Part shown: one piece after another, positions 1-41,424 of the stretch
Numbering within the stretch: the stretch's first letter is position 1
How the letters are laid out: every line of letters begins with the position of its first letter
NCBI GenBank assembly: GCA_022570885.1
Contig: JACZYW010000001.1
Location: forward strand, 1-41,424
DNA length: 41,424 bases
Direction: 5' to 3'
DNA from: Chloroflexota bacterium
GTDB taxonomy: Bacteria; Chloroflexota; Dehalococcoidia; DSTF01; RBG-16-68-14
The notes under the pieces: model-generated
What the model was told of the DNA's origin: nothing
The model's database searches: none
What the model saw: only the letters and a program-made list of their open reading frames with translations
Translations under genes and position numbers: made by a program

Positions 1-57
1 CGGCGGCCGGCCCGTCCTGTCGCGGGACGGCTGCGCTGGCGCAGGCCTCGGCTTGGC

Positions 58-783
58 TTGCCAGGCTGGACGGCTCGCTGGCGGCGGCTGATCCTGCTCG
101 CGATCGCCGTCGTGGCGATAGGGACCGGCGTCTGGTGGGTCTACCGCTCTCCGCTGCTCTCGATTCGAGAGGTGACCGTAGAGGGCGTCGAAACGCTGTC
201 GCCGGAGATGGTGAGCGGCCTCGCTGACCTGGAGGGCCAGAGCCTCCTTCGCCTGGACTTCGAGGGTGCCCGCCAGCGGCTGTTGGCTCTGCCGATGGTC
301 AAGGATGTGCAGATCAGCCGCGATTGGCCCTCAGCCGCACACATTACTATCGTCGAGCGGACGCCCTGGGGCGTCTGGCAGGCGGGCGGCGTGCGCTTCG
401 TCATCGACGACGAAGGGGTGGTGCTGGACGTCCCAGCGCCGGCCGGCGCGCCCGTCATCGTACAGTACGGCGCGTTCCAGCCGCTCGTCGCCGGCGACAG
501 GGTGGACGCCGGCGCGGTCGCCGTCGCGCGGCAGCTCGCGCCGACGGCGCGGCGAACGCTGGGGCGGTCGCTCGTCGCGCTGGAGTTCTCGCAGGCGAGC
601 GGGCTCACCGCGGTGCTGGCCGTAGGGCCGGACGACCCGGGCCTCCGCGCCGTCTTCGGCGACGCTCAGGGCTACGACTTTAAGCTAGCCACCCTCTACA
701 CCCTGCTCCGGCAGGCGGATCAGGAGGGTAGGACGTTGACCAGGGTCGACCTGCGCTTCGGCGATCGGGTGGCTGTCCAGTGA
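58..783 (+). CDS. ftsQ: cell division protein FtsQ (TM helix + POTRA)
   Basis: 241-aa ORF. N-terminal TM helix LILLAIAVVAIGTGVWWV is followed by POTRA-like IREVTVEGVETLSPEMV. It lies directly upstream of ftsA-ftsZ. The TTG start is uncertain. Confidence 0.8.
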   Translation: MPGWTARWRRLILLAIAVVAIGTGVWWVYRSPLLSIREVTVEGVETLSPEMVSGLADLEGQSLLRLDFEGARQRLLALPMVKDVQISRDWPSAAHITIVERTPWGVWQAGGVRFVIDDEGVVLDVPAPAGAPVIVQYGAFQPLVAGDRVDAGAVAVARQLAPTARRTLGRSLVALEFSQASGLTAVLAVGPDDPGLRAVFGDAQGYDFKLATLYTLLRQADQEGRTLTRVDLRFGDRVAVQ

Positions 784-856
784 TGCATGGGGAAGAGAGC
801 ATGAGCTTCGCGCCGTCGCTTGCGGCCAGCGCGAATGGGAGAAGGGAGGCCCGACG

Positions 857-2098
857 ATGAAAGGTGGCGTATTCGCCTCTATCGATGTCGGCACCACGAA
901 GATCTGCACTGTGGTGGGTGAGGTGCTACCCGAACAGCCGCTGCGCATCCTGGGCGTCGGCATCGCGGCGGCTAACGGCCTCAACCGCGGCATGGTGGAG
1001 AACCTGCACGACGCCTCGGAGTCGATCCGTAGCTCTGTGGAGCAGGCGGAGCGCTCCAGCGGCACGCGCATCCTCTCGGCCCATGTTGGCGTGACCGGCT
1101 CCCACATCTCGTGCCTGAACAATCGGGGGATCGTCGCTATCCCGGACCGGGAGCGGCCGATCAGCCAGGACGATGTGTCTCGCGTCTTGGACGGCGCCCG
1201 CATCGTCAGCATCCCGACGAACCGAGACATTATCCACGCCGTCCCCCGCTACTACATCGTCGATGGCCAGGATCACGTCTCGGATCCCATCGGCATGTAC
1301 GGGCAGCGGCTGGATGTAGAGACGCATATCATCACCGGGCTGAGCACCGTCCTCCAGAACCTGACCAAGGGCGTGGAGAGCGCCGGCGTGCAGGTAGAGA
1401 CGCTGATCCTGGCGCCGCTGGCCAGCGCGGAGGCGGTGCTGGAGACGGAGGAGAAGCGCCAGGGCGTGGTGCTGGCCGATATCGGCGGCGGCGTGACGGA
1501 CATCGCCCTCTTCGTGGACGGGAGCGTGTACCACACGGCCGTGCTGCCGGTGGGCGGCAACCATCTCACCCGCGACCTGGTCATTGGGCTGCGCTGCCCG
1601 TACCAGGCGGCGGAAGACGCGAAGACGCTCTTCGGCCACGCGATGGCGAGCGCCATCGATGCCGAGGAGACGGTGGAGCTGGAGGCCTTCGGCGCTGAGG
1701 GGCGCAAATCCTTCCAACGACGCCGCATCGCCGAGATCCTGCAAGCCCGCGTGGAGGAGATCTGCGAGATGATCATGCGGGAGGTGCGGCGGGCTGTCCA
1801 AGACGACATCCTCTCGGCCGGGCTGGTGCTGACCGGCGGGACCGCCAACCTGATCGGCATCGCCTCGCTGGCGGAGCAGGTCACTGGCCTGCCCACCCGC
1901 GTGAGCGCGCCGCGCAACCTGCAGGGCCTCGTCGATGTGCTTTGCGATCCCGCCTATGCCGCCAGCGTGGGCGTACTCCAATGGGCTGTCCGTGAGTTTG
2001 AAGCAGGCGCCTTGCACACGCGACCGCGACCGTTCCTGGTCCCCGGCGACCTCTGGCAACGGGTCTCGCGTTGGGTGCGGGTGCTGATGCCGGAGTAA
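857..2098 (+). CDS. ftsA: cell division protein FtsA (actin-like ATPase)
   Basis: 413 aa. Motifs FASIDVGTTKICTVVGE and VLADIGGGVTDIALF match actin-fold phosphate motifs. Position between ftsQ and ftsZ. Confidence 0.93.
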   Translation: MKGGVFASIDVGTTKICTVVGEVLPEQPLRILGVGIAAANGLNRGMVENLHDASESIRSSVEQAERSSGTRILSAHVGVTGSHISCLNNRGIVAIPDRERPISQDDVSRVLDGARIVSIPTNRDIIHAVPRYYIVDGQDHVSDPIGMYGQRLDVETHIITGLSTVLQNLTKGVESAGVQVETLILAPLASAEAVLETEEKRQGVVLADIGGGVTDIALFVDGSVYHTAVLPVGGNHLTRDLVIGLRCPYQAAEDAKTLFGHAMASAIDAEETVELEAFGAEGRKSFQRRRIAEILQARVEEICEMIMREVRRAVQDDILSAGLVLTGGTANLIGIASLAEQVTGLPTRVSAPRNLQGLVDVLCDPAYAASVGVLQWAVREFEAGALHTRPRPFLVPGDLWQRVSRWVRVLMPE

Positions 2099-2335
2099 GG
2101 GGGTGACGTGTCGACGATAGATGAACCAGGTGCGAGCCGGCCGGACGGCCAGAGCCAAGAGGTCGAACGGCCTTTGGCCCAGCCAGTTCTGCCGGGCATA
2201 GCAGCGACAGACGAACAGGGTGATAAGCGAACCGAGGCAACAGGAGAACACGGAGCAGGAGGGGCGTCAGACCCCAGCGTGTCCCAACGTGGCCGGAGCA
2301 AGGCTAGTCGGGGCGCAAAGAGGAAGGAGAGAGCG

Positions 2336-3400
2336 ATGAGCGAGAAGCTGAACGGACTGCCCCCCATCAAAGTCGTTGGTGTGGGGGGAGGCGGTTGCAA
2401 CGCCGTGAACCGCATGATCGGCGAGGAGATGGAAGGCGTCCAGTTCGTCGGCATCAACACCGACGCGCAGGCGCTGGCCCGCTGCGAGGCGCCGGTGCGT
2501 GTTCGCATCGGCGAGAAGCTGACCAAGGGGCTGGGCGTCGGCGGCGATGCGGAGAAGGGTTTGCGCTCCGCCGAGGAGAGCCGCGATGAGATCCTGGACG
2601 CGGTGCGCGGCGCGGAGATGGTGTTCGTGACCGCCGGCATGGGCGGCGGCACCGGCACTGGCGCCTCGCCGGTGGTGGCGGAGGTCGCGCGCGAGGTGGG
2701 CGCCCTCACTGTCGGCGTCGTTACCAAGCCCTTCAGCTTCGAAGGGGCGAAGCGCCGCGAGCAGGCGGACGAGGGTATCAACCTGCTCCGCCAGCACGTC
2801 GACACCTTGATCATCATCCCCAACGACCGCCTGCTGGACATCAGCGGGCCGGAGGTGACGGTGGAGGAGGCGTTCCGCACGGCCGACGATGTCCTTCGCC
2901 AGGGCATCCAGGGCATCTCAGAGCTGATCACCCTGCCCGGCGAGATCAACCTGGACTTCGCGGACGTACGGCGGATCATGCAGGACGCCGGCCCGGCGCT
3001 GCTCGCCGTTGGGAAGGCGAGCGGCGAGGATCGGGCGGTAGCGGCGGCCCGCGAGGCCATCAGCAGCCCGCTGCTGGATATTAGCATCGAGGGCGCGAAG
3101 GGCGTGCTCTTCAACGTCACCGGCGCTCGCAACCTGTCGCTGCACGAGCTCCACGCGGCGGCCCAGGTGATCGCCGAGGTGGTGGCGCCGGATGCCGAGA
3201 TCATCTTCGGCACGGCGATCGACCCCAGCTTGGGCGATGAGGTGAAGGTGACGGTGATCGCGACCGGCTTCCCCGTGGGGCCGCGGGCGCTCGAAGCAGA
3301 GAAGGCCAGCCTTGGCCAACACTTCGGCGCGGAGCCGCCGGCCCCCGCGACGGATACGGAGCTTCCCGCCTTCCTGCGTCGCACCGTAGAGGTGCGTTAG
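2336..3400 (+). CDS. ftsZ: cell division GTPase FtsZ
   Basis: Contains [15 protein letters not shown] and the tubulin signature [16 protein letters not shown] 2336 is preceded by the SD AGGAAGGAGA. The track ORF opens at GTG 2108, but the extra 76 aa are low-complexity and not FtsZ-like. Confidence 0.94.
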
Positions 3401-3506
3401 CGGAGGTGGTAGCTACACTTGGCAGAAAGGGGGTGTCTGTCTAGCCGTATGTGAGCACCCGGTACGACCGGGAACTCAGCCCCTTCACATCGAAGAGGGG
3501 CAACAA

Positions 3507-3552
3507 GGCTGCGGGCGGCGAATGGGAGATGCGCCGCCCGCAGCCTTTTCTT
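3507..3552 (+). terminator. rho-independent terminator after ftsZ
   Basis: Perfect 14-bp GC stem: GGCTGCGGGCGGCG (3507-3520) pairs with CGCCGCCCGCAGCC (3532-3545). It is followed by TTTTCTT. Confidence 0.75.
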
Positions 3553-3568
3553 CGCACGAGCTGGCCTG

Positions 3569-3602
3569 GAGTCTCGCCCCCGACCGGTCCGGGGCGAGAC
3601 TC
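3569..3602 (-). terminator. hairpin downstream of the convergent minus-strand gene
   Basis: Perfect 12-bp stem GAGTCTCGCCCC / GGGGCGAGACTC, 27 nt past the stop at 3629. There is no clear U-tract. Confidence 0.4.
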
Positions 3603-3628
3603 TCTCACATTGAGAACTTCGCACTCTG

Positions 3629-4684
3629 TTAGCTCTGCTGGCTCAGCCGCCGGCGCCAGTAGCCCAGCCCGATCAGGCCCATCCCTAGGCTGGCCAACGT
3701 AACGACGAAGCTGAAGAGCGAGCCAATGCCACCTGGCAGAGGGAACCCGCCACCCGTTTCCGGCGGCCCCTTCACCGCTGGCCCCGGCGTCGCGGTCGGG
3801 TCTGCCACCGTTGGCTCCGGCGTCGCGGATGGCCCGATCACCGTCGGCAGAATCTCGGACGTGGGCGTCGTTTCAGGAGCTGTCGTGGTAGGTGTCGCCT
3901 CAGTCGGCGTGGCCGTGGGCAGTGGCGGCGTGGCCGTGGGCGGCGTAGCCGTGGGCGGTGGCGGCGTAGCCGTGGGCGGTGGCGGCGTGGCCGTGGGTGG
4001 TGGCGGCGTGGCCGTGGGCGGTGGCGGCGTGGCCGTGGGCGGTGGCGGCGTGGCCGTGGGCGGTGGCGGCGTGGCCGCGGGTGATAGCGGTGTGGCCGCG
4101 GGTGGTGGCGGCGTGGCCGTGGGCGGTGGCGGCGTGGCCGTGGGCGGTGGCGGCGTGGCCGTGGGCGAGACGCCGCACGGAGGGAAGCTTTCCGATCTCT
4201 CCGGGTTCAAGTCCGGCCGCTGGCTGGTGTCGACTTCAACTCGAATGGAGTTGGCGTCCGGACTGACGCCGGCGCTGCTGAGCGGGCCGTATAAGAGGAC
4301 GACGCTTTCCCCAGGATCCAGGGTGACATTGACTGCAACGGAGGCGCCGGTCGTAAGGAAGAAGGGGCTGCCTCCGAGGGCGGGTGGGATGTGCTGCGCG
4401 AGTACCAGCGGTATCTGGTCCGATACCTGATCCTGCGTCCGGTTCGCCACGGTGATGGTGCCGCTTACACTCCCGTCGGGCGCACAGGTGGCTGTGATCG
4501 ACACGATCTCCACTGGCCCGAAGGGTTGCCCCGCGGTGGATGAGCTTCTCATCAGAGCGACGCCGATGGTGACGAAGGTTGCCAGACACAGGAGCGCCGT
4601 GAGCAGGCCTAAGAGCACGGTGAGCGGGAAAGACCCTGCCGGTGAAGCTTTCCGCCGTTGTCGGTAATGTATCGACCCAGACAT
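3629..4684 (-). CDS. membrane/cell-surface protein with TATPPPP tandem repeats and a sortase-signal-like C-terminus
   Basis: 351 aa. N-terminal TM/signal-anchor FPLTVLLGLLTALLCLATFVTIGVAL, a globular part, then about 11 TATPPPP heptads. The C-terminus reads GPPETGGG + hydrophobic segment (IGSLFSFVVTLASLGMGLIGLGYW) + RRRL. SD GGGGGA lies upstream of the ATG. Confidence 0.7.
   Translation of the reverse strand: MSGSIHYRQRRKASPAGSFPLTVLLGLLTALLCLATFVTIGVALMRSSSTAGQPFGPVEIVSITATCAPDGSVSGTITVANRTQDQVSDQIPLVLAQHIPPALGGSPFFLTTGASVAVNVTLDPGESVVLLYGPLSSAGVSPDANSIRVEVDTSQRPDLNPERSESFPPCGVSPTATPPPPTATPPPPTATPPPPAATPLSPAATPPPPTATPPPPTATPPPPTATPPPPTATPPPPTATPPPPTATPPTATPPLPTATPTEATPTTTAPETTPTSEILPTVIGPSATPEPTVADPTATPGPAVKGPPETGGGFPLPGGIGSLFSFVVTLASLGMGLIGLGYWRRRLSQQS
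3906..4166. repeat. 21-bp in-frame tandem repeat (about 12 copies) encoding TATPPPP
   Basis: The unit GCCGTGGGCGGTGGCGGCGTG is reiterated with few substitutions. It lies inside CDS 3629-4684 and generates spurious ORFs in several frames. Confidence 0.9.
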
Positions 4685-4929
4685 ACCGATGTCCCCCTAT
4701 ACCCTGAGCACCACCCTCATAATGAGGGTCTAGCCCACGCCGCTTGAAGCAGCTATGGGCGTCGTATCAAGGCGGGGTATGTCACGTCTAGGCGGGGATG
4801 CCTACAGTATCTTTACATCTTCGAACGCGGTATAGCAACGGTCGTTACAGGTAAAGGGAAAGTTGCGCAGGGCGCCCGCGTGGGTCTAGTGCGGCCTAGA
4901 TTGGGTTAGTGCGTCGGCACTGGTTGGCG

Positions 4930-6213
4930 CTACTCGACGAGCACCACATCCGGGGCTTCGAAAGTGCGGAACTCTCCATACGTGAGGTCGAGGGGCGAGT
5001 TGCCGGATAGTTGAAAGCCGTTCACGATGAGCTGCACCGTGCCGAATTGAGAGTCGCCACTGATGTCTAACGTGGCCCCCGGCGCGTAGAAGATGCCGCT
5101 GATCAGATCGTTGCTCCCACGCATCTTAAAGTCAGCGGTGATCGCTTCGTCCTGCCAGAGGGTGATGCCTTCATAGGGGCCGGAGGTGGGCGGAGACAAG
5201 TCCATAGCGCCGGAACCCGTCAGGTCGAACGGCTTGGGCGCGCCATCTCCCGTGGGATTGGTCGGATTTTCCGTGACGTAGATCATGACTCCGTCGCCAA
5301 CAAAGCTCGCACCGCCTGCCTTGGAGAAGCCACCGCCGGCCATGATATAGATGCCGGGCTGGAGCGTGATGGTACAGGTGCAGTTGGAGTAGAAGCCGCC
5401 GTAGTACGTGCCGGGATACAGCGTGAAGTCTCCGCCGCTAGTGACGGTCCACGTATCGGGGTTCACGGCGGTACCGGAGGATCCCGGCGCTGGCGACCCC
5501 AGCGAGGGCGGTGACAGGCTCGCCAGCGGGTCGCTGACCGTCCAAGACACACTATTCGGCTCCGGGCTGATAGTGCCCGAACCGCCGACGTCGTATCCGC
5601 CGTACACGTCAATACTGCCTTCCACGATGAGGTCGCCGGCGCCGGTCTTGCTCAGAGCGTCGGATGGGCAGCTAGAGTTGACCATGACGCCGCCCCCGGC
5701 GATCGTCAGGCTGGCATTCCCTTGCTGTCTGAAAGATTGGCAATCGTCCGGGTCCAGCACAACCAGAGCATACGGTTCTGGGAAGAGGGGGAAGCCGGCC
5801 ACCCCGCGTGCCTGCACCGTCGAGCCGCCTGGTATCAAGACATGGATGAAGAACGTCGGCGGTTGCTCGGAGACGATCACCTCCACGTAGAGTGGATCGC
5901 CAACATGCGCGCCTGAAGTGGGTGGGATGTTGACCGTAACCGTGCTGGAGCCGCCGCTGTTGTCGAAGCCGTTCTCGTCTGCGTATGCCAGCGCCGTGGT
6001 GGTGGCATCGGCAACGCTGCGGCCGTTGAACAGCTCGTAGGTTGCGGCGAGCGCCGCCTCGTCGGCAGCGTTCTGCGCCTGGCGATGCTCCGCGTAGAGA
6101 TAACCGACGTCGATGACAAGTCCAGTGAAGGCGAGGAGGGCGACGATCACGAATGCCGAGAGCACAAGTATCTGCCCTCGTTCGTCCCGTAGCGTTCGTA
6201 GATTGCGCTTCAT
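4930..6213 (-). CDS. TadG-like pseudopilin / Flp-pilus-assembly TadE/G-like N-terminal domain protein
   Basis: 427 aa. The N-terminus RDERGQILVLSAFVIVALLAFTGLVIDVGYLYAEHRQAQNAADEAALAA is typical of the TadG-like N-terminal domain. The remainder is G/S/T-rich and beta-rich. SD GAGGAG precedes the ATG. Confidence 0.72.
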   Translation of the reverse strand: MKRNLRTLRDERGQILVLSAFVIVALLAFTGLVIDVGYLYAEHRQAQNAADEAALAATYELFNGRSVADATTTALAYADENGFDNSGGSSTVTVNIPPTSGAHVGDPLYVEVIVSEQPPTFFIHVLIPGGSTVQARGVAGFPLFPEPYALVVLDPDDCQSFRQQGNASLTIAGGGVMVNSSCPSDALSKTGAGDLIVEGSIDVYGGYDVGGSGTISPEPNSVSWTVSDPLASLSPPSLGSPAPGSSGTAVNPDTWTVTSGGDFTLYPGTYYGGFYSNCTCTITLQPGIYIMAGGGFSKAGGASFVGDGVMIYVTENPTNPTGDGAPKPFDLTGSGAMDLSPPTSGPYEGITLWQDEAITADFKMRGSNDLISGIFYAPGATLDISGDSQFGTVQLIVNGFQLSGNSPLDLTYGEFRTFEAPDVVLVE

Positions 6214-6232
6214 GGAGGCGACTCCTCGTGTG

Positions 6233-6682
6233 CTAATTAGCGATCGCCATGGTCGACGAGCTGGACATGTCGAACTCGAGTATCCCGAACATGTTGAAGA
6301 TAGGCGTGTACGTGTATTGAGAGGACACCGTGACTCGGTTGCCCTTCTCGTTGGTGCCGTCGATCCAGGTGGTTTCCACCGTCAACTGCAAAGTGTTCAG
6401 TGAGCCGGCATGGTTCTCAACCACCTGGGAAACCTGCGTATCGCTGTTCGGGGACGTGTAATAGCTGCTGCCCGGCCCGCTGGGATCCGAGGAGTCGGCG
6501 CCGTGGACGATCGCGTAGCGAGTGCCCTCTCGCGTCGCCTCGGCCAGCGCGTTGTAGTGCCAGACGGCGCGGCCGATGTCGATCATGCCGAAGACCAGCA
6601 TGAAGAAGATAAGCGAGATCAGTGCGAACTCCGTCAACGCTTGGCCGCCCTCGCCCCGTTTGGCAACGCGGAACCGCCTCAT
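6233..6682 (-). CDS. TadE-like pseudopilin
   Basis: GQALTEFALISLIFFMLVFGMIDIGR matches the prepilin-like G/xxxxEF motif plus hydrophobic helix. The start is taken at the internal ATG 6682, which overlaps the upstream stop as ATGA. The track ORF extends to 6742. Confidence 0.72.
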   Translation of the reverse strand: MRRFRVAKRGEGGQALTEFALISLIFFMLVFGMIDIGRAVWHYNALAEATREGTRYAIVHGADSSDPSGPGSSYYTSPNSDTQVSQVVENHAGSLNTLQLTVETTWIDGTNEKGNRVTVSSQYTYTPIFNMFGILEFDMSSSSTMAIAN

Positions 6683-7143
6683 TCCCTGACCCTCGCTGTC
6701 ACCGTACGGGCGACATCTATCGATTCTGGTATGCCCGGCCAAGGGAAGAGCATGTTGAAGGTGTAGGTCACGGTCACATCAACGCGGCGATGGTCCGGGC
6801 CGAACCACCCATCGGTGGTCACGGAAACGGCTGGGTTGGTCGGTGAAAGGTTGAGCAGGTCACTGGTGTCTGCGACGACAGCGTTCCTGATGCCGTCCTC
6901 GTCGCAAGAGACGGCGCAGTTACGGGCTGCGTAGTCCGCGCCGGTGCGGGCGCTGTTTGTCACCGATACGTATGCGAAGTAGACTCGCCCGAAGTCGATG
7001 GCGCCCAGGACCAGGAGTATGAGTACGGGCAACATCAGCCCGAACTCCACCAGGCTCTGGCCGCGCTTATCGCCGATAAGCCGTCGCAGCGATCTCCGGT
7101 GCCGCTTGCCCTGGGCTGCCTGCGATGATTCCTGCATGCTCAT
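6679..7143 (-). CDS. TadE-like pseudopilin
   Basis: 154 aa. GQSLVEFGLMLPVLILLVLGAIDFGRVYFAY matches the TadE N-terminal motif. SD GGAGGG is 5 nt upstream of the ATG. Confidence 0.72.
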   Translation of the reverse strand: MSMQESSQAAQGKRHRRSLRRLIGDKRGQSLVEFGLMLPVLILLVLGAIDFGRVYFAYVSVTNSARTGADYAARNCAVSCDEDGIRNAVVADTSDLLNLSPTNPAVSVTTDGWFGPDHRRVDVTVTYTFNMLFPWPGIPESIDVARTVTARVRE

Positions 7144-7209
7144 GTGCCCTCCGGTGGCAATGCCCCTAGCCCACCGCCCTCGAGCCTGCGTGTGGGCCGA
7201 AGGCTCCGA

Positions 7210-7303
7210 AGAGGTCCGGCAGCCCGGCTGTCCTCTTCCCGTATAGGTGGTGGACCCGTGGCTTTGCGTCCCCGGCTCTCGCCGGGTTTGCCCTGTTCGG
7301 AGT
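7210..7303 (-). promoter_or_regulatory. c-di-GMP-I (GEMM) riboswitch aptamer in the 5' leader of the tadE-like operon
   Basis: The minus strand reads CUCCGAACAGGGCAAACC-CGGC-GAGA-GCCG-GGGACGCAAAGCC-ACGGGUCC...GGACAGCCGGGCUGCCGGA. The blocks ACAGGGCAAACC and GGGACGCAAAGCC are identical to my recollection of the Vibrio Vc2 aptamer. There is a 4-bp helix with a GNRA loop, and the second helix has an AG bulge. The aptamer ends 70 nt before ATG 7143. Confidence 0.85.
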
Positions 7304-7452
7304 CATCTATCCGGTTTTAAGGCGGAACCCCTAGGGGGCTCACCACAGTCATCATCGACCATCCAGCGAAAATCCTTAGCCGTCTTACGTAGCCCAACAC
7401 GCTCGCTACCCTCGATAGATGCTATTATGACTACTAAATATGGGGAGATTGG

Positions 7453-7481
7453 TTGACAGATACAACATCTTGTGCTATCGT
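7453..7481 (+). promoter_or_regulatory. candidate nrdR promoter with an NrdR-box-like palindrome in the spacer
   Basis: TTGACA (7453-7458), 17 nt, TATCGT (7476-7481). The spacer holds ATACAACATCTTGTGC (7460-7475), a 12/16 match to the remembered NrdR-box consensus acaCwAtATaTwGtgt. A weaker CTAAATATGG half-match is centred about 29 bp upstream. Confidence 0.45.
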
Positions 7482-7511
7482 CAAATTCGCTACCGTTTAG
7501 AGAGGTATTCG

Positions 7512-8153
7512 ATGCGCTGTCCCTACTGCGGTTTCGCTGATACGAAGGTGACCGACTCTCGCGACGCCGACGAGGGTATCCGCCGCCGCCGCGAGTGCCT
7601 GAACTGCGAGCAGCGCTTCACCACCATGGAGCGGCAGACGATGGGCACGCTCCTCGTCGTGAAGAAGGACGAACGGCGCGAGGAGTTCTCTCGCGAGAAG
7701 CTGCTCGCCGGGCTGCGCAAGGCCTGCGAGAAGCGCCCCCTGCCCGCCGGCACGGTGGAGGCCGTAGCCGACGCCGTGGAGGCCGGGCTCCGCCAGCGTG
7801 GCGCGCCCGAGGTGCCCAGCGAGGAGATCGGCGAGGCGGTCATGGACCACCTGCGAGATCTCGATCATATCGCCTACATCCGCTTCGCCTCCGTCTACCG
7901 CTCCTTCGCCGACCTGGAGGAGCTGCAGCGAGAGCTGGAAGGCCTCGCCGGCCGCGGCACGCCGCCCGGCCTGGGGGCTGGCCAGCCGTCGCTGCTACCG
8001 GAAGAAGAGCTCAAGGACCTCACGAAAGGGCTGCGCTCCTTCCCTCGACGGACGGGCCCCCGGCGGCGCGGCCGGCCCACCGGCCAGTCGACCGCAGCGC
8101 CACGGGTGCTCCACGAAGAGCTGCCCGCCAGCCGGCGAAAGAGGCGCTCCTGA
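7512..8153 (+). CDS. nrdR: transcriptional repressor NrdR (zinc ribbon + ATP-cone) with a C-terminal extension
   Basis: MRCPYCGFADTKVTDSRD...RRRRECLNCEQRFTTMER zinc ribbon followed by an ATP-cone. The start is at ATG 7512; the track ORF opens at 7440. The last roughly 55 aa are P/G/R-rich and lie beyond the usual NrdR length. Confidence 0.93.
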   Translation: MRCPYCGFADTKVTDSRDADEGIRRRRECLNCEQRFTTMERQTMGTLLVVKKDERREEFSREKLLAGLRKACEKRPLPAGTVEAVADAVEAGLRQRGAPEVPSEEIGEAVMDHLRDLDHIAYIRFASVYRSFADLEELQRELEGLAGRGTPPGLGAGQPSLLPEEELKDLTKGLRSFPRRTGPRRRGRPTGQSTAAPRVLHEELPASRRKRRS

Positions 8154-8554
8154 TGGACCAAGAGCTGCACGCCCGTCTGCTGAACGCTGAAGGCGAACTC
8201 ATTGCCGAGGGGCCCTGCCGGCTGGACGAGGCCGCGGGCCTGGCGATGCTGGAGCCGGAGCGAGAGCCCGGCGTCATTCAGAAAGAGCGAGGCGTGTTGT
8301 CGCTCACGCTAGAGAACGGCCGTACGCTCCACGTTTCGGACACGCCGATCATCTTCCGAATCCGCCCGCCCACCCAGGCAGGCGGACCGTATCATCGCCG
8401 CACCCTCTACCGGCTGCGGCTGGTGGACTCGACCGATCGTGCCGAAGTCGGCCCGGCCGAGCCCGCCGCTACTTATGCGCAGGAGGCGACAGCGGCCGGC
8501 GCGGGCGAAGGAACGCCCGCTGCCCCCCAGAGGCAGACGCCGGCCGCACGCTAG
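8153..8554 (+). CDS. hypothetical protein, translationally coupled to nrdR
   Basis: 133-aa ORF. Its ATG overlaps the nrdR stop (TGATG). Third codon positions are G/C-rich throughout, as expected for coding sequence here. It is the 3' part of track ORF 7595-8554. No recognisable motif. Confidence 0.55.
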   Translation: MDQELHARLLNAEGELIAEGPCRLDEAAGLAMLEPEREPGVIQKERGVLSLTLENGRTLHVSDTPIIFRIRPPTQAGGPYHRRTLYRLRLVDSTDRAEVGPAEPAATYAQEATAAGAGEGTPAAPQRQTPAAR

Positions 8555-8637
8555 CAAACCTGGTCGAAGGGGCGCCCGGACGCCACCCGGGTCGCCCCTT
8601 CGGCATTTAGGAGGAGCAGGAAGGAAGGATCCCCGCC

Positions 8638-11424
<2,787 letters not shown>

Positions 11425-11686
11425 GCGTTATGGTAGCTCGTCGAAATTGGTGCTGAAATTAACGTAATAAACCCCCACCATTCGGCGGAAAGGGAATAGG
11501 ATGGTGACGCCCGCCGGAGATGCCGACCGGTGGGAGCAAGGATGCCCCCCGATCGATCTCCGGCGGGCGCGATCCGTGCAGTTCCACATTGGGCATTAGG
11601 CCGTCGAAACCACCACCCCGCCACCAGCACCGACGGCCTGCCGCGAGAGGCGTCCCAACTTCCCCCGGGACGCCTCGTCGTCTCTG

Positions 11687-11815
11687 GTCATGCTGAGCAC
11701 TTCGCCCGCGTCATCCTGAGCCGTTCGGCTGAGCTCACGCCGAAGCCTGTCGAAGCATCCCGTTCGTGCTCCAGGCCCCACGCTTCCGGACAGACCTGAA
11801 GGTCTGTCCCTACGA
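11687..11815 (+). repeat. dispersed repeat, copy A (GTCATGCTGAGC head ... palindromic GGACAGACC-TGAA-GGTCTGTCC tail)
   Basis: Shares GTCATGCTGAGC, CTGTCGAAGCATC and GCTTCCGGACAGACCTGAAGG..TGTCCCTACGA with copy B. The head is internally duplicated (GTCATCCTGAGCC at 11710). Confidence 0.85.
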
Positions 11816-11885
11816 CGATGAAACAGCGCATACCGCCAACCTCGTAGGGACAAAGCTTTAGCTCTGTCCTCGGCTGTCGCCGCCT

Positions 11886-11967
11886 GTCATGCTGAGCCTG
11901 TCGAAGCATCTCGTTCGGATTTCCAGGCTTCGCGCTTCCGGACAGACCTGAAGGGGTGTCCCTACGA
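11886..11967 (+). repeat. dispersed repeat, copy B
   Basis: 82-bp compact version of copy A. A degenerate inverted copy of the palindromic tail (GTAGGGACAAAGCTTTAGCTCTGTCC) lies between A and B at about 11843-11868. Confidence 0.85.
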
Positions 11968-11996
11968 GGCTCTTGGCGTGCGGGGTGAATGTGCCG

Positions 11997-12272
11997 CTAG
12001 CGCAGCGACGGGGGTTGCCAGTGCCAACTGGGGGGCGAAGAGGGAGCGCCGTTGGCGCCTCCGCGGAGCCATCGCCGCGTCCGCTCGCGGAAGGGGGGCG
12101 ACGGCGCGACCGATAGGGGAAGGCTTGGGATCAGTCGAGCTACCTCTAACAGCGCCTCGAGCTCTGCTCGGTGAGCTGGGTAGCGCTCAAGGCAGGCCTG
12201 CACCTCGGTCTCGCCCTGCCGCAGCGCCTCCAGGCACTCGGCCAGCGCCCTGACGATCTCCTCCTCAGCCAT
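11997..12272 (-). CDS. short anti-sigma-factor-like protein (possibly truncated)
   Basis: Start at ATG 12272 overlaps the sigma gene stop by 8 nt. MAEEEIVRALAECLEALRQGETEVQACLERYPAHRAELEALLEVARL resembles the N-terminal helix pair found downstream of ECF sigmas. There is no TM or extracytoplasmic domain, and the tail is P/S-rich. Confidence 0.5.
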   Translation of the reverse strand: MAEEEIVRALAECLEALRQGETEVQACLERYPAHRAELEALLEVARLIPSLPLSVAPSPPFRERTRRWLRGGANGAPSSPPSWHWQPPSLR

Positions 12273-12852
12273 TGGCCGCCAACTCCGTCGCACCTTCGGC
12301 TTTCAGCTGCTTGCGCAGCGCGTTCAGCGCTCGGTGCTGGATGACGCGCACCGCCGCCACGCTCTTCCCAAGGATCTCCGCCACCTCGCGATACTCCAGG
12401 TCTTCCACAAAGCGCAGGATAATCACCTTGCGGTGCTCGTCTCGCAGCTTCAGGATCGCGTCGTGCACGCGTTCGCTGTTCAACCGCTGATCAAGAGCCG
12501 CCTCCGGATTTTGCAGGCGGCTGTGGTCTATCAGCGTCTCCGGAAGCTCCGCGTTCTGTTTTCGGGAGCGCAGGTAGCTCACGCCCAGGTTGTGGGCAAT
12601 GCGAAGCAGCCAGGAGACGAAGGGCGCGGCCCGCGGCTGATATCGAGGGATGGCTTGCCAAGCCTGGAGGAAGGCCTGCGCCGTGAGATCTTCCGCCTCG
12701 GCTGGGTTCCCTACCATATAGTAGATGTGACGATACACTCGCACCACATGCCGATCGTAGAGCGCGCCGAATGCCGCTTGGTCACGGGCGATAGCCCGCA
12801 GCACCAGGGTGCGCTCGTCTACTTCTTCCTGCGGGGCAATGGACTTGAGCAT
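12265..12852 (-). CDS. ECF-type RNA polymerase sigma-70 family factor
   Basis: Region 2 (YRHIYYMVGNPAEAEDLTAQAFLQAW) and region 4 HTH (YREVAEILGKSVAAVRVIQHRALNALR). Start chosen at ATG 12852; the track ORF opens at 12930. Confidence 0.9.
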   Translation of the reverse strand: MLKSIAPQEEVDERTLVLRAIARDQAAFGALYDRHVVRVYRHIYYMVGNPAEAEDLTAQAFLQAWQAIPRYQPRAAPFVSWLLRIAHNLGVSYLRSRKQNAELPETLIDHSRLQNPEAALDQRLNSERVHDAILKLRDEHRKVIILRFVEDLEYREVAEILGKSVAAVRVIQHRALNALRKQLKAEGATELAANG

Positions 12853-12871
12853 TGTCCTACTCGATCTTCGA

Positions 12872-12897
12872 AACGGGATGGCCCGGCAAACGTTACC
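12872..12897 (-). promoter_or_regulatory. candidate ECF-type (autoregulatory) promoter
   Basis: The minus strand reads GGTAAC-N16-CGTTT, ending about 20 nt upstream of the sigma ATG. This matches the generic ECF pattern G(G/T)AAC-N16/17-CGT. Confidence 0.3.
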
Positions 12898-12985
12898 GGC
12901 CTCGCTCAGGAGACTGCCTAAGCTGTGCAAAAGCCTTCTATATCGTTAGGATCGGCAGATTCGGAGGCGAACGAGAGGGGTGTCC

Positions 12986-15175
12986 TTATGCCGCGGGCTC
13001 TGCTGCCTCAGCCGGCTTAGAGCCGCCGTCTCCCTGATCGTCGCTCTCTGCCGGAGCTTCGTCCGACGGTTGCTCGTAGGAGTCACGGAGAATGTTGGGG
13101 ATCTGCTCCTGGTCCGAGCCTTCTGCTGCAGCCACCGTCTCCGTAGCGTCCAACTCGAACAGAAACGTCCAGGAGCCGACCGTGAACGTCTCGCCGGAAT
13201 CCAGGATCAGCCAGCTACCGGGCATCGACCCGCTGGTGCTCAACCGTTGCAGCTCGTGCACCATGAGCTTTCCATCTCGGACCCAGACTCTCGCCCACTC
13301 CGGAACGATCTCCTCGTCTCCATCTTTCTCGGGAAGCTTGATGAGACAGCGATAGCCGGAGCCGATGCTGGCGGCCGCGTCGCTCACCGGGAACGCCTGG
13401 CCCTGGAGCGAGCCGCTGGTGACCATCAGGCGGCCCAGCGGCTTGTTGGTGAGGACCGGCGTCGCCGGCGGCGGTTCGTCGCCCCAAAGCGGCCGAGGCG
13501 TAGGATTCTTGTTCCATCCGCCTGTGACGATGGGCCCGGGCGACGGGCCTTGTGGCGCATCCGGGTCGGGCTCTCCCTCGTCGCTGCGCCGCCGCCGCAG
13601 CAGGTAGCGCACGAAGAGCGCCCCGCCCACGCCCGCGACCACGATCAGCCCGGCCGCGATGAGAAGGCTTAGGCTCATCGTCTCGCCTTCGCTCGTGCGC
13701 ACCGTTACCGCGGCCGTGGCTGTTAAGCCGGCGTCGGTGACAACCTCAACTTGGAGCGTGTGCTCTCCACCCGCTGAGGAGGCTGGGTCGAAGCTGAACT
13801 CGTAAGGTGGCTCGGTGAGCTCTAGCACGGACTCGCCGTCCACCAGGAAGGTGACGCTGCTGATGGGATCGAGCGATTCGATCTCGGCGGTCACGGTGCG
13901 CGTTTCAGTGAGCTGCTCGTCGGAGGTCACGCCGCTTAATGTGACCGACGGTGCGGCTGGCGGGCCGGTGCGCACCAGCACCGCCGTTGACGTTGCCGTC
14001 CGCCCGGTGGTGGTGGCCACCGTTACCTGGAGCGAGTGCTCGCCGTCGCTGACGAGCGCCGGGTCGAACGTGAACTGGTAGGGCGGCTCAGTGAGCTGTA
14101 GCACCGCTTCGCCGTTCACTAGGAAGGTGACGCTGCTGATGGGATCGGCCGAGACGATCTGGGCGATCACGATGCGCGCGCCCTCTAGCCGCTCGCCTGG
14201 CTCCACCGCGCTCAGCGTCACGATCGGCCCCCGGGGCTCGAACGTGCGCTCGCCACTGCCCGTCAGCTCGCCTGTGGTCACGTCCACGCGGAGGGTGACC
14301 GCCTGCGATTCGTCCAGGGTGATCCCGGTCGTGTCTAGCGTGAGGATGTACTGGCCTCGCAGCAGCTCAGCCGCTTCCGCATAGAGCTGGGCCAGCCCCT
14401 GCGGCGATGGTGTCTCTGCGAACCGGCCGCCGCTTCCCTGGGCCAGCTCCTGAAGGTACGCGCGGTCGATGCCAGTACCGAGCCCGATGGCGAACACCGG
14501 CACGCCCAGCGTCTGAGCTGTCGTGAGGGCGTCGGCGCGCGAGAGCAGACTGCCGTCGTCGACGCCGTCGGTCAACAGCACCACCGTCAGGCGGCTGTTG
14601 CCGGAGTCGGCCGCCAGCCGGACGCTCGCGACCGTCGCGTCGTATAGCGCTGTATTGCCGCTCGCGACGAGGCCATCGATCGCAGCGCCTGCCGCTGCTC
14701 TGTCCGTCGTGAACGCCAAGAGCGGCGCCACAGTATCGGCGAAGGCGACGATAGCGACGGTGTCCTGTGGCCCAAGGTCGTCCAGGAAGCGATGGGCGGC
14801 TGTCTTCGCCTGGGTCAAGGCGCCACCGGCCATGCTGCCGCTTACGTCCAGCGCCAGCACGACGGCGATGCCCAAGCTGCTGTCTACGCCGCGGGTGACC
14901 GCGCTTACCGGCACGGCGGCGCCGTTGAGGTTGGCCTGGAACTGCTCAGCCGTTAGGTCGGCCAGCGGGCGGCCGTCGCTCGCCAGCACCGTCACCACCG
15001 CTTGCGCCTGCGAAGATTCGTCTGTGGTGAAGCTGGCCACCTCTACCGTCAGCGTCTCTTCCTGCGCGAGCCCGGCTACCGGCGAAAGCAACAGCGTCGC
15101 TAAGGCCAGGAGCAGCCATATCAGGTGGCTCCAGCGCAGACGTGACTTCAGTTCACGCTGCCGTCGATGTAACAC
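12986..15175 (-). CDS. secreted vWA domain - 2x Ig-like repeat - TM - cytoplasmic FHA domain protein
   Basis: 729 aa, GTG start with SD GGAGGG. Signal peptide LIWLLLALATLLLSPVAGLAQE. vWA MIDAS motif LALDVSGSM. Two roughly 90-aa paralogous repeats (...DPISSVTFLV(N/D)GE(A/S)VL(Q/E)LTEPPY(Q/E)F(T/S)FDP...). TM LLIAAGLIVVAGVGGALFV + RYLLRRRR. FHA-like C-terminus (LGRLMV..G...G..F.....SIGSG..C.I.L....VS..HA-like pattern). Confidence 0.85.
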   Translation of the reverse strand: MLHRRQRELKSRLRWSHLIWLLLALATLLLSPVAGLAQEETLTVEVASFTTDESSQAQAVVTVLASDGRPLADLTAEQFQANLNGAAVPVSAVTRGVDSSLGIAVVLALDVSGSMAGGALTQAKTAAHRFLDDLGPQDTVAIVAFADTVAPLLAFTTDRAAAGAAIDGLVASGNTALYDATVASVRLAADSGNSRLTVVLLTDGVDDGSLLSRADALTTAQTLGVPVFAIGLGTGIDRAYLQELAQGSGGRFAETPSPQGLAQLYAEAAELLRGQYILTLDTTGITLDESQAVTLRVDVTTGELTGSGERTFEPRGPIVTLSAVEPGERLEGARIVIAQIVSADPISSVTFLVNGEAVLQLTEPPYQFTFDPALVSDGEHSLQVTVATTTGRTATSTAVLVRTGPPAAPSVTLSGVTSDEQLTETRTVTAEIESLDPISSVTFLVDGESVLELTEPPYEFSFDPASSAGGEHTLQVEVVTDAGLTATAAVTVRTSEGETMSLSLLIAAGLIVVAGVGGALFVRYLLRRRRSDEGEPDPDAPQGPSPGPIVTGGWNKNPTPRPLWGDEPPPATPVLTNKPLGRLMVTSGSLQGQAFPVSDAAASIGSGYRCLIKLPEKDGDEEIVPEWARVWVRDGKLMVHELQRLSTSGSMPGSWLILDSGETFTVGSWTFLFELDATETVAAAEGSDQEQIPNILRDSYEQPSDEAPAESDDQGDGGSKPAEAAEPAA

Positions 15176-15219
15176 CGCGGCTCACCCTCCGTTTGATCCA
15201 TAGAACCAGGCGATCGTGC

Positions 15220-15248
15220 TTGACATATCGTGGAAGCTGTGACACAAT
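15220..15248 (+). promoter_or_regulatory. candidate sigma-70 promoter far upstream of ORF 15705
   Basis: TTGACA (15220-15225), 17 nt, CACAAT (15243-15248). It would give a roughly 450-nt leader. Confidence 0.35.
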
Positions 15249-15562
15249 ACGGCGCGATCAGCATGGCGCAGTACGATCCGTTCGCGGCTCGCTTTCGGAT
15301 CAGATACTCAAGTGTAGTATCGGACGGACGAGCGTACTGTTCAGGGCAAGGACGTCCCAGCGGAAGGATCGCTGTCGGGCAGCAGGAGGCGGGCCTGGGA
15401 GCGTAGGGGTGCTCCTTGTAGGAATCCCCACCTTAACTAAGCGATCTACAGCTGTTCCCTTCGGGGGGAGTTGAGATCGGGCTACGGGCCCAGGGGACGC
15501 GCGTTCAGGAGGCGGGGCCTGATTAGCGTCCCCTGGTTCCCACCCATGACAACAGAAGAGTG

Positions 15563-15684
15563 CCTCCGATAAAGGCGCGGCGCGGGAAACCGCGTTTGGC
15601 CGAAAGGCCCCCGGCGATTCGTCCGGGCGCAAAGCTTCGGGTCTACTCCCCGCGAGGGGAACGACAGCCGAGCTGCCGAAGAGG
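15563..15684 (+). promoter_or_regulatory. divergent GEMM (c-di-GMP-I)-like riboswitch candidate
   Basis: The 3' half CGCAAAGCUUCGGGUC-...-GACAGCCGAGCUGCCGAAG matches the 7210-7303 element (ACGCAAAGCCACGGGUCC-...-GGACAGCCGGGCUGCCGGA), including the AG bulge and compensatory helix changes. Both share the 5' CUCCGA. The first helix is replaced by three hairpins, two with GAAA loops. CCGAA (15676-80) can alternatively pair with UUCGG (15690-94), which overlaps the SD GGAGG. Confidence 0.5.
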
Positions 15685-15704
15685 AACCGTTCGGAGGATC
15701 TTCG

Positions 15705-16040
15705 ATGAAGCGGACATTAGCACGAGCCAGCTGCGCCGGTCTCCTGGCTGTTCTTCTCTCCACAGGCACTGGACTTGTCATCCTCGGGTTCGCGTTCGTC
15801 CCCACGAGCGAGACCACCAGCGTCTCCCTGGCGGCGACAGCGACTCCCACCTACGTCTCTGAGTTAGCGCCGGCTGTGGTGGTGCAGCCGCGCCAGGCCG
15901 CTGCCCTGCCCGATTCCGGCGCCGGCCCGAACCTCGGCGCGGCCAACCCGCTGCCCCGGGCGGCCGGCTTTGCGCTCTTGCTGCTGGGCGGCCTGCTGAT
16001 ACGTACTGGCCTCGCCTGGCGCTCCAGCACGAACCGCTAG
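15705..16040 (+). CDS. small secreted protein with an LPxTG-like (LPDSG) C-terminal signal
   Basis: 111 aa. SD GGAGG is 7 nt upstream. Signal peptide LARASCAGLLAVLLSTGTGLVILGFA. The C-terminus is LPDSGAG...FALLLLGGLLI + RTGLAWRSSTNR. Confidence 0.6.
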   Translation: MKRTLARASCAGLLAVLLSTGTGLVILGFAFVPTSETTSVSLAATATPTYVSELAPAVVVQPRQAAALPDSGAGPNLGAANPLPRAAGFALLLLGGLLIRTGLAWRSSTNR

Positions 16041-16118
16041 CGTCACACGTTTTCAGCCACCTCGACTCTTTGCCGATACTCCCCATGAAGCCGCCGTAAG
16101 GCGGCGCGGGAGGTCTGC

Positions 16119-16562
16119 GTGTCCAATCCCATCAGCCGTCTGGTCGAGCGTCGCTCGCTCCAGGCCGATGTCCGCCGAGCTCTCATGTCTGGCGTTGGCC
16201 TCTATCACACCACCTGGCCCTTCGAGAATAGCGCGGCAGCCGAGGCGAGCGAGGAGCTCACCGCGCAGCTAGTCGGCTGGTGCAGGGAGGTGCTGGGCGA
16301 AACGCGCCGGCCGTATGGGTTGGATTACGTGACGCTGGCGGTGGGGCTGCTCCGCGAAGGGGAGGGCCAGGTAGCGAGCGTCAACTTCGGCGTGCTCCGC
16401 CCCAGCGATTTCTACAACCAAAGCTTCGTGGAGGAGCAGGTACGGGAGACGCTGTGCTCCTGGTCTCGCTTTCCCACCATCGCCGGCGAGAGCGCCGGCA
16501 GCCTGTCCGTGGTGCTCTTTAGTTGGGGCGACCTGACCCGAGAGCTGCTCTTGGCGAGCTAA
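16119..16562 (+). CDS. hypothetical protein
   Basis: 147 aa, GTG start with SD GGGAGG. It ends 12 nt before the AAA+ gene. No recognisable motif. Confidence 0.55.
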   Translation: MSNPISRLVERRSLQADVRRALMSGVGLYHTTWPFENSAAAEASEELTAQLVGWCREVLGETRRPYGLDYVTLAVGLLREGEGQVASVNFGVLRPSDFYNQSFVEEQVRETLCSWSRFPTIAGESAGSLSVVLFSWGDLTRELLLAS

Positions 16563-16574
16563 GGAGGTTACACC

Positions 16575-17936
16575 ATGACCACAGAGACGACGCCCTCTAT
16601 CACGCGAGACGAGCCCGCTGAGCCCGACACCCCCACCGGCGCCTTCGTGCCCCAGCCGAGGAGCATCGAGGAGACGGGGCTGGAGCTCTCGCTCCTGGTT
16701 GACCTGGCGCTGAAGTCCATCCACTTCAGCGGCCGGCCTACCGGACGCCAGTTGGGCGAGCATCTCGCCTTGGCCTTCCCGGTGATCGAGGAGATCGTCG
16801 CGTTTCTCCGCCAAGAGCAGGCCATCGAGGTCGTCGGCAGTTCAGGCATTGGAGAGCAGGCGTATCAGTATGCACTATCGAAGCGGGGCACGGAGAAGGC
16901 GGAGGAGGCCTTGGGGCGCAATCAGTACGTCGGGCCGGCGCCGGTCCCCCTCTCGCTCTATACCGATGTCTTGCAGCACCAGTCCGTGCGCGATGTCCAC
17001 ATCGACCGTCAAACGTTCCTCGATGGGGTCTCGCACCTAGTCTTGAGTCGAAACGTGCTGGCTGCGTTGGGCCCGGCGGCTAACACCGGCCGCTCTGTGC
17101 TCATTTACGGCAACTCCGGCAACGGCAAGAGCAGCCTCGCCCTCGCTATCGCCGGCATGATGCCAGGCGCAGTGCTGATCCCGTACGCGGTAGAGGTGCA
17201 TGGGCAGATCATCAAGGTGTTCGATCCGCGCATGCACGAACCGGCGAAGCCGCAGGTGGCGGAGGAACGCCGGCAGACCGCCGCCTCGCCACCTGCTGGG
17301 CGGGAACGCCGCCAGGACCGGCGCTGGGTGGTGGCGAAGCGCCCGATGATTCGGGTGGGCGGCGAGCTGACGCTCCAGGATTTGGAGCTGCGGTATTCGG
17401 AGCTTTCCAAGTTCTACATCGCGCCGTTGCAGTGGAAGGCGAACAGCGGTGTGCTCATCATCGATGACTTTGGCCGGCAGCTGGTGCAGCCGAGAGAGCT
17501 GCTCAACCGCTGGATCGTGCCGATGGAGCAGGGGGTGGATCGCCTCTCGCTCCACACCGGCGATACGTTGGACTTGCCCTTCGAGGTCTTGCTCATCTTC
17601 TCGACGAACATCCCGCCGGCGAAGCTGGGCGACGAGGCGTTCTTCCGTCGCATCCGGCACAAGGTAGAGGTCCCCAACCCTACCCGAGAGGAGTATCTGG
17701 CGATCCTGGTTCGGGTCTGCGAGGAGCAGGGCGTTGCGCACACGGAGGAAGGCGCGCGTTACCTGGTTGAGGCCTACTATGATCAGACTGACCGTGAATT
17801 CAAGGGCTGCCATCCCCGAGACCTGGTGGAGCTCCTGATCGATATCACCAACTTCTACGGCGAGGAGCCGGAGCTGACGCCGGAGTGGATCGACCTGGCC
17901 TGCTCCTCCTACTTCGTCGAGGCTGAGGCTGCCTAG
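16575..17936 (+). CDS. AAA+ ATPase with an N-terminal winged-helix-like domain
   Basis: 453 aa with strong SD AAGGAGG. Walker A is LIYGNSGNGKSS and Walker B is VLIIDDFG. NRWIVPMEQGVDRLSLHTGDTLDLPFEVLLIFSTN...DEAFFRRI follows an AAA_5/MoxR-like layout. Confidence 0.85.
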   Translation: MTTETTPSITRDEPAEPDTPTGAFVPQPRSIEETGLELSLLVDLALKSIHFSGRPTGRQLGEHLALAFPVIEEIVAFLRQEQAIEVVGSSGIGEQAYQYALSKRGTEKAEEALGRNQYVGPAPVPLSLYTDVLQHQSVRDVHIDRQTFLDGVSHLVLSRNVLAALGPAANTGRSVLIYGNSGNGKSSLALAIAGMMPGAVLIPYAVEVHGQIIKVFDPRMHEPAKPQVAEERRQTAASPPAGRERRQDRRWVVAKRPMIRVGGELTLQDLELRYSELSKFYIAPLQWKANSGVLIIDDFGRQLVQPRELLNRWIVPMEQGVDRLSLHTGDTLDLPFEVLLIFSTNIPPAKLGDEAFFRRIRHKVEVPNPTREEYLAILVRVCEEQGVAHTEEGARYLVEAYYDQTDREFKGCHPRDLVELLIDITNFYGEEPELTPEWIDLACSSYFVEAEAA

Positions 17937-17960
17937 GCGTCCGACGCGCTTCTGATACCA

Positions 17961-18050
17961 AGAGGCTCCCGGCCGTTCGGCCGGGAGCCTCTCTCTTCGC
18001 TGCGGTGCTACTCCGCCTCTACGGCGGCCCGACGAAGACCATGGTGAAGT
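17961..18050. repeat. 90-bp perfect direct repeat, left copy (contains terminator hairpin)
   Basis: Identical to 19054-19143. Includes a 14-bp stem AGAGGCTCCCGGCC-GTTC-GGCCGGGAGCCTCT (17961-17992) and a copy of the last 32 nt of the CAP gene. Confidence 0.97.
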
Positions 18051-18083
18051 TATCCCTTCGATAGCGCCCCGTTTACGTTTGAG

Positions 18084-18779
18084 GTGAGAGTGGCGGCGTA
18101 TGGTACACTTGTTCTCAAAGCGAGCGAAGGTGCTAGTGTGGATGCGGCACCCATCATAGGCATAACCGGAATCGCGCTGACCGTGCTAGCCATGGGGTTA
18201 GGCTATAGCAAGCTGGAACTTAGTCACCCCTGGCTAGTCACTATGACACTCCTTGAACTTGGAGTATTGGTTGCGAGCGTTGTGCTAATGGGACCTCTAA
18301 TCGGCTCACTCATCGCTTTCTCTGTGGTCAGTGGGTTGATCCTCATCACCTCGATAAGGCTGGCGGTCCAGTACGACGAAGTGGCCACAGACGCGGCAAT
18401 CCATTGGCGGATGGATCGAGACAAGAGCAAAAATTTCATGAGAAGCCTGGTTCGATCCGAAGGCAAGCATTTTCAAGTTCTCGGGCTCTTGGGATCCGCA
18501 CGGCTGGCTGCTGCGCTGGCTAAATGCGCTCGGAGCCCTGAGGAAATCACGCTGATGGCGAAGCCCATAGCAATGCTCGGGGCGGTCTTTCACGAAAATC
18601 CGGTAGCTCTTGCACCTCGATTCGACCGGCTGATGAGGCGTTTTGGAGAGCCTCCGGAACGAGCCATGCATATGGCCGATGTCTTGACTAGAGCATCCCA
18701 GCTCACGCCGGGCTCGTTCGAGGAAGTGATGAAAGGCCTAGAGGCATTCGTCGGCACGAGCGATGAGCCTACTGAATAG
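18084..18779 (+). CDS. hypothetical membrane protein (3 predicted TM helices + helical C-terminal domain)
   Basis: 231 aa. TM segments are IIGITGIALTVLAMGLG, LVTMTLLELGVLVASVVLMG and LIGSLIAFSVVSGLILITSI. Codon usage is less GC-biased than in neighbouring genes. Confidence 0.55.
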   Translation: MRVAAYGTLVLKASEGASVDAAPIIGITGIALTVLAMGLGYSKLELSHPWLVTMTLLELGVLVASVVLMGPLIGSLIAFSVVSGLILITSIRLAVQYDEVATDAAIHWRMDRDKSKNFMRSLVRSEGKHFQVLGLLGSARLAAALAKCARSPEEITLMAKPIAMLGAVFHENPVALAPRFDRLMRRFGEPPERAMHMADVLTRASQLTPGSFEEVMKGLEAFVGTSDEPTE

Positions 18780-19053
18780 TTAGGGTCACCGGGGAGCGTC
18801 GTCCCCGACGACTTCGAGACCATCACTGAAGCAGTGGGCTTCCCGGTAGGGGGTAGTAAGGTCCTCTACGAAGCTGGGCTGATTCTCCTACGGTTGGCGC
18901 TATCGTCTACCAGGCCTCGCTACCCAGTAGATGCGCGCCGGGCAAAACTGGCCGCCAACCCTGGTCCGACTTCAGCCCGTACACTTCCTCGCCCGTGCCG
19001 CACAAACCGGCGGTCGCGGAGCCACAAGTAGAATACGCGGAGGACGATACGAG

Positions 19054-19143
19054 AGAGGCTCCCGGCCGTTCGGCCGGGAGCCTCTCTCTTCGCTGCGGTG
19101 CTACTCCGCCTCTACGGCGGCCCGACGAAGACCATGGTGAAGT
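19054..19143. repeat. 90-bp perfect direct repeat, right copy (terminator + authentic 3' end of the CAP gene)
   Basis: Identical to 17961-18050. It overlaps the CDS stop at 19112. Confidence 0.97.
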
Positions 19144-19981
19144 ACTTCATGTTCCCATCGGCGGCGAACCCGACGCCTAGCTGCGTAAACTCGACGTGGA
19201 GGATGTTCGCCCGGTGGCCGGGGCTGTTCATCAGGTCGCGGATGGCCACGGCCACGCTCTCGCTGTCGGGATAGTTGTTCCGCGCCAGGTTCTCCCCGGC
19301 CCAGCCGTAGCCCACGTTGTTCTCGTTCATGAGCGAGAAGGCGGTGTCACCGTGTGGGCTCTCATGCGCGAAGTAGTCTTTCGCTGCCATATCCTCAGAG
19401 CGGAGATTGGCGACGAACACCACGCATGAGTTGAGGCCCAGCGCTGACATCCCGTTGTCAGCCCTCGCGCTGTTGATGGCGTCGAAGAGCGCCTGCGCGA
19501 AGCTTCCCATGGCGGCCGTGGGACAGCTTGGGGGCTGGGGCGTAGGAACAGCCGTCGGCGGCACCGCCGTGGGTGGTACTGCGGTCGGCGCTAGCGCTAG
19601 CGGCACGGCGGTTGGCGCTAGCGGTACTGCGGTTGGCGCTGGCGATACTGCGTTCGGATCTCCCAACGCTGGCGTAGGTGTCAGAAGCGAAAGCGGCGTT
19701 CCTATCGGCGTTGGCGAGGCTGCGCGCGTCGCCGTGGGGATGATAGTGGCCGTAGGATCGTCCGCGATGGTGCTGCTGCCGTCCGCTGGCTCGACCGCTG
19801 TGAGCTCGTCGGCGGCGCTGGAAGCGGGCGCCCCGTCCCAATCCACTGCGAGAAGGAACGTTGCAGAGAAGGCGAAGAGGCTGAGCCCGCCGATGATCAA
19901 CGCCGCTCGTAGCAGCGCGACGCGCGTATTGCCCGTCAGCCAGCGAAGGCGCCCAAAGCGGCGGGGTGGAATGTTGTCCAT
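19112..19981 (-). CDS. membrane-anchored CAP/SCP (PR-1/YkwD-like) domain protein
   Basis: Start at ATG 19981 (SD GGAG); the track ORF opens at 20128. TM ALLRAALIIGGLSLFAFSATFLL. Pro/Thr/Ala linker with PTAVP repeats. C-terminal SCP-like ...DMAAKDYFAHESPHG...GWAGENLA...LMNSPGHRANIL.... Confidence 0.82.
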   Translation of the reverse strand: MDNIPPRRFGRLRWLTGNTRVALLRAALIIGGLSLFAFSATFLLAVDWDGAPASSAADELTAVEPADGSSTIADDPTATIIPTATRAASPTPIGTPLSLLTPTPALGDPNAVSPAPTAVPLAPTAVPLALAPTAVPPTAVPPTAVPTPQPPSCPTAAMGSFAQALFDAINSARADNGMSALGLNSCVVFVANLRSEDMAAKDYFAHESPHGDTAFSLMNENNVGYGWAGENLARNNYPDSESVAVAIRDLMNSPGHRANILHVEFTQLGVGFAADGNMKYFTMVFVGPP

Positions 19982-20119
19982 GTTTGCTCCGATCTCGCGT
20001 AAGCAGCGAATGTGTATGTAGAGGAGTCTCTTAGGGAATATCGGCGTAGTAGGTGAAAACCTTAAGGGAAATGGAGCGAACAGTGGCAACAGATGGCCCG
20101 AAACTTGCCGCGAACCTGC

Positions 20120-20149
20120 TTGACACACCTCGCAGATTCCAGATAGACT
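20120..20149 (+). promoter_or_regulatory. candidate promoter of the rpsL operon
   Basis: TTGACA (20120-20125), 18 nt, TAGACT (20144-20149), about 175 nt upstream of rpsL. Confidence 0.4.
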
Positions 20150-20324
20150 AGTCTGTCACCGCCTGAGAACAGCGTTTTTTCGCTGGGCCGAAGGCGCAGA
20201 ACAGTGATCACCGCCGGCAATGGTGGGTTTGTCTACCTAAGGGAGATGATCCCACGCCGGGTCAGGCTCAGGGTTGCGGCCTTCGGCTCGTGCTGTAGTT
20301 TTCAGGGGAGAATAAGGAGAGCTT

Positions 20325-20756
20325 GTGCCAACTATCAACCAGCTCGTGCGAAAAGGCCGGAAGCGGATCGTGAAGAAGACGAAGGCGCCGGCCCTGCGCT
20401 TCACCTACAATACGCTGAAGAACCGGATGGTGCGGGGGAAAGGGTCTCCCCAGAAGCGCGGCGTGTGCACCCAGGTGCGCACGATGACCCCCAAGAAGCC
20501 CAACTCCGCATTGCGGAAGATCGCCCGTGTGCGGCTCACCAACAGTATCGAGGTGACAGCATACATTCCCGGCGAGGGACACACGCTTCAGGAGCACTCA
20601 GTCGTCCTCATTCGAGGTGGCCGAGTGAAGGACCTGCCCGGCGTTCGCTACCACATCATCCGGGGCGCGTTGGATGCCCAGGGGGTGAGCGGGAGGCAGC
20701 GCGGGCGAAGCAAGTACGGCACCCGTAAGGGTGGTACGCCGGGCGGCGGCGTTTAG
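20325..20756 (+). CDS. rpsL: 30S ribosomal protein S12
   Basis: [12 protein letters not shown]...[10 protein letters not shown]...[11 protein letters not shown] start. Confidence 0.97.
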
Positions 20757-20831
20757 GAGAGGCCGCCAGCGCCAAGCACGCATCGGAACGCCCCGGCCAG
20801 CCGGGGCGACCGCTACTTGAAGGACTAAGGT

Positions 20832-21302
20832 ATGTCGCGACGATCCCGCGCGGTACGACGAGAGGTGATACCGGATGCCAAGTATGGCAACCGGCTGCTT
20901 AGCATGTTCATCAACAAGGTGATGCAGCGCGGGAAGAAGAGCATCGCGGAGCGCATCGTCTACCAGGCGCTGGACACGATCGAGGAGCAGCAAAAGCGCG
21001 ACCCGATGGAGGTCTTCGAGCAGGCGGTGCAGAACGCGACGCCGACGATTGAGGTGAAGCCACGGCGAGTCGGCGGCGCTACCTACCAAGTGCCGGTCGA
21101 CATCCGCGCCGAACGTAGACTCGCCCTCGCGCTGCGGTGGCTGCTCGCCTCGGCCCGCGCCCGTCGCGGCCGCTCGATGGCCGAACGGCTGGCCGCCGAG
21201 CTGAGCGACGCCGCCAGCGGGCAGGGCTCAACGGTGAAGAAGAAAGAGGATACCCATCGAATGGCGGAGGCGAACCGAGCCTTCGTCCATTATCGATGGT
21301 AA
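20832..21302 (+). CDS. rpsG: 30S ribosomal protein S7
   Basis: [19 protein letters not shown]...[13 protein letters not shown]. Confidence 0.97.
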
Positions 21303-21365
21303 GGAGCGGCGGGGCCGTCCTGAAAGACCAGGACGGCCCTCACGTTTCCTCAGCGAGCGAGAGAG

Positions 21366-23456
21366 ATGGCACGAGACTACGCTATTGAGCGAGTACGAAA
21401 CATCGGCATCATTGCCCATATCGACGCCGGAAAGACCACCATCACCGAGCGTGTGCTCTTCTATACCGGTCGCACCTACAAGATCGGCGAGGTGCATGAA
21501 GGTACCGCCGTCATGGACTGGATGGTGCAGGAGCGCGAGCGTGGCATCACCATCACGGCCGCCGCAACTACCTGCGATTGGGCCGACCACCGCATCAACA
21601 TCATCGATACCCCCGGCCATGTCGACTTCACGGTCGAAGTCGAGCGCAGCCTGCGCGTCCTGGATGGAGGCGTCGTCGTCTTCGATGCCGTCCATGGCGT
21701 GGAGCCCCAGTCGGAGACCGTCTGGCGCCAGGCCGACCGCTATCGGGTGCCGCGCATCTGCTTTGTCAATAAGCTCGACCGGGTGGGCGCCGATTACTGG
21801 CGGACGATCGACATGATCGAAGAGCGACTCGATGCTCGGCCCCTCCCGATCCAGATCCCCATCGGCGCAGAGGCCGACCTTGCGGGCATGATCGACCTGG
21901 TCGAGGAACGGGCCTGGTACTTCTCGTCGGACGCGGGCGAAGAACCGGTCGTAAAGGAAGTTCCGGCAGAGCTGGCAGAGGAGACCGCACGGTGCAGAGA
22001 TCGGCTCATTGAGCGGACCGCTGAGGTCGATGACCAGCTCATGATCAGCTACGTGGAGGGCCACGACGTCAGCCCCACCGAGCTGAAGAAGGCCATTCGC
22101 CGCGTAACGCTGGGCTCGCTGGCCACGCCGATCCTGTGCGGCTCCGCGCTGCGCAACAAGGGCGTGCAGCTTCTCCTGGACGCCGTCATCGATTATCTGC
22201 CTTCGCCCGCGGACATACCGCCCGTTGGCGGGAGCCACCCAAAGAGCGGCGACGCGGTGGAGCGCTTCGCTGACGATGACGCGCCCTTCTGCGCGCTGGC
22301 CTTCAAAATTGTGAGCGACCCGTATGTCGGTCGCCTCGCCTATTTCCGCGTCTACTCAGGCCATATCACCGAAGGTGCGACTATCCTGAACAGCGCCAAC
22401 GGTAATAAGGAGCGCATCGGCCGGCTCTTGCGCATGCACGCCAACCATCGCGAGGACATCTCCGATGTCTATGCCGGGGACATCGCCGCCGCCATCGGCC
22501 TCAAAAAGACCTTCACCGGCGATACCCTCTGCGACATCGCTGCCCCGATCGTCCTCGAAACGATTACCTTCCCGGAGCCCGTCATCTCCGTCGCGATCGA
22601 GCCTAAGACGAAAGAAGACCAGGACCGCATGGGAGAGAGCCTCCAGCGTCTCTCGGAGGAAGACCCCACCTTCCGCACCCACTACGACCAGGACACCGGC
22701 CAGATGATCATCTCCGGCATGGGCGAGCTCCACCTAGAGGTCCTCGTCGACCGGATGCTGCGTGAGTTCCGGGTAGAGGCAACCGTGGGCCGGCCGGAGG
22801 TCGCGTTCAAGGAGACGATCACGAGCACCGCCCGCGCCGAGGGCCGCTTCGTGCGCCAGACCGGCGGCCGCGGCCAGTTCGGCGTCGCCGAGATCGAGAT
22901 TTCGCCTCGCGAACGGGGCGCAGGCTCCGAGTTCATCGACAAGACGAAGGGCGGCTCCATCCCGAAGGAGTACATTCCGGCTGTAAAGGCCGGCGTGAAG
23001 CAGGCGCTGGAGACGGGCATCCTGGCCGGCTACCCGGTCATCGATACCTGCGTCACGCTGCTCGATGGCAGTTACCACCCGGTCGACTCATCAGAGCTGG
23101 CCTTTCGCAACGCTGGTATACTCGCAGTGCGTGAGGTGCTGGGGCGGGCCGGCCCGGTCTTGTTGGAGCCGATCATGAAGCTTGAGATCAGCGCGCCGGA
23201 GGACTTCTTCGGCGACGTGCTGGCCGACCTGAACGGACGGCGAGGCCAGGTACAGGGAGTAGAGGCTCGGGGTAAGCTCCAAGTCATCCGCGGCGCATTG
23301 CCTCTGGCCGAGGCCTTCGGCTACGCTACGGACCTGCGCTCTCTCTCTCAGGGGCGCGCAACATATAGCATGGAGTTCAACAGCTACGAGAAAGTGTCGG
23401 CTGAAGTAGCCGACCGTATCACCGGCGGTCGCGTCAAGAAGCCGGCGAGGGCCTAG
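21366..23456 (+). CDS. fusA: elongation factor G
   Basis: [30 protein letters not shown]. 696 aa. Confidence 0.97.
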
Positions 23457-23458
23457 CG

Positions 23459-23767
23459 ATGCCACAGCAAAGAATCCGGATCCGCCTCAAGGCGTACGAC
23501 CACCGCCTCATCGATCAGTCCGCTGAGCAGATCGTGGAAGCGGCGGAGCGGACGGGCGCGGTTGTCGCCGGGCCGATCCCGCTCCCAACGCACATCAAGA
23601 AACTCACCGTCATTCGCTCGCCCTTCGTCCATAAGGACGGCCGGGAGCAGTTCGAGATTCGCACACACAACCGGCTGATCGACATCCTCAGCCCCACCTC
23701 GAAGACGGTCGATACGCTGATGCGGCTCCAACTGCCCTCCGGCGTGGACATCGAGGTCAAGCTGTGA
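23459..23767 (+). CDS. rpsJ: 30S ribosomal protein S10
   Basis: [18 protein letters not shown]... 102 aa. Starts 2 nt after the fusA stop. Confidence 0.97.
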
Positions 23768-24567
23768 TCCAGGGATTGCTCGGCCGCAAGCTCGGCATGC
23801 TCCAAACCTTCGACAAGGAGGGCCGGCTTCGCGGCGCCACCGTCATCGAGGCTGGGCCGTGCCTGGTCACCCAGATCAAGACCGATGAGACCGACGGCTA
23901 CGCCGCCGTGCAGCTCGGTTTCGGTATCGCCAAGCACACCAACAAGCCCAAGCGCGGCCACCTGAAGCGTCTGGGCGACCTGCGCTACCTGCGCGAGTTC
24001 AAGGCAGACGATTCCAGCCAGCACAAGGTGGGCGATCGCATCGGAGTGGAGATCTTCCAAGAAGGCGATCGCGTGGACGTTACCGGCACCAGCATCGGCA
24101 GGGGCTTCGCAGGCGGAGTCAAGCGCCACGGCTTCCACGGCGGACCCAAGACCCACGGTCAGTCGGATCGCCACCGCGCGCCCGGCTCCATCGGCGCGGG
24201 CGGCCCAGGCCGCGTGTTCAAAGGGATGAAGATGGCCGGCCACATGGGAGCGGAGCGCGTCACCGTCCGCAACCTGGAGGTGCTCCAGAGTGATCCCGCT
24301 CGGGGCCTGCTCCTGGTGGCGGGGGCGGTGCCCGGCGCCCGCCACGGCCTCCTTAAGATCCGCTACACCACGCAGACGCTGGAGATAGCTCGCAACCGCA
24401 AGGTGGAGCCGCCCGAGGAAGAAGCGCCGAAGGCTGCGACCGAAGAGGCGACGCCGGAGGCCGCGACCGAGGAAGCAGCGCCGAAGACTACGACCGAAGA
24501 GAAGACGCCGGAGGCCACCGCTAACGAGAGCGAGGCCGAGACGGCTGCGGACGAAGAGAAATCGTGA
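23764..24567 (+). CDS. rplC: 50S ribosomal protein L3 with an acidic C-terminal tail
   Basis: [12 protein letters not shown]...GHMG.ERVTV.NLEV. About 210-aa core plus about 55 aa of E/A/T/P-rich tail. Confidence 0.96.
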
Positions 24568-25241
24568 TGAAGCTGGACGTGCGCGATCGCGCAGGCAAGA
24601 AAGTGAAGTCCATCGAGGTCGACGAGCAGGTATTCGGGCTCAAGCCCTACCGTTCCCTGGTGCACCAGGCCATGGTCGCTCAGCGGGCGAACCTGCACCG
24701 TGGCACGCACAAGACCAAGAGCCGGGGCGAGGTACGCGGCAGCACGGCGAAGCTCTATCGACAGAAGGGCACCGGCCGCGCCAGGGCGGGCTCCGCCCGT
24801 TCGGGCATTCGTCGCGGCGGCGGGGTGATCTTTGGCCCGCGGCCTCGCAGCTATCGGCAGGACCTGCCGAAACGCATGCGCCGCCTCGCCCTCCGCTCCG
24901 TCCTCTCCGCGAAGGCCGCGAACGGCAGCCTGCAGGTGCTCGACGAGCTGACGATGAAGTCGCCGCGCACGAAGGAGATGCTGGGCGTGCTCCAGAAGCT
25001 CGGCTTCGACCGATCGACCCTGGTGGTCACGGCCCAGCCTGAGCCGATCGTTAAGCTGAGCGTCCACAACCTGCCGAAGGTGAAGTGGATGCCGGCCGAC
25101 TACCTCAACGTGCTCGATCTCCTAAACCATCGAGGGCTGCTGATGACGGAAGATGCGGTTCGCAGGGCGGAAGCGCTCTGGGGCGGCGAACGGGCGAACA
25201 AGCGCCGCGCTCCGCTACCCGAGGCGGTGTCCAATGCCTAA
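24564..25241 (+). CDS. rplD: 50S ribosomal protein L4
   Basis: ...[13 protein letters not shown]...[13 protein letters not shown]... Confidence 0.96.
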
Positions 25242-25530
25242 GGCTCTCCACCCGTACCAGGTCATCGTCCGGCCGCTCATCACGGAGAAGGCGACGATTC
25301 TGGCCGGCGAGAACAAGTACGTGTTCGAGGTGGTCCAGCGGGCGAACAAGCGGCAGATCCGCGGGGCCGTCGAACTCGCCTTCAACGTGCACGTGACCAA
25401 GGTCAACACGATGAACATGCGTGGCAAAAAACGCCGCGTCGGCAGCAAGATCGCGCGCACCCCGGATTGGAAGAAGGCGATCGTCACCCTGGTCGAAGGC
25501 GACAAGATTCAGCTCTTCGAGGGCGTGTAG
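25234..25530 (+). CDS. rplW: 50S ribosomal protein L23
   Basis: Internal ATG 25234 overlaps the rplD stop by 8 nt. [13 protein letters not shown]...WKKAIVTL. Confidence 0.95.
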
Positions 25531-25552
25531 GCGGGAGAGGAGACGAGCAGTA

Positions 25553-26380
25553 ATGCCAATAAAACAATTCAAGCCTACGTCTCCCGGCCGTCGCGGCATG
25601 ACCGGTTTCACCTTCGAGGAGATCACCAAGAAGAAGCCGGAACGCAGCCTTACCAAACCGCTGCGGAGGCAGGCGGGCCGGAACCAGCAGGGACGCATCA
25701 CCGTCCGGCACCGGGGTGGCGGCGCCAAGCGACGCCTGCGCGTGATCGATTTCAAGCGCGATAAGTTCGGCGTGCCCGGCAAAGTCGCCGCTATCGAGTA
25801 CGATCCGAACCGCACGGCCCGCATCGCCCTCATCCACTATCGTGACGGCGAGAAGCGCTACATCCTGGCGCCTGTCGGCCTGCAGCCGGGCGATATTATT
25901 CATGCCGGCCCTGATGCGGAACCGAAGGTCGGGAACGCTCTGCCGCTGGCCAACATCCCCACCGGCACCCAGATCCACAATATCGAGCTGCGGCCGGGCC
26001 GCGGTGGCCAGATGGCGCGCGGCGCTGGCACCTCTGCCCAACTGATGGCGCGGGAGGGCGAAACGAGCTTGCTTCGCCTGCCCTCCGGCGAGATGCGGCG
26101 GGTACCTTCCGCCTGCCTCGCTACCATCGGGCAGATGGGGAACGTAGAGAATAGCCTGATCAAGCTGGGGAAGGCCGGACGCTCCCGATGGAAAGGCCGC
26201 CGTCCATCCGTACGCGGCTCGGCGATGACGCCTCGCGATCACCCTCACGGTGGTGGCGAGGGCAAGTCGCCCATCGGCATGCCCGGCCCGAAGACGCCCT
26301 GGGGCAAGCCGGCCTTGGGCCTCCGTACTCGAGGGAAGAAGCCCTCGGATAAAGACATCGTGCGCCGCCGGTACCAGTAG
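25553..26380 (+). CDS. rplB: 50S ribosomal protein L2
   Basis: Start at ATG 25553. [16 protein letters not shown]...HPHGGGEGK.... Confidence 0.97.
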
Positions 26381-26402
26381 CGGGCTTGTGAGGAGATAGA
26401 CT

Positions 26403-26693
26403 GTGTCACGTTCGACGAAGAAGGGACCGTTCGTAGAGGCGAAGCTGATGAAGCGGGTGGAAGCGGTGCGTCGCTCCGGCGAGCGGACGGCCATCCGCAC
26501 CTGGTCGCGCTCCAGCACGATCATGCCGGAGATGGTGGGGCTCACCATCGCTGTGCACGATGGACGCCGGCACGTCCCCATCTTCATCACGGAGAACATG
26601 GTGGGCCATAAGCTGGGCGAATTCGCCCTCACCCGCCAGTTCCGCGGCCACACCGGCCGGACAGAGCGTACGACCACGATCCGCAGGACGTAG
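26403..26693 (+). CDS. rpsS: 30S ribosomal protein S19
   Basis: [10 protein letters not shown]...[23 protein letters not shown]. Confidence 0.97.
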
Positions 26694-26732
26694 AACCGGC
26701 GAGGAACGGGGAACGAGAAGCGCCAGGAGATC

Positions 26733-26764
26733 GTAGGGACAAACCTTCAGGTCTGTCCGGAAGC
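26733..26764 (-). repeat. third copy of the GCTTCCGGACAGACCTGAAGGnnTGTCCCTAC palindromic element, inside the rpsS-rplV spacer
   Basis: The reverse complement GCTTCCGGACAGACCTGAAGGTTTGTCCCTAC differs by 1 nt from 11782-11813. Similarity extends into the flanking CC(A/T)GGCTTC. Confidence 0.88.
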
Positions 26765-26808
26765 ACAAGCAGAAGCCAGGGATAAGGAACGAGAAGCAGG
26801 GAAGACAA

Positions 26809-27147
26809 GTGGAAGTAAGCGCAACGAGCCGATTCGCCAGCGTGTCGCCTAGCAAGGTGCGGCTGGTGCTTGCCCACCTGCCGGGCCGCTCGATACAAGA
26901 GGCGCTGAACCTGCTGCAGTTCATGCCCACGCCGCACGCCCGGCTGGTGGCCAAGATCGTGAAATCGGCCGCCGCCAATGCGGAGAATAACTATTCCCTG
27001 GATCAGGACACCCTCTACGTCAAACGCGCCGTCGCGAACGATGCCCGCCGCCTGAAGCGCTTTCGACCAGCTGCTCGCGGCCGCGTGCATCCCTACCAGC
27101 GGCGCTCCAGCCATATCACCATCGTCGTAGACGAGCGAGGGAGCTAA
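26809..27147 (+). CDS. rplV: 50S ribosomal protein L22
   Basis: [20 protein letters not shown]...SHITIVV. GTG start. Confidence 0.95.
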
Positions 27148-27148
27148 C

Positions 27149-28132
27149 ATGGGTCAGAAAGTACATCCAACCGGGTTCCGCCTCGGCGTCATCTTCGATT
27201 GGCAGAGCAAGTGGTTTGCCGAACGGAACTACCGGGAGTTTCTCCACGAAGATTTGAGCATCCGCCGCTATATCAGCAAGGCGCTGAAGGACGCCAGCGT
27301 CGCCAAGGTGGAGCTCGACCGAAACGCCAATCAGGTCACCGTGACGATCCATACCGCGAAGCCCGGCATCGTCATCGGCCGTGGCGGTCAGAAGGTCGAC
27401 GAGCTGCGCACCCAGCTGGAGTCGCTCACGAAAAAACGCATTCGAGTGAACATCAATGAGGTGCGCATGCCGGAACTCGATGCGCAACTGGTCGCCCGTA
27501 ACATCGCCGACCAGCTCGAGCGGCGCGTCGCCTTTCGGCGAGCGCTCAAGCAGACCGTGAGCCGGACAATGGCTCGCGGCGCCGAAGGCTGCAAGGCAAT
27601 GGTCGCCGGTCGCCTGGGCGGCTCGGAGATGTCGCGCAGAGAGAGCACCATGGAGGGGAGAGTGCCCCTCCACACCATCCGCGCCAACATCGACTATGGC
27701 CAGGCCGAAGCGGCTACGACGTTCGGTCGCATCGGCGTCAAAGTCTGGATTTACAAGGGCGAGATGCTGCCTGAGAAGGCAGAGAAGGCCCCAGCAGAGG
27801 CGAAGGCGCCCGAAGCGAAGCCTGCTGCCAAGGCGCCCGTGGCGACGGAAACTTCGCCCAGCGCCGACGCACCGGCCGCACCCGAGGTGAAGCCTGCTGC
27901 CGAGGCGACGGTCGTGCCCGAAGCGAAGCCTGCTGCCGCCGCGCCGGCCGCGCCCGAGGCGAAGCCTGCTGCCGCCGCGCCGGTCGCACCCGAGGCGAAG
28001 CCTGCTGCCGAGGCGGCGGTCGCACCCGAGGCGAAGCCTGCTGCCAAGAAGAAAGACACGCCGCCCAGCGCAGACGAAACCAAGGCCGGTGATGCTGAGA
28101 AGCAAGCACCGGAGAGCGAGAAGCAAGGATAA
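27149..28132 (+). CDS. rpsC: 30S ribosomal protein S3 with a roughly 110-aa PEAKPAA-repeat tail
   Basis: [13 protein letters not shown]...KH domain...[10 protein letters not shown] core, followed by a low-complexity tail. Confidence 0.96.
27881..28051 (+). repeat. 36-bp in-frame tandem repeat (about 4.7 copies) in the rpsC tail
   Basis: Units start at 27881, 27917, 27953, 27989 and 28025 (CCCGAGGCGAAGCCTGCTGCC...). Confidence 0.9.
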
Positions 28133-28138
28133 GCGGGC

Positions 28139-28558
28139 ATGTTAGCACCGAAGCGTGTTAAGTGGCGCAAGACGCATCGCGGCAGGCGCCGAGGCAAGGC
28201 CATGGCCGGGAACCAGGTGACCTTCGGCGAGTTTGGCCTTCAGGCAACGACCAACGCGTGGGTGACCGCTCGCCAGATAGAGGCCGCTCGTCGCGCCATC
28301 ACGCACGAGATTCGACGAGGCGGCAAGGTGTGGATTCGCATCTTCCCGGATAAGCCGGTGACAAAGAAGGCCGCCGAGACCCGCATGGGGAGCGGTAAAG
28401 GCGTGCCGGAGTTCTGGGTGGCCGTGGTGAGACGCGGTCGCATGCTCTTCGAGATCGCCGGCGTGGCTGAAGAGCCGGCGCGAGAGGCGATGCGGCTGGC
28501 CGCGCACAAGCTGCCCGTCCAGACCCGATTCGTCGTCCGCGAGCACGAGGTGTTCTAG
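28139..28558 (+). CDS. rplP: 50S ribosomal protein L16
   Basis: [17 protein letters not shown]. Confidence 0.97.
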
Positions 28559-28560
28559 CG

Positions 28561-28800
28561 ATGGTCAGAACAAGGAAACTTGCAGAAGAGCTACGCGAGC
28601 TCTCCGACGAGGACCTGGCGAAAGAGTTGGAGGAGACCTATCGAGAGCAATTCACCGTTCGCCTGCAGCTCGCTACGCGTCAGCAGGCGAACACGTCCGT
28701 GCCTAAGCGAGTGCGAAGGCGGATCGCCCGGATCAAGACGCTCCAGCGTGAGCGTGAGGTAGCCGCCGTCGCCCAGGCGGCAACGGAAGCGGAGTCGTAA
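28561..28800 (+). CDS. rpmC: 50S ribosomal protein L29
   Basis: ...LRELSDEDLAKELEETYREQFTVRLQLATRQ. Confidence 0.93.
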   Translation: MVRTRKLAEELRELSDEDLAKELEETYREQFTVRLQLATRQQANTSVPKRVRRRIARIKTLQREREVAAVAQAATEAES

Positions 28801-28802
28801 CC

Positions 28803-29657
28803 ATGCCCGGACAAGCGAAAGGCCTGATCGGCACGGTGGTGAGCAACAAGATGAGCAAGACCGTGGTCGTGCTCGTCGAGACCACCACTCGCCACCGGCT
28901 CTACCACAAGATCCTGCGCCGGAGCAAGCGCTACCAAGCCCACGACGACCGGCTGGAAGCCAAGCCGGGCGACCGTGTGCGCATCCTCGCCACGCGGCCG
29001 CTCTCCCGCCACAAGCGCTGGCGGGTCTCGGAGATCCTGCAGCGAGGCGAAGTGGCCGAAGTGGCGTCTAGAGAGATCGATAGCGAGTACTTCGGTCGCA
29101 AGCGGGAGCGGGCTCCCGTTGAGGACGCCCCCGCAACTGAGGCTAAGCCCCAGGCAGTAGCTGAAGCCCCCGCGACCGAGGCCGAGGCTCCGGCGGCTGA
29201 CGAAGCCCCCGCAACCGAGGCAGAGGCTCCGGCGGCTGACGAAGCCCCCGCGACCGAGGCCGAGGCTCCGGCGGCTGACGAAGCCCCCGCAATTGAGGCA
29301 GAGGCTCCGGCGGCTGACGAAGCCCCCGCGACCGAGGCTGAGCCCCAGGCAGTAGCTGAAGCCCTCGCGACCGAGGCCGAGGCTCCGGCGGCTGACGAAG
29401 CCCCCGCAACTGAGGCCGAAGCCCCCGCGACCGGCGAAGCCCCCGCGACCGAGGCAGAGGCTCCGACGACTGGCGAAGCCCCCGCAGCCGAGGCCGAGCC
29501 CCAGGCAGAAGCTGAGGCCCCTGCGGCTGAGGAAGCCCCCACAGACGAGGCAAAGCCTGCCGAGGAGCCGGCCACAGACGAGCCAAAGCCCGCCGAGGAG
29601 CCAACGCCGGAAGAGCCGGCCAGCGGCGAGAAGACGGAGGAGCGTGACGCACCGTGA
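28803..29657 (+). CDS. rpsQ: 30S ribosomal protein S17 with a roughly 195-aa acidic tandem-repeat tail
   Basis: The core [17 protein letters not shown]...[15 protein letters not shown]...RWRVSEIL occupies about the first 85 aa. The rest is an E/A/P/T tail. The stop overlaps the rplN start (GTGA). Confidence 0.95.
29124..29513 (+). repeat. 39-bp in-frame tandem repeat (about 10 copies) in the rpsQ tail
   Basis: Units start at 29124, 29163, 29202, 29241, 29280, 29319, 29358, 29397, 29436 and 29475 (GAAGCCCCCGCGACCGAGGCCGAGGCTCCGGCGGCTGAC and variants). Confidence 0.92.
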
Positions 29658-30022
29658 TCCAGAAGTACACCCGGCTGAAGGTGGCCGATAACTCGGGCGC
29701 CCGCCAGATCATGTGCATCCAGGTGCTGGGCGGCACGCGGCGTCGGTACGCCCGAGTCGGCGATGTCATCGTCGCCTCCGTCAAGCAGGCGCAGCCAGCT
29801 TCAGGCGTAAAGAAGGGCGACGTTATCCGCGCGGTCGTGGTGCGCACAGCGAAGGGCTGGCAGCGCAGCGACGGCACGTCGATCAAGTTCGATGAGAACG
29901 CAGCCGTCCTCCTGGAGGATAAGGAGAACCCGCGCGGCACCCGCATCTTCGGGCCCGTCGCTCGCGAGCTGCGGGACCGTCGATTCATGAAGATTATCTC
30001 GCTGGCGCCGGAGGTAGTGTGA
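29654..30022 (+). CDS. rplN: 50S ribosomal protein L14
   Basis: [17 protein letters not shown].... Confidence 0.97.
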
Positions 30023-30336
30023 TGCGAAAGCTCAAACGCGACGATTTGGTGCTGGTAACCACCGGTAAGGAGCGCGGCAAGCAAGGGCAGATCCGCGATG
30101 TCCTCACCAGCAAGCAGCGGGTGATCATCCAAGGCTTGAACATGGTGAAGCGCCATCAGGCCCAGAAGGACGAGCGGACACCGGCCGGCATCATCGAGAA
30201 AGAGGCGCCGATCCACATCTCCAACCTCAAGCTCATCTGCCGCGCTTGCCAAAAGCCGGTGCGCGTCGGCTTCCGTGTACGGTCGGATAACGTAAAGGTT
30301 CGCGTCTGCCGCTCATGCGGCGAAGACGTCGATTAG
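30019..30336 (+). CDS. rplX: 50S ribosomal protein L24
   Basis: KOW motif [18 protein letters not shown]. Confidence 0.95.
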
Positions 30337-30357
30337 GAACGAGGACTGGCTCAGACG

Positions 30358-30903
30358 ATGCTACCAAGACTGAAGCAACGCTACCGGGACGAGGTCGCGC
30401 CGGCAATGATGCAGGAGTTCGCCTATGCGAACGTGATGCAGATACCTTCCTTGACCAAGGTAGTCTTCAACATCGGACTGGGCGAGGCGCTCCAGAACGC
30501 GAATGCGCTGGACTCCGTTGCCCAGGACTTCGCGACGATCACGGGACAGAAGACGGTCATCACCCGCGCGAAACGGTCCATCGCCAACTTCAAGATCCGC
30601 GAAGGCAACCCGATCGGCGTCATGGTGACCATACGAGGCAACCGTATGTGGGAGTTCATGGATCGCCTGATCAACGCAACGCTGCCTCGCATCCGCGACT
30701 TTCGAGGCGTCTCGTCTAAGGCGTTCGATGGCCGCGGCAGCTTCAGCCTGGGCGTGCGGGAGCAGCTCATCTTCCCAGAGATCGAGTACGATAAGGTAGA
30801 TCGCGTTCGCGGGTTTCAGATAAACATCATTACCACCGCCCGCAACGATGAGCAGGGCAAGCGGCTGCTGGAGCTGCTAGGCATGCCCTTCAGCAGGGAG
30901 TAG
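30358..30903 (+). CDS. rplE: 50S ribosomal protein L5
   Basis: LKQRYRDEV...[13 protein letters not shown]. Confidence 0.97.
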
Positions 30904-30916
30904 CAGGGAGCAGGGT

Positions 30917-31102
30917 ATGGCGAAAAAAGCGCTAGTACTTAAGGCACAAAAACCGCCTAAGTTTTCCTCCCGCTTGGTGCGTCGCTGCAAGGTTTGCGGC
31001 CGCCCTCGCGGCTATATTCGCTACTTTGCGCTCTGTCGTATCTGCTTCCGGCAACTTGCCTTGGAAGGCAAACTGCCGGGGGTGCAGAAGTCTAGCTGGT
31101 AG
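30917..31102 (+). CDS. rpsN: 30S ribosomal protein S14, zinc-binding type Z
   Basis: 61 aa with [22 protein letters not shown] (CxxC...CxxC). Confidence 0.95.
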
Positions 31103-31113
31103 GGGGTACGCTC

Positions 31114-31512
31114 ATGACGATGACCGATCCAATCGCCGACATGCTGACCCGCCTCCGCAACGGAGCGGCGGCCCGGCACGAGTATGTCACGATCCCCGCC
31201 TCTAAGCTGAAGAACGCGATCGCGAAAGTGCTCAAAGAGGAGGGCTTCATCCGCGACTTCGAGGCGTTCGAGGAGGGACCGCGTCGCTTCATGCGCGTGC
31301 ACATTAGCTATAGCGATACGAAAGAACCATTCATGACCGGACTGAAGCGAGTGAGCCGGCCTGGCCTTCGGGTCTACGTGCAGAAGCGAGAGATCCCCCG
31401 TGTCTACAACGGCCTGGGCATCGCCATCGTCTCCACGCCGAAGGGCATCATGACCGGTCAGCAGGCTTGGCGGCAGCAGGTGGGCGGCGAAGTCCTCTGC
31501 TACGTCTGGTAG
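31114..31512 (+). CDS. rpsH: 30S ribosomal protein S8
   Basis: DPIADMLTRLRNG.... Confidence 0.97.
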   Translation: MTMTDPIADMLTRLRNGAAARHEYVTIPASKLKNAIAKVLKEEGFIRDFEAFEEGPRRFMRVHISYSDTKEPFMTGLKRVSRPGLRVYVQKREIPRVYNGLGIAIVSTPKGIMTGQQAWRQQVGGEVLCYVW

Positions 31513-31524
31513 GCGAGGGAAGCA

Positions 31525-32070
31525 ATGTCACGCATAGGCAAGCAGCCGATCCCGATTCCTTCCTCGGTGCAGGTGCAGATCGAGGGGTCTCATGTCACCG
31601 TGCGCGGGCCGAAGGGGGAGCTGCAGCGAGCGTGCCACCCCGAGATGGGGCTGAAGCTGGATGACGGGCAGCTCATCGTCACCCGTCCCAGCGACCAGGC
31701 GCGCCATCGTGCGCTGCACGGCCTCACCCGCGCGCTGATCGCCAACATGGTGATCGGCGTGGAAGAGGGGTTCAGCAAGACGCTGGAGCTGCACGGCGTG
31801 GGCTATCGGGCCCATCAGGCCGGGCGCAATCTCCAGCTTGCCGTTGGCTTCTCGCACACCGTAGACGTCGAGGCGCCGGAGGGGATCACGCTCGAAGTTG
31901 AGGGCACCGGCCGCATCCACATTCGGGGCGTCGATAAAGAGCTGGTGGGGCAAGTGGCGGCGTCGATCCGTCACATTCGCCCCCCCGAGCCATACAAAGG
32001 GAAGGGAATCCGCTACGAAGGTGAACACGTGCGCCGCAAGGCGGGGAAGGCAGGCAAGACGCTGCATTAG
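31525..32070 (+). CDS. rplF: 50S ribosomal protein L6
   Basis: MSRIGKQPIPIPS.V.V.... Confidence 0.97.
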   Translation: MSRIGKQPIPIPSSVQVQIEGSHVTVRGPKGELQRACHPEMGLKLDDGQLIVTRPSDQARHRALHGLTRALIANMVIGVEEGFSKTLELHGVGYRAHQAGRNLQLAVGFSHTVDVEAPEGITLEVEGTGRIHIRGVDKELVGQVAASIRHIRPPEPYKGKGIRYEGEHVRRKAGKAGKTLH

Positions 32071-32082
32071 CAGCGCACGGCC

Positions 32083-32451
32083 ATGAAGCGAACGAAGACT
32101 CCCTACGCCGCTCGCCTGCGCCGCCATCTGCGCGTGCGGAAGAAGGTGCGTGGCACCGCGCAGCGGCCGCGCCTCGCGGTCTACCGTAGCCTGGTCCACA
32201 TCTATGCCCAGGTGATCGATGACACCGCGGGCCACACGCTGGCGGCCGCCTCGGACCTGGAGGCGGCGATTCGCAGCCAGGTGAACGGCAAGCGCAAGAC
32301 AGAAGTGGCGAAACTGGTGGGCGAACTCGTGGCCCAACGCGCCCGCGAGCATGGCGTGGGCCAGGTGGTCTTCGACCGGGGCGGCTACCGATTTCACGGT
32401 CGGGTGAAAGCCTTGGCTGACAGCGCTCGTGAGGCGGGCCTCACGTTTTAG
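32083..32451 (+). CDS. rplR: 50S ribosomal protein L18
   Basis: ...[19 protein letters not shown]...[22 protein letters not shown]. Confidence 0.96.
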
Positions 32452-32459
32452 GGAGCATC

Positions 32460-33002
32460 ATGATTAGTACAGTTACGCCGAGTCCGCAGATGGAAGATCA
32501 AGAGCCGGAGCTTATCGAGAAGGTCGTATTCATCAACCGCGTCTCGAAAGTGGTGAAGGGCGGCCGTCGCTTCAGCTTCAGCGCAGTGATGGTGGTAGGC
32601 GATGGCCAGGGACGGGTAGGCTTTGGCCTGGGTAAGGCTAACGCTGTGCCGGAGGCGATTCGCAAGGGCATCTCTATCGCCAAGCGTAACTTGATCGTCG
32701 TGCCGATGAAGGGCAGCACCATTCCCCACGAGGTGATAGCCCGCTTCGGCGCGGCCAAGGTGATGATGAAGCCCGCCTCGGAAGGTACCGGCGTCATCGC
32801 CGGCGGCGGCGTCCGCGCTGTCCTAGAGGCGGCTGGCGTCCGAGACATCCTCACCAAGTCATTAGGCAGCAACAACGCTATCAACGTGGTGAAAGCCACG
32901 GTGGACGGCCTGGCCAGCCTTCGCCAGCCGGAGGAAGTCGTGGCGCGGCGGAGGGCCTACGCTCAGAGGCAGCGGGAGATCGAGGCGAAGACAGGTGGGT
33001 AA
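32460..33002 (+). CDS. rpsE: 30S ribosomal protein S5
   Basis: ...[33 protein letters not shown]. Confidence 0.96.
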
Positions 33003-33180
33003 GGTTCGTATCACCTGGCGACGCAGCGCCATCCGCCGCAGGCAAGACCAAAAAGATACCATACGCGCCTTGGGCCTGCGCAAGCTGGGCCAGACGGTGG
33101 AGCGTGACGATTCGGCTTCGCTGCGTGGTATGCTATTTAAGGTGGAACATCTGATAGACGTTGAGGAGGCGGGGGAGTAG
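32995..33180 (+). CDS. rpmD: 50S ribosomal protein L30
   Basis: 61 aa, [37 protein letters not shown] start overlaps the rpsE end by 8 nt. Confidence 0.9.
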
Positions 33181-33182
33181 CC

Positions 33183-34019
33183 GTGGAACAACACGAGCTT
33201 CGGCCGCCTCGTGGGGCGAAGAGGCCCCGCAAGCGCATTGGGCGCGGCAACGCCAGCGGCCACGGTACCTACTCCGGCCGGGGGATCAAGGGTCAGCAGT
33301 CCCGGTCCGGCTCCGGGCCGTCACACGCCTTCGAGGGCGGTCAGACGCCGCTGGTCCGGCGCCTTCCCCGCCGGCGCGGGTTTACCAACCCGTTTCGCGT
33401 CGCCTACACACCGGTTAACCTGCACGATCTCGCCAAGTTCCCCGATGGCGGCGAAGTGACGCCGGAATCGCTGCACGAGATGGGCGTGGTTCGCTCGCTC
33501 CGCCGCCCGGTCAAACTCCTGGGCGATGGCGACCTGAGCGTCGCACTGATGGTGCGAACGCACCGCGTCTCGGACGCCGCTCGCGCCAAGATCGAGGCCG
33601 CAGGCGGCACCGTCGAGGAGCTGACCCCGCGTCCGCCCCCTTCGGAGCGCGAGACTAAGGCGGAGCGCAGGGCTAAGGCGAGGGCGCCGAAGGCCGAGGA
33701 GCCCGCGTCGGAGGAGACGAGCCCGCAGGCGGAAGCGCCGGAGGCGCCGTCGGCAGACGTAGACACGCCGGAAGCCAAGCCGAGCGCCGCGAAGCCGAAG
33801 AAGGCCACGGCGAAGGCTGAGGCGGCCGAGAAGAAGCCGAAGAAGGCCACGGCGAAGGCCGAGGCGGGCGAGGAGAAGCCGAAGAAGGCCCGGAAGGCGA
33901 AGACGAGCGCCTCGAAGCCTAAGAAAAGCGCTGCGAAAGCGAAGAAGGGCGAGGCGGAGGCCGCTGGGACTGAGGAGAACGTGTCTCCTGATCCAGAGGC
34001 CGCTGCGGCGAAGGACTGA
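33183..34019 (+). CDS. rplO: 50S ribosomal protein L15 with a roughly 125-aa Lys/Ala/Glu-rich tail
   Basis: Core L.PP.GAKR.RKRIGRG.ASGHG.TSGRG.KGQ... through about residue 150, then a KPKKATAKAEA-type tail. Confidence 0.95.
   Translation: MEQHELRPPRGAKRPRKRIGRGNASGHGTYSGRGIKGQQSRSGSGPSHAFEGGQTPLVRRLPRRRGFTNPFRVAYTPVNLHDLAKFPDGGEVTPESLHEMGVVRSLRRPVKLLGDGDLSVALMVRTHRVSDAARAKIEAAGGTVEELTPRPPPSERETKAERRAKARAPKAEEPASEETSPQAEAPEAPSADVDTPEAKPSAAKPKKATAKAEAAEKKPKKATAKAEAGEEKPKKARKAKTSASKPKKSAAKAKKGEAEAAGTEENVSPDPEAAAAKD
33792..33899 (+). repeat. 42-bp in-frame tandem repeat (about 2.5 copies) in the rplO tail
   Basis: AAGCCGAAGAAGGCCACGGCGAAGGC(T/C)GAGGCGG... occurs at 33792 and 33834, with a partial copy at 33876. 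Confidence 0.88.
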
Positions 34020-34021
34020 GC

Positions 34022-35410
34022 ATGGCATCAGCAGCGAGAACGGCAAGAGCGCAACCACCGGGCAAGCCCCGCCTGCTCCAGGCGGTGATCGATGCGTTCC
34101 AGCAGCCAGACATTCGCAAAAAGCTGCTCTACACCATCGGCCTGCTCGTCATCTTCCGATTCGTCGCCCACGTTCCCATTCCCGGCGTCAACCCCGGCTT
34201 CCTTGATGCTGCCTTTGACAACAACGCCATCCTGGGATTCCTCAACCTCTTCAGCGGAGGGGCGCTGCGAAACCTCAGCATCGCCGCGCTGGGCGTCTAT
34301 CCGTACATCACCGCCTCCATCGTCATGCAGCTGCTGGTGCCGATCATACCCAGCCTGCAGGCGATCTCCCGAGAGGGCGAACAGGGGCGAAACCGGATCC
34401 AGCTCTACACCCACTACCTGGCCGTGCCGATGGCGGTGGTGCAGGGCTATAGCCAGCTCGTCATCCTGGAGCAGGCGCAGGCGGTGCAAGGCATAGGGTT
34501 CACCGGTCCAGATGCGCTGCCCACGCTCTCAGCCGTCATTTCGCTCACCGCGGGCACGATGTTCCTGGTCTGGCTGGGCGAGCTGATCACGGAGAACGGC
34601 ATCGGCAACGGCATCTCGCTGATCATCTTCGGCGGCATCGTCGCCGGCTTGCCAACGATGATACCGAGCATTGCGACCTCGAGCCTCGGCCTCTTCGGCA
34701 TCGGCGCGATGATCGGGATCGGCCTGTTCATCCTGGCAGCCATCGTCTTCGTGCAGGAGGCGCAGAGGAGGGTACCCGTTCAATATGCCCGCAGCGTCTT
34801 TAAATCCGGTCGAATGTATCGCCAGTCAGGGCAGACCCATATCCCTTTGCGTGTGAACTCGGCCGGCATGATCCCGCTCATCTTCGCCTTCTCGATCGTG
34901 ATCTTCCCCGCGGCGATAGCTCAATTTCTTGTCGACTCGACGGGTGGGAGTGGTGGTACCGGCTTGGTGAACAATACCGGCAGGTTCATTATCGATTGGT
35001 TCAGCCCGCAGGGGATAGGCAACGTCGTATCGCCCGCCTTCATGGTGACGGTCTTTCTCCTGGTGATGGTCTTTACCTTCTTCTACACGCTGGTCGTCTT
35101 CCAGCAGCAGAACCTGGCGGAGAACCTCCAGAAGAACGGTGGCTTTATCCCCGGCATCCGGCCGGGCCGGCCCACAGCCGAGTACATCATGCGCGTGCTG
35201 GTGCGGATCACCTGGGCCGGCGCGATCTTCCTTGGGCTGATCGCTGTTGTCCCCTATATGCTGCCATACGTCATCACCGGCTTGAGGAGCAACACGGCGC
35301 TTACCCTGGGCAGCACCAGCCTGCTGATCATCGTCGGCGTCGTGCTCGATACCATGCGGCAGCTCGAATCGCAGCTGATGATGCGCAACTACGAAGGCTT
35401 CATTCGCTAG
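34022..35410 (+). CDS. secY: preprotein translocase subunit SecY
   Basis: 462 aa, 10-TM pattern. ...IRKKLLYTIGLLVIFR...LFSGGAL...ALGV.PYITASI..QLL. Confidence 0.96.
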   Translation: MASAARTARAQPPGKPRLLQAVIDAFQQPDIRKKLLYTIGLLVIFRFVAHVPIPGVNPGFLDAAFDNNAILGFLNLFSGGALRNLSIAALGVYPYITASIVMQLLVPIIPSLQAISREGEQGRNRIQLYTHYLAVPMAVVQGYSQLVILEQAQAVQGIGFTGPDALPTLSAVISLTAGTMFLVWLGELITENGIGNGISLIIFGGIVAGLPTMIPSIATSSLGLFGIGAMIGIGLFILAAIVFVQEAQRRVPVQYARSVFKSGRMYRQSGQTHIPLRVNSAGMIPLIFAFSIVIFPAAIAQFLVDSTGGSGGTGLVNNTGRFIIDWFSPQGIGNVVSPAFMVTVFLLVMVFTFFYTLVVFQQQNLAENLQKNGGFIPGIRPGRPTAEYIMRVLVRITWAGAIFLGLIAVVPYMLPYVITGLRSNTALTLGSTSLLIIVGVVLDTMRQLESQLMMRNYEGFIR

Positions 35411-35437
35411 GCAAGTGAGAACATCAAGGGAGCAGCC

Positions 35438-36097
35438 GTGTATCTAATCTTGCTCGGGCCGCCGGGCACAGGCAAGGGCACCCAGGCGAAACGCATCGCC
35501 GAGCGGCTCGGCCTGCTCCACATCGCGACAGGCGACATGTTTCGGGAGGCAGTCCAGCAGGACAGTGAGCTGGGCAGGCTCGCCAAGTCATACATGGACA
35601 GGGGCGAGCTGGTGCCGGACGAGGTCACCATCGCGATGGTGGAGGAGCGGATCGATCAGCCCGATGCCCGCGAGGGCGCGATCTTCGATGGCTACCCGCG
35701 CACACTCGAGCAGGCGCGGGCGTTGGACGAGGCGCTTCGCCGCCGCGACAAGGCTGTGGACATCGCGCTTCATGTCACCGCCTCCGACGACGTCATCGTG
35801 CGGCGGCTGAGCGGTCGCTGGCTGTGCGACGGCTGCGGCGAGATCTATCACGAGCAGCATCGCCCGCCCAAGCAAGAGAGCAAATGCGACGGCTGCGACG
35901 GCCAGCTCAAGCAGCGCGCGGACGACAAGCCGGCGGTGGTGCGGGAGCGGCTCCGGCATCAGCGGCCGTCAGTGGAGCTGCTGGCGCACTACCGAGACCG
36001 CGACGACCTGGTGGATATCGACGGCGAAGGCGACATCGACGCCGTTACCCGAGACCTGCTCGCGGCCATCGAGAAGATCAAAGCGACAGTCCGCTAA
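35438..36097 (+). CDS. adk: adenylate kinase (Cys4 zinc lid)
   Basis: LLGPPGTGKGTQA. Lid is CDGCGEIYH...CDGCDG. GTG start. Confidence 0.96.
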   Translation: MYLILLGPPGTGKGTQAKRIAERLGLLHIATGDMFREAVQQDSELGRLAKSYMDRGELVPDEVTIAMVEERIDQPDAREGAIFDGYPRTLEQARALDEALRRRDKAVDIALHVTASDDVIVRRLSGRWLCDGCGEIYHEQHRPPKQESKCDGCDGQLKQRADDKPAVVRERLRHQRPSVELLAHYRDRDDLVDIDGEGDIDAVTRDLLAAIEKIKATVR

Positions 36098-36128
36098 CCG
36101 AGCGAAAGAAGAGAGAAGCAAGCGAACA

Positions 36129-36935
36129 ATGCCGGTCATCATCAAATCGGACGACGAAATCGCCGTCATGCGCCAGGCGGGACGCATCCTGGCCGAGGTG
36201 TTGCAGATCCTCGTCGCCGAGGTGAGGCCTGGGCTTATCGTCAGTAAACTTGATAGAATAGTGAAAGAAGAGTATGAACGACGGGGCGTGGTACCTACGT
36301 TTCTCGGGTACCTCGGCTATCCAGCTCATGTCTGCGTGTCTGTGAACGACGAGATCGTGCACGGCATCCCGGGCGATCGTGTCCTCCAGGAAGGCGATCT
36401 GGTCAGCATCGATCTCGGCGTTACCTACGAAGGATTCGTTGCGGACTCGGCGCTGACAGTGGGCGTGGGCCGGATCAGCCCGGAGGCGCAGCAGCTCATG
36501 GAGGTGACCTACCAGTCGCTCCGGGAGGGGATCTGGGCGATGAGAGCGGGAGCGCGGCTGGGCGAAATATCTCACGCTATTCAGAGCTGCGCCGAGTCCG
36601 ATGGCTACTCGGTAGTGCGAGAGTACGTTGGCCATGGCGTGGGCCGGGAGATGCACGAAGAGCCGCAAGTGCCCAACTATGGCCCTCGGGACCGCGGCCT
36701 GATCTTGCGCAAAGGGATGGTGCTGGCGCTGGAACCGATGGTGAACGTGGGCGGCTGGCGCACGAAAAAGCACGACGACCAGTGGACGGTGAGCACACTG
36801 GATGGCAGCCTCTCCGCTCACTTTGAGCATACTGTCGCTATCACCGATGGCGATCCGGAGGTGCTGACCTTGCGCAGTGACGAGGAGCCGATCGCGGCCT
36901 TGTCCGCCGTGGCAGCGGCCAGCGGGAAGAATTAG
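36129..36935 (+). CDS. map: type I methionine aminopeptidase
   Basis: ...VCVSVNDEIVHGIP...D.G....G...D......GHG.G...HE....LEPM... metal-ligand pattern. Confidence 0.95.
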   Translation: MPVIIKSDDEIAVMRQAGRILAEVLQILVAEVRPGLIVSKLDRIVKEEYERRGVVPTFLGYLGYPAHVCVSVNDEIVHGIPGDRVLQEGDLVSIDLGVTYEGFVADSALTVGVGRISPEAQQLMEVTYQSLREGIWAMRAGARLGEISHAIQSCAESDGYSVVREYVGHGVGREMHEEPQVPNYGPRDRGLILRKGMVLALEPMVNVGGWRTKKHDDQWTVSTLDGSLSAHFEHTVAITDGDPEVLTLRSDEEPIAALSAVAAASGKN

Positions 36936-36944
36936 GTAGGTTTG

Positions 36945-37163
36945 ATGGCGAAGAAGGACGCGATTGAGGTGGAGGGGGTAGTGCGCACCCCGCTGCCAAA
37001 TGCTATGTTTAAGGTAGAACTGCCCAACGGGCACGATGTGCTGGCGCATATCTCCGGTAAGATGCGCATGCACTACATCAAGATCGTGCCCGGTGACCGT
37101 GTGCTGGTGGAGCTTTCGCCCTACGACCTGACCCGTGGGCGGATCACCTATCGATTCAGGTAG
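36945..37163 (+). CDS. infA: translation initiation factor IF-1
   Basis: [12 protein letters not shown]...[22 protein letters not shown]. The ATG at 36945 is one codon inside the track ORF start (TTG 36942). Confidence 0.95.
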
Positions 37164-37178
37164 CATGGGAGCGTTCGC

Positions 37179-37292
37179 GTGAAAGTACAGGCATCGGTCA
37201 AGCCGCGCTGCGACAAGTGCAAGATCATCCGTCGCCGCGGCATTGTGCGCGTGATCTGCGAGAACCCAAGGCACAAGCAGCGGCAGGGCTGA
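37179..37292 (+). CDS. rpmJ: 50S ribosomal protein L36 (zinc-ribbon form)
   Basis: Absent from the ORF track (37 aa). Translates as (M)[39 protein letters not shown] start. Confidence 0.92.
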
Positions 37293-37303
37293 GGAGGAGA
37301 CAG

Positions 37304-37687
37304 ATGGCACGTATCGCCGGTATCGACATCCCGAACGACAAGCGGGTGGATGTCTCCCTGCGCTACATCTTTGGTATCGGCCCTACCACGGCCAGCCGCA
37401 TCGTCCAGCAGGCGCAGGTAGAAGGCGTCACGAAGGTGCGCGATCTCAACGACGATGAGATCACTCGCATTCGTGAGGTGATCGACCATACCTGCACCGT
37501 AGAAGGTGACCTGCGCCGAGAGGTGCGACAAAACATCCAGCGCCTGATCGAGATCAACTGCTATCGTGGCGTGCGCCACCGGCGCGGCCTGCCGGTGCGG
37601 GGGCAGCGCACCCGCACCAACGCCCGCAGCCGGAAGGGGCCGCGTAGGACCGTGGCCGGCAGACGCCGAACCATGGCGAAGAAGTAG
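37304..37687 (+). CDS. rpsM: 30S ribosomal protein S13
   Basis: Internal ATG 37304 with [31 protein letters not shown]. Confidence 0.96.
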
Positions 37688-37696
37688 GAGGAGTGC

Positions 37697-38086
37697 ATGG
37701 CCGAAGGTAAGAGCCGATCGCGTCGACGGGAGAAGAAGTCGGTGCCCAGGGGACGGGCGTACATTCAGTCCACGTTCAACAATACGTTGGTCACCCTCAC
37801 TGACCCCAACGGCAACGTGATCGCCTCTGGAAGCGCCGGTAGCGCCGGCTTCAAAGGGTCGCGAAAGTCCACTCCGTATGCCGCCGGCCTGGCCGCCGAG
37901 CGTACCGCTCGTCGAGCGATGGAGCACGGCATGCGGCAGGTGGACGTGTACGTGAAAGGCCCCGGCTCCGGCCGCGAAGCAGCCATCCGATCGCTGGAGA
38001 GCGCTGGTCTCTCCATCACCAGTATCCGCGACGTGACGCCGTTGCCGCACAACGGCTGTCGCGCGCCTAAGCGGCGACGAGTCTAG
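37697..38086 (+). CDS. rpsK: 30S ribosomal protein S11
   Basis: ...[16 protein letters not shown]....[15 protein letters not shown]. Confidence 0.96.
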
Positions 38087-38100
38087 GGGGGAGAGGAACG

Positions 38101-38736
38101 ATGGCTCGCTACACCGGACCCGTCTGTCGACTCTGCCGGCGCTACGGCGATAAGCTCTACCTTAAGGGCGACCGCTGCGCTGGCCCGAAGTGCGCCTTCG
38201 AGCGCCGCCCCAACCCTCCCGGCCAGCAGAAGCGGTTTGGCATGAGACGACGCAGAGTCTCTGACCGGGCGCTTCAGCTACGAGAGAAGCAGCGCGCTCG
38301 CTTCATCTACGGCATCATGGAAGGCCAGTTTCGCCGCTACTACAAGCAGGCCGTGCGCCGCGCCGGCGTCACCGGCGAAACGCTTGTCCGCCTCCTAGAG
38401 CAGCGGATGGACAACGTGGTCTTTCGGCTCGGCTTTGCCGATTCGCGCTCACAGGCCCGCCAAATCGTTCGGCACGGCCACATCATGCTCAATGGACGTA
38501 CCACGGATATCCCATCCTGCGCGATGAAAGTAGGCGATGAGATAGCGTGGTCCCCCAAAGGTCAGCGAACAGAACTATTCAAGATCGTACAGGAAGCTAT
38601 GCAGGGTAAAGAGGTTCCCGACTGGTTGGGCGTCGATGCTGCCACCATGTCCGGCCGGGTCATCACCCAGCCGGATGTCGCGCAAGCTGGCGCTAAGTTC
38701 GACCCAGCAGTCATTGTGGAGTACTACTCTCGCTAA
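38101..38736 (+). CDS. rpsD: 30S ribosomal protein S4
   Basis: MARYTGP.CRLCRR.G.KL.LKG.RC.... Confidence 0.96.
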   Translation: MARYTGPVCRLCRRYGDKLYLKGDRCAGPKCAFERRPNPPGQQKRFGMRRRRVSDRALQLREKQRARFIYGIMEGQFRRYYKQAVRRAGVTGETLVRLLEQRMDNVVFRLGFADSRSQARQIVRHGHIMLNGRTTDIPSCAMKVGDEIAWSPKGQRTELFKIVQEAMQGKEVPDWLGVDAATMSGRVITQPDVAQAGAKFDPAVIVEYYSR

Positions 38737-38748
38737 GAAAGGCAGTCC

Positions 38749-39855
38749 ATGGAAGTTGACACCTTTCAGACCACCGTGGCCGGGGAGATCACGGAAGAAG
38801 AAATAGCCGCTCCCCACATCACCATAGAAGAAGAGACAGAGGTACACGCCCTCTGCATAGCGGAGCCTTTGGCTCCCGGCTTCGGTATTACCCTGGGCAA
38901 TGCGCTTCGCCGCGTGCTGCTCAGCGCACTGCCGGGCGCCGCTATCACCTCCGTCCGCATCGAGGAAGTGGAGCATGAGTTCTCTACCATCTCCGGCGTG
39001 AAGGAGGACACGATGGAGCTGCTGCTTAACTTCAAGCAGCTCCGATTGCGTCCCCTCTCTGACCGGCCGGCCAAGATGTACCTCGAGGCCCGCACCGCGG
39101 GCGAAGTGCACGCCAGCGATATCCAGGTAGCCGCGGACTACGAGATCGTCAATCCGGACCTGGTCCTGGCAACGCTCGACTCCGATAAGGCGCATCTCAT
39201 CGTAGAGTTCACCGTGGAGTGCGGCCGGGGCTATCTCCCTGCCAGCCAGTCCGATGGCATGCCCATCGGTGTCATCCCTGTCGACGCCATCTTCACCCCG
39301 GTGCTGAAGGTGACCTACCGCGTGGAGCACACCCGCGTCGGGCAGATAACCGACTTCGACAAGCTCATCCTCGAGGTCTGGACCGATGGCAGCATCAGCG
39401 GTGTCGACGCAATCAGCCAGAGCGCCGATATCCTGCGCGAGGAGCTGAACATCTTCGCCCAGCTAGGCAAGCCGGAGCCGCCCGTAGTGGAGCACGGCGT
39501 TGGGCGCGGCCTCTCGTTGCCGCTTGAGCAGTTCAACACACCTATCGAGGATCTGAACCTCTCCGTGCGCGCCTACAACTGTCTGAAGCGAAGTGGCCTG
39601 ATGACCGTTGGCCAGGTGCTGGAGAAGAGCGAGGACGAACTCCTCACACTGCGCAACTTCGGCCAGAAGTCCTACGACGAGCTCAAGAGCCGCCTCGCAG
39701 AGTTTGGCTACCTCCAGCCGGAAGCGGAAGAGCCGGAAGCGGAGCTTGTCGAAGGAGAAGAGGGAGGGAACGCTGTCAGCCCGCTGGGCGCGGCCCTCAT
39801 CCAGGCGCTCAAGGAGGCGGGCGAGGACCCGTCCGAGCTGGAAGAGAAGGAGTAG
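38749..39855 (+). CDS. rpoA: DNA-directed RNA polymerase subunit alpha
   Basis: ...GFGITLGNALRRVLLS.LPGAAITSVRI..V.HEFS...; alpha-CTD LNLSVRAYNCLKRSGL.TVG.L. An acidic tail of about 45 aa follows. Confidence 0.96.
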   Translation: MEVDTFQTTVAGEITEEEIAAPHITIEEETEVHALCIAEPLAPGFGITLGNALRRVLLSALPGAAITSVRIEEVEHEFSTISGVKEDTMELLLNFKQLRLRPLSDRPAKMYLEARTAGEVHASDIQVAADYEIVNPDLVLATLDSDKAHLIVEFTVECGRGYLPASQSDGMPIGVIPVDAIFTPVLKVTYRVEHTRVGQITDFDKLILEVWTDGSISGVDAISQSADILREELNIFAQLGKPEPPVVEHGVGRGLSLPLEQFNTPIEDLNLSVRAYNCLKRSGLMTVGQVLEKSEDELLTLRNFGQKSYDELKSRLAEFGYLQPEAEEPEAELVEGEEGGNAVSPLGAALIQALKEAGEDPSELEEKE

Positions 39856-39876
39856 CCCGGCGCCAGCGCTGGCGGC

Positions 39877-40245
39877 GTGACTATGAGACATAAACTTGGC
39901 GGCAGAAAACTCAATCGACCGAGCGCCCACCGGAAGGCGATGCTGCGCAATCTGGTCAAGGACGTGCTCATCCATGAGGCTATCCGCACCACAGAGGCGA
40001 AGGCCAAGGAGACGCGTTCACCGGCAGAGAAGATGATCACCCTGGGGAAGGACGGTAGCCTGCACGCTCGCCGTCAGGCGCTAAAATATCTCAACGATAA
40101 GTTCGTCGTCAAGAAGCTGTTCGACGAGCTCGGTCCCCGCTTCGCCGCCCGGCGTGGTGGCTACACTCGAATCATCAAGCTCGGCCCGCGGGGTGGCGAT
40201 GGCGCTCCCATGGTCCGGCTGGAGCTGCTGGCAGACGAAGCGTGA
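39877..40245 (+). CDS. rplQ: 50S ribosomal protein L17
   Basis: [17 protein letters not shown]... The real start may be ATG 39883 rather than GTG 39877. Confidence 0.95.
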
Positions 40246-41054
40246 GCGGCCAGCCGCCGCTGCGCCGGCTCGCTCTGCTGCTGGAGTACGATGGCAGCAG
40301 CTACGGCGGCTCCCAGATACAGAAGAACGCCCCTAGCATTCAGGGAGAGCTGGAGACCGCTCTCCATCAGCTCACCGGCGAGCGGCTGCGCGTCGCGTTT
40401 GCCAGCCGCACCGATGCCGGCGTCCACGCTCGGGGCCAAGTCGCCGCCTTTAGTACGGCGTCTACCCTGGCGACGGACGTGTTCGTGCGCGGGCTCAACG
40501 CCGGCCTTCCCGACGAGATCGCCGTGCGAGCCGCGGTGGAGACGGCCGAAAGGTTCGATCCGCGACGTCACGCTCGCAGCCGCACATACCGCTACACGAT
40601 CTACAACGGCCGGGTGCGCTCCCCCTTCCGCCGGGCCAGCGCCTGGCACGTGCCAAAGCCGCTCGATACGGACGCGATGCAGGAGGCGGCGGCCGCACTC
40701 GTCGGCGAGCACGATTTCGCCGCCTTCAGCCGTCCGGAGGACGTTACCACCGTCCGCTGCATGCGGCGATGCGACGTGACACGTAGAGGCTCAGTGGTCA
40801 TCGTGGAGATGGAAGCGAACGCCTTTCTCCGCCAGCAAGTCCGCCGTACCGTCCGCTCTCTGGTGCAGGTGGGCAGCGGCCGGCTGAGCGTAGCAGAGTT
40901 CGTCGAGCTTCTGCGCCGGGCGGAGCCGGCCAGCTCGGGCCGGCTTGCGCCCGCCCACGGACTCTCCCTCCTGCGGGTGGCCTATCCTGGGCTCGACCTA
41001 TGCGAGTCGAACACGCTATCATGGGAGTCCGGCAGACGAATAGGAGCAGAATGA
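40242..41054 (+). CDS. truA: tRNA pseudouridine(38-40) synthase TruA
   Basis: ...[11 protein letters not shown]......[15 protein letters not shown].... GTG start overlaps the rplQ stop. Confidence 0.92.
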
Positions 41055-41424
41055 AGACCTATACGCTTAAGGCGAAAGAGATCGAGCCGCAATGGCATGT
41101 TCGAGACGCTGAAGGACGTGTGCTAGGCCGGCTGGCGTCGGAAGTTGCGCAGCTGCTGCGGGGCAAGCATCGCCCCACCTTCTCGCCGCACATGGACCAC
41201 GGCGACTACGTCGTCATCGTAAACGCGGGCAAAGTGAAGGTGACAGGCAACAAGGCGCAGCAGAAGGTCTACTATCGGCACTCCGGCTACCCAGGCGGCC
41301 TGAAGGAGACGCTCCTGGCCCGCATGCTGGAGACCCACCCGGAGCGAGTGATGCAGCGCGCGGTGAAGGGAATGCTCCCGCACAACCGGCTCTCGCGCCG
41401 GCTCATGCGACACCTGAAGATCTA
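41051..41424 (+). CDS. rplM: 50S ribosomal protein L13 (3' end beyond window)
   Basis: Absent from the ORF track because there is no stop in the window. [46 protein letters not shown]. The ATG overlaps the truA stop (ATGA). Confidence 0.93.

Follow-up and report, generated by a model that had tools for sequence, protein, structure and literature searches.

A predicted c-di-GMP riboswitch ahead of a TadE-TadE-TadG gene set in an uncultivated Dehalococcoidia bacterium: a candidate pilus tip-initiation cassette

Organization of the locus and its riboswitch leader

The locus belongs to an uncultivated Dehalococcoidia bacterium, a member of a monoderm-type Chloroflexota lineage, and was analyzed within a stretch of DNA of 41,424 nucleotides, hereafter the 41 kb window. 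Its elements, all on the minus strand, lie where the initial annotation had placed them. A c-di-GMP-I-class riboswitch aptamer (7214..7301; cmscan, best Rfam model RF03167) is followed by an expression platform delineated by sequence, folding, and conservation (7144..7213), by two genes coding for TadE-like minor pilins, TadE1 (154 aa; 6679..7143) and TadE2 (149 aa; 6233..6682), and by a gene coding for a pilin-like protein of the TadG/CpaL family (427 aa; 4930..6213). The ATG of tadE2 overlaps the stop codon of tadE1 (ATGA). A 245-nt spacer (4685..4929) separates tadG from the gene of a repeat-rich surface protein (351 aa; 3629..4684).

The operon (7301..4930) is flanked by a convergent ftsZ and a divergent nrdR gene, a synteny kept in relatives. 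Because the module sits between these two genes, a tad locus cannot be part of its transcript, which eliminates the adjoining, cotranscribed tad locus that the initial annotation had named as its refuting case. According to Pfam, the large open reading frames (ORFs) of the window code for FtsQ, FtsA, FtsZ, NrdR, a class II RNR, a sigma factor, a VWA protein, an AAA ATPase, a CAP protein, EF-G, ribosomal proteins, SecY, Map, RpoA, and TruA.

The aptamer matched RF03167 over its full length (1-80 of 80) with 75.9 bits (gathering score 59, E = 2e-16), placing it in the GEMM-I clan (CL00126) by the curated gathering threshold, and it scored 112 bits with R1, a covariance model that we built. The match agrees with the earlier prediction of a c-di-GMP-class riboswitch ahead of the TadE/TadE/TadG genes. 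The aptamer is located in the 5' leader of tadE1, on the same strand, and ends 70 nt upstream of its ATG. The motifs AGGGCAAA, GACGCAAAGC, and GCUGCCG are present and are invariant in ten aligned homologous aptamers. In the Vc2 riboswitch the ligand is contacted by G20, A47, and C92 (PMC4744006). If this numbering is carried onto the window RNA, as we infer from the sequence, the equivalents of G20 and A47 would fall within GGCAAA..GACGCAAAGC, a region that is also invariant in the ten aptamers. The RF03167 consensus reads CGCGAAG, whereas the window RNA and nine relatives have CGCAAAG, giving A rather than G at the putative A47-equivalent site (GACGCAAAGC). We take the "GGC" in the name of RF03167, c-di-GMP-I-GGC, to denote a G at that position, a residue that the window aptamer does not have. 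Thus, although the aptamer and its relatives reach their highest covariance-model score with RF03167, the aptamer looks like a canonical c-di-GMP-I RNA at the ligand-contact position.

In the expression platform, CUCUUCGG (7213-7206) is found immediately 3' of P1, followed by a GC hairpin formed by GGCCCAC (7198-7192) with GGUGGGC (7175-7169) and by the Shine-Dalgarno sequence CCGGAGGG (7154-7147). Folding predicts that CUCUUCGG base-pairs with the Shine-Dalgarno sequence when the aptamer is folded. This platform is kept at six related loci (L082, L084, L006b, L092, L119, and L130). Folding does not clearly favor either polarity; we tip only slightly toward a switch by which c-di-GMP would turn expression of the module off.

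Copies of this aptamer lie 5' of TadE/TadG modules, orthologous or paralogous to the present one, at L001/2, L003 (two copies), L006 (three copies), L007, L082, and L084/85, and this linkage extends to L092, L105, L119, L130, and L145. At least ten further, independent contigs thus show the aptamer ahead of an orthologous module, which argues that the association is no coincidence.

Pilin-like proteins and the repeat protein

TadE1 and TadE2 matched PF07811 (E = 4.6e-15, 55.9 bits, and E = 6.9e-14, 52.1 bits, respectively; threshold 22.9), and the TadG-like protein matched PF13400 (E = 2e-13, 50.9 bits; threshold 22.3). All three ORFs are thus recognized by the pseudopilin HMMs that the initial annotation had proposed as a check, and its two TadE-like genes and one TadG-like gene are real family members. 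Both TadE proteins have a class III signal before a hydrophobic helix, KRG↓QSLVEF in TadE1 and GGG↓QALTEF in TadE2 (the arrow marks the predicted cleavage site). TadE1 has orthologues at the same position in L001, L082, L084, L006, and L119, and 149-aa orthologues of TadE2 occur in L001, L083, and L084.

The TadG-like protein has an ERG↓Q signal without Glu at +5. Among its homologues, G13 is conserved in 44/46 and Q14 in 40/46, and the residue at +5 is hydrophobic in all. The same holds for capping pseudopilins of the GspK type, which lack Glu5. In the AlphaFold2 (AF2) model (pLDDT 90.8), a long N-terminal helix (residues 2-62) leads into a small alpha/beta pilin module, containing a small beta-sheet, and a beta-solenoid (residues 148-412, pLDDT >90) forms a large adhesin-type domain distal to that module, where CpaL has a vWA domain. 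The top PDB match in Foldseek was the minor pilin ComZ, which has a beta-solenoid domain; ice-binding proteins with a beta-solenoid and tapirin adhesins ranked next. Cys158 and Cys182, kept in 41/46 homologues, suggest an extracytoplasmic location. The protein ends in VLVE; throughout the family, in several phyla, the last residues are L-[VIA]-[EQH], and Leu occupies position -3 in 43/43 members. DSSP assigns residues 424-425 of the AF2 model to a strand. Such an end would be in line with the beta-strand at the C terminus of CpaL, which is required for piliation (PMC13533445).

Two small minor pilins with the pattern G↓xxxxE[FY] and a large pilin-like protein also make up the recently defined Tad (T4cP) tip-initiation complex CpaJ-CpaK-CpaL of Caulobacter crescentus and the TadE-TadF-TadG set of Aggregatibacter. 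The correspondence of the TadE/TadE/TadG triplet to a Tad tip-initiation complex had escaped the initial annotation. Like the TadG protein of the window, CpaL has a possible prepilin cleavage site and an adhesin head; in CpaL, the C-terminal strand is functionally required (PMC12607857, PMC13533445). The likeness is one of signal and domain layout, and the heads differ, a beta-solenoid here versus vWA/MIDAS in CpaL.

The repeat protein consists of a transmembrane (TM)/signal helix, an Fn3/Ig-like beta-sandwich, a repeat stalk, a C-terminal TM helix, and RRR. The stalk is built from a PTATPPP-type unit that occurs about 13 times; in the DNA, TRF detects 12.8 copies of a 21-nt unit (3905-4167). 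AF2 predicts one TM helix at each end, and Foldseek matched Fn3-like domains of GH3 proteins. The initial annotation had described a cell-wall-sorting-like tail. Its tripartite layout is indeed present, with PPETGGGFPLPGG followed by a TM helix (320-350) and RRR, but no sorting-signal HMM, including LPXTG, matched the protein (NCBIfam, E<=1; Pfam, E<=0.1), nor is the sorting-like motif conserved, reading PETGGG, PISGSG, PQAGGG, or PDSGGE among homologues.

It is unlikely that all five parts form a single surface-appendage operon, along the lines of the initial annotation, in which the PT-repeat stalk protein would be cotranscribed with the pseudopilins and functionally coupled to them. The repeat protein gene does lie on the same strand, and the 245-nt spacer has no terminator-like site on it; moreover, L084/L085 have an orthologue (56% identity) at the corresponding position, and L082 has a partial one. 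Against this, alignment with L082 and L084 revealed in the spacer a conserved -35/-10-like element, TTTACC-N15-TATACC, and the conserved blocks TCCCCGCCTA and ACCCCGCC. No Rfam match was obtained in the spacer at E<=1; it probably serves as a separate promoter and leader for the repeat protein gene. In addition, the slot of this gene is taken by a second TadE-TadE-TadG triplet in L001/L002, a second TadG gene intervenes in L084, and the riboswitch-TadE/TadG cassettes of L003, L006, L092, L105, and L119 come without a repeat protein, of which only three other homologues exist among 5.8 billion proteins versus 728 for TadG. The differing slot, the promoter-like element, and the small number of homologues thus speak against the repeat protein as a stable part of the module, and its membership is uncertain. 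Of the synteny that the initial annotation suggested examining, the aptamer and the TadE/TadG genes are conserved; the repeat protein is present in some relatives only.

Pilus machinery and genomic contexts of the TadG family

No Flp pilin, CpaF, TadB/C, prepilin peptidase, or secretin was found in the 41 kb window, the result for the peptidase coming from Pfam scans of the large ORFs. Queries for CpaF, TadB, TadC, TadZ, CpaB, and CpaC taken from a real tad operon gave no match in the window (phmmer), and a six-frame scan with an HMM of TadE/Flp N termini and a G-x4-E-[YFL] regular expression yielded nothing beyond the three known genes. None of the mandatory genes of MacSyFinder-type Tad/T4cP definitions (Flp, TadV, TadA/CpaF, TadB, and TadC) is present in the window, in keeping with the initial annotation, which had seen no pilus machinery there. 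About 25 Chloroflexota loci with this TadG family likewise had no gene for Flp, a prepilin peptidase, CpaF, or TadB/C within 10 kb.

In the nearest Dehalococcoidia, TadG relatives are mostly located 3' of the same aptamer, at times with several cassettes per contig; in L006, a 12-kb stretch contains three aptamers together with five TadG-like genes. Family members in Chloroflexota are orphan genes, and many of the Dehalococcoidia homologues are lone genes with no adjacent TadE. The head domains vary across cassettes, including beta-solenoid and VWA domains and a variant of about 350 aa. In Gemmatimonadaceae, homologues with 31-34% identity occur in the order CpaB-CpaC-TadZ-CpaF-TadB-TadC-TadE-TadG-TadE, and in Verrucomicrobia and Thermoleophilia homologues adjoin TadZ/TadB/TadC or CpaF. 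Loci of the family comprise full tad operons in L021 and L030, partial ones in L014 and L033, and none in the window. A tadE-tadE-tadG order as found here also appears in a Chloroflexota tad cluster described in the literature. In a metagenome scan, the aptamer core was also detected 5' of Flp pilin genes (L093, L103, and L113).

A candidate tip-initiation complex and its proposed gating by c-di-GMP

We propose, with a probability of roughly two-thirds, that the operon encodes a full Tad/type IVc tip-initiation ("priming") complex under a c-di-GMP-sensing riboswitch. What is new about the locus is how its known parts are put together, rather than the kind of system. TadE1 and TadE2 would be CpaJ/CpaK (GspI/GspJ-like) minor pilins, and the 427-aa TadG protein would be a CpaL/GspK-like capping subunit, lacking Glu+5 and carrying its beta-solenoid adhesin head at the pilus tip. 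The conserved strand at the extreme C terminus of the TadG protein may insert back into the pilin module of the same protein. Once a prepilin peptidase has cut at the G↓Q site, TadE1, TadE2, and TadG would assemble into a membrane trimer. This trimer would license an ATPase/platform machine, presumably encoded elsewhere in the genome, to polymerize a major pilin of the Flp type. With control placed on the tip complex, and not on the fiber or the motor, c-di-GMP would decide whether pili start and, where there are multiple cassettes, also which adhesin tip they carry.

Similar elements are known from other systems. Tip subunits such as ComZ of Thermus thermophilus, GspK, and those of the PilX-PilY1 type share a pilin-like N-terminal module with a large inserted domain at the tip, which in ComZ is a beta-solenoid as in the window TadG. 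The likeness to ComZ is at the level of the fold only (Foldseek E = 4e-4, TM about 0.18, 11% identity), and the filament classes of ComZ and GspK (T4aP/competence and T2SS) differ from Tad. The pilA1 gene of Clostridioides difficile is described as preceded by a class II c-di-GMP riboswitch (Bordeleau 2015, cited in PMC6916266), and GEMM-I RNAs upstream of pilus and Flp genes are likewise c-di-GMP aptamers in the 5' leader of filament subunits. In contrast to pilA1, the window aptamer belongs to class I, the switch would gate a minor-pilin/tip set only, not a major pilin or whole locus, and it may act as an OFF instead of an ON switch. The window tip genes differ from the Caulobacter Tad system by the riboswitch in front of them and by their monoderm-type Chloroflexota host.

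The absence of machinery from the window and within 10 kb of the Chloroflexota loci counts against a tip complex, as do the TadG genes without adjacent TadE. The initial annotation had regarded missing machinery nearby as odd, a view weakened by the observation that Caulobacter cpaL is itself an orphan outside the main cpa cluster (PMC12607857), although in the window all three tip genes are detached. Together with the detection of Tad systems by MacSyFinder in about one-third of Chloroflexota genomes (PMC12488501), this precedent makes machinery elsewhere the default reading; the "unconventional" assembly system that had also been suggested is speculation. Among the Dehalococcoidia in the MacSyFinder table of that study, the rows for Bin125 and Dehalococcoidales all have Tad = 0 (PMC12488501), which counts against a tip complex. 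The same work lists T4bP for Dehalococcoidales and, for Dehalococcoidia, clusters of archaellum genes, which would favor a different machine.

These Tad = 0 rows, the distance from any machinery, the orphan genes, many without a TadE partner, and the varied heads would all agree with filament-independent adhesins. Here, the TadE/TadG N terminus would be a mere signal-anchor, the proteins would be anchored adhesins or matrix components, and c-di-GMP would tune stickiness. We consider this improbable, as the G↓Q processing motif is strictly kept, the C-terminal L-V-E is common to members within true tad operons, and the TadE-TadE-TadG triplet is conserved and translationally coupled, features with no obvious use in a plain anchored adhesin. 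Priming of a non-Tad type IV filament (a T4bP-like or archaeal-type pilus/archaellum machine) is the least probable reading, since the family sits in Tad operons outside Chloroflexota and no machine of any type was found in the window, even though A24 peptidases are in general compatible with signals of class III.

The preferred reading remains a tip-initiation complex. There is a small chance, about that of filament-independent adhesins, that these Dehalococcoidia have no Tad ATPase/platform and that the riboswitch-gated cassette arrays, with a different head domain in each cassette, provide swappable tips for a non-Tad machine (T4b-like or archaeal-type), or filament-independent adhesins. 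If so, the choice of the adhesive "tip repertoire" of a cell would be made by c-di-GMP directly on the RNA.

The pseudopilin operon and its aptamer

The module lies on the minus strand of a window of high GC content (~65%), and is headed by a riboswitch aptamer (7214-7301) separated by a 70-nt leader from TadE1 (154 aa, 7143..6679; PF07811, E 5e-15). The ATG of TadE2 (149 aa, 6682..6233; PF07811, E 7e-14) overlaps the TadE1 stop codon, and a TadG-family gene (427 aa, 6213..4930; PF13400, E 2e-13) starts 19 nt past TadE2. After a 245-nt spacer (4685-4929) comes, on the same strand, the gene for a 351-aa repeat protein without a Pfam match (4684..3629). The flanking genes are on the plus strand: ftsQ-ftsA-ftsZ, ending at 3400, converges on the module, and nrdR with a class II ribonucleotide reductase gene diverges from it, starting at 7440. 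This strand layout excludes the presence of a tad locus on the module's own transcript, which the initial annotation had considered, and it also rules out nrdR as the gene served by the riboswitch. The longest FtsZ ORF (2108-3400, plus; 430 aa, GTG start) has an N-terminus extending ~76 aa beyond the 354-aa orthologues of two related loci, L001 and L084, and its real start is probably an internal Met downstream of the GTG.

The absence of local pilus machinery was confirmed by three approaches. phmmer searches with CpaF, TadB, TadC, TadZ, CpaB and CpaC queries from a real tad operon gave no match in the window, searching all six frames with an N-terminal TadE/Flp HMM plus the regular expression G-x4-E-[YFL] revealed no TadE/Flp-type gene beyond the three known ones, and Pfam scans of the window's large ORFs returned no prepilin peptidase. 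Pseudopilin HMMs do match all three proteins, PF07811 the two small ones and PF13400 the large one, and the core reading of the initial annotation, a putatively c-di-GMP-gated pseudopilin set without local machinery, is right. The rest of the window codes for a sigma factor, a VWA/Big_7 membrane protein, a second c-di-GMP-I riboswitch, an AAA ATPase, a CAP-domain protein and the str/S10/spc/alpha ribosomal operons.

The two small proteins carry class III signals with Glu at +5 (KRG/QSLVEF in TadE1, GGG/QALTEF in TadE2; the slash marks the cleavage site). The TadG family has an E-R-G/Q motif, with G in 44 and Q in 40 of 46 aligned homologues, followed by ~22 hydrophobic residues; position +5 is hydrophobic in all 46. 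Capping pseudopilins, GspK among them, have this pattern too. A confident AlphaFold2 model of TadG built on the 46-homologue alignment (pLDDT 90.8; 305 residues at >=90) begins with a long N-terminal helix (residues 2-62) and continues through a small alpha/beta module into a beta-solenoid (~148-412). A sequence-profile search of the PDB with the family found no solved relative. The first Foldseek match of the model in the PDB was ComZ (E 4e-4), a minor pilin of Thermus competence that includes a beta-solenoid domain; next came ice-binding solenoids of the DUF3494 type and the tapirin adhesins of Caldicellulosiruptor. Cys158 and Cys182 are kept in 41 of the 46 homologues, which fits an extracellular location of TadG. 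At the C-terminus, all 43 full-length members, from six phyla, have Leu at -3 within an L-[VIA]-[EQH] ending, while the preceding residues are divergent.

The best Rfam model for the aptamer is RF03167, "c-di-GMP-I-GGC" (75.9 bits, gathering score 59). The ten aligned aptamers all share the sequence AGGGCAAA...GACGCAAAGC...GCUGCCG, with an A where the RF03167 consensus (CGCGAAG) has a G. The GGC variant was reportedly defined by Weinberg in PNAS in 2017, and its name is presumed here to refer to the G at the position where the consensus differs. In the aptamer Vc2, the ligand contacts are G20, A47 and C92 (PMC4744006). The ten aptamers look canonical at the equivalent positions, as placed by our inferred numbering map, and c-di-GMP is therefore the expected ligand. 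What RF03167 captures seems to be a subtype in sequence among Chloroflexota and not a changed binding site; in this phylum, the Rfam "GGC" model picks up canonical-looking c-di-GMP aptamers.

In the window leader, CUCUUCGG (7213-7206), directly 3' of the closing aptamer stem P1, pairs in the aptamer-folded state with the Shine-Dalgarno (SD) sequence CCGGAGGG (7154-7147). In the short leaders of two other cassettes (L006c and L105), the SD sequence GGAG doubles as the 3' strand of P1. Both designs point to an SD that would be concealed once ligand binds, which makes an OFF switch the slightly favored polarity. Full-length minimum-free-energy folds of the leader were ambiguous. A conserved GC hairpin past the aptamer might instead have pointed to a terminator/antiterminator leader, a mechanism rejected as unproven because most leaders contain this hairpin in the free fold as well as in the aptamer-constrained one, and that of the window has no U-tail.

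Related cassettes and distant tad operons

A pattern derived from a single protein gave 192 matches and no relative among contigs; a narrower alignment (A2) succeeded, while another (A1) was too diverse. The exact TadG sequence of the window had no entry in an index of assemblies. Among the candidates scored, 728 TadG homologues were found at E<=1e-5, the nearest named relatives coming from Chloroflexi/Dehalococcoidia metagenome-assembled genomes (MAGs) (P0002, 82% identity; P0017, 66%). Of the synteny proposed for checking by the initial annotation, the part from the aptamer to TadG is conserved: the order nrdR/aptamer-TadE-TadE-TadG/ftsZ recurs in L001/L002, L082 and L084/L085, at 63-82% TadG identity, with aptamers checked using Rfam and R1, a covariance model of our own. 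The slot before ftsZ varies. In the window the repeat protein occupies it alone, as a partial copy does in L082; in L084/L085 it is filled by a second TadG plus the repeat protein, and in L001/L002 by a second TadE-TadE-TadG triplet.

Linkage of aptamer and cassette extends to other arrangements among further Dehalococcoidia. L003 has two stand-alone TadG genes with one aptamer apiece, L007 an aptamer ahead of another TadE/TadG array, and five metagenome contigs (L092, L105, L119, L130, L145) an aptamer before TadE-TadE-TadG or TadE-TadG' cassettes. Three aptamer cassettes and an unswitched TadE-TadG(VWA)-TadE cluster share the 11.8 kb of L006, a Dehalococcoidia MAG contig (CAYOSF010000027.1, 1-11814) with at least five TadG-family genes, six TadE genes and three c-di-GMP aptamers. 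Its TadG heads are of three kinds (beta-solenoid, VWA and a ~350-360-aa variant), and one cassette is near-identically duplicated. The contig resembles a series of tip cassettes that could serve as alternatives to one another. No aptamer was detectable in relatives at <=41% identity (L004, L005, L008-L081). L083 (68% TadG identity) keeps the TadE-TadE-TadG order in a genomic context other than nrdR/ftsZ and has no aptamer in the 417-nt upstream region (8714-9131), so that at least one loss or replacement of the riboswitch has occurred in the clade.

A metagenome scan with the aptamer-core pattern, which is not lineage-specific and served as a control rather than as a regulon census, gave 76 matches from mixed taxa, only ~10 of them Tad-related. 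In L093, L103 and L113, the same core immediately precedes genes for major pilins of the Flp type (..GQGMVEYGLII.., ..GQGMTEYGLII.. and ..GQGMTEYALII.., respectively), with TadE genes next in two, arguing that elsewhere the whole Flp/Tad pilin set is under putative c-di-GMP-I riboswitches. Other matches precede flagellar rod (FlgB-like) genes and many genes for secreted proteins.

Outside the Chloroflexota, a 34%-identical TadG of a Gemmatimonadaceae bacterium (L021) is encoded in the order CpaB-secretin-TadZ-CpaF-TadB-TadC-TadE-TadG-TadE. L030 has the same tad operon arrangement, and TadZ/TadB/TadC or CpaF genes adjoin TadG in L014 (Verrucomicrobia) and L033 (Thermoleophilia). Gene order thus marks the TadG family as a true Tad component. 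At ~25 Chloroflexota TadG loci, no CpaF, TadB or TadC gene was found within 10 kb, and the neighbors are unrelated metabolic genes. A Chloroflexota tad cluster detected by MacSyFinder reads flp-flp-tadV-tadE-tadE-tadG, with the same TadE-TadE-TadG order, and by that source's account about one-third of Chloroflexota genomes are Tad-positive, without secretins (PMC12488501). Among the rows of its MacSyFinder supplement covered here, which extend to the first Dehalococcoidia orders, those for Dehalococcoidia (Bin125, Dehalococcoidales) all have Tad = 0 and some T4bP = 1, and the assemblies of the window's relatives do not appear (PMC12488501). A paper on Tepidiformales makes no mention of pili (PMC10284905).

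The repeat protein and other elements of the window

AlphaFold2 modeling of the repeat protein from a shallow alignment (pLDDT 67) gave a transmembrane (TM) helix (21-47), a well-modeled beta-sandwich (58-165), an unstructured Pro/Thr stalk and a second TM helix (320-350) followed by RRR. The stalk consists of ~13 copies of a PTATPPP-type unit, corresponding to a 21-nt DNA repeat detected by TRF, and the beta-sandwich has a generic fold, matching the Fn3-like domains found in GH3 glucosidases. Only three homologues were found in a 5.8-billion-protein set, besides the syntenic L084 orthologue (56% identity). For the cell-wall-sorting-like tail initially attributed to this protein, no sorting-signal HMM matched, and the pre-anchor motif is not conserved among homologues.

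The spacer upstream of the repeat protein gene (4685-4929, minus) is conserved with L082 about as strongly as coding sequence and shares the short blocks TCCCCGCCTA, ACCCCGCC and GCTATAnnGCGTT with L084. It has no matching Rfam family and possibly holds an uncharacterized leader element. A promoter-like TTTACC-N15-TATACC (-35/-10) occurs in its conserved part, and we regard the repeat protein as a neighboring, lineage-specific surface protein, probably with its own promoter though possibly co-transcribed with the operon. Of the same lineage-typical PT-stalk type is a secreted CAP/SCP-domain protein (19112-20128, minus), which combines an N-terminal anchor with a "PTAVP" repeat linker rich in Pro, Thr and Ala.

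The second riboswitch (15596-15680, plus) is a canonical c-di-GMP-I aptamer (RF01051, 49 bits) with three ORFs downstream on the same strand. They code for a 111-aa protein (15705-16040) with a signal peptide and an "LPDSGAG...TM...R" tail that no sorting-signal HMM matched, a 147-aa protein without a family match (16119-16562), and a 453-aa AAA-type ATPase (16575-17936). A 35%-identical full-length homologue of the ATPase is encoded directly behind a c-di-GMP-I aptamer on an unrelated metagenome contig (L136), and this ATPase family may therefore be a recurrent riboswitch target. On the minus strand, a 729-aa VWA protein (12986-15175; signal sequence, VWA, two Big_7 Ig domains, TM helix and ~200-aa cytoplasmic tail) is immediately followed by a sigma-70 family factor (12265-12930). 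The two probably share an operon and may be a surface-sensing or anti-sigma-like pair.

A putative riboswitch-controlled tip-initiation cassette

The Tad tip-initiation complex CpaJ/CpaK/CpaL was defined in 2025-2026, only in Caulobacter (PMC12607857, PMC13533445). Its TadG, CpaL, is minor-pilin-like, has an adhesin domain (vWA in Caulobacter) and a possible site of prepilin cleavage, and is encoded by an orphan gene outside the cpa cluster (PMC12607857). It acts as a PilK/GspK analogue, and piliation requires the beta-strand at its extreme C-terminus (PMC13533445). Judged by its predicted proteins, the window operon would match this complex on every point except the head, which is a beta-solenoid.

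The operon probably supplies the licensing/tip complex of a type IV (Tad) filament for which pilin, peptidase and motor would be encoded elsewhere, and c-di-GMP, acting on the leader, would decide whether that complex is made. The description that fits the finding best is a riboswitch-controlled Tad tip-initiation cassette. All component parts belong to known families; what is new is their arrangement, namely, a whole tip set apart from the machinery, riboswitch control, a beta-solenoid head and cassette arrays in some relatives. The same three-part set is found here as a free-standing riboswitch operon in an uncultivated phylum of monoderm type. This suggests that bacteria may control piliation through "licensing" rather than through the fiber or the motor, and that cassette arrays may permit exchange of the adhesin tip. 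One RNA and three proteins would make a compact system for c-di-GMP control of pilus initiation and for binding by a beta-solenoid tip.

Follow-up and report, generated by a model that had tools for sequence, protein, structure and literature searches.

A putative class I c-di-GMP riboswitch in the leader of a tadE-tadE-tadG-like gene cluster from Dehalococcoidia, with a proposed Vc2-like OFF relay

A minus-strand leader in front of an isolated cluster of tad-like pilin genes in an uncultured member of the Dehalococcoidia raises the question of whether these genes are controlled by a riboswitch sensing c-di-GMP, and in which direction. Riboswitches for c-di-GMP are known directly before pilus and adhesin genes, e.g., the class II riboswitch before pilA1 in C. 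difficile, Vc1 before gbpA in V. cholerae, and the Bc riboswitches of Bacillus thuringiensis. These examples are mostly ON switches, some of them of class II. As for class I, most switches of C. difficile turn expression off, and Vc1 turns on the adhesin gene gbpA (bioRxiv 10.1101/617340). The leader described here resembles the pilA1, gbpA, and Bc switches as a second-messenger-sensing RNA placed directly before genes for surface appendages or adhesins, but differs in its targets, Tad-type minor pilins without assembly machinery nearby, and in its predicted OFF sign.

We analyzed the window, i.e., the whole 41,424-nucleotide stretch of DNA, for which an initial annotation had proposed a canonical c-di-GMP-I riboswitch leading an orphan operon. 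The minus-strand leader sequence quoted there for 7204–7306 was re-read from the letters of the window and is as given. With modest confidence, we lean towards a functional c-di-GMP riboswitch in the tadE-tadE-tadG-like leader, acting through an OFF relay similar to that of Vc2 and masking the Shine-Dalgarno (SD) region.

The tad-like genes and the upstream leader

Three genes on the minus strand follow the leader. The first two (6679–7143, 154 residues; 6233–6682, 149 residues from the ATG at 6682) code for TadE-like proteins matching PF07811 with 55.9 and 51.8 bits, and the third (4930–6213, 427 residues) for a TadG-like large pseudopilin matching PF13400 with 50.9 bits. All three scores exceed the cut-offs, which bears out the TadE/TadE/TadG-like gene set of the initial annotation. 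The start codon of the second gene overlaps the stop codon of the first one as ATGA, as read directly in the sequence. According to the translations, the TadE-like proteins carry G/QxxxEF prepilin-type motifs (RG/QSLVEF in the first protein, which was also aligned with homologues). The distance of 70 nt between the end of the aptamer and the ATG at 7143 was re-measured and agrees with the earlier reading; a second ATG at 7137, an alternative start, shows a better spacing to the SD region.

The AlphaFold model of the TadG-like protein (mean pLDDT 90.5) comprises a pilin-type helix of residues 11–62 followed by the β-strands of a β-solenoid. In the PDB, its fold comes closest to ComZ (6qvi), a competence minor pilin from Thermus thermophilus, which shares the modeled pilin helix and β-solenoid, although the match is weak (E = 8.5e-4, TM 0.19); β-helix proteins and tapirin adhesins come next. 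Searching the PDB by sequence with TadE and TadG profiles yielded no significant match. Judged from the model, the three tad-like proteins resemble a module of minor pilins or of a pilus tip. After a gap of 245 nt, in which no minus-strand terminator was called, a further gene on the same strand (3629–4684) encodes a Pro/Thr-repeat protein that carries a PPETGGG motif at its C-terminus, together with a hydrophobic segment and a basic, anchor-like tail. This protein has no Pfam or NCBIfam match and is not homologous to the product of the gene at the equivalent position in a related locus, L097. It may be encoded by the last gene of the tad-like unit, of which its membership is uncertain.

The proteins have their N-terminal domains (TadE, PF07811; Tad, PF13400) and the G/QxxxEF motifs in common with the Tad/Flp pseudopilins TadE, TadF, and TadG. 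Unlike Tad/Flp pilus loci, the scanned open reading frames of the 41-kb window include neither flp, tadV, rcpA/cpaC, tadA/cpaF, tadB, nor tadC, and no Tad assembly genes were seen in the related loci. The term "orphan" is therefore apt at the scale of the window, where no other Tad gene was found among the scanned open reading frames. ftsA-ftsZ lies on one flank of the cluster, and nrdR and the gene for a class II ribonucleotide reductase lie on the opposite one; this position between ftsZ and nrdR also sets the cluster apart from Tad/Flp pilus loci. Elsewhere, the window contains an ECF sigma factor, a VWA/Ig protein, a STAND-like ATPase, a CAP-domain protein, and the ribosomal protein supercluster/operons.

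Upstream of the aptamer, a GATGAT/GATACT box is located about 55 nt before P1, with a TTAAAG/CTAAGG/TCAAAG box 17–18 nt further upstream. These promoter-like boxes are conserved in front of the aptamer in the related loci L009, L005, L008 and L014 (both copies each), L018, L016, and L096. In the window, they read CTAAGG (−35-like, 7379–7374) and GATGAT (−10-like, 7356–7351), separated by a 17-nt spacer on the minus strand. The promoter scan did not flag this stretch (7351–7379), and its match to the sigma-70 consensus is weak; we regard the boxes as a weak promoter candidate. Between them and the aptamer, the leader hairpin GAGCCCC-CUA-GGGGUUC (7341–7325), as read from the sequences, recurs in seven of nine aligned leaders, with middle pairs changing on both sides (GAG:UUC, UAAA:UUUA, GGA:UCU), and it is probably the 5′-terminal stem-loop of the mRNA, for which we propose a start near 7345. 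RNAalifold found no consensus structure in a mixed alignment of the pre-aptamer region because two of the loci lack the leader hairpin. The sequence CGAAUAG connects the hairpin with the aptamer.

The aptamer and its occurrence in related loci

We scanned the whole window with the Rfam models at their gathering thresholds (59 bits for RF03167, 35 bits for RF01051). The top model at 7214–7301 on the minus strand is RF03167, c-di-GMP-I-GGC, with 75.9 bits and E = 2.1e-16 over the full model (1–80). As the scan reports the best clan member for each site, the RF01051 score at this position was masked by RF03167. Trimming both P1 strands drops RF03167 under its cut-off and makes RF01051 visible: in a scan of the P2-P3 core alone (7221–7293), RF01051 matches 7221–7291 with 52.4 bits (E = 2.5e-10). 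An RF01051 score above the gathering cut-off was the check set beforehand for the riboswitch call, and the core exceeds it (52.4 versus 35 bits). With R1, our own covariance model, the aptamer of the window scored 97.9 bits. A second match to the c-di-GMP-I clan in the window, to RF01051, lies at 15596–15680 on the plus strand with 49.1 bits.

The predicted fold comprises a 4-bp P1 (UCCG at 7301–7298 with CGGA at 7218–7215), P2 (7291–7266) with a GAGA loop at 7280–7277, and P3 (7263–7221) with an AG bulge at 7229–7228. The GNRA loop and the AG bulge of the second helix are thus where the initial annotation had placed them, but the helix capped by the GNRA loop was said to have 4 bp, whereas P2 has six pairs (CCCGGC/GCCGGG). 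The junction and P2-flanking blocks of the window are identical to the Rfam consensus in every letter. In type 1 GEMM aptamers, the GNRA tetraloop of P2 docks into a receptor located in P3. The receptor region reads UCCAC.../...AGAGGA in the window, CUAC/AUA[CG]G in the relatives, and CUAAG/UAUG in the model consensus; the tetraloop receptor departs from the canonical 11-nt motif, and two distal P3 pairs are flagged as non-standard in the RF01051 core alignment.

The same P1/P2/P3 fold was recovered by RNAalifold from the homologous copies. In an alignment of 12 copies, which was fitted to a model and leans towards the structure for that reason, 94.8% of the cells are paired, and both partners differ between copies in 10 of the 26 pairs, a number reached in none of 500 shuffles. 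Sliding the 3′ partners by one to three columns as a control reduced the pairing to 25–50%. The RF01051 score, the fold with its covariation, and the canonical contact bases described below together uphold the riboswitch call. The element at 7214–7301 is almost certainly a complete class I c-di-GMP (GEMM-I) aptamer of the RF01051 family, as judged from its sequence.

To follow the aptamer through related loci (denoted by L numbers), TadG-like homologues were drawn from metagenome bins of Chloroflexi/Dehalococcoidia; a profile scan of genome contigs with the TadG alignment returned 4 loci, and a metagenome scan with the TadE alignment gave 80 loci. The TadG-like proteins of the relatives are 40–82% identical. 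At least 12 related loci from Dehalococcoidia/Chloroflexi show this arrangement of aptamer and tad-like genes, frequently in the slot between nrdR and ftsZ. TadE- or TadG-like genes directly follow the aptamer in L001, L003, L005/6, L009/10, L015, L016, L018, and L096; L008, L014, and L099 have two aptamers, each before a separate TadG or TadE unit. The aptamer is located between the divergent nrdR and the first tad-like gene in L005/6, L009/10, L096, and L099, and ftsZ-ftsA lies beyond the tad-like cluster in L005 and L009. The aptamer is absent from the syntenic loci L012/13 and L098 as well as from L002, L004, L007, and L011. Among the 80 metagenome TadE-like loci, 78 have no aptamer, about 77 of them distant, and only the two closest ones carry it; the association with tad-like genes therefore holds, but within a single lineage and not for TadE genes in general. 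In several of the tad-like arrays, every TadG paralogue has a riboswitch of its own, and several clusters are fixed between ftsZ and nrdR.

A decayed element or chance look-alike at 7214–7301 without a regulatory role might be suspected from the irregular distal P3 with its two non-standard pairs, the non-canonical receptor, and the syntenic loci L012/L013 and L098, where the aptamer is missing and hence dispensable in some lineages, but it has a negligible probability in view of the E-value within a 41-kb window, the intact pocket bases, and the sequence, position, and compensatory changes kept across such divergent relatives. Given the Pfam assignments and the recurrence of the aptamer directly before TadE- or TadG-like genes, it very probably controls the tad-like genes in cis.

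Ligand pocket and class assignment

In Vc2 from the tfoY leader of Vibrio cholerae, the ligand is contacted by G20, A47, and C92 (PMC4744006; PMC11705072), and C44-G83 forms an inter-helix pair (PMC4744006). According to the alignments with the Rfam models, G20, A47, and C92 correspond to 7292, 7265, and 7219 in the window and coincide with conserved consensus positions. Both C44 (7268, in the GAC bulge) and G83 (7228, in the AG bulge) are present as well; they are invariant in all copies, hence this pair shows no covariation. The RNA is accordingly similar to Vc2 in aptamer class, in the three contact bases, and in the C44-G83 bases (PMC4744006). It differs from Vc2 in the host phylum and the target genes, in the 4-bp P1, in the GAGA tetraloop, and in the non-canonical receptor region of P3.

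The best-scoring Rfam model suggests another reading, namely, that the RNA belongs to the c-di-GMP-I-GGC class and perhaps responds to a different ligand instead of c-di-GMP. RF03167 ranks first for the window and for eight homologous copies, and in the window it stays ahead with 65.4 bits when the P1 5′ strand alone is trimmed. RF03167 aptamers also share the short P1, the 6-bp P2 with a GNRA loop, and the short P3. However, the consensus lines of RF01051 and RF03167 differ at a single position of the conserved core (GACGC-A-AAGCC versus GACGC-G-AAGCC), from which we infer that the name "GGC" refers to the bases at 20, 47, and 92. The RF03167 consensus GACGCGAAGCC and the window sequence GACGCAAAGCC mismatch precisely at the column equivalent to A47, and the window as well as all 16 related aptamers collected carry A in place of the G of the variant. 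G20 and C92 are canonical too, and the higher score of RF03167 probably stems from its modeling of P1 and the short P3. We consider it very unlikely that the RNA is of the GGC class.

The c-GAMP riboswitch (GEMM-Ib) is characterized by A instead of G at position 20. In the window, position 20 is G (in ACAGGGC). By the composition of its predicted pocket, the RNA is a member of the parent class and not of the GGC or c-GAMP variant. The "canonical" pocket of the initial annotation thus stands, with A47, G20, C92, C44, and the AG bulge all present, although the top Rfam model is the GGC variant. This is an annotation pitfall: competition within the Rfam clan tags these RNAs as the "GGC" variant despite their canonical diagnostic base.

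Because the aptamers score best with RF03167 and yet keep A47, one could go further and regard the Dehalococcoidia aptamers as a sister lineage of the GGC variant with a canonical pocket. In addition, the tad-like modules, with no assembly genes nearby, could be swappable pilus-tip or adhesin cassettes repressed by c-di-GMP, with RNA-level selection of the paralogue to be used. We view this extended proposal as speculative and rather improbable. If true, the sister lineage would offer a natural A47/G47 pair for finding what the GGC variant senses. The Rfam "GGC" variant model is termed an orphan.

Expression platform and direction of control

The putative expression platform is made up as follows. 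Element 1, CUCCGAA (7302–7296), consists of the P1 5′ strand plus two As of the junction and can pair with either a proximal or a distal 3′ strand. The switch strand CUCUUCGGAG (7213–7204) contains a variable linker and then element 4, UUCGGAG (7210–7204), which is followed by CCUUCGG and the GC-rich hairpin GGCCCAC-A-CGC ... GCG-GUGGGCU (7198–7168). The SD region CCGGAGGG (7154–7147) with its core GGAGGG (7152–7147) lies downstream. Both candidate 3′ partners of P1 proposed earlier, CGGA at 7218–7215 and UUCGGAG at 7210–7204, are present. The suggestion that the distal partner marks a switch gained weight, as UUCGGAG, the perfect complement of element 1, is invariant in all eight leaders of the same platform type, while the linker preceding it varies between loci in sequence and length (CCUC, CCCC, UCGU, GCCAGC, CCUGA, ACCC).

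The helix between elements 1 and 4 (1:4 helix) has 7 bp with −10.7 kcal/mol in the window and −10 to −11 kcal/mol across the leaders, and it appears in the unconstrained minimum-free-energy folds of five of the eight. Both elements are invariant, so covariation does not contribute to this helix. The GC-rich hairpin is kept in the eight leaders as well, in some of them with pair changes from A-U to U-G or G-U. In some relatives it is terminator-like: on its 3′ side, UUUUUU follows in L003 and U-rich tracts follow in L018 and L009. In the window, the hairpin is followed by UAGGGGCAUUGCC, which contains no U-tract, and the terminator scan made no call on the minus strand of the leader; the U-tract is also missing in the closest relative, L096.

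Three other designs were rejected for the window: an intrinsic-terminator platform, because no U-tract follows the hairpin at 7198–7168; masking of the SD region by nothing but the 4-nt linker CCUC, because this stretch lacks conservation; and, by reasoning on loop length, a pseudoknot composed of the 1:4 helix and GCCGGA:UUCGGC.

For Vc2/tfoY, it has been proposed that the P1 strand pairs with a downstream element at low c-di-GMP, and that upon ligand binding an anti-RBS masks the distant RBS and turns expression off (bioRxiv 10.1101/617340). The relay that we infer for the window follows the same platform logic. Without ligand, the P1 5′ strand CUCCGAA would pair with the distal UUCGGAG by 7 bp rather than form the 4-bp proximal P1, leaving the SD region comparatively open for translation of the tad-like genes. 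With c-di-GMP bound, the proximal P1 (UCCG/CGGA) would lock, and the freed strand CUCUUCGG could pair with the SD region across the constitutive GC-rich hairpin, thereby masking the ribosome-binding site. High c-di-GMP would thus lower the production of the pseudopilins. A GC-rich hairpin between the putative anti-RBS and the RBS distinguishes this leader from Vc2.

The predicted folds are partly in line with such a relay. In the window, the 1:4 state is favored over the aptamer-enforced state by about 8 kcal/mol, a gap of a size that ligand binding may be expected to make up for, on an assumed rather than computed binding energy. When the aptamer was enforced, CUCUUCGG (7213–7206) paired with the SD region (7154–7147), and the mean unpaired probability of the latter was 0.16, compared with 0.34–0.38 otherwise. 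In L016 (GCCGGAGCGCGAUG) and L099a, the platforms are minimal with the SD sequence inside the P1 3′ strand, a classical OFF arrangement that would point to repression. Translational repression is favored because the 1:4 helix excludes P1, the SD region is masked with the aptamer closed, the design of L016 and L099a is of the OFF type, and Vc2 provides a precedent.

Several observations count against the OFF relay. The duplex between strand 4 and the SD region amounts to −11.9 kcal/mol in the window, and 16% of the shuffled targets are as good in this GC-rich context; it is no better than chance. The downstream partner of strand 4 also varies among relatives, L003 and L099b offering a GCUCCG[AG]A copy, and L009, L005, and L018 having no evident counterpart. 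At equilibrium, the exposure of the SD region is predicted to change by only a factor of about two, which weighs against the relay, as does the unconstrained minimum-energy fold predicted for the window, in which a GAAGAGG:CCUCUUC pairing disrupts P3. As a common rule, high c-di-GMP favors attachment, and repressing parts of an adhesive pilus at high c-di-GMP runs against this rule. Altogether, we give an OFF sign through SD masking about an even chance.

The same aptamer could also act with the opposite sign, c-di-GMP turning the tad-like genes on. Without ligand, strand 4 would be held by the P1 5′ strand, and the GC-rich hairpin, facing only a weak 6-bp competitor (GCCUUC:GAGGGC), would form and serve as a terminator in those relatives with a U-tract. 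With ligand, the freed strand would extend a longer alternative hairpin (CCUCUUCGGAGCCU with AGGCUCGAGGGCGG), which would form first during transcription and block the GC-rich hairpin, resulting in read-through or translation. Activation would suit the customary association of c-di-GMP with adhesion. In the window, the tail adopts the alternative hairpin as its minimum-energy fold (−18.4 kcal/mol), and the textbook terminator in L003 (an 11-bp stem followed by U6) needs some antitermination. In transcripts ending after the hairpin, the predicted probability of the GC-rich hairpin is 0.87–1.0 with the 1:4 helix enforced and falls with P1 enforced to 0.0 in the window, 0.27 in L099b, 0.66 in L009, and 0.72 in L018. 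In four of the eight leaders (L096, L005, L003, and L014a), however, the probability is at least 0.88 in both states, and the hairpin of the window has neither a U-tract nor a called terminator. In the full-length leader with the aptamer enforced, SD masking is the more stable fold, and the relatives with the SD sequence inside P1 (L016, L099a) point to OFF. We judge an ON switch unlikely, although it is the most serious of the alternatives.

With translational repression as the preferred reading, the RNA adds a member to the known c-di-GMP-I family and leaves the picture of this riboswitch class as it was. What is new are details, namely, the genes targeted, the lineage of the host, and the recurrence of the switch within tad-like arrays; they do not amount to a new kind of system. 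The compact and conserved platform, with its alternative P1 partner, hairpin, and SD region, provides natural variants for testing the relay proposed for Vc2. The finding would place c-di-GMP signaling read out by RNA in uncultured Dehalococcoidia and tie it to Tad-type minor pilins, whose regulation has been unstudied.

The first riboswitch leader and its tertiary contact

Upstream of the first c-di-GMP-I aptamer on the minus strand, we found a conserved promoter-like box pair (CTAAGG ... GATGAT) together with a covarying hairpin (7325-7379, -), followed on the 3' side by the conserved sequence CGAAUAG immediately before the P1 helix. Within the aptamer, a GAGA tetraloop (7277-7280) and an altered P3 receptor region, UCCAC/AGAGGA (7230-7255), are common to the window and the related locus L096, whereas relatives carry a GAAA tetraloop with a CUAC/AUA[CG]G receptor. 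Tetraloop and receptor may have changed together in these two loci.

A second aptamer and its surroundings

The window contains a second c-di-GMP-I aptamer (15596-15680, +; RF01051, 49.1 bits), located 24 nt before an ORF for a 111-residue protein (15705-16040, +). This protein, for which no family match was found, has a signal peptide, and its C-terminal tail combines LPDSG with a hydrophobic stretch and basic residues. The 3' strand of P1, CGAAGA, is complementary to UCUUCG directly 5' of the AUG, and this pairing would enclose the Shine-Dalgarno sequence GGAGGA, because of which the sign of regulation may differ between the two switches. An ECF-type sigma factor gene and the adjoining gene for a 729-residue VWA/bacterial-Ig protein (12265-15175, -) are oriented divergently from the second riboswitch.

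Genes adjoining the tad-like cluster

The ORF located 3' of the TadG-like gene (3629-4684, -) encodes about 14 tandem ATPPPPT-type repeats, followed by PPETGGG, a hydrophobic segment, and RRR. In its primary structure, the product resembles proteins that are anchored to the cell surface and bear a sortase-like sorting signal; no family match was obtained for it, nor did we find a homologue at the equivalent place in locus L097. On the other side, nrdR has a promoter-like site (TTGACA, 17 nt, TATCGT; 7450-7481, +) overlapped by the partial palindrome CACAAGATGTTGT, and similar sequences occur in L017, L098, and L012. The palindrome may represent an NrdR box for nrdR autoregulation.

Distribution and Rfam labelling among related loci

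In the TadE/TadG paralogue arrays of L008 (aptamers at 1294-1382 and 2929-3017), L014 (1063-1152 and 5825-5915), and L099 (871-957 and 2390-2480), individual units are each preceded by a separate riboswitch. Their expression platforms are not alike: those of L008 and the second L014 copy are large GC hairpins, whereas the first L099 copy has the Shine-Dalgarno sequence inside P1. The nrdR-tadE intergenic regions of L012/L013 (4884-5114) and L098 (2848-3057) lack the aptamer and share the nrdR-tadE synteny of the aptamer-bearing loci. Judging from these comparisons, some close lineages either lost the riboswitch or never acquired it.

The 'GGC' variant model RF03167 wins the Rfam clan competition for the first aptamer (7214-7301, -) and for those of L003, L005, L006, L008, L009, L010, and L014. 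In every aptamer so labelled, the diagnostic position, equivalent to A47, is occupied by the canonical A, and their mislabelling is to be expected from automated annotation.

Follow-up and report, generated by a model that had tools for sequence, protein, structure and literature searches.

A c-di-GMP-I riboswitch with an enlarged P2 arm and a predicted P1 strand swap at the ribosome-binding site in a Chloroflexota genome

In front of a small open reading frame in a Chloroflexota genome lies a structured leader of which one half resembles a known riboswitch and the other half does not. This raises the question of which class the element belongs to, how its rebuilt half came about, which ligand it would bind and how it would act on the gene behind it. 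Here, the window denotes the whole stretch of DNA analyzed, 41,424 nt of contig JACZYW010000001.1, and the element lies at 15563-15704. A first-pass annotation of the letters had described a GEMM-like element related to a riboswitch 7.2 kb into the window and had proposed a translational ON switch, and either a new structural variant or a changed ligand specificity. Taken together, we give a probability of about 0.6 to the combined reading that this is a GEMM-I riboswitch with an enlarged P2, which c-di-GMP drives as a translational ON switch by swapping the partner of a P1 strand.

Family membership and gene context

Rfam at gathering thresholds yields two matches in the window. The c-di-GMP-I model RF01051 matches 15596-15680 on the plus strand with 49.1 bits against a gathering score of 35 (E = 9e-7 for the 41-kb window), and RF03167 of clan CL00126 matches 7214-7301 on the minus strand with 75.9 bits. 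Since the former match lies above the gathering score, the element is real and a member of the GEMM-I clan, as the annotation had supposed. Its score comes mostly from the 3' half, and the posterior probabilities of the P2 part fall to 0.4-0.8. A permissive Rfam scan of 15300-15800 added nothing credible beyond the GEMM-I match, and the c-di-GMP-II model (RF01786) found no match in this interval even at E <= 10. P1 and P3 are present, and in place of the single P2 hairpin of the three-helix junction there are three hairpins. The 3' two-thirds of the element follow the canonical plan, with the C44 equivalent, the P2 closing GC, the AAA of J2/3, P3 with its AG bulge, the C92 equivalent and the P1 3' strand. 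Sequence comparison identifies the element as a c-di-GMP class I (GEMM-I) riboswitch in the 5' untranslated region (UTR) of a small operon.

The motifs that had been read from the letters are in place. Both elements begin with CUCCGA (15564-69 here); the hairpins CGCGG-GAAA-CCGCG, GGCC-GAAA-GGCC and CCCGG-loop-CCGGG occupy 15581-94, 15598-15609 and 15610-27; and CCGAA (15676-80), UUCGG (15690-94), GGAGG (15693-97) and ATG (15705) are found as described. The 3' half, CGCAAAGCUUCGGGUC...GACAGCCGAGCUGCCGAAG, aligns with the minus strand of 7214-7301 and shares its AG bulge, while the compensatory change claimed for the helix amounts to one pair, C-G to U-A, at the base of P3. The RF01051 score and the recurrence of the architecture in 12 lineages, with compensatory changes in hp1, hp3 and P3, show the match to be more than chance. 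CGCAAAGCUUCGGGUC...GACAGCCGAGCUGCCGAAG is followed by UUCGGAGG and then by the ATG, so that the Shine-Dalgarno sequence (SD) GGAGG sits 7 nt upstream of the AUG.

The window is chromosomal and carries ftsA, ftsZ, a tadE/tadG-like operon behind the 7.2-kb riboswitch, and genes for class II RNR, EF-G, secY and rpoA. Upstream of the riboswitch and divergent from it lies the gene for a VWA and Big_7 protein (12986-15175, minus strand). Downstream follow the ORF for the 111-aa product and a 147-aa ORF, then the genes for an AAA_16-like ATPase of 453 aa and for a CAP-domain protein. A hydrophobic signal or transmembrane segment lies at the N terminus of the 111-aa product; towards its C terminus, LPDSG precedes a hydrophobic stretch and a basic tail. 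Its 12 homologues are all 110-111 aa long, and relatives carry LPATG and LPPAG at the position of LPDSG. These features point to an LPXTG-like surface protein resembling sortase substrates; the riboswitch-led operon comprises this protein, the 147-aa protein and the AAA-type ATPase. Transcription from a promoter-like site, whose -10 block TGnCAnAAT is kept in relatives, would give a leader of ~450 nt. The structured upstream leader, which matched no Rfam family, is part of the same 5' UTR as the riboswitch. The coordinates of all features are collected in Table 1.

Table 1. Features of the leader and the regulated gene, in window coordinates.
Feature	Position	Strand	Evidence
Promoter-like site TTGACA-17-(TG)CACAAT	15220..15248	+	consensus match; 1 found against 0.1 expected
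Structured upstream leader, several hairpins	15314..15560	+	kept across 9-12 lineages, some compensatory changes
GAAGA, putative 5' extension of SD-sequestering helix	15555..15559	+	predicted to pair with UCUUC 15699-15703, probability 0.79-0.87
Strand A CCUCCGA, P1 5' strand and putative anti-SD	15563..15569	+	invariant 16/16; complementary to B and C
J1/2 UAAAG	15570..15574	+	orthology with L117, where RF01051 aligns CUCCGAGAAGGGC as J1/2-P2
P2 closing helix (2 bp), 5' half GC	15575..15576	+	invariant
hp1 GGCGCGG-GAAA-CCGCGUU	15579..15596	+	4/7 pairs with compensatory double changes
hp2 GGCC-GAAA-GGCC	15598..15609	+	stem invariant except two G.U changes
hp3 CCCGG(CG)-loop-(CG)U-CCGGG, second P2-like stem	15610..15627	+	covaries; used as P2 by Rfam
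C-GC-AA	15628..15632	+	C15628 is C44 equivalent, G15629/C15630 are P2 closing 3' half; invariant
P3 hairpin	15633..15674	+	RF01051 alignment; three pairs with compensatory changes
GC	15675..15676	+	C15676 is C92 equivalent
Strand B CG-AA-GAGG, P1 3' strand	15677..15684	+	invariant 16/16; 6 bp with A, AA bulged
Strand C UCGGAGG, alternative partner of A	15691..15697	+	contains SD GGAGG 15693-97; predicted pair probability 0.88-0.96
UCUUC	15699..15703	+	predicted to pair with GAAGA 15555-59, or locally with GGAG once A:B forms
Regulated ORF, 111 aa	15705..16040	+	ATG at 15705

The enlarged P2 arm and the ligand pocket

Homologous leaders were gathered along several routes. With the 111-aa ORF as query, only homologues of at least 81% identity with near-identical leaders were obtained. 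Distant leaders were found via an alignment scan of species-representative genomes with the linked ATPase, and further ones via a DNA pattern on the conserved single-stranded blocks (metagenomes) and via exact-protein look-ups. All examples were recovered by R1, a covariance model trained on the first nine sequences; more distant ATPase loci from Gemmatimonadota, Acidobacteriota and other groups gave no match to it. The expanded architecture, with ~29 nt added, occurs in twelve lineages, the window and 11 others, so the claim that three hairpins replace the canonical P2 half holds well beyond the window. The window clade includes L001, L004 and L005; the other expanded lineages are L006, L007, L091, L097, L102, L103/L108, L111, L118/L119, L120 and L121-123. 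Exact and near-exact copies come from metagenome-assembled genomes (MAGs) and metagenome contigs, and the closest relatives at species level carry the label Dehalococcoidia or Chloroflexota. Within a known class, the element is a structural variant restricted to a lineage, so far to one orthologous leader in a Dehalococcoidia-like clade. A literature search, which was not exhaustive, found no description of a P2-expanded, four-way-junction or Chloroflexi GEMM-I riboswitch.

In two relatives, L117 and L008, the same syntenic leader holds a shorter element, namely an ordinary three-helix GEMM-I riboswitch with the layout CCUCCGA-(G)AAGG-GC-AC-[P2 stem-loop]-..C-GC-AAAGC-P3-GCUGCCGAAGAGG. RF01051 scores 56.1 bits on L117 and aligns CUCCGAGAAGGGC canonically as J1/2 and the start of P2. 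The expanded forms score 32.6-49.7 bits, with L006 and L091 below the cut-off; these scores are lower because the Rfam model cannot accommodate the P2 insertion. Annotation therefore partly misses the expanded forms, some of which lie at or below the Rfam cut-off.

The stem of hp1 is almost identical in sequence to the P2 stem of L117 (GGCGCGG-GAAA-CCGCGUU against GGCGCGG-GAAA-CCGCGCU), and the flanks AAGGGC... and ...GCGCAAAGC are common to both. Compared with L117, the window element has ~29 nt extra (GGCCGAAAGGCC CCCGG...CCGG), placed after the hp1 3' strand and before C-GC-AAAGC. When these two are aligned together with the 7.2-kb paralogue, hp1 falls with the P2 of L117, and hp3 with its flanks falls with the P2 of the paralogue (CCCGGCGA..CCGGG). 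On this alignment the ancestral P2 stem is hp1, and hp3 counts as another P2-like module. The simplest history would be that P2 was enlarged by tandem duplication or by acquisition of a second J1/2-P2 module.

Covariation was scored for a model comprising P1 (CCUCCG:CG-AA-GAGG), a 2-bp P2 closing helix, hp1, hp2, hp3 and P3 on a 16-sequence covariance-model alignment, which was fitted to this model, so that the counts lean its way. In this alignment 98.8% of the cells pair. Double changes affect eight pairs, of which four belong to hp1, one to hp3 and three to P3. At most one of 500 shuffles reaches the observed values, and none of the slid controls does. P1 and the P2 closing pairs are invariant, as is hp2 apart from two G.U changes; since there is no variation, covariation speaks neither for nor against these parts. 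The hp2 loop is a GNRA loop in most lineages, and hp1 of L103 and L111, wholly different in sequence and length, still forms a hairpin. The conserved expansion of P2 and the compensatory changes in hp1, hp3 and P3 bear out the proposal of a new GEMM structural variant. The element could in principle be a relic, i.e., a decaying or non-functional riboswitch whose hairpins are neutral GC-rich leader structure; the folding energy is unremarkable on its own (z-score of only -1.47) and one related operon, L115, is without any riboswitch. However, the signature nucleotides are invariant although the linked ATPase is just 57-77% identical across lineages, and three helices carry compensatory changes, which makes decay hardly credible.

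The hairpins can be arranged in either of two ways. They may form a four-way junction (model I), in which G15575-C15630 and C15576-G15629 would enclose hp1, hp2 and hp3. Or they may form two tandem P2 modules (model D), in which G15575-C15600 and C15576-G15599 would close hp1, G15607-C15630 and C15608-G15629 would close hp3, and hp2 would be absent. The models are nested and built on the same invariant nucleotides. When P1 is enforced, hp2 and the tandem closings each take about half of the predicted ensemble in most lineages, the two being nearly isoenergetic. Given this even split, the role of G20 may fall to either 15574 or 15606. The tandem modules, AAAG-GC-hp1-GC and GAAAG-GC-hp3-GC, might even form two pockets, used in alternation or at once, or hp2 and the two closing helices, given their near-equal energies, might act as a toggle sensitive to ligand. 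We regard this as unlikely; were it true, the element would be a four-helix GEMM-I riboswitch with a different dose-response or dual recognition and not a standard 1:1 sensor.

Two other anatomies were rejected. Followed literally, the Rfam alignment makes hp3 the only P2 and takes AAAGGC within hp2 for J1/2; neither the conserved AARGGC(A/G)C in front of hp1 nor the GGCC on the 5' side of hp2 is then explained, and the reading clashes with the orthology to L117 and L008. It survives only inside the tandem-P2 alternative. A P1 made of UUUG (15595-98) and CGAA (15677-80) fails, since CCAG, CCCG or CCGG stands in place of UUUG in relatives and U15595/96 are part of hp1.

Pocket positions were numbered according to the description of Vc2/Vc1 in PMC4744006 and the Rfam alignment. 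In Vc2, G20, A47 and C92 contact the ligand and C44-G83 is a universally conserved interhelical pair between P2 and P3 (PMC4744006). The equivalents of A47 and C92 are unambiguous, A15631 and C15676. The equivalent of G20 is G15574 by orthology and the four-way-junction model or G15606 by the Rfam or tandem reading; either may act as G20, and both are G. C15628, 3 nt before the A47 equivalent, and G15667 in the AG bulge, 9 nt before the C92 equivalent, are conserved in 16 of 16 sequences, which shows the nucleotides of the C44-G83 pair to be present rather than paired. Because the signature nucleotides are canonical under either alignment, c-di-GMP is the expected ligand.

An A at position 20 is the mark of c-AMP-GMP (GEMM-Ib) variants (PMC9481103), and both candidates in the window are G. 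L111 alone among the relatives has an A at the G15574 equivalent, which would matter only if model I is right. The c-di-GMP-I-GGC family (RF03167) has G at the A47 position (consensus ACGCGAAGCC); the window reads CGCAAAGC at 15628-35. GAAA loops cap hp1 and hp2, and every expanded lineage keeps at least one GNRA loop. P3 carries the bulged U15637, the AG bulge, a UACU/AAC internal loop and a GCGA loop, and this internal loop differs from the consensus receptor CUAAG/UAUG.

The annotation had also suggested an altered specificity, whereby the remodelled P2 would change the pocket to accept another cyclic dinucleotide or a different ligand. The missing P2 AAA/GAC internal loop, which is highly conserved elsewhere, the different architecture near the pocket, the scores of several expanded forms at or below the Rfam cut-off (32.6-34.8 bits) and the A of L111, in the position that marks c-AMP-GMP variants (PMC9481103), would fit such a change. 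Yet the G20, A47 and C92 equivalents of the window are G, A and C either way, the C44/G83 partners are conserved and the simple orthologues are ordinary GEMM-I riboswitches. Moreover, a gene context of surface-anchored and VWA proteins is typical of c-di-GMP control, and we consider a changed ligand improbable. The GEMM-I scaffold appears to tolerate a three-hairpin swap of its most sequence-conserved arm (GGCAAACC...GGGACGC) with the pocket nucleotides kept. The prediction is c-di-GMP control of a small operon for a sortase-type surface protein and an ATPase in uncultured Dehalococcoidia.

Predicted strand exchange at the ribosome-binding site

Strand A would have two mutually exclusive partners, strand B, with which it forms P1 beside the ligand pocket, or strand C, which contains the SD. 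A:B is a 6-bp P1 with two bulged A, A:C a perfect 7-bp helix. A and B are invariant, the core CGGAGG of C is conserved in 11 of 12 relatives and diverged in L097, and the linker between B and C varies. The invariance of the strands is explained by the need of A to fit two partners. B shares its cg-aa-g with the P1 strand of the RF03167 consensus.

In the predicted ligand-free ensemble A:C has a probability of 0.95, its extension GAAGA:UCUUC of 0.87 and A:B of 0, and the SD is more than 95% paired. GAAGA is found only in the window clade, L111 and L008. The duplex of A:C plus its extension is predicted at -16.1 kcal/mol, A:C without it at -11.3, A:B at -4.8 and CCGAA:UUCGG at -4.5. Forcing A:B is predicted to cost about 7.5-10.5 kcal/mol. 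As A:C is far stronger than A:B, switching must be kinetic or need a large ligand binding energy. Aptamers of the c-di-GMP-I class bind with pM-nM affinity and have very slow off-rates, which would suit kinetic control.

According to the first-pass annotation CCGAA (15676-80) can pair with UUCGG (15690-94), which overlaps the SD. On this reading the pairing would mask the SD, and ligand would free it by pulling CCGAA into the aptamer. The complementarity is present, and a fold with this pairing enforced lies just 2.6-3 kcal/mol above the minimum free energy (MFE). But its predicted occupancy is ~0.01, and its -4.5 kcal/mol stands against -16.1 for the A:C helix. It covers two SD bases only and leaves 15695-97 more than 90% unpaired when enforced. 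The fifth pair is not conserved either, U15690 being G in L006, A in L102 and L121 and C in L120; only UCGG is kept among the relatives, and A:C accounts for that. We therefore think this pairing very unlikely to be the sequestering helix, and the ribosome-binding site is probably hidden by A:C instead.

Without ligand, A:C and GAAGA:UCUUC would bury the SD up to the start codon and keep translation OFF. If c-di-GMP is bound co-transcriptionally, A:B would be locked, B being made before C; the SD would then be freed into a weak local hairpin at most, and translation would be ON. With A:B forced, a local hairpin (UCGGAG/CUUCGA, -4.4 kcal/mol) is still predicted to keep the SD about 80-95% paired, so the contrast between ON and OFF may be modest. 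A translational ON switch by P1 strand swap is most likely, with ON as the probable sign. Thus, of the mechanism originally proposed, the ON logic stays the most plausible, but it would work through the exchange of A:C and A:B and not through CCGAA/UUCGG.

The opposite sign was weighed as well. In an OFF switch A:C would be the P1 of the bound state, CCGAAGAGG and the linker would be a 3' junction loop, and c-di-GMP would stabilize SD sequestration in the window and terminator formation in the relatives. A:C is indeed the MFE helix around the whole aptamer in the window and most relatives, and the terminator of the relatives forms alongside A:C in the MFE structure. However, the P1 3' strand of GEMM-I directly follows C92, B matches the cg-aa-g P1 strand of the RF03167 consensus and is followed by a variable linker, and a loop of 15 nt separating P1 from C92 would disrupt the canonical junction. 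Since B is invariant and placed where P1 must be, the OFF switch is disfavoured relative to the ON switch and keeps a rather low probability.

In the relatives the expression platform is different. Of the 12 other lineages, 11 do not use C as an SD; in them UCUUCA comes after C, then a GC-rich hairpin of 7-12 bp with a U-rich tail (intrinsic terminator), and SD and start codon lie 40-70 nt beyond. In the nascent tail, before the 3' strand of the terminator is made, C (CGGaGG) pairs with the terminator 5' strand (CCgCCG) in the MFE structure of 8 of 12 lineages. At equilibrium the terminator is far more stable than any such antiterminator (C:T5) and always wins. The C of the relatives looks like an antiterminator strand that A would sequester without ligand, which gives the same ON logic. 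An alternative antiterminator, UCUUCAGC:GCUGAAGA, is possible (9 bp, with one correlated change in L117); it was not adopted, being kinetically disfavoured against the nearer GUCUUC copy.

The terminator is gone from the window's clade. In L007, GGAGGUCUUC stands before the terminator and GAGGAGUCUUCGAUG after it, and a deletion between these repeats would give exactly the UCGGAGGAUCUUCGAUG of the window and fuse C to the start codon. The window clade appears to have turned a transcriptional platform into a translational one with the same strand. This would be a case of expression-platform turnover, UCGGAGG apparently being the antiterminator strand in most relatives and the SD itself in the window clade.

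Comparison with known systems

The element shares P1, P3, the AAA of J2/3 and the AG bulge with the c-di-GMP-I archetypes Vc2 and Vc1 of Vibrio cholerae. With the class in general (RF01051) it shares the nucleotides of the G20, A47 and C92 contacts and of the C44-G83 pair, as well as the placement upstream of surface and adhesion genes. Vc1/gbpA is a known case of a GEMM-I riboswitch that turns an adhesin ON (PMC4744006). The archetype has a single P2 with an AAA/GAC loop and a GNRA loop that docks into an 11-nt receptor in P3, whereas the window element has three hairpins and, in P3, a UACU/AAC loop that is not the canonical receptor. For the Rfam model to align it, hp3 must take the place of P2 and part of hp2 that of J1/2.

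On the minus strand at 7214-7301, the 7.2-kb element precedes the tadE-like operon; it belongs to the same class, and its 5' strand is likewise CUCCGA. It has almost the same P3, AG bulge included, its P2 stem CCCGG/CCGGG matches hp3, and the three-strand design recurs in it, CUCCGA being joined by a CGGA nearby and a UCGGAG farther off. It scores 75.9 bits and differs in its canonical single P2 with an AAA/GAC loop and in the absence of hp1 and hp2. L117 and L008, both on Dehalococcoidia MAG contigs, share the syntenic leader, the strands A, B and C and J1/2, and the P2 of L117 resembles hp1; they differ in a three-helix aptamer without the ~29-nt insertion of hp2 and hp3 and in the intrinsic terminator after C. 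Finally, the c-AMP-GMP (GEMM-Ib) and c-di-GMP-I-GGC and -UAU models belong to the same fold family (clan CL00126), but the pocket positions that define these variants are unchanged in the window, with G at 20 and A at 47.

A conserved leader 5' of the riboswitch

The c-di-GMP-I (GEMM-I) riboswitch upstream of the 111-aa ORF is preceded by a leader of about 300 nt that is strongly conserved and structured, both in the window and in the equivalent region of its relatives (compared contigs: L006, L007, L008, L091, L097, L103, L111, L117, L118, L120 and L121). Conserved blocks include GUAGUAUCGGACG..CGUUCAGGGCA as well as GGGCUACGGGCCCAGGGGACGC..CAGGAGGCGGGGCCUG..GCGUCCCCUGG, and a covarying hairpin is enclosed by a CGAUC/GAUCG stem. 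An Rfam scan of this leader gave no family match. The leader and the riboswitch could form a tandem arrangement in which the leader acts as a second regulatory RNA domain. Further upstream lies a promoter-like site whose TGnCAnAAT block is kept in relatives; judged from sequence, transcription from this site would leave the mRNA with a 5' UTR of about 450 nt, which is unusually long.

Features of the window and their counterparts in relatives
Feature	Position	Strand	Basis or remarks
Promoter-like site	15220-15248	+	consensus match: TTGACA-17 nt-CACAAT, TG upstream
Conserved structured leader	15256-15560	+	conservation across relatives
Small regulated protein gene	15705-16040	+	counterparts: L006 around 2883-3208, L007 around 2616-2948
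First riboswitch	7214-7301	-	RF03167 (c-di-GMP-I-GGC variant model), 75.9 bits
tadE/tadE/tadG-like operon, 3' of first riboswitch	6679-7143, 6233-6742, 4930-6213	-

Variation of the riboswitch among relatives

The MAG contig L001 encodes an identical 111-aa protein. Its positions 2277-2404 differ from window positions 15560-15687 by one base in the loop of the third P2 hairpin (CGAUUGGU vs CGAUUCGU), so the window's genome is very close to that of L001 but not identical. In contig L097 (1410-1500) the expanded aptamer is kept, strand C, UCGGAGG in the window, has diverged to UCGACGG and the platform 3' of the aptamer is different; the regulatory logic of this lineage may have changed. Contig L111 (1281-1300) carries A, not G, directly 5' of the first P2 GC (CCUCCGAAAGAGCAC). 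If this A sits at the true equivalent of ligand-contact position G20, the change would be typical of c-AMP-GMP-sensing GEMM-Ib RNAs. Finally, contig L115 carries a closely related operon, its ATPase being 77% identical. At 1430-1560 of this contig neither the riboswitch nor most of the structured leader is present; only the first block, GUAUCGGACGGACGAGCGU..UUCAGGGCAGGGA, is kept, directly 5' of the gene. The riboswitch was therefore gained or lost inside the clade.

The regulated operon

The small protein, for which Pfam gave no family match, carries at its C-terminus an LPXTG-like sorting signal, in which LPDSG, LPPAG or LPATG precedes a hydrophobic segment and then a basic tail. Its gene is followed by one for a 147-aa protein, which is conserved, and one for an AAA_16-like ATPase that has >7900 homologues; a divergent VWA protein gene adjoins the operon. 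This arrangement may represent a MoxR/VWA-like surface system.

Comparison with the 7.2-kb riboswitch

Despite its assignment to the GGC-variant model, the first riboswitch is probably an ordinary c-di-GMP sensor, since the distinguishing G of the RF03167 consensus is replaced by A (CGCAAAGCC in the element vs ACGCGAAGCC in the consensus). It shares with the element studied here the three-strand layout CUCCGA / CGGA / UCGGAG.

Follow-up and report, generated by a model that had tools for sequence, protein, structure and literature searches.

Candidate stacked transcription units at an adhesion and pilus locus of Dehalococcoidia: a c-di-GMP riboswitch with a small surface protein, and an uncharacterised AAA+ ATPase pair

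What connects a riboswitch, a small surface protein and an ATPase that fits no named system? In a 41,424-nucleotide stretch of DNA from a Chloroflexota bacterium (hereafter the window), three genes follow a riboswitch-like leader on the same strand, and the first-pass annotation took them for one uncharacterised operon. The sequence details of its description all stand on closer inspection. The leader, called GEMM-like, is a c-di-GMP-I aptamer; the 111-residue protein does end in an LPDSG-type tail; the 78-nt first gap does hold the hairpin GCCGCC-GUAA-GGCGGC (16090–16105) with no U-tract; the second gap is 12 nt, the ATPase having the Shine–Dalgarno (SD) sequence AAGGAGG at 16561–16567. The Walker A (GNSGNGKS) and Walker B (LIIDDFG) motifs were found in the ATPase, and the vWA gene, said to lie some 0.5 kb upstream on the opposite strand, begins 530 nt away on the leader side. 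At 0.79–0.84, the GC3 of the three ORFs is typical of coding sequence in this DNA. In the loci fetched from relatives genes were called by a crude heuristic of ORF and GC3, which may have missed small genes.

Are the three genes one operon? We suggest that they are not. At a little short of an even chance, we read the locus (table 1) as two stacked transcription units of a Dehalococcoidia lineage, set in a neighbourhood of adhesion and pilus genes that is itself conserved.

Table 1. Features of the locus, in window coordinates.
Feature	Position	Strand	Remarks
Divergent unit	11997–15175	−	vWA protein, ECF sigma factor, 98-aa ORF
98-aa ORF	11997–12293	−	weak anti-sigma match
ECF sigma factor	12265–12930	−	TIGR02937, 105.8 bits (cut-off 42.9)
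Signal peptide–vWA–Big_7–TM protein	12986–15175	−	Pfam
Sigma-70-like promoter	15220–15248	+	predicted; TTGACA-17-CACAAT (with TG)
Conserved non-coding element, about 290 nt	15255–15545	+	putative RNA; ends in terminal hairpin
c-di-GMP-I riboswitch	15563–15704	+	aptamer and switching segment UUCGGAGGAUCUUC
ORF, 111 aa; secreted or membrane protein	15705–16040	+	LPXTG-like sorting signal, by pattern
Sigma-28-type −10 element GCCGATAC	16072–16079	+	predicted start near 16087
Anti-SD CUCCC	16079–16083	+	single-sequence folds
Hairpin in first gap	16090–16105	+	single-sequence folds
SD GGGAGG	16108–16113	+	single-sequence folds
ORF, 147 aa, GTG start; predicted cytoplasmic protein	16119–16562	+	motifs RPYGLDY, LRPxDFY, C-terminal FSWGDLTRELLLAG
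ORF, 453 aa; wHTH-like and AAA+ ATPase	16575–17936	+	inserts preceding Walker B and sensor 1
14-bp perfect GC-rich hairpin, then UCUCUUC	17961–17992	+	likely 3′ end of unit
Convergent secreted CAP-domain protein	19112–19981	−	Pfam CAP, 57.9 bits; likely ATG at 19981

The leader and the small surface protein

Where does transcription of the first gene begin, and through what does it pass? A sigma-70-like promoter is predicted upstream, and in those relatives with enough upstream sequence TTGAC is found 215–283 nt 5′ of a conserved hairpin. This hairpin, CCAGGGGACGC-N25-GCGTCCCCTGG (15490–15536), closes the non-coding element; its folding energy is −37.5 kcal/mol (z −2.75), and it alone was recovered by RNAalifold. 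The element occurs in 18 loci, some of them in clades without the riboswitch, and an Rfam search with it returned no match.

The riboswitch is next. The match to RF01051 extends from 15596 to 15680 and scores 49.1 bits (Rfam gathering score 35). The 5′ end of the aptamer probably reaches the CCUC at 15563, and in the minimum free energy fold of the region nucleotides 15563–15569 pair with 15692–15698. The switching segment UUCGGAGGAUCUUC includes, in the window, the SD sequence GGAGGA (15694–15699). Rfam matches were obtained in 8 of 20 related loci; the core motif is kept in 17, with no matches in shuffled sequences. For this count a regular expression for the core and a shuffle control replaced a covariance model, which was dropped when variable inserted hairpins spoiled the MAFFT alignment.

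On which gene does the riboswitch act? In relatives, where it is frequently tandem or triple 5′ of surface-protein genes, the switching segment is followed by a GC-rich hairpin, in several cases with a U-tract. In the window this position is taken by the ATG, and the expression platform is SD-adjacent. The ancestral hairpin-type platform, a terminator in several relatives, having been lost in the window, the riboswitch probably acts on the SD of the first gene itself. A second riboswitch in the window (7214–7301, minus strand) was considered as the leader of a paralogous operon and set aside, the genes there encoding two TadE and one TadG-like pseudopilins.

The 111-residue protein proceeds from an N-terminal hydrophobic signal, through the conserved TYVSEL, to LPDSG, a spacer, a transmembrane (TM) helix and a basic tail. 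Twelve close homologues were found, and homologues of 43–71% identity occupy the equivalent position in relatives. It is the smallest of a set of secreted proteins, 110 to more than 800 residues long, in which [L/V]Px[T/S/A]G is followed at the C-terminus by a TM helix and a basic tail, 8–16 residues separating motif and helix. Tails of this type are present in 45 of 60 loci, and include the canonical LPSTG, LPRTG and LPATG. The longer relatives are Thr/Pro-stalked proteins, some carrying vWA and SdrD_B (SdrD-B-like) domains. Curated anchor models (Pfam Gram_pos_anchor and the NCBIfam anchor models) gave no match to the surface protein, so that the sorting signal is a purely pattern-based reading; no sortase was found among the window ORFs submitted to Pfam. 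The pairing of riboswitch and secreted protein is confined to one Dehalococcoidia clade. In the first unit, then, the c-di-GMP-I riboswitch would control a secreted protein anchored at its C-terminus by an LPXTG-like signal, of which protein the window would carry a minimal form, reduced from the long stalked type.

The ATPase, its partner and their neighbours

What are the other two proteins? The 147-residue protein has 148 homologues, of which every named one is called hypothetical, and 16 residues are invariant in this family. The AF2 model (pLDDT 79) has an alpha/beta fold. Fold searches with it gave weak palm- or RRM-like matches, none at E ≤ 0.001, and no significant match in the PDB, against which a profile search returned noise. 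As a remote relative of DUF6812 the protein was rejected (hhalign probability 0.1%), and an HMM search of six-frame ORFs found no remote homologue beside the distant ATPases.

The first-pass annotation had allowed that the two genes might prove not to be syntenic in relatives. They are adjacent in 52 loci, the 147-residue gene preceding the ATPase gene in identical order and on the same strand, so that objection falls and they may be called an uncharacterised, strongly syntenic pair. Sister clades, and the relative L003, have the ATPase without the 147-residue gene. L003 still has riboswitch and small protein; in L005 and L155–L158 the 147-residue gene and the riboswitch are both absent. The 147-residue protein may be a partner peculiar to this lineage, its gene having been placed ahead of the ATPase gene as the first of the unit.

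Is the ATPase a member of a known family? The AAA+ superfamily is indicated by Walker A (residues 179–186), Walker B (294–300), the sensor-1 residue N345, R358/R359, the AF2 fold (pLDDT 79, pTM 0.78) and its fold matches. G179, G182, G184, K185, D297, D298, R358 and R359 are invariant in an alignment of diverse family members; N345 does not vary in the close clade and hardly varies in the family as a whole. Beta-rich inserts separate Walker A from Walker B in the model and immediately precede the sensor-1 strand. We read the enzyme as catalytically intact and probably ring-forming. Foldseek placed 8p49 first, followed by LonB, MCM, ComM, BchI, LuxO, FleQ and PspF. The winged helix that had been proposed in front of the AAA+ core found sub-threshold support only. 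No match to a curated family (Pfam, NCBIfam) exceeded its cut-off. That neither protein could be placed in a named system is borne out: neither reached a Pfam or NCBIfam cut-off, had a full-length PADLOC match or had a close sequence relative in the PDB. The ATPase family itself comprises at least 7,972 matches (681 clusters at 50% identity; E ≤ 1e-30) in at least five phyla, and is unnamed, with no family model. Fusions to the signalling domains FHA, HDOD and PAS are found among its distant members.

With what is this family associated? In relatives the divergent vWA/ECF-sigma unit runs on into Flp, RcpC, TadZ, TadA, TadB and TadC, and the ATPase is divergent from the whole of this operon in L001/L003 and in L154–L158, the downstream genes varying; in L153 it is divergent from the vWA–sigma end of the Tad operon. 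A second context is found in Chloroflexia, where a CpaF/TadA gene lies 11–16 nt 3′ of the ATPase in three loci (L014, L020 and L028) and is adjacent to it in seven altogether, with a DUF6812 gene adjoining the ATPase in five of these seven. None of the three window proteins has a Pfam match to a Tad family (T2SSE, T2SSF, CpaE/TadZ, RcpC, Flp, TadE/G). Two independent contexts of gene neighbourhood, in Dehalococcoidia and in Chloroflexia, point to a link between the ATPase and Tad. A majority of the distant loci (Anaerolineae, Myxococcota, Thermomicrobiales) have housekeeping-like neighbours and no Tad gene nearby, so that the link draws on some two or three independent lineages.

Might the ATPase be a broadly conserved housekeeping AAA+ protein, functionally unconnected with its neighbours, its synteny with the 147-residue gene, the surface proteins and the Tad genes reflecting shared descent in a few lineages? 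The family is certainly very large and well conserved, its neighbours in Anaerolineae and Myxococcota resemble genes for GDPD, GH3, RecJ, BCAT and pyruvate kinase, and in the close clade the locus adjoins the ribosomal str/S10 operon. On the other hand, adjacency to the Tad operon persists though the downstream genes change; the CpaF pairing in Chloroflexia is independent and tightly spaced; the fusions to sensor domains suggest a regulated rather than a constitutive role; and the promoter type (see below) is a specialised one, common to the secreted CAP gene, with like sites ahead of rcpC in L003 and flp in L154. We consider a housekeeping role unlikely, though far from negligible.

One transcript or two, and the weaker alternatives

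How is the 147-residue/ATPase pair transcribed? The motif TGCCGATA(A/C)T is found in about 60 of 71 loci, 35–112 nt 5′ of the start of the 147-residue gene, against a background expectation of 0.044 per 430 nt. The octamer GCCGATA(A/C/T), nearly invariant at this position, has the character of a −10 element, and 14–16 nt 5′ of it many loci have a −35-like CTGAAC, CTTAAG or CTTTAG. This two-block form is present in 27 of 70 loci, compared with about 0.002 per locus in shuffled sequences. The −10 element fits the published sigma-28 (FliA/SigD/WhiG) consensus, TCTAAAG-N14-GCCGATAA (PMC12784957), the −10 of the window agreeing at seven of eight positions; the −35 region of the window (TTTCAG) matches poorly. 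Where sister clades have no 147-residue gene, the two-block motif stands directly 5′ of the ATPase in L157 and L158, with degenerate copies in L005 and L156. An exact search for GCCGATA ahead of ATPases without the 147-residue gene found it in 0 of 75, a count that misses the degenerate copies of the sister clades. The neighbouring sigma factor was rejected as the reader of GCCGATA: it is of the ECF type, BldN-like. No other sigma factor lies within the window, which has none of the FliA type. From the conserved sigma-28-type element in the spacer we conclude that the pair probably has its own promoter.

Two further features bear on this second unit. Its downstream hairpin folds at −38.4 kcal/mol (z −3.9), and none of 200 shuffled sequences folds equally well. 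The convergent CAP gene, syntenic just 3′ of the ATPase in many relatives, is preceded by CTTAAG-N15-GCCGATAT (20066–20038), with a good −35. In the spacer itself, SD-pairing stems like those of the window (table 1) occur in the single-sequence folds of most short-spacer relatives; RNAalifold gave no consensus for the 5′ untranslated region of the 147-residue gene.

Could all three genes nevertheless form the single operon originally proposed, transcribed from the leader and wholly under the c-di-GMP riboswitch? Co-transcription of the first two is possible, since no terminator-like site was seen between them. The genes share a strand with gaps of 78 and 12 nt, their order is kept in the close clade, and the hairpin platforms of relatives, some with U-tracts, could gate a whole transcript. 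Against this stand the conserved promoter-like element in the spacer; the platform of the window, placed at the SD of the first gene, where it would exert no direct control over the genes downstream; and the length of the spacer, 170–570 nt in many relatives. In addition, the ATPase is kept where the 147-residue gene is missing, and neither the sister clades nor any distant ATPase locus has the riboswitch or the surface-protein genes. We judge a single operon to be an improbable account, which the promoter element and the sister clades do not support.

In the two-unit reading, a sigma-28/WhiG-type promoter in the spacer would drive the 147-residue and ATPase genes, the strong hairpin would end their unit, and the convergent CAP gene would use the same type of promoter. 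The pair itself may be an ATP-driven regulator or assembly factor for a Tad/Flp pilus and adhesion programme, which the c-di-GMP input would reach at most indirectly, by read-through from the first unit. A wider proposal, offered as a long shot, is that the wHTH-AAA+ family supplies the Tad/Flp pili of monoderm Chloroflexota with an accessory ATPase that has so far gone unrecognised, paired with TadA/CpaF (and with DUF6812 in Chloroflexia, or the 147-residue protein in the present Dehalococcoidia clade) and expressed from a sigma-28/WhiG-type regulon. This regulon, jointly with c-di-GMP riboswitches on adhesins and minor pilins, would bring the cell into a surface-attached state, and the invariant tail FSWGDLTRELLLAG of the 147-residue protein could dock it to the ATPase ring.

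Does the ATPase instead serve as a MoxR-type chaperone for the vWA protein encoded upstream, as had also been suggested? The description 'MoxR/AAA_5-like core' holds for the AAA+ superclade, to which the fold matches belong, and does not hold for the family. AAA_5 and bpMoxR match 18 and 10, respectively, of 43 diverse members, weakly and, in those cases for which the matched stretch was given, over the P-loop region alone; the MoxR model AAA_3 matches 0 of the 43, and none of the three models matches the window ATPase. Nor is there a MoxR-family structure among the 50 fold matches listed. The vWA domain follows the signal peptide and precedes a TM helix (about residues 497–525), and is therefore predicted to be extracytoplasmic. 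Pfam gave no FHA match in the cytoplasmic tail of this protein, though it is FHA-like by eye. The vWA gene, 530 nt off, is on the other strand, where it heads the divergent ECF-sigma/Tad operon, and is missing from the distant loci of the ATPase family. We regard the partnership as largely refuted and very improbable. A STAND or AAA+ NTPase with a small partner in an anti-phage defence or mobile-element cassette is scarcely credible: the nSTAND1 and IetA-like matches are weak, below cut-off or, as for IetA, mad8 and MkoB in PADLOC, confined to short P-loop or lid stretches, the locus keeps a fixed chromosomal position across clades, between Tad operon and ribosomal operon, and composition is normal across the cluster.

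Comparison with known systems

The closest structural relative of the ATPase is 8p49 (Foldseek E 2.5e-11), the uncharacterised hexameric Q8U0N8 of Pyrococcus furiosus (bioRxiv 10.1101/2023.06.09.544317). In 8p49 a flexible N-terminal domain precedes an AAA+ core in a hexameric ring with no Pfam assignment; the protein differs in being archaeal, with an identity of 17–20% and a low TM-score of 0.31–0.44, and being itself uncharacterised it offers no functional lead. The literature on Q8U0N8, DUF6812 and Tad in Chloroflexota yielded no functional information. The AAA+ group with helix-2 and pre-sensor-1 inserts comprises MCM, ComM, the Mg-chelatase BchI/ChlI, the NtrC-type activators (LuxO, FleQ, PspF) and MoxR; the ATPase resembles this group in fold-level matches, in its inserts and in its conserved Walker, sensor-1 Asn and paired Arg residues. 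In contrast to the NtrC-type activators, whose HTH is C-terminal, it has its sensor or wHTH region first and the AAA+ core after it, and no GAFTGA sigma-54 contact loop was seen on reading the sequence; unlike MoxR, it has no cytoplasmic vWA partner of the MoxR style.

The promoter-like element resembles sigma-28 promoters closely in its −10 octamer and, in many loci, in a −35-like block. It differs from them in that the target genes are non-flagellar, the −35 of the window is weak and the nearby sigma factor is of the ECF type. If the assignment is true, a sigma-28-type regulon would serve adhesion instead of flagella.

As in Tad/Flp systems, the ATPase stands beside complete Tad operons (Dehalococcoidia) or is paired with CpaF/TadA (Chloroflexia); neither it nor the 147-residue protein, however, matches a known Tad family. 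To our knowledge, and in a search of the literature, no AAA+ accessory factor for Tad systems has been described. For the ATPase family the locus offers first leads in the form of a conserved partner, a specialised promoter type and two independent genomic links to the Tad motor. Were the link true, it would add a new component to the poorly studied Tad/Flp biology of monoderm bacteria.

How do the riboswitch and the surface protein compare? In C. difficile, c-di-GMP riboswitches govern type IV pili, and the second riboswitch of the window would likewise govern pilus subunits. In B. thuringiensis the Bc2 riboswitch precedes the gene for the sortase-anchored collagen adhesin Cap/CbpA (PMC4933901, PMC7423583), and CD2831 and CD3246 of C. 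difficile are likewise riboswitch-controlled, sortase-anchored adhesins (PMC6200980). The window differs from these in phylum (Chloroflexota/Dehalococcoidia), in the size of its protein, just 111 residues, and in a motif, [L/V]Px[T/S/A]G set 8–16 residues before the TM helix, that curated anchor models miss. The theme of c-di-GMP riboswitch and anchored adhesin would be extended to Dehalococcoidia, including aptamers in tandem or triple arrangement and what looks like a shift of expression platform from the hairpin type to the SD-adjacent type. With the known adhesins the locus has in common the c-di-GMP riboswitch leader, the LPXTG-like motif, the TM helix and the basic tail and, in some relatives of the window protein, vWA and SdrD-B-like adhesin domains.

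The ATPase and the 147-residue protein

If three same-strand genes follow the riboswitch, to what system do their products belong? The reading frames for the 111-residue protein, the 147-residue protein and the ATPase, their spacing, the Walker motifs, the hairpin in the 78-nt gap between the first two genes and the upstream vWA gene on the opposite strand (table) are all present as the first-pass annotation described them. The GC3 of the three frames, 0.79–0.84, is the typical coding value here (window GC 64.7%). In Pfam, NCBIfam and PADLOC the 111- and 147-residue proteins had zero matches and the ATPase had sub-threshold matches alone, over the P-loop or lid region; sequence and profile searches gave no close PDB relative. 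These searches bear out the earlier view that neither the 147-residue protein nor the ATPase can be placed in a named system. We conclude that the locus is real and is unexplained by any characterised system.

Coordinates and strands of features in the window and in three related loci (L003, L153, L154)
Feature	Position	Strand	Remarks
351-aa secreted protein	3629-4684	-	long (T/A)TPPPP-type repeat stalk, PPETGGG, TM helix, RRR end
Two TadE-like and one TadG-like pseudopilin genes	4930-7143	-	directly downstream of second riboswitch
Second riboswitch, c-di-GMP-I-GGC type	7214-7301	-	RF03167, 75.9 bits (cut-off 59)
98-aa ORF	11997-12293	-	overlaps ECF sigma gene; weak anti-sigma match
ECF sigma factor	12265-12930	-	best match BldN family, below equivalog cut-off
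vWA protein	12986-15175	-	start 530 nt upstream of 111-aa gene
Conserved non-coding element, ~290 nt	15220-15545 (with promoter)	+	downstream of TTGACA-N17-CA(C/G)AAT
c-di-GMP-I aptamer	15596-15680	+	RF01051, 49.1 bits (curated threshold 35)
111-aa protein	15705-16040	+	LPDSG tail
Anti-SD CUCCC	16079-16083
GCCGCC-GUAA-GGCGGC hairpin	16090-16105		no U-tract
147-aa protein	16119-16562	+	GTG start
AAGGAGG	16561-16567		in 12-nt gap before ATPase
ATPase, 453 aa	16575-17936	+	Walker A GNSGNGKS, Walker B LIIDDFG
231-aa ORF	18084-18779	+	no family match
CAP gene, convergent	19112-19981	-	start probably ATG at 19981, not GTG at 20128
Site ahead of CAP gene	20038-20066	-	CTTAAG-N15-GCCGATAT
L003, -10 element between flp and rcpC	3414-3420	-	TAAAG-N14-GCCGATAC; precedes rcpC
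L153, second -10-type copy	5071-5077	+	directly upstream of ATPase
L154, -10 element upstream of flp pilin gene	3067-3073	-	sigma-28-type

The ATPase has at least 7,972 homologues, named solely ‘ATP-binding protein’ or ‘predicted ATPase with chaperone activity’; for the top 120, identity stays at 59–95%. An exhaustive search of representatives gave 681 clusters at 50% identity (E≤1e-30, near full-length alignment). The 80 loci kept from more than 600 matches of a genome scan span Dehalococcoidia, Anaerolineae, Chloroflexia, Thermomicrobiales, Myxococcota, Armatimonadota, Gemmatimonadota and Nitrospirota. In a diverse alignment the catalytic residues are conserved family-wide, and FHA, HDOD or PAS domains stand at the N terminus of some distant members, which suggests that the ATPase activity is regulated.

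What kind of AAA+ protein is it? The earlier label had two parts, wHTH-AAA+ and MoxR/AAA_5-like. Scanned alone, the N-terminal domains gave sub-threshold matches, every one to winged-helix families, while a Pfam scan of 43 diverse members returned weak, scattered matches to AAA_16, Mg_chelatase, AAA_5, AAA, Sigma54_activat and bpMoxR, and the MoxR model AAA_3 matched none of the 43. Because of these winged-helix matches and the absence of AAA_3, ‘wHTH-AAA+’ is a reasonable label and ‘MoxR’ is not. Nor does the vWA protein suit the proposed role of MoxR-style partner, its vWA domain being flanked by a signal peptide on one side and a TM helix on the other, and its gene being part of the opposite transcription unit. 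In the AlphaFold model of the ATPase (pLDDT 79, pTM 0.78) the N-terminal domain is helical, a beta-rich insert separates Walker A from Walker B, and a beta-hairpin precedes the sensor-1 strand. The model's best Foldseek match, followed by LonB, MCM, ComM, BchI/ChlI, LuxO, FleQ and PspF, is 8p49, a Pyrococcus hexamer that its own authors call uncharacterised and lacking any Pfam domain (bioRxiv 10.1101/2023.06.09.544317).

The 147-residue protein has 148 homologues; those with a name are without exception annotated as hypothetical and come from Chloroflexota or Dehalococcoidia. In this family 16 residues are invariant and the C-terminal FSWGDLTRELLLAG is conserved; the predicted structure (pLDDT 79) is of alpha/beta type, and no structural match to it is significant. 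In 52 of the 70 metagenomic loci fetched with this protein as query, the ATPase lies downstream on the same strand. All our loci come from metagenomes or MAGs and form phylogenetic clusters, so that a number of loci does not stand for as many independent events, and gene calls in the fetched loci are heuristic. The spacer between the two genes, 12 nt in the window, has a median of about 93 nt and reaches 316–568 nt in one subclade (L006, L105, L106, L110, L113–L115, L117, L119, L120, L127, L131, L132), where a riboswitch-core regular expression found zero matches within it. L123, L150 (where the copy is partial) and a distant group (29–36% identity; L146–L149, L151) depart clearly from the pairing. 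We are confident that the pairing is conserved. Neither outcome named beforehand as refuting the candidate, loss of synteny in relatives or membership of a characterised family, was therefore observed. No remote homologue of the 147-residue protein was found adjoining the distant ATPases; the ATPase is much the older of the two, the protein being an addition specific to its lineage.

A probable promoter element ahead of the 147-residue gene

Are the three genes one operon, as first read? The spacers 5' of the 147-residue gene have almost nothing in common besides TGCCGATA(A/C)T, which about 60 of 71 loci have 35–112 nt before the start codon (expected 0.044 per 430 nt). Many loci have CTGAAC or CTGAAG 15 nt ahead of GCCGATA, and the two-block pattern is found in 27 of 70 loci (shuffles, about 0.002 per locus). 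GCCGATAA is the published sigma-28 -10 consensus, and Pseudomonas aeruginosa fliC has TCTAAAG 14 nt upstream (PMC12784957). In sister clades without the 147-residue gene the motif immediately precedes the ATPase gene (L157, L158; degenerate in L005, L156). With this conserved element preceding the 147-residue gene, a single operon is probably wrong, and on balance we favour an internal promoter there. The adjacent sigma factor, being of the ECF type, is rejected as the reader of the putative sigma-28-type promoter.

By sigma-28 geometry the window transcript would start near 16087. Single-sequence folds allow pairing between the anti-SD and the 147-residue gene's SD; such a start would exclude the anti-SD and make the GUAA hairpin the 5'-terminal structure of the RNA. 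RNAalifold gave no consensus for this leader.

The window's convergent gene for a secreted CAP-domain protein has a site of this sigma-28 type ahead of it too, and similar sites occur before the CAP genes of L003, L109, L154 and L155. In most relatives examined the CAP gene lies directly 3' of the ATPase. In the window, the stretch 18000–18800 has an unusually low GC of 0.54–0.56, against 0.61–0.70 across the cluster, and a GC3 of 0.59; it may be a recent insertion, or its 231-residue frame may not be a gene.

The Tad pilus neighbourhood

In the close clade and in sister clades (ATPases 60–71% identical) the ATPase side diverges from a Tad operon of the order vWA-Big_7-TM, ECF sigma, Flp, RcpC, TadZ, TadA, TadB, TadC, with none to three Flp copies called. 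This adjacency persists also in loci with other genes 3' of the ATPase, and the ECF sigma and vWA genes stand together at the operon head in all close relatives. Elsewhere a T2SSE/CpaF gene, 55–59% identical to TadA of two Dehalococcoidia operons, adjoins the ATPase in seven loci (L014, L020, L026, L028, L047, L071, L074), 3' of it by 11–16 nt in three. At least three of the seven are from Chloroflexia (Roseiflexus, Herpetosiphonaceae and Oscillochloris are among those named), and five, all except L020 and L026, have a DUF6812 gene beside the ATPase. In Anaerolineae, Myxococcota and Thermomicrobiales no Tad genes lie near the ATPase, its neighbours being housekeeping- or envelope-like; because of this the link draws on a few independent lineages, and a functional tie of the ATPase or the pair to Tad is a hypothesis of low confidence. 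The Tad minor pilins themselves, encoded 3' of the second riboswitch, also appear to be under c-di-GMP control. Beside the TadE/G genes the 351-residue protein is another candidate anchored surface protein.

Riboswitch and surface proteins

The riboswitch-like leader reported earlier is a c-di-GMP-I aptamer, above the Rfam threshold. Its core motif recurs in 17 related loci (0 matches in shuffles), always on the same strand and upstream of surface-protein genes, and is absent from L005 and all distant ATPase loci (L007–L082). Five loci have it in tandem (L107, L116, L117, L118, L144) and one in triplicate (L150), upstream of large LPXTG-like genes, most copies with their own GC-rich hairpin 3'. 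In several aptamers the 5' half contains additional, inserted hairpins. The relatives have a conserved segment, UUCGGAGGAUCUUC, 3' of the aptamer and a GC-rich hairpin after it, which in several relatives bears a U-tract; this arrangement points to a transcriptional platform. The window is without this hairpin; the ATG follows immediately, with GGAGGA as SD, and in the minimum-energy fold the aptamer's 5' flank pairs with that SD.

Among the 60 loci with enough upstream sequence, the gene just 5' of the 147-residue gene encodes [L/V]Px[T/S/A]G, an 8–16-residue spacer, a hydrophobic helix and a basic tail in 45, with LPSTG, LPRTG, LPRAG and LPASG among the variants. Because no curated anchor model recognises the tail, the term ‘LPXTG-type’ refers to its pattern alone. 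These proteins run from about 110 to more than 800 residues, many with Thr/Pro-rich stalks and some with vWA and SdrD-B-like domains. The window protein is the minimal form, with 12 close homologues only; its same-position relatives are 43–71% identical. A riboswitch governing a surface protein is, on these patterns, a likely reading.

The ~290-nt element upstream has invariant blocks and a 3' hairpin, CCAGGGGACGC-N25-GCGTCCCCTGG, with the conserved loop CAGGAGGCGGGGCCTGG. It is also present in L003–L005, L084, L085, L087, L088, L093, L103, L109, L142 and L153–L158, and is kept in sister clades that lack the riboswitch, small protein and 147-residue gene. It has no Rfam match; an sRNA gene and a long leader are both possible readings.

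The most likely picture, judged from sequence, is of two units. The first would be a c-di-GMP-controlled anchored surface protein; the second would be the sigma-28-type-promoted pair, as part of a Tad and adhesion programme. Known analogues of the riboswitch–surface-protein arrangement are the Bc2/Cap system of Bacillus thuringiensis (PMC4933901, PMC7423583) and the c-di-GMP-controlled sortase substrates of Clostridioides difficile (PMC6200980).

What the first reader, a model, noticed from the sequence alone, without database searches (positions are those of the whole stretch)
17961..19143. Perfect 90-bp direct repeats bracket a lower-GC single-gene insert between two convergent genes
17961-18050 and 19054-19143 are identical over 90 bp. 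The repeat comprises a 14-bp-stem bidirectional terminator plus the last 32 nt of the CAP/SCP gene, so the left copy carries a stranded 3' gene fragment. The enclosed roughly 1.0 kb is clearly less GC-rich than its flanks. It encodes only a 231-aa three-TM protein plus about 270 bp of apparently non-coding DNA. This is the footprint of integration by recombination at an att-like site (attL/attR), or of a duplication-mediated capture. No integrase or transposase is present, so the insert is either a remnant or mobilised in trans.
Basis: seen in the sequence. Interest (0 to 1): 0.65.

Follow-up and report, generated by a model that had tools for sequence, protein, structure and literature searches.

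The report
Integrase-less gene cassette at att site
A 1-kb piece of foreign DNA carrying one membrane-protein gene has recently been slotted into the shared terminator and 3' end of a conserved gene in an uncultured Chloroflexota (Dehalococcoidia-like) chromosome, duplicating that 98-bp site. It is a small mobile cassette with no recombinase of its own, which is a known kind of element.

Summary
17961-18050 and 19054-19143 are identical (90/90), and the duplication extends to 17954-18050 / 19046-19143 (96/98). Each copy holds a 14-bp-stem hairpin, a spacer and the last 32 nt of the CAP gene. The enclosed 995 bp is the lowest-GC stretch of the window.

It is a real insertion. A 92%-identical relative (L090) and several distant ones have AAA+ gene, one site copy, then CAP gene. 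The same insert, with the same junction, sits at this site in two or three other host lineages. Window versus L001: insert gene dS is 0.15, flanking genes 0.74-0.97. Between strains the insert has 0/995 differences while flanks differ by about 2%. Another cargo (MTaX1) uses the same site in L092.

The insert encodes X, a 213-aa three-TM protein distantly related to phage tape-measure proteins and under purifying selection. The "non-coding" 270 bp holds the decayed C-terminus of a second gene, Y.

Best reading: an integrase-less, att-flanked cassette (CIME-like) integrated by Campbell-type recombination at the conserved CAP 3' end. Whether a trans-acting recombinase or host RecA does this is unresolved.

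It is a new member of a known kind, of moderate interest.

The parts
16575..17936 (+). Left flanking host gene: P-loop AAA/STAND-like ATPase (453 aa), conserved in synteny across Dehalococcoidia/Chloroflexota MAGs
   Evidence: Pfam AAA_16/nSTAND1 weak hits; orthologues at 57-95% identity in 37 GTDB and 40 JGI loci
17954..18050 (.). Left copy of the duplicated site (attL-like): pre-hairpin 7 nt, hairpin 17961-17992, spacer 17993-18018, stranded CAP 3' fragment 18019-18050
   Evidence: a single copy of this unit is present in the empty site of L090
17961..17992 (.). 14-bp-stem GC-rich hairpin (loop TTCG), which probably serves as a bidirectional terminator of the convergent AAA+ and CAP genes; weak U-tract
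   Evidence: the consensus terminator scan did not call it
18019..18050 (-). Stranded 32-nt copy of the CAP gene 3' end (..FTMVFVGPP*). This is the conserved 'core' shared by both site copies in every carrier lineage
   Evidence: the CAP C-terminus MKYFTMVFxGPP is conserved across relatives
18051..18137 (+). Conserved left end of the insert (about 75 nt). It is shared by the elements in L001, L045 and L009 whatever cargo follows. It could be a recombination arm or a cargo promoter
   Evidence: alignments; L009 carries it with unrelated cargo
18138..18779 (+). Cargo gene X: 213-aa protein with three N-terminal TM helices and a helical C-terminal domain distantly related to the PF10145 core of phage tape-measure proteins. 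Listed as ORF 18084-18779 (231 aa); the likely true start is GTG 18138
   Evidence: dN/dS 0.31 vs L001; GC3 0.59
18786..18930 (+). Pseudogene remnant of cargo gene Y (140 aa, intact in L001 and L045). Residues 1 to about 92 are deleted and there is a frameshift before the last 12 codons
   Evidence: tblastn 74% identity to Y residues 95-129; frames; Y found only in L001 and L045
18931..19045 (+). Conserved right-end 'tail' of the insert (about 80-85% identical to L001 and L045), followed by about 20 nt of lineage-specific filler before the right site copy
19046..19143 (.). Right copy of the duplicated site (attR-like): hairpin 19054-19085, spacer, and the functional 3' end of the CAP gene (19112-19143)
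19112..20128 (-). Right flanking host gene: secreted CAP/SCP (YkwD-like) domain protein. Its conserved 3' end is the integration target
   Evidence: Pfam CAP E = 2e-15, NCBIfam YkwD 1.6e-28; conserved next to rpsL-rpsG-fusA

Best explanation
The 995-bp segment 18051-19045 is a horizontally acquired cassette with no recombinase of its own. It is integrated at a conserved attachment site made of the shared terminator hairpin plus the last 32 nt of the CAP gene.

Integration was conservative and Campbell-type. An element-borne copy of the site recombined with the chromosomal copy, most probably within or next to the 32-nt CAP core. The site now flanks the insert as attL (17954-18050) and attR (19046-19143). 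Both convergent genes keep a terminator, and CAP keeps an intact 3' end.

The repeats are nearly perfect here because the element last came from a conspecific donor. After a transfer between lineages (L001) only the core is identical.

The cassette carries a functional gene X (a membrane protein with a tape-measure-like domain, possibly phage-related or defensive; this function is inferred only) and a decayed gene Y.

Movement must be catalysed in trans. My estimates, conditional on this explanation being right, are about 60% for a site-specific recombinase encoded elsewhere (the CIME-like case) and about 40% for host homologous recombination acting on the repeat or core.

Shown: the insertion, the empty sites, foreign composition, recent horizontal spread, the shared junction, and absence of a recombinase in cis.

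Inferred: the circular intermediate, the crossover position, the enzyme, and the function of X.
For: 1. Empty sites with one site copy occur in L090 (flanks 92.3% and 88.9% identical; the two alignments overlap by exactly the 96-nt unit) and in L091, L011, L019, L033, L031 and L044.

2. The same insert, with the same left junction (..CATGGTGAAGT|TATYCC..), is present in L001 and L045.

3. Window vs L001: dS of X is 0.15. dS of p147, AAA+, CAP, rpsL, rpsG and fusA is 0.74-0.97. High identity starts at the CAP fragment and ends about 25 nt before the right hairpin.

4. The AAA+ protein of L001 is closer to L092, L008 and the empty-site genome L011 than to the window's.

5. Strains L002 and L003 show 0/995 differences in the insert. 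The flanks show 59/3365 and the two site copies 4/195. Fisher p = 3e-7 and 7e-4 respectively.

6. In L001 the two site copies are 100% identical in the 32-nt core but only 51% identical outside it. The left copy resembles L092 (71%) and the right copy resembles L008 (69%). That is two sites of different origin joined at a core.

7. L092 has a different cargo (MTaX1 domain, E = 9e-22) behind a stranded CAP fragment, with its junction within 5 nt of this one. L009 has the same ~70-nt element left end with other cargo.

8. Composition is foreign: GC 57.2% vs 64.7%, GC3 0.59.

9. No terminal inverted repeats, no tRNA, no Rfam family, and no recombinase in the window genes examined.
Against: - No cognate integrase-bearing element using this site was found. 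This covers 77 related loci and IMG/VR, where the CAP core had 0 matches.
- No circular junction could be examined.
- With a crossover in the core, the right-hand hairpin and spacer should be donor-type. Yet in the window they match the host type: identical to the left copy and 92% like L090. The same holds for the ~30 nt visible in L045. This needs conspecific donors or later gene conversion.
- Only three or four carrier lineages are known. All are metagenome contigs, several of them short Logan contigs that break at the repeat. Long-range linkage in L002 and L003 could in principle be strain-chimeric, although the SNP haplotypes inside the repeats are too close together to be assembly artefacts.
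- Y, the only candidate DNA-binding protein, is a pseudogene in the window. It therefore cannot be needed in cis.
Confidence: 0.62

Rival explanations
1. Transposition-like or repair-mediated insertion that duplicates the recipient's own ~98-bp target (a very long target-site duplication from staggered breaks at the base of the hairpin and 32 nt inside CAP). The mobile unit would be only 18051-19045.
For: Hairpin and spacer are lineage-specific. In the window both copies are host-type, and the same holds for the visible part of L045. Element-level identity stops at the inner edges of the repeats. The junction between the tail and the right copy is ragged between lineages.
Against: In L001 the copies are 51% identical outside the core while X is only 7% diverged from the window's. 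In L002 and L003 the two copies differ at 2-3 sites although the insert shows 0/995 changes. There are no terminal inverted repeats and no transposase. I know of no transposase that makes ~100-bp duplications (background knowledge).
Confidence: 0.12
2. A single ancient insertion in a common ancestor, inherited vertically and lost repeatedly by recombination between the repeats. The repeats would be homogenised by gene conversion, and X alleles occasionally exchanged between carrier lineages by homologous recombination.
For: The junction is the same in all carriers. Both copies share lineage-specific or strain-specific substitutions, namely C/T at 17998/19091 and GAC/GAT in the core, as concerted evolution predicts. 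Direct repeats would give precise loss.
Against: dS of X is 5-fold lower than that of six flanking genes. The zone of high identity coincides with the insert edges. Homologous recombination between hosts with dS of about 0.8 and hairpin/spacer flanks only 46-66% identical is implausible. Different cargos share the site and the left end.
Confidence: 0.1
3. An ordinary 'minimal mobile element' or hotspot: a variable cassette between two conserved genes, exchanged by homologous recombination in the flanking genes after DNA uptake, with the repeat an incidental terminator duplication.
For: The AAA+/CAP gap is a variable spot. Other genomes there carry a GNAT, a metallophosphatase plus Nramp, HNH plus C5-methylase, a histidine kinase, PhyH, or a 5.4-kb block. 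None of these has repeats or integrases. The MME concept is described in PMC3787668.
Against: Exchange through the flanks should co-transfer flanking sequence. Here divergence jumps from 0 to about 2% within 50 nt of the insert on both sides, and from 7% to more than 30% in L001. This model does not explain the stranded CAP fragment or the shared junction.
Confidence: 0.08
4. Assembly artefact: a de Bruijn-graph loop or chimera created the repeat-insert-repeat layout.
For: The window is probably a metagenome contig. Logan contigs L004-L006 break exactly at the repeat.
Against: The same layout was recovered by independent assemblies and assemblers from different samples (ENA scaffolds, a MEGAHIT k141 contig, an NCBI contig), with different SNPs in the repeats. 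It is also found in a ~76-82% identical lineage whose repeats have diverged.
Confidence: 0.02

Closest known systems
Cis-mobilizable elements (CIMEs): decayed ICE/IME that kept attL and attR but lost integration and transfer genes (definition in PMC5704250). From background knowledge, an example is the CIMEs at the 3' end of fda in Streptococcus thermophilus.
   Same: Flanked by direct repeats, one of which contains the 3' end of a protein-coding target gene. No integrase, no transfer genes. Cargo only. Presumed mobilisation in trans.
   Different: Only 1-2 kb. No parent ICE, IME or prophage using this site was found, so derivation by decay is not shown. The repeat is 98 bp in this strain, against the 27 bp I recall for the fda-associated elements. 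The cassettes share conserved ~75-nt and ~130-nt ends with swappable cargo.
e14 / phage 21 integration into the 3' end of icd in E. coli, leaving the icdC C-terminal pseudogene fragment (PMC13626634; Hill et al. 1989 cited there)
   Same: Integration inside the 3' end of a conserved protein-coding gene. The gene end is duplicated so the gene stays intact, and a stranded C-terminal fragment is left at the far side of the element.
   Different: e14 is a 15-kb prophage with its own integrase and SOS-induced excision. Here there is no integrase, the duplicated unit also includes the terminator, and the coding part is only 32 nt.
ssrA-specific genomic islands of Dehalococcoides (PMC3146451)
   Same: Same bacterial class. 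Low-GC islands flanked by the target gene's 3' end and its direct repeat. 15 of 31 islands lack the integration module and were proposed to be CIMEs. Cargo is strain-specific.
   Different: Their target is tmRNA with a 20-bp repeat, and a serine recombinase (DsiB) is known. Here the target is a protein gene plus terminator, and no recombinase is known.
Minimal mobile elements of Neisseria (Saunders & Snyder 2002, via PMC3787668)
   Same: Different cassettes between the same two conserved genes in different genomes, with no mobility genes.
   Different: MMEs move by homologous recombination in the flanking genes and have no att-like repeats. Here the exchange boundaries lie within the 98-bp repeat.
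Tn7 at attTn7 (background knowledge)
   Same: Uses the conserved 3' end of a housekeeping-type gene as a landmark and inserts at or near its terminator without inactivating the gene.
   Different: Tn7 carries TnsABCD, has terminal repeats and makes a 5-bp duplication. None of these is present here.

Membership tests
att-flanked integrative element without integrase (CIME-like) | Direct repeats bound the insert, one overlapping the 3' end of the target gene | tested here: met
   17954-18050 / 19046-19143, 96/98 identical; the right copy contains the CAP stop and last 10 codons
att-flanked integrative element without integrase (CIME-like) | Unoccupied site with a single copy of the repeat in related genomes | tested here: met
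   L090 (92% nt), L091, L011, L019, L033, L031, L044
att-flanked integrative element without integrase (CIME-like) | Insert horizontally acquired (composition, age, incongruence with host) | tested here: met
   GC 57% vs 65%, GC3 0.59; dS 0.15 vs 0.74-0.97; 0/995 vs ~2%; carriers not monophyletic
att-flanked integrative element without integrase (CIME-like) | No integrase, excisionase or transfer genes inside the element | tested here: met
   Only X and a Y remnant; Pfam, NCBIfam, PHROGs and PADLOC give no recombinase
att-flanked integrative element without integrase (CIME-like) | Derived from, or mobilised by, an integrase-encoding element that uses the same att site | tested here: inconclusive
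   No such element among 77 syntenic loci or in IMG/VR. Whole genomes of carriers were not available.
att-flanked integrative element without integrase (CIME-like) | Excision to a circle with attP and restoration of attB | not testable with these tools
   Needs raw reads or PCR. The ends of the L045 contig (21-nt terminal overlap) are ambiguous.
IS / MITE / DDE transposon | Terminal inverted repeats, short (2-15 bp) target duplication, transposase | tested here: not met
   No TIRs; the duplication is 98 bp; no transposase domain
Integron gene cassette | An attC site at the 3' end of the cassette, boundaries at G|TTRRRY, an intI/attI platform nearby | tested here: not met
   The junction reads GAAGT|TATCCC. 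The only palindrome is the perfect host terminator hairpin, which is also present in empty sites. No integrase in the window genes scanned. The attC test was by inspection only.
Prophage remnant | Phage structural or replication genes, or phage-family hits | tested here: inconclusive
   PHROGs: no hit. PF10145 16 bits, below the 33.2 cutoff. A profile search links the X family weakly to true tape-measure proteins (E about 1e-4). No X in IMG/VR.
Minimal mobile element | Cassette exchanged by homologous recombination within the conserved flanking genes | tested here: not met
   The divergence step occurs within 50 nt or less of the insert edges, inside the repeat
Terminator-targeting group IIC intron / other RNA element | Intron RNA domains and a reverse-transcriptase ORF | tested here: not met
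   Apart from an unrelated c-di-GMP riboswitch, no Rfam family reaches its gathering score in 15000-21000; no RT domain

The most novel reading that the evidence does not exclude
These are members of an undescribed family of 1-2 kb cassettes. They have conserved ends (a ~75-nt left end and a ~130-nt right tail) and swappable cargo: X-Y, a GIY-YIG gene, an MTaX1-domain gene, and others. They insert at a 'terminator hairpin + conserved gene 3' end' site across deeply diverged Dehalococcoidia without encoding any recombinase. They would be moved either by a host housekeeping enzyme (as IMEX elements exploit XerCD) or by a structure- and core-guided mechanism that re-copies the recipient's terminator. 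The latter would explain why the hairpin and spacer are host-type on both sides.
Probability: 0.2. Interest if true: 0.7.

Novelty: new member of a known kind. Interest (0 to 1): 0.42.

Why it matters
It shows mobile DNA acting recently in a poorly known, uncultured bacterial group. A one-gene cassette has moved between lineages as distant as dS of about 0.8, and always into the same 32-nt stretch of a conserved gene end. It also gives a concrete attB/attP pair and sample accessions with which the missing recombinase could be sought. The cargo family X (about 100 clusters of ~200-aa membrane proteins with a tape-measure-like domain) has no known function. Its neighbours in other contigs include a toxin-antitoxin pair, an ImmA-like peptidase and a methyltransferase, so it may be worth testing for a role in phage interactions. 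Nothing here overturns current views of integrative elements.

Tried and rejected
1. I looked for stranded CAP fragments in every filled AAA+/CAP gap of the GTDB loci. Only the window and L001 were significant. A look-alike in L008 that I spotted by eye did not beat shuffles. Its two terminators are nevertheless 69% alike, which I leave open.

2. Profile scans for X in JGI metagenome contigs and in IMG/VR found nothing.

3. A 19-nt tail motif hit two IMG/VR contigs. The match does not extend, and about 0.9 matches are expected by chance, so I rejected it.

4. The CAP core pattern has 0 hits in IMG/VR.

5. Structure of X: the model is all-helical with pLDDT 70.5 and has no PDB fold match with E < 0.1. 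The Y model was too poor to use (pLDDT 56). Y has no Pfam, PDB or PADLOC hit.

6. No sigma-70-type promoter was called around the insert.

7. I considered homing by the GIY-YIG gene of L045. I rejected it as a general mechanism, because that gene is absent from the window and L001 and because the flanks show no co-conversion.

8. I tried to place a fixed crossover point from the SNPs in L002 and L003. The data fit either a crossover between 17990 and 18009 or one inside the core, so this is not resolved.

9. The L045 contig starts and ends in the hairpin with a 21-nt overlap. I could not decide whether that reflects a circle or a break at the repeat.
Full report
**Observation**

The two stretches 17961-18050 and 19054-19143 are identical over 90 bp. 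BLAST extends the duplication to 17954-18050 / 19046-19143, 98 columns with one mismatch and one indel.

Each copy has four parts:
- a few pre-hairpin bases;
- a perfect 14-bp-stem hairpin with a TTCG loop (17961-17992 and 19054-19085). This motif occurs nowhere else in the window and is not expected by chance. It folds strongly;
- a 26-nt spacer;
- 32 nt that are the reverse complement of the last ten codons plus TAG of the CAP/YkwD-like gene 19112-20128.

The left copy therefore carries a stranded CAP 3' fragment at 18019-18050, directly after the terminator of the convergent AAA+ gene (16575-17936).

The enclosed 995 bp has 57.2% GC against a window mean of 64.7%. It is the lowest-GC interval of the whole 41 kb. 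GC3 of its gene is 0.59, against 0.74-0.91 in neighbouring host genes. No tRNA gene is present. The only Rfam match above threshold in 15000-21000 is an unrelated c-di-GMP riboswitch.

**Genomic setting**

The window is core chromosome of an uncultured Chloroflexota/Dehalococcoidia-type bacterium. Gene order is ftsQ-ftsA-ftsZ, tad-pilus genes, nrdR, class II ribonucleotide reductase, an ECF sigma factor, a VWA protein, p147, AAA+, [insert], CAP, then rpsL-rpsG-fusA and the ribosomal protein operon. The order VWA - p147 - AAA+ - CAP(-) - rpsL - rpsG - fusA recurs in dozens of MAGs and metagenome contigs. No recombinase or transposase was found among the window genes examined.

**Content of the insert**

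The ORF listed as 18084-18779 (231 aa) belongs to a small family of eight 90% clusters. All other members start at the position of GTG 18138, so the protein (X) is most likely 213 aa.

X has three N-terminal hydrophobic helices and a helical C-terminal domain. The AlphaFold model has mean pLDDT 70.5 and no PDB fold match. Pfam gives only a sub-threshold hit to PF10145, the phage tape-measure core (E = 0.009).

A profile search of 1.8 billion representatives finds about 109 clusters. Most are stand-alone proteins of about 200 aa. At the weak end they include genuine 600-1365-aa tape-measure proteins, whose PF10145 domains I confirmed. X is under purifying selection (dN/dS 0.31), so it is a working gene. 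Its function is unknown: PHROGs and PADLOC give nothing.

In the window its first ~92 codons are deleted and a frameshift precedes the last 12 codons. Y occurs only in those two contigs in the 5.8-billion-cluster collection and matches no family.

**It is an insertion, and empty sites exist**

L090 is a contig whose AAA+ protein is 95% identical to the window's. Its order is AAA+ stop, 82 nt, CAP stop. The window aligns to it as 15635-18050 (92.3%) and 19047-20868 (88.9%). The two alignments overlap on L090 by 96 nt, which is exactly one copy of the repeat unit. L091 (77% AAA+ identity) is also empty, as are the GTDB loci L011, L019, L033, L031 and L044 (gaps of 87-109 nt). The ancestral state is therefore AAA+, one bidirectional hairpin, CAP.

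**The same insert sits at the same nucleotide position in other hosts and is much younger than they are**

L001 (NCBI metagenome contig) has the same layout with X (90% aa identity) and intact Y. L045 (Logan contig) has hairpin, spacer, CAP-like fragment, the same junction, an extra GIY-YIG-like ORF, X, Y, and then the start of the same hairpin again. The left junction ..CATGGTGAAGT|TATYCCT.. is the same in all three.

Between the window and L001, flanking genes are 67-83% identical at the nucleotide level, while X is 93% identical. dS values make the same point:
- X: 0.15;
- p147: 0.97;
- AAA+: 0.74;
- CAP: 0.74;
- rpsL: 0.82;
- rpsG: 0.92;
- fusA: 0.87.

High identity begins at the stranded CAP fragment and ends about 25 nt before the right hairpin. 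The hairpin and spacer of both copies are the least similar parts.

L001's AAA+ protein is closer to those of L092 (79.8%), L008 (76.0%) and the empty-site genome L011 (72.9%) than to the window's (71.6%). The carriers are therefore not a clade. The insert has moved horizontally into the same site in hosts that had long since diverged.

**Spread within the species is very recent**

Contigs L002 and L003 come from other samples and assemblers. They carry the same arrangement. Their flanks differ from the window at 59 of 3365 positions. The two repeat copies differ at 4 of 195 positions. The 995-bp insert differs at 0. Fisher p is 3e-7 for flanks against insert and 7e-4 for repeats against insert.

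The SNPs inside the repeats lie 11-20 nt apart. These haplotypes must therefore exist in single molecules and cannot come from chimeric assembly. Long-range linkage to the flanks could in principle be chimeric.

Logan contigs L004-L006 start 30 nt (k-1) before the end of the left repeat. That is expected if the repeat is real in those samples too.

**The site is used by other cargo**

L092 carries the AAA+ closest to L001's. After the AAA+ terminator and spacer it has CTACGGCGGCCCGATGAAGACCATGGT, a stranded CAP fragment. Within 5 nt of the usual junction a different gene follows, with an MTaX1 (methylase-associated) domain (E = 9e-22). The contig ends before the right side.

L009/L093, a GTDB MAG, has a stranded CAP fragment followed by about 70 nt that are nearly identical to the element's left end in L001. 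After that come unrelated genes, IS3-like remnants and a loss of synteny. Its hairpin is the L045 type, and the last 30 nt of L045 match L093's AAA+ 3' flank exactly.

The cassettes thus share a conserved left end (18051-18137 here) and a conserved tail (about 18931-19025), with variable cargo in between.

Elsewhere the AAA+/CAP gap is simply a variable spot. It holds a GNAT, a metallophosphatase plus Nramp, HNH plus C5-methylase, a histidine kinase, PhyH or a 5.4-kb block. None of these has repeats or integrases.

**Mechanism**

Three features argue for conservative, Campbell-type recombination between an element-borne copy of the site and the chromosomal copy, rather than a target-site duplication.
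X has diverged only 7% from the window's X, so these copies cannot be a duplicate that drifted apart.
- In L002 and L003 the two copies differ at 2-3 sites although the insert has accumulated no change.
- There are no terminal inverted repeats and no transposase.

The CAP C-terminus (MKYFTMVFxGPP*) and its coding sequence are conserved across this group. That makes it a portable attB, much as tRNA or tmRNA 3' ends serve other elements. The near-perfect 98-bp repeat in the window would then simply reflect a conspecific donor.

The enzyme is not established. Options are a site-specific recombinase encoded elsewhere (the CIME situation; PMC5704250) or RecA acting on 98 bp within a species and on the 32-nt core between species.

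One observation does not fit cleanly. The right-hand hairpin and spacer are host-type in the window, and so is the visible part in L045. A core crossover should leave them donor-type unless donors are conspecific or gene conversion follows. In addition, 'AGCCACA' in the element tail equals the host pre-hairpin sequence of L009. It may be a relic of an earlier host.

**Rivals**

- A very long target-site duplication (0.12) explains the host-type repeats. It is contradicted by L001 and by the strain SNPs.
- A single ancient insertion with concerted evolution (0.10) explains the shared junction and the substitutions shared by both copies within a lineage. It is contradicted by the five-fold dS deficit and by the non-monophyly of carriers.
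- Exchange through the flanking genes, as in Neisseria minimal mobile elements (PMC3787668) (0.08), predicts co-transfer of flank sequence. That is not seen.
- An assembly artefact (0.02) is excluded by independent assemblies with different SNPs and by the diverged L001 version.

**Comparison with known systems**

The anatomy is that of an integrative element at the 3' end of a protein-coding gene that restores the gene end and strands the old one. The e14/icd-icdC case is the classic example (PMC13626634).

In lacking integrase and transfer genes while keeping attL and attR, it fits the definition of a cis-mobilizable element. In the same class, Dehalococcoides ssrA islands show low-GC cargo between the target's 3' end and a 20-bp repeat, and half of them lack the integration module (PMC3146451).

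Four of the six CIME features listed in the membership test were tested and met. Descent from, or mobilisation by, an integrase-bearing element was looked for and not found. Excision could not be tested. It is not an IS or MITE, not an integron cassette, not a group II intron, and not demonstrably a prophage remnant (see the membership table).

**Verdict**

This is a new member of a known kind: a very small, recently mobile, recombinase-less cassette at a newly recognised attachment site in uncultured Dehalococcoidia-type Chloroflexota. The mobilising enzyme and the cargo function are open questions. Interest is moderate (0.42). The more novel reading is a dedicated cassette system with conserved ends that exploits a host enzyme or re-copies the recipient's terminator. 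It is not excluded, and I give it a probability of about 0.2.

Noticed in passing
window 15596-15680 (+): c-di-GMP-I riboswitch (RF01051), 49.1 bits against a gathering score of 35, E = 1.3e-7. It lies just upstream of a 111-aa ORF (15705-16040) that has no Pfam hit, between the VWA gene and the p147/AAA+ pair.
   Followed up: no
window 18786-18930 (+): The supposedly non-coding part of the insert is a pseudogene. It is the C-terminal remnant of a 140-aa gene Y, which I judge by eye to be HTH-like. It has an N-terminal deletion and a frameshift. Y is intact only in L001 4814-5236 and L045 1507-1929.
   Followed up: yes
L045 355-774 (+): In one carrier lineage a 139-aa GIY-YIG-like ORF (Pfam E = 0.0017; weak PADLOC PDC-S14 hits) lies between the element's conserved left end and X. 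It may be a free-standing nuclease gene that entered the cassette.
   Followed up: partly
L092 1936-2636: A different cargo, an ORF with a methylase-associated MTaX1 domain (PF20296, E = 9e-22), follows a stranded CAP 3' fragment at the same site in another host. The right end is not on the contig.
   Followed up: partly
L009 8435-8540 / L093 11363-14469: A GTDB MAG (JACZRQ010000002.1) keeps the stranded CAP fragment and the ~70-nt element left end. After that it has a CMD-like gene, an APH-family kinase and IS3-like transposase fragments, with no CAP/rpsL within 10 kb. This looks like a rearranged or much larger element.
   Followed up: partly
L015 8722-11435: In another relative the same AAA+/CAP gap holds an HNH endonuclease plus a C5 cytosine methylase, a likely restriction-modification pair. 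Its GC3 is low (0.61-0.63) and there are no flanking repeats.
   Followed up: no
L008 8381-8450 vs 13734-13800: The AAA+-side and CAP-side terminators that flank a 5.4-kb block in L008 are 69% alike over 64 nt. The first is followed by a weak CAP-end look-alike. This may be an older, decayed event of the same kind. It was not significant in the shuffle test.
   Followed up: partly
window 18013-18027 and 19106-19120: A short inverted repeat, CCGCC-TCTAC-GGCGG, straddles the CAP stop codon in both copies. Similar GGCCGC..GCGGCC pairs occur in L008 and in the right copy of L001. It lies where the crossover is inferred and could be a recombinase core site or mere GC-rich chance.
   Followed up: no
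L046-L049, L007: More distant X homologues (52-63% identity) sit alone in unrelated contexts: next to an ImmA/IrrE-like peptidase, a PemK toxin pair, a methyltransferase and an alcohol dehydrogenase. None has CAP-type repeats. X therefore also travels outside this cassette.
   Followed up: partly

What the first reader, a model, noticed from the sequence alone, without database searches (positions are those of the whole stretch)
28803..29657. S17 is more than three times its usual length through a roughly 195-aa acidic tail built from about ten 39-bp tandem repeats
The S17 fold ends near ...[13 protein letters not shown] (about residue 85). The ORF then continues in frame through units of about 13 aa ([13 protein letters not shown]-type; nt 29124-29513) and a further E/P/A/K stretch. 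Its stop overlaps the rplN start (GTGA), so the tail is part of the translated protein and not an intergenic artefact. The near-identical units imply recent expansion and probably copy-number polymorphism.
Basis: partly seen in the sequence, partly recalled or inferred. Interest (0 to 1): 0.65.

Follow-up and report, generated by a model that had tools for sequence, protein, structure and literature searches.

The report
Ribosomal protein S17 with acidic repeat tail
This uncultured Chloroflexota bacterium makes ribosomal protein S17 with a real, roughly 200-residue, strongly acidic, disordered tail built from tandem repeats; the trait is shared by its whole lineage, varies in length even within a species, and has no known function or published description that I could find.

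Summary
ORF 28803-29657 (+) encodes a 284-aa S17. It has a normal OB fold (residues ~5-84), a conserved 23-aa linker, exactly ten in-frame 39-bp units (29124-29513) and a 47-aa E/P/A/K end. Its TGA stop overlaps the GTG start of rplN.

The tail has net charge -48, is predicted disordered, and has no family or solved-structure match.

The window is not unique:
- Hundreds of S17s from related Chloroflexota/Dehalococcoidia MAGs carry the same linker plus an acidic Ala/Glu/Pro tail. Totals run about 143-334 aa, and some exceed the window.
- Anaerolineae-type Chloroflexota have the usual 85 aa.
- In this window L3, S3 and L15 also carry repeat-built tails.

Conspecific contigs (97-98% DNA identity) encode S17s of 219-232 aa. 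They share the same head and end but have fewer units, always in frame. That fits the predicted copy-number polymorphism, although assembly error cannot be excluded.

The conserved terminal "EE" motif coincides with the rplN Shine-Dalgarno sequence, so it is weak evidence for a protein-level function.

The tail is most likely a solvent-exposed polyanionic brush, kept for its composition rather than its sequence. Its function is inferred, not shown. Interest is moderate. It is a new variant of a known kind, the lineage-specific ribosomal-protein extension.

The parts
28803..29657 (+). rpsQ (uS17) ORF, 284 aa including the tail; the end coordinate includes the TGA stop
28803..29054 (+). S17 OB-fold domain (residues 1-84; net charge +13, pI 11.5)
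   Evidence: Pfam and NCBIfam hits; PDB S17 alignments to residues 3-87 or less; AlphaFold2 five-strand barrel E7-80 with pLDDT about 90; charge
29055..29123 (+). Clade-specific conserved linker (residues 85-107, [23 protein letters not shown]). E86, E91, I92, D93, Y96, R101 and E102 are at least 90% conserved in 55 relatives
   Evidence: alignment A2; pLDDT 62-66; no match to any solved S17 extension
29124..29513 (+). Ten in-frame 39-bp tandem units (13 aa each; residues 108-237; net charge -34)
29514..29654 (+). Distal E/P/A/K segment (residues 238-284; net charge -13), including 33-bp x 2.4 repeats at 29539-29617. This end is shared almost unchanged by the conspecific alleles
29636..29642 (+). 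GGAGGAG, the Shine-Dalgarno-like element for rplN. It encodes the conserved C-terminal 'EE' of S17
   Evidence: GAGGAG lies 9-13 nt upstream of the rplN start in all tail-bearing relatives; sequence
29654..29657 (+). GTGA overlap of the rplN start (GTG) and the rpsQ stop (TGA), an arrangement typical of translational coupling
29654..30022 (+). rplN (uL14), 122 aa, normal length
   Evidence: called as Ribosomal_L14 in the conspecific loci
27785..28129 (+). Companion feature: S3 C-terminal A/P/K/E tail (residues 213-327, net -3) built from 36/72-bp repeats. It is 299 aa in total in conspecific L017
24400..24564 (+). Companion feature: L3 acidic C-terminal tail (residues 213-267, net -13), 27/54-bp repeats
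33633..34016 (+). Companion feature: L15 Lys/Ala/Glu/Pro C-terminal tail (residues 151-278, net +6), 21/42-bp repeats

Best explanation
rpsQ here encodes a genuine, fully translated S17 with three parts. The first is a canonical, very basic OB fold that binds 16S rRNA. The second is a short linker conserved throughout this Chloroflexota/Dehalococcoidia lineage. The third is a roughly 180-residue Ala/Glu/Pro-rich polyanionic segment that is intrinsically disordered.

The tail grows and shrinks by in-frame gain and loss of tandem units, through replication slippage or unequal recombination. Different sub-lineages have amplified different units, and even conspecific populations differ in unit number. 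What is kept is the presence of a tail, its composition (acidic, Ala/Pro-rich, almost no Arg, Gly, Leu or aromatics) and its in-frame run to the rplN start. The sequence itself is not kept.

Inferred mechanism (not shown): because it is repelled by rRNA, the tail projects from the solvent-accessible side of the 30S body as a charged 'entropic bristle' or brush. Before assembly it could shield the +13 RNA-binding fold in cis and so limit non-specific RNA binding. On the mature ribosome it would add a large negative, non-sticky excluded volume. Together with the L3, S3 and L15 tails it would form a disordered corona.

Ribosomes that translate the tail deliver directly onto the rplN start site through the overlapping GTGA and the embedded GGAGGAG.
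For: Shown:
- Domain limits and an open frame.
- Ten in-frame units.
- AlphaFold2 gives the fold pLDDT about 90, the linker 62-66, and the tail below 50 with no secondary structure.
- No Pfam family on the tail.
- Lineage-wide presence: the listed hits with the linker motif span 143-262 aa. Species-representative genomes have 182-334 aa, while Anaerolineae/Thermoflexales have 85 aa.
- Of the 146 nearest 50%-identity representatives that could be parsed, 82 have a C-tail of at least 40 aa and 62 of those are acidic.
- Among 161 linker-bearing proteins, every complete-looking one keeps at least 59 residues after the fold; the median is 89.
- Independent unit types occur in different sub-lineages: 13, 15-16, 20 and 26 aa.
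- Conspecific length variation is always a multiple of 3 nt, with conserved flanks.
- Composition looks selected. Pooled over 172 tails it is A 30%, E 26%, P 13%, with G 3.4% and R 1.2% against 9.0% and 7.5% in the background, despite a 65% GC genome. The other frames of the same DNA would encode 15-29% Arg in four of the five and 16-25% Gly in three.
- SD and start overlap are conserved.
- There is no promoter-like or terminator-like site inside the tail.

From established knowledge (not tested here): S17 is a primary 16S rRNA-binding protein at the junction of the 5' and central domains in the lower 30S body.
Against: - No experimental evidence exists that the tail is present on mature ribosomes or has any function.
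- Very rapid turnover and within-species length variation are also what a nearly neutral sequence would show.
- The only sequence-conserved part of the tail end is explained at the nucleotide level by the rplN SD.
- The cis-shielding idea does not generalise. The L15 tail in the same operon is basic and the S3 tail is nearly neutral, and a minority of related S17s carry Lys-rich tails.
- GC3 in the tail (0.68) is lower than in neighbouring genes (0.81-0.88), so codon usage there is not typical of highly expressed genes. A few amplified founder codons could explain that.
Confidence: 0.6

Rival explanations
1. Nearly neutral 'tolerated junk'. Slippage-prone GC-rich repeats accumulate at a solvent-exposed C-terminus where they do no harm. 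The frame stays open only because a premature stop would uncouple or polarise rplN expression, and the tail itself has no function.
For: Unit number and sequence turn over fast, even within a species. Other non-ribosomal proteins in the window also contain repeat-built Pro/Thr/Ala segments. The conserved terminal motif is the rplN SD. Tail GC3 is atypical. A 76%-identical, 85-aa S17 without linker or tail exists on a short contig (P0103).
Against: A clean in-frame deletion of the whole tail would keep the coupling, yet no complete-looking linker-bearing member has fewer than about 59 residues after the fold. Composition is tightly constrained against the mutational expectation: Gly, Arg and Leu are depleted and Glu enriched across 172 tails. 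The linker is conserved at the sequence level. The trait persists across lineages that have diverged to about 50% identity in the fold.
Confidence: 0.28
2. The tail is real but the count of ten units is an assembly artefact. The apparent length polymorphism between contigs would then reflect collapse or expansion of repeats by assemblers and not biology.
For: The window's exact S17 is not on record in the contig collection that the look-up tool searches. A conspecific contig has a 185-N scaffold gap inside the S3 repeat array and a 50-bp deletion at the L4/L23 junction, which shows assembly trouble in this population. The 390-bp array of near-identical 39-bp units is longer than a typical short read.
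Against: The alleles differ in unit sequence and in non-repeat indels, such as an 8-aa AEEPPTVE insertion in P0121 and P0123, and not only in count. The window has no Ns, and its units carry a distinctive non-periodic pattern of variants. Equally long or longer arrays occur in other species, including a 334-aa S17 on a 711-kb contig. All versions are in frame.
Confidence: 0.2
3. The tail is translated but removed or degraded after translation. Mature ribosomal S17 would then be about 85-110 aa, and the tail would act only during synthesis or assembly, or not at all.
For: Long disordered tails are protease-accessible, and there are no data on the mature protein. This is inference only.
Against: No conserved cleavage-type motif is evident between linker and repeats. 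Making and discarding about 200 residues of a highly expressed protein in every copy is costly.
Confidence: 0.08
4. The tail is not translated as S17. Either a sequencing error hides a stop or frameshift, or the real feature lies on the other strand, in the long antisense ORFs 28931-29575 and 29143-30252.
For: High-GC DNA yields long ORFs in several frames.
Against: The same frame is open, and ends at the rplN start, in every relative examined (16 S17 sequences read in full for this; the listed hits fit the same pattern). The antisense ORFs have no Pfam match, run antisense to conserved rpsQ, rplN and rplX, and have no coding-like GC3 peak. No tRNA or Rfam family lies in the region.
Confidence: 0.02

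Closest known systems
Canonical bacterial uS17 (Pfam PF00366; NCBIfam TIGR03635), e.g. E. coli or B. stearothermophilus S17
   Same: Residues 5-84 are a standard S17 OB fold, 40-50% identical to solved S17s. The gene sits in the usual L29-S17-L14 order.
   Different: Canonical proteins end within a few residues of the fold, at 80-90 aa. This one continues for a further 200 residues with net charge -48.
Thermus thermophilus S17 C-terminal extension (about 20 residues; 105-aa protein in PDB 1FJG/1J5E)
   Same: It is a lineage-specific addition at the same terminus of S17.
   Different: There is no detectable sequence relation. Alignments to the Thermus chains stop at window residue 87. From general knowledge, the Thermus extension is short, basic and ordered on rRNA. 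The one here is 10 times longer, acidic and predicted disordered.
N-terminally extended S17 of other phyla (solved mycobacterial uS17, 135 aa; metagenomic 229-258-aa forms with an acidic-then-basic N-terminal extension)
   Same: S17 carries a long, low-complexity Ala/Glu/Pro-rich extension (P0185, P0202, P0205; PDB 5V93 chain q).
   Different: The extension is at the other terminus and includes a strongly basic Arg/Lys-rich segment next to the fold. It has no shared linker motif and is an independent acquisition.
Mitochondrial uS17m with C-terminal extensions (yeast 237 aa; kinetoplastid 307-336 aa)
   Same: The S17 fold is followed by a long extra C-terminal region.
   Different: Those extensions are organelle-specific, not repeat-built and not polyanionic. 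From general knowledge they are largely ordered within the mitoribosome.
Ala/Pro/Glu-rich flexible linkers and acidic tails (bL12 and P-stalk hinge/tail, E2 lipoyl-domain linkers, TonB Glu-Pro/Lys-Pro rod). This comparison is from general knowledge.
   Same: The composition (Ala, Pro, Glu) favours extended, soluble, non-collapsing chains. The P-stalk is a precedent for acidic flexible tails on ribosomes.
   Different: There is no conserved hydrophobic or factor-binding terminal motif like that of the P-stalk, and the only conserved end motif is explained by the rplN SD. S17 sits far from the GTPase centre. The units are recent tandem duplicates.

Membership tests
Bacterial ribosomal protein uS17 | Match to the S17 family profile above the curated threshold | tested here: met
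   PF00366 91.9 bits (cut-off 25.9); TIGR03635 97.2 bits (cut-off 88.7); NF004123 99.3 bits (cut-off 74)
Bacterial ribosomal protein uS17 | Five-stranded OB-fold barrel | tested here: met
   AlphaFold2 strands E7-15, E20-30, E37-47, E58-63 and E73-80 at pLDDT about 90; sequence alignment to solved S17 chains
Bacterial ribosomal protein uS17 | Conserved operon position between rpmC (L29) and rplN (L14) | tested here: met
   L16-L29-S17-L14-L24-L5 order in the window and in the conspecific loci
Bacterial ribosomal protein uS17 | Incorporation into the 30S subunit | not testable with these tools
   Needs ribosome purification and MS or cryo-EM
Tail-bearing S17 of the Dehalococcoidia-type Chloroflexota clade (database sequences; no published description found) | Conserved linker R-G-E-V-x-E-[IV]-x-x-[RKQ]-E-I-D-x-x-Y after the fold | tested here: met
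   The window has [18 protein letters not shown]86, E91, I92, D93 and Y96 are at least 90% conserved in 55 sequences
Tail-bearing S17 of the Dehalococcoidia-type Chloroflexota clade (database sequences; no published description found) | Acidic Ala/Glu/Pro tail of at least about 59 residues that runs in frame to the rplN start | tested here: met
Thermus-type S17 C-terminal extension | Sequence similarity of the post-fold segment to residues 85-105 of T. thermophilus S17 | tested here: not met
   phmmer alignments to the 1FJG/1J5E chains end at window residue 87, and the linker query gave no extension match at E <= 10
Intrinsically disordered acidic tail ('entropic bristle') | Predicted lack of stable structure and low-complexity charged composition | tested here: met
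   pLDDT below 50 and no secondary structure over residues 107-277; A 37%, E 24%, P 16% with no aromatics
Intrinsically disordered acidic tail ('entropic bristle') | Experimentally disordered and solvent-exposed on the assembled particle, with an effect on solubility, assembly or interactions | not testable with these tools
   Needs cryo-EM, SAXS, NMR and deletion genetics
P-stalk / bL12-like factor-recruiting acidic tail | Conserved C-terminal factor-binding motif at the end of the flexible acidic region | tested here: not met
   The C-terminal residues vary (EERDAP, EEREES, EEQEKP, DEEKVQ...). The only constant part is GAGGAG, the rplN SD

The most novel reading that the evidence does not exclude
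The S17 tail would be one element of a co-evolved set of charged disordered tails: S17 -48, L3 -13, S3 about 0, L15 +6, plus the acidic RpoA end. Together they would give the ribosomes of this uncultured lineage a polyampholyte 'corona'. The corona would tune ribosome-ribosome and ribosome-nucleoid interactions (spacing, condensation, hibernation, resistance to aggregation). Repeat-number variation would act as a fast evolutionary dial on that physical property.
Probability: 0.1. Interest if true: 0.75.

Novelty: new variant of a known kind. Interest (0 to 1): 0.4.

Why it matters
Bacterial ribosomal proteins are usually treated as nearly invariant in architecture, and their known extensions are mostly short, basic and bound to rRNA. 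Here a primary rRNA-binding protein carries a 200-residue polyanion that reverses its net charge. The tail is maintained across a large and environmentally widespread uncultured lineage, and it evolves by repeat gain and loss fast enough to differ within a species. Three other ribosomal proteins in the same operon show the same habit.

If the tails sit on mature ribosomes, these organisms have ribosomes with unusual surface physics. They would be a natural system for studying what disordered tails do on a bacterial ribosome.

There are practical consequences too. These arrays break short-read assemblies; one conspecific contig has an N-gap inside the S3 repeats. They would probably also add noise to alignments of ribosomal marker proteins, so rpsQ, rpsC, rplC and rplO lengths in Chloroflexota MAGs should be treated with caution. 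The effect on alignments was not tested here.

Tried and rejected
(1) Search with only the N-terminal 108 aa. The hit lengths stopped sharply at 189 aa, which is 1.75 x the query length, so I judged that a tool length filter. I repeated the search with the full protein, which revealed the 190-262-aa relatives and the near-identical alleles.

(2) Exact-sequence look-up of the window's S17: not on record, so the source assembly could not be identified.

(3) Homology of the conserved linker to the Thermus S17 extension or to any solved chain: none found.

(4) Sharing of repeat units between the S17 tail and the S3, L3 or L15 tails: none; the unit is private to rpsQ.

(5) An internal promoter or terminator in the tail, because rpsQ|rplN is the S10/spc operon boundary in E. 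coli: none found. The idea that the tail arose by read-through into a former intergenic spacer therefore has no support. Tail-less Chloroflexota also have only a 2-nt spacer there.

(6) Taking the conserved C-terminal 'EE(R)D..' as evidence of a protein-level functional motif: rejected, because it coincides with the GAGGAG SD of rplN in all relatives.

(7) Antisense ORFs across the tail: no family hits and no coding signature.

(8) Rfam and tRNA scans: nothing in the region.

(9) Five full-text literature searches and four papers checked. No description of acidic repeat tails on S17 or of Chloroflexota ribosomal-protein tails turned up. A lead that a 16S rRNA region is deleted in Chloroflexi ('16Gap4') could not be mapped to a helix from the text, so I dropped it.

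Full report
OBSERVATION.

The ORF at 28803..29657 on the + strand starts with ATG and encodes 284 aa. Residues 10-77 match Pfam Ribosomal_S17 (2.7e-26). The protein passes the NCBIfam equivalog thresholds for bacterial uS17. Solved S17 chains align only to residues 3-87 or less. Everything after about residue 84 is therefore extra.

Tandem Repeats Finder reports three arrays:
- a 39-bp unit x 8.6 copies (29163-29498, score 462);
- a 117-bp super-period (29127-29508);
- a separate 33-bp x 2.4 repeat (29539-29617).

Cutting the sequence in 39-nt steps from 29124 gives exactly ten in-frame 13-aa units ending at 29513. They fall into two types, [13 protein letters not shown] and [13 protein letters not shown]. 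Units 2 and 4 are identical at the DNA level and other A-type units differ by 1-4 nt. The unit occurs nowhere else in the window, and no shuffle produced a match.

The TGA stop (29655-29657) overlaps the GTG (29654) that opens rplN, whose product begins with the canonical L14 N-terminus. Only the S17 frame lacks stops across the tail. The window contains no Ns.

ANATOMY.

The protein has four segments:
- A basic OB fold, residues 1-84, net charge +13, pI 11.5. AlphaFold2 models it at pLDDT about 90.
- A 23-residue linker, [23 protein letters not shown], at pLDDT 62-66. Its E86, E91, I92, D93, Y96, R101 and E102 are at least 90% conserved among 55 relatives.
- The ten repeat units, residues 108-237, net charge -34.
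- A distal E/P/A/K stretch, residues 238-284, net charge -13.

The 200 residues after the fold have net charge -48 and bring the whole protein to pI 4.4. From residue 107 onward the model has pLDDT below 50 and no secondary structure. No Pfam family covers the tail. The linker has no counterpart in any solved S17, including the Thermus chains that have their own C-terminal extension.

The two long antisense ORFs across the region have no family match and no coding-type GC3 signal. There is no Rfam family, tRNA, promoter-like site or terminator-like site in the region.

CONTEXT IN THE WINDOW.

The gene lies in a standard S10-spc-alpha ribosomal cluster, running from S7 and EF-G at 20.8 kb to L17 at 40.2 kb. 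Three other ribosomal proteins in the cluster carry repeat-built, low-complexity C-terminal tails:
- L3: 267 aa, 55-aa acidic tail, net -13.
- S3: 327 aa, 115-aa A/P/K/E tail, net -3.
- L15: 278 aa, 128-aa Lys-rich tail, net +6.

RpoA also ends in a short acidic stretch. The other ribosomal proteins have ordinary lengths.

RELATIVES.

The nearest S17s come from uncultured Chloroflexota/Dehalococcoidia MAGs, and almost all are extended. With the N-terminal 108 residues as query, the listed hits were 143-189 aa. That upper bound proved to be a length limit of the tool. With the full-length query, relatives of 190-262 aa appeared.

All of them share the linker motif followed by an Ala/Glu/Pro-rich acidic tail ending in ...EE(R/K/Q)xx(P/S).

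In species-representative genomes the S17 ORF is 318 aa (L001), 296 aa (L004) and 334 aa (L007). L007 carries nine near-perfect 26-aa units on a 711-kb contig. L002, L003, L010 and L013 have 162-192 aa. Thermoflexales and Brachythrix (Anaerolineae-type Chloroflexota) and non-Chloroflexota hits have 85-108 aa. S3 tails occur in the same genomes as S17 tails, with S3 of 246-395 aa.

An exhaustive search of 1.84 billion cluster representatives gave 150 top hits, of which 146 could be parsed. Of these, 82 have a C-tail of at least 40 aa, 47 at least 80, 25 at least 120 and 4 at least 160 (maximum 203). Sixty-two of the 82 are clearly acidic. A few are Lys-rich, and a few look like frameshifted calls.

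The window's tail is therefore at the long end of a common, lineage-wide trait, and it is not unique. Different sub-lineages have amplified different units (13, 15-16, 20 and 26 aa), so expansion has happened repeatedly and independently.

POLYMORPHISM.

Two contigs, L016 and L017 (the latter from GCA_022563325.1, 'Chloroflexi bacterium'), are 97-98% identical to the window across the operon. Collinearity breaks only at three places: the S17 repeats, the S3 repeats, and a 50-bp deletion in L016 at the L4/L23 junction, where the window is intact.

Their S17s are 232 and 226 aa, and a third near-identical allele (P0122) is 219 aa. All share the window's head (through ...[18 protein letters not shown]) and its last 40 or so residues. 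They differ in the number and partly in the sequence of internal units. The differences from the window are 52, 58 and 65 aa, and 52 and 65 are exactly 4 and 5 units. In a sister population, two assemblies differ by one 20-aa unit.

One caveat applies. L016 has a 185-N scaffold gap inside its S3 repeats, and the window's exact S17 is not on record. Repeat numbers from assemblies are therefore provisional. Differences in unit sequence, and an 8-aa non-repeat indel between alleles, argue against simple collapse.

IS THE TAIL TRANSLATED AND SELECTED?

Translation is supported by three things. The frame is open. Every indel seen, within and between species, is a multiple of three. In every tail-bearing relative the ORF runs precisely to an overlapping or abutting rplN start.

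I tested whether the conserved C-terminal motif argues for a protein-level function, and it does not. The 'EE' is GAGGAG lying 9-13 nt upstream of the rplN start in all relatives, so it is the Shine-Dalgarno sequence for rplN.

Two other observations do argue for selection on the tail.

First, among 161 linker-bearing proteins, every complete-looking one keeps at least about 59 residues after the fold (median 89). The four or five shorter ones lack the usual ending, and most have no contig on record, so they are probably fragments. An in-frame deletion of the whole tail would preserve coupling, yet it is not seen.

Second, composition is held far from the mutational expectation. Pooled over 172 tails (12,497 residues) it is A 30%, E 26% and P 13%. 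Gly is 3.4% and Arg 1.2%, against 9.0% and 7.5% in this genome's ordinary proteins, and Leu and the aromatics are nearly absent. Of the five other reading frames of the same DNA, four would encode 15-29% Arg and three would encode 16-25% Gly.

Against this, tail GC3 (0.68) is below that of neighbouring genes (0.81-0.88). An 85-aa S17 without linker or tail, 76% identical, also exists on a short contig (P0103).

MECHANISM.

Shown: the architecture, the predicted disorder, the charge, the mode of evolution by repeats, the lineage distribution, and the gene arrangement expected for translational coupling.

Inferred: S17 is a primary 16S rRNA binder in the lower 30S body (established knowledge, not tested here). 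A -48 tail cannot lie on rRNA, so it should project into solvent as a charged brush with a contour length of up to about 70 nm. The conserved linker is the likely anchor or spacer.

Two roles are plausible. One is cis-shielding of the very basic fold before assembly, which would reduce non-specific RNA binding. The other is a non-sticky, negatively charged excluded volume on the mature subunit.

The shielding idea does not explain the basic L15 tail or the neutral S3 tail. For that reason the more general 'disordered corona' reading is kept as the novel case at low probability. The main rival is a nearly neutral, tolerated slippage product, and I give it about 0.28.

COMPARISON WITH KNOWN SYSTEMS.

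The protein is a bona fide uS17 by profile, fold and synteny. Four comparisons were considered:
- The Thermus-type extension: no sequence relation, opposite charge and order.
- The N-terminally extended S17s seen in other phyla: the other terminus, with a basic segment.
- The ordered uS17m extensions of mitoribosomes.
- The P-stalk and bL12 acidic tails: the composition is similar, but this tail lacks a conserved terminal binding motif.

Five full-text literature searches, plus targeted reading of four papers, found no description of this trait. The sequences themselves are in public databases, labelled simply as S17.

VERDICT.

It is a lineage-wide variant of the known phenomenon of lineage-specific ribosomal-protein extensions. 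What sets it apart is that the tail is long, polyanionic, built from repeats and variable in length. It is not unique to this genome, and its function is unknown.

Interest is moderate at 0.4. It is worth a comparative and structural follow-up, but it is not a categorical novelty.

Noticed in passing
window 27149-28132 (tail 27785-28129): S3 is 327 aa, with a 115-aa Ala/Pro/Lys/Glu C-terminal tail built from 36/72-bp tandem repeats (27809-28048). The conspecific contig L017 has a 299-aa S3 with different units, and L016 has a 185-N gap inside the array. Relatives have S3 of 246-395 aa.
   Followed up: partly
window 33183-34019 (tail about 33633-34016): L15 is 278 aa, with a 128-aa Lys/Ala/Glu/Pro tail (net +6) containing 21/42-bp repeats (33774-33946). 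The conspecific L016 has the same length. The tail is basic, unlike the S17 tail.
   Followed up: partly
window 23764-24567 (tail about 24400-24564): L3 is 267 aa, with a 55-aa acidic Glu/Ala/Thr/Pro tail (net -13) containing 27/54-bp repeats (24413-24516).
   Followed up: partly
window 38749-39855 (last ~50 codons): RpoA ends in an acidic stretch (residues 320-368, net -13) beyond the usual C-terminal domain.
   Followed up: no
window 7214-7301 (-) and 15596-15680 (+): Two c-di-GMP-I-type riboswitch aptamers score above Rfam gathering thresholds: RF03167, the GGC variant, at 75.9 bits, and RF01051 at 49.1 bits. The first lies upstream, on the - strand, of small ORFs and a protein at 4930-6213 that looks like a Tad/Flp-pilus assembly protein (my reading of its N-terminal sequence; no family search was run). 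The second precedes small ORFs and a 453-aa protein (16575-17936) containing a Walker A (P-loop) motif (read from the sequence; no family search was run).
   Followed up: no
window 3629-4684 (-), repeats 3905-4167; window 19112-20128 (-), repeats 19575-19652: Non-ribosomal proteins also contain repeat-built low-complexity segments. One is a membrane-anchored protein with about 12 copies of TATPPPP from a 21-bp repeat. The other has PTAVP repeats, and its conspecific counterpart in L016 is called as a CAP-domain protein (PF00188). Repeat expansion in coding DNA seems to be a general habit of this genome.
   Followed up: no
L016 about 6250-6270 against window 25220-25270: The conspecific contig L016 lacks 50 bp at the L4/L23 junction. 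This fuses L4 out of frame and truncates L23 to 39 aa. The window is intact (L4 225 aa; L23 starts [19 protein letters not shown]). It is probably an assembly error in L016.
   Followed up: yes
proteins P0301, P0303, P0230, P0322: A minority of related S17s carry Lys/Ala/Pro-rich basic C-terminal tails in place of acidic ones, so tail charge is not uniform across all extended S17s.
   Followed up: no
protein P0036: This 120-aa database protein is 99% identical to the window's S17 up to residue 76. It then continues as the antisense translation of rplP (identical to the window's - strand ORF 28240-28509), so it is a chimeric or misassembled short contig from the same population.
   Followed up: partly
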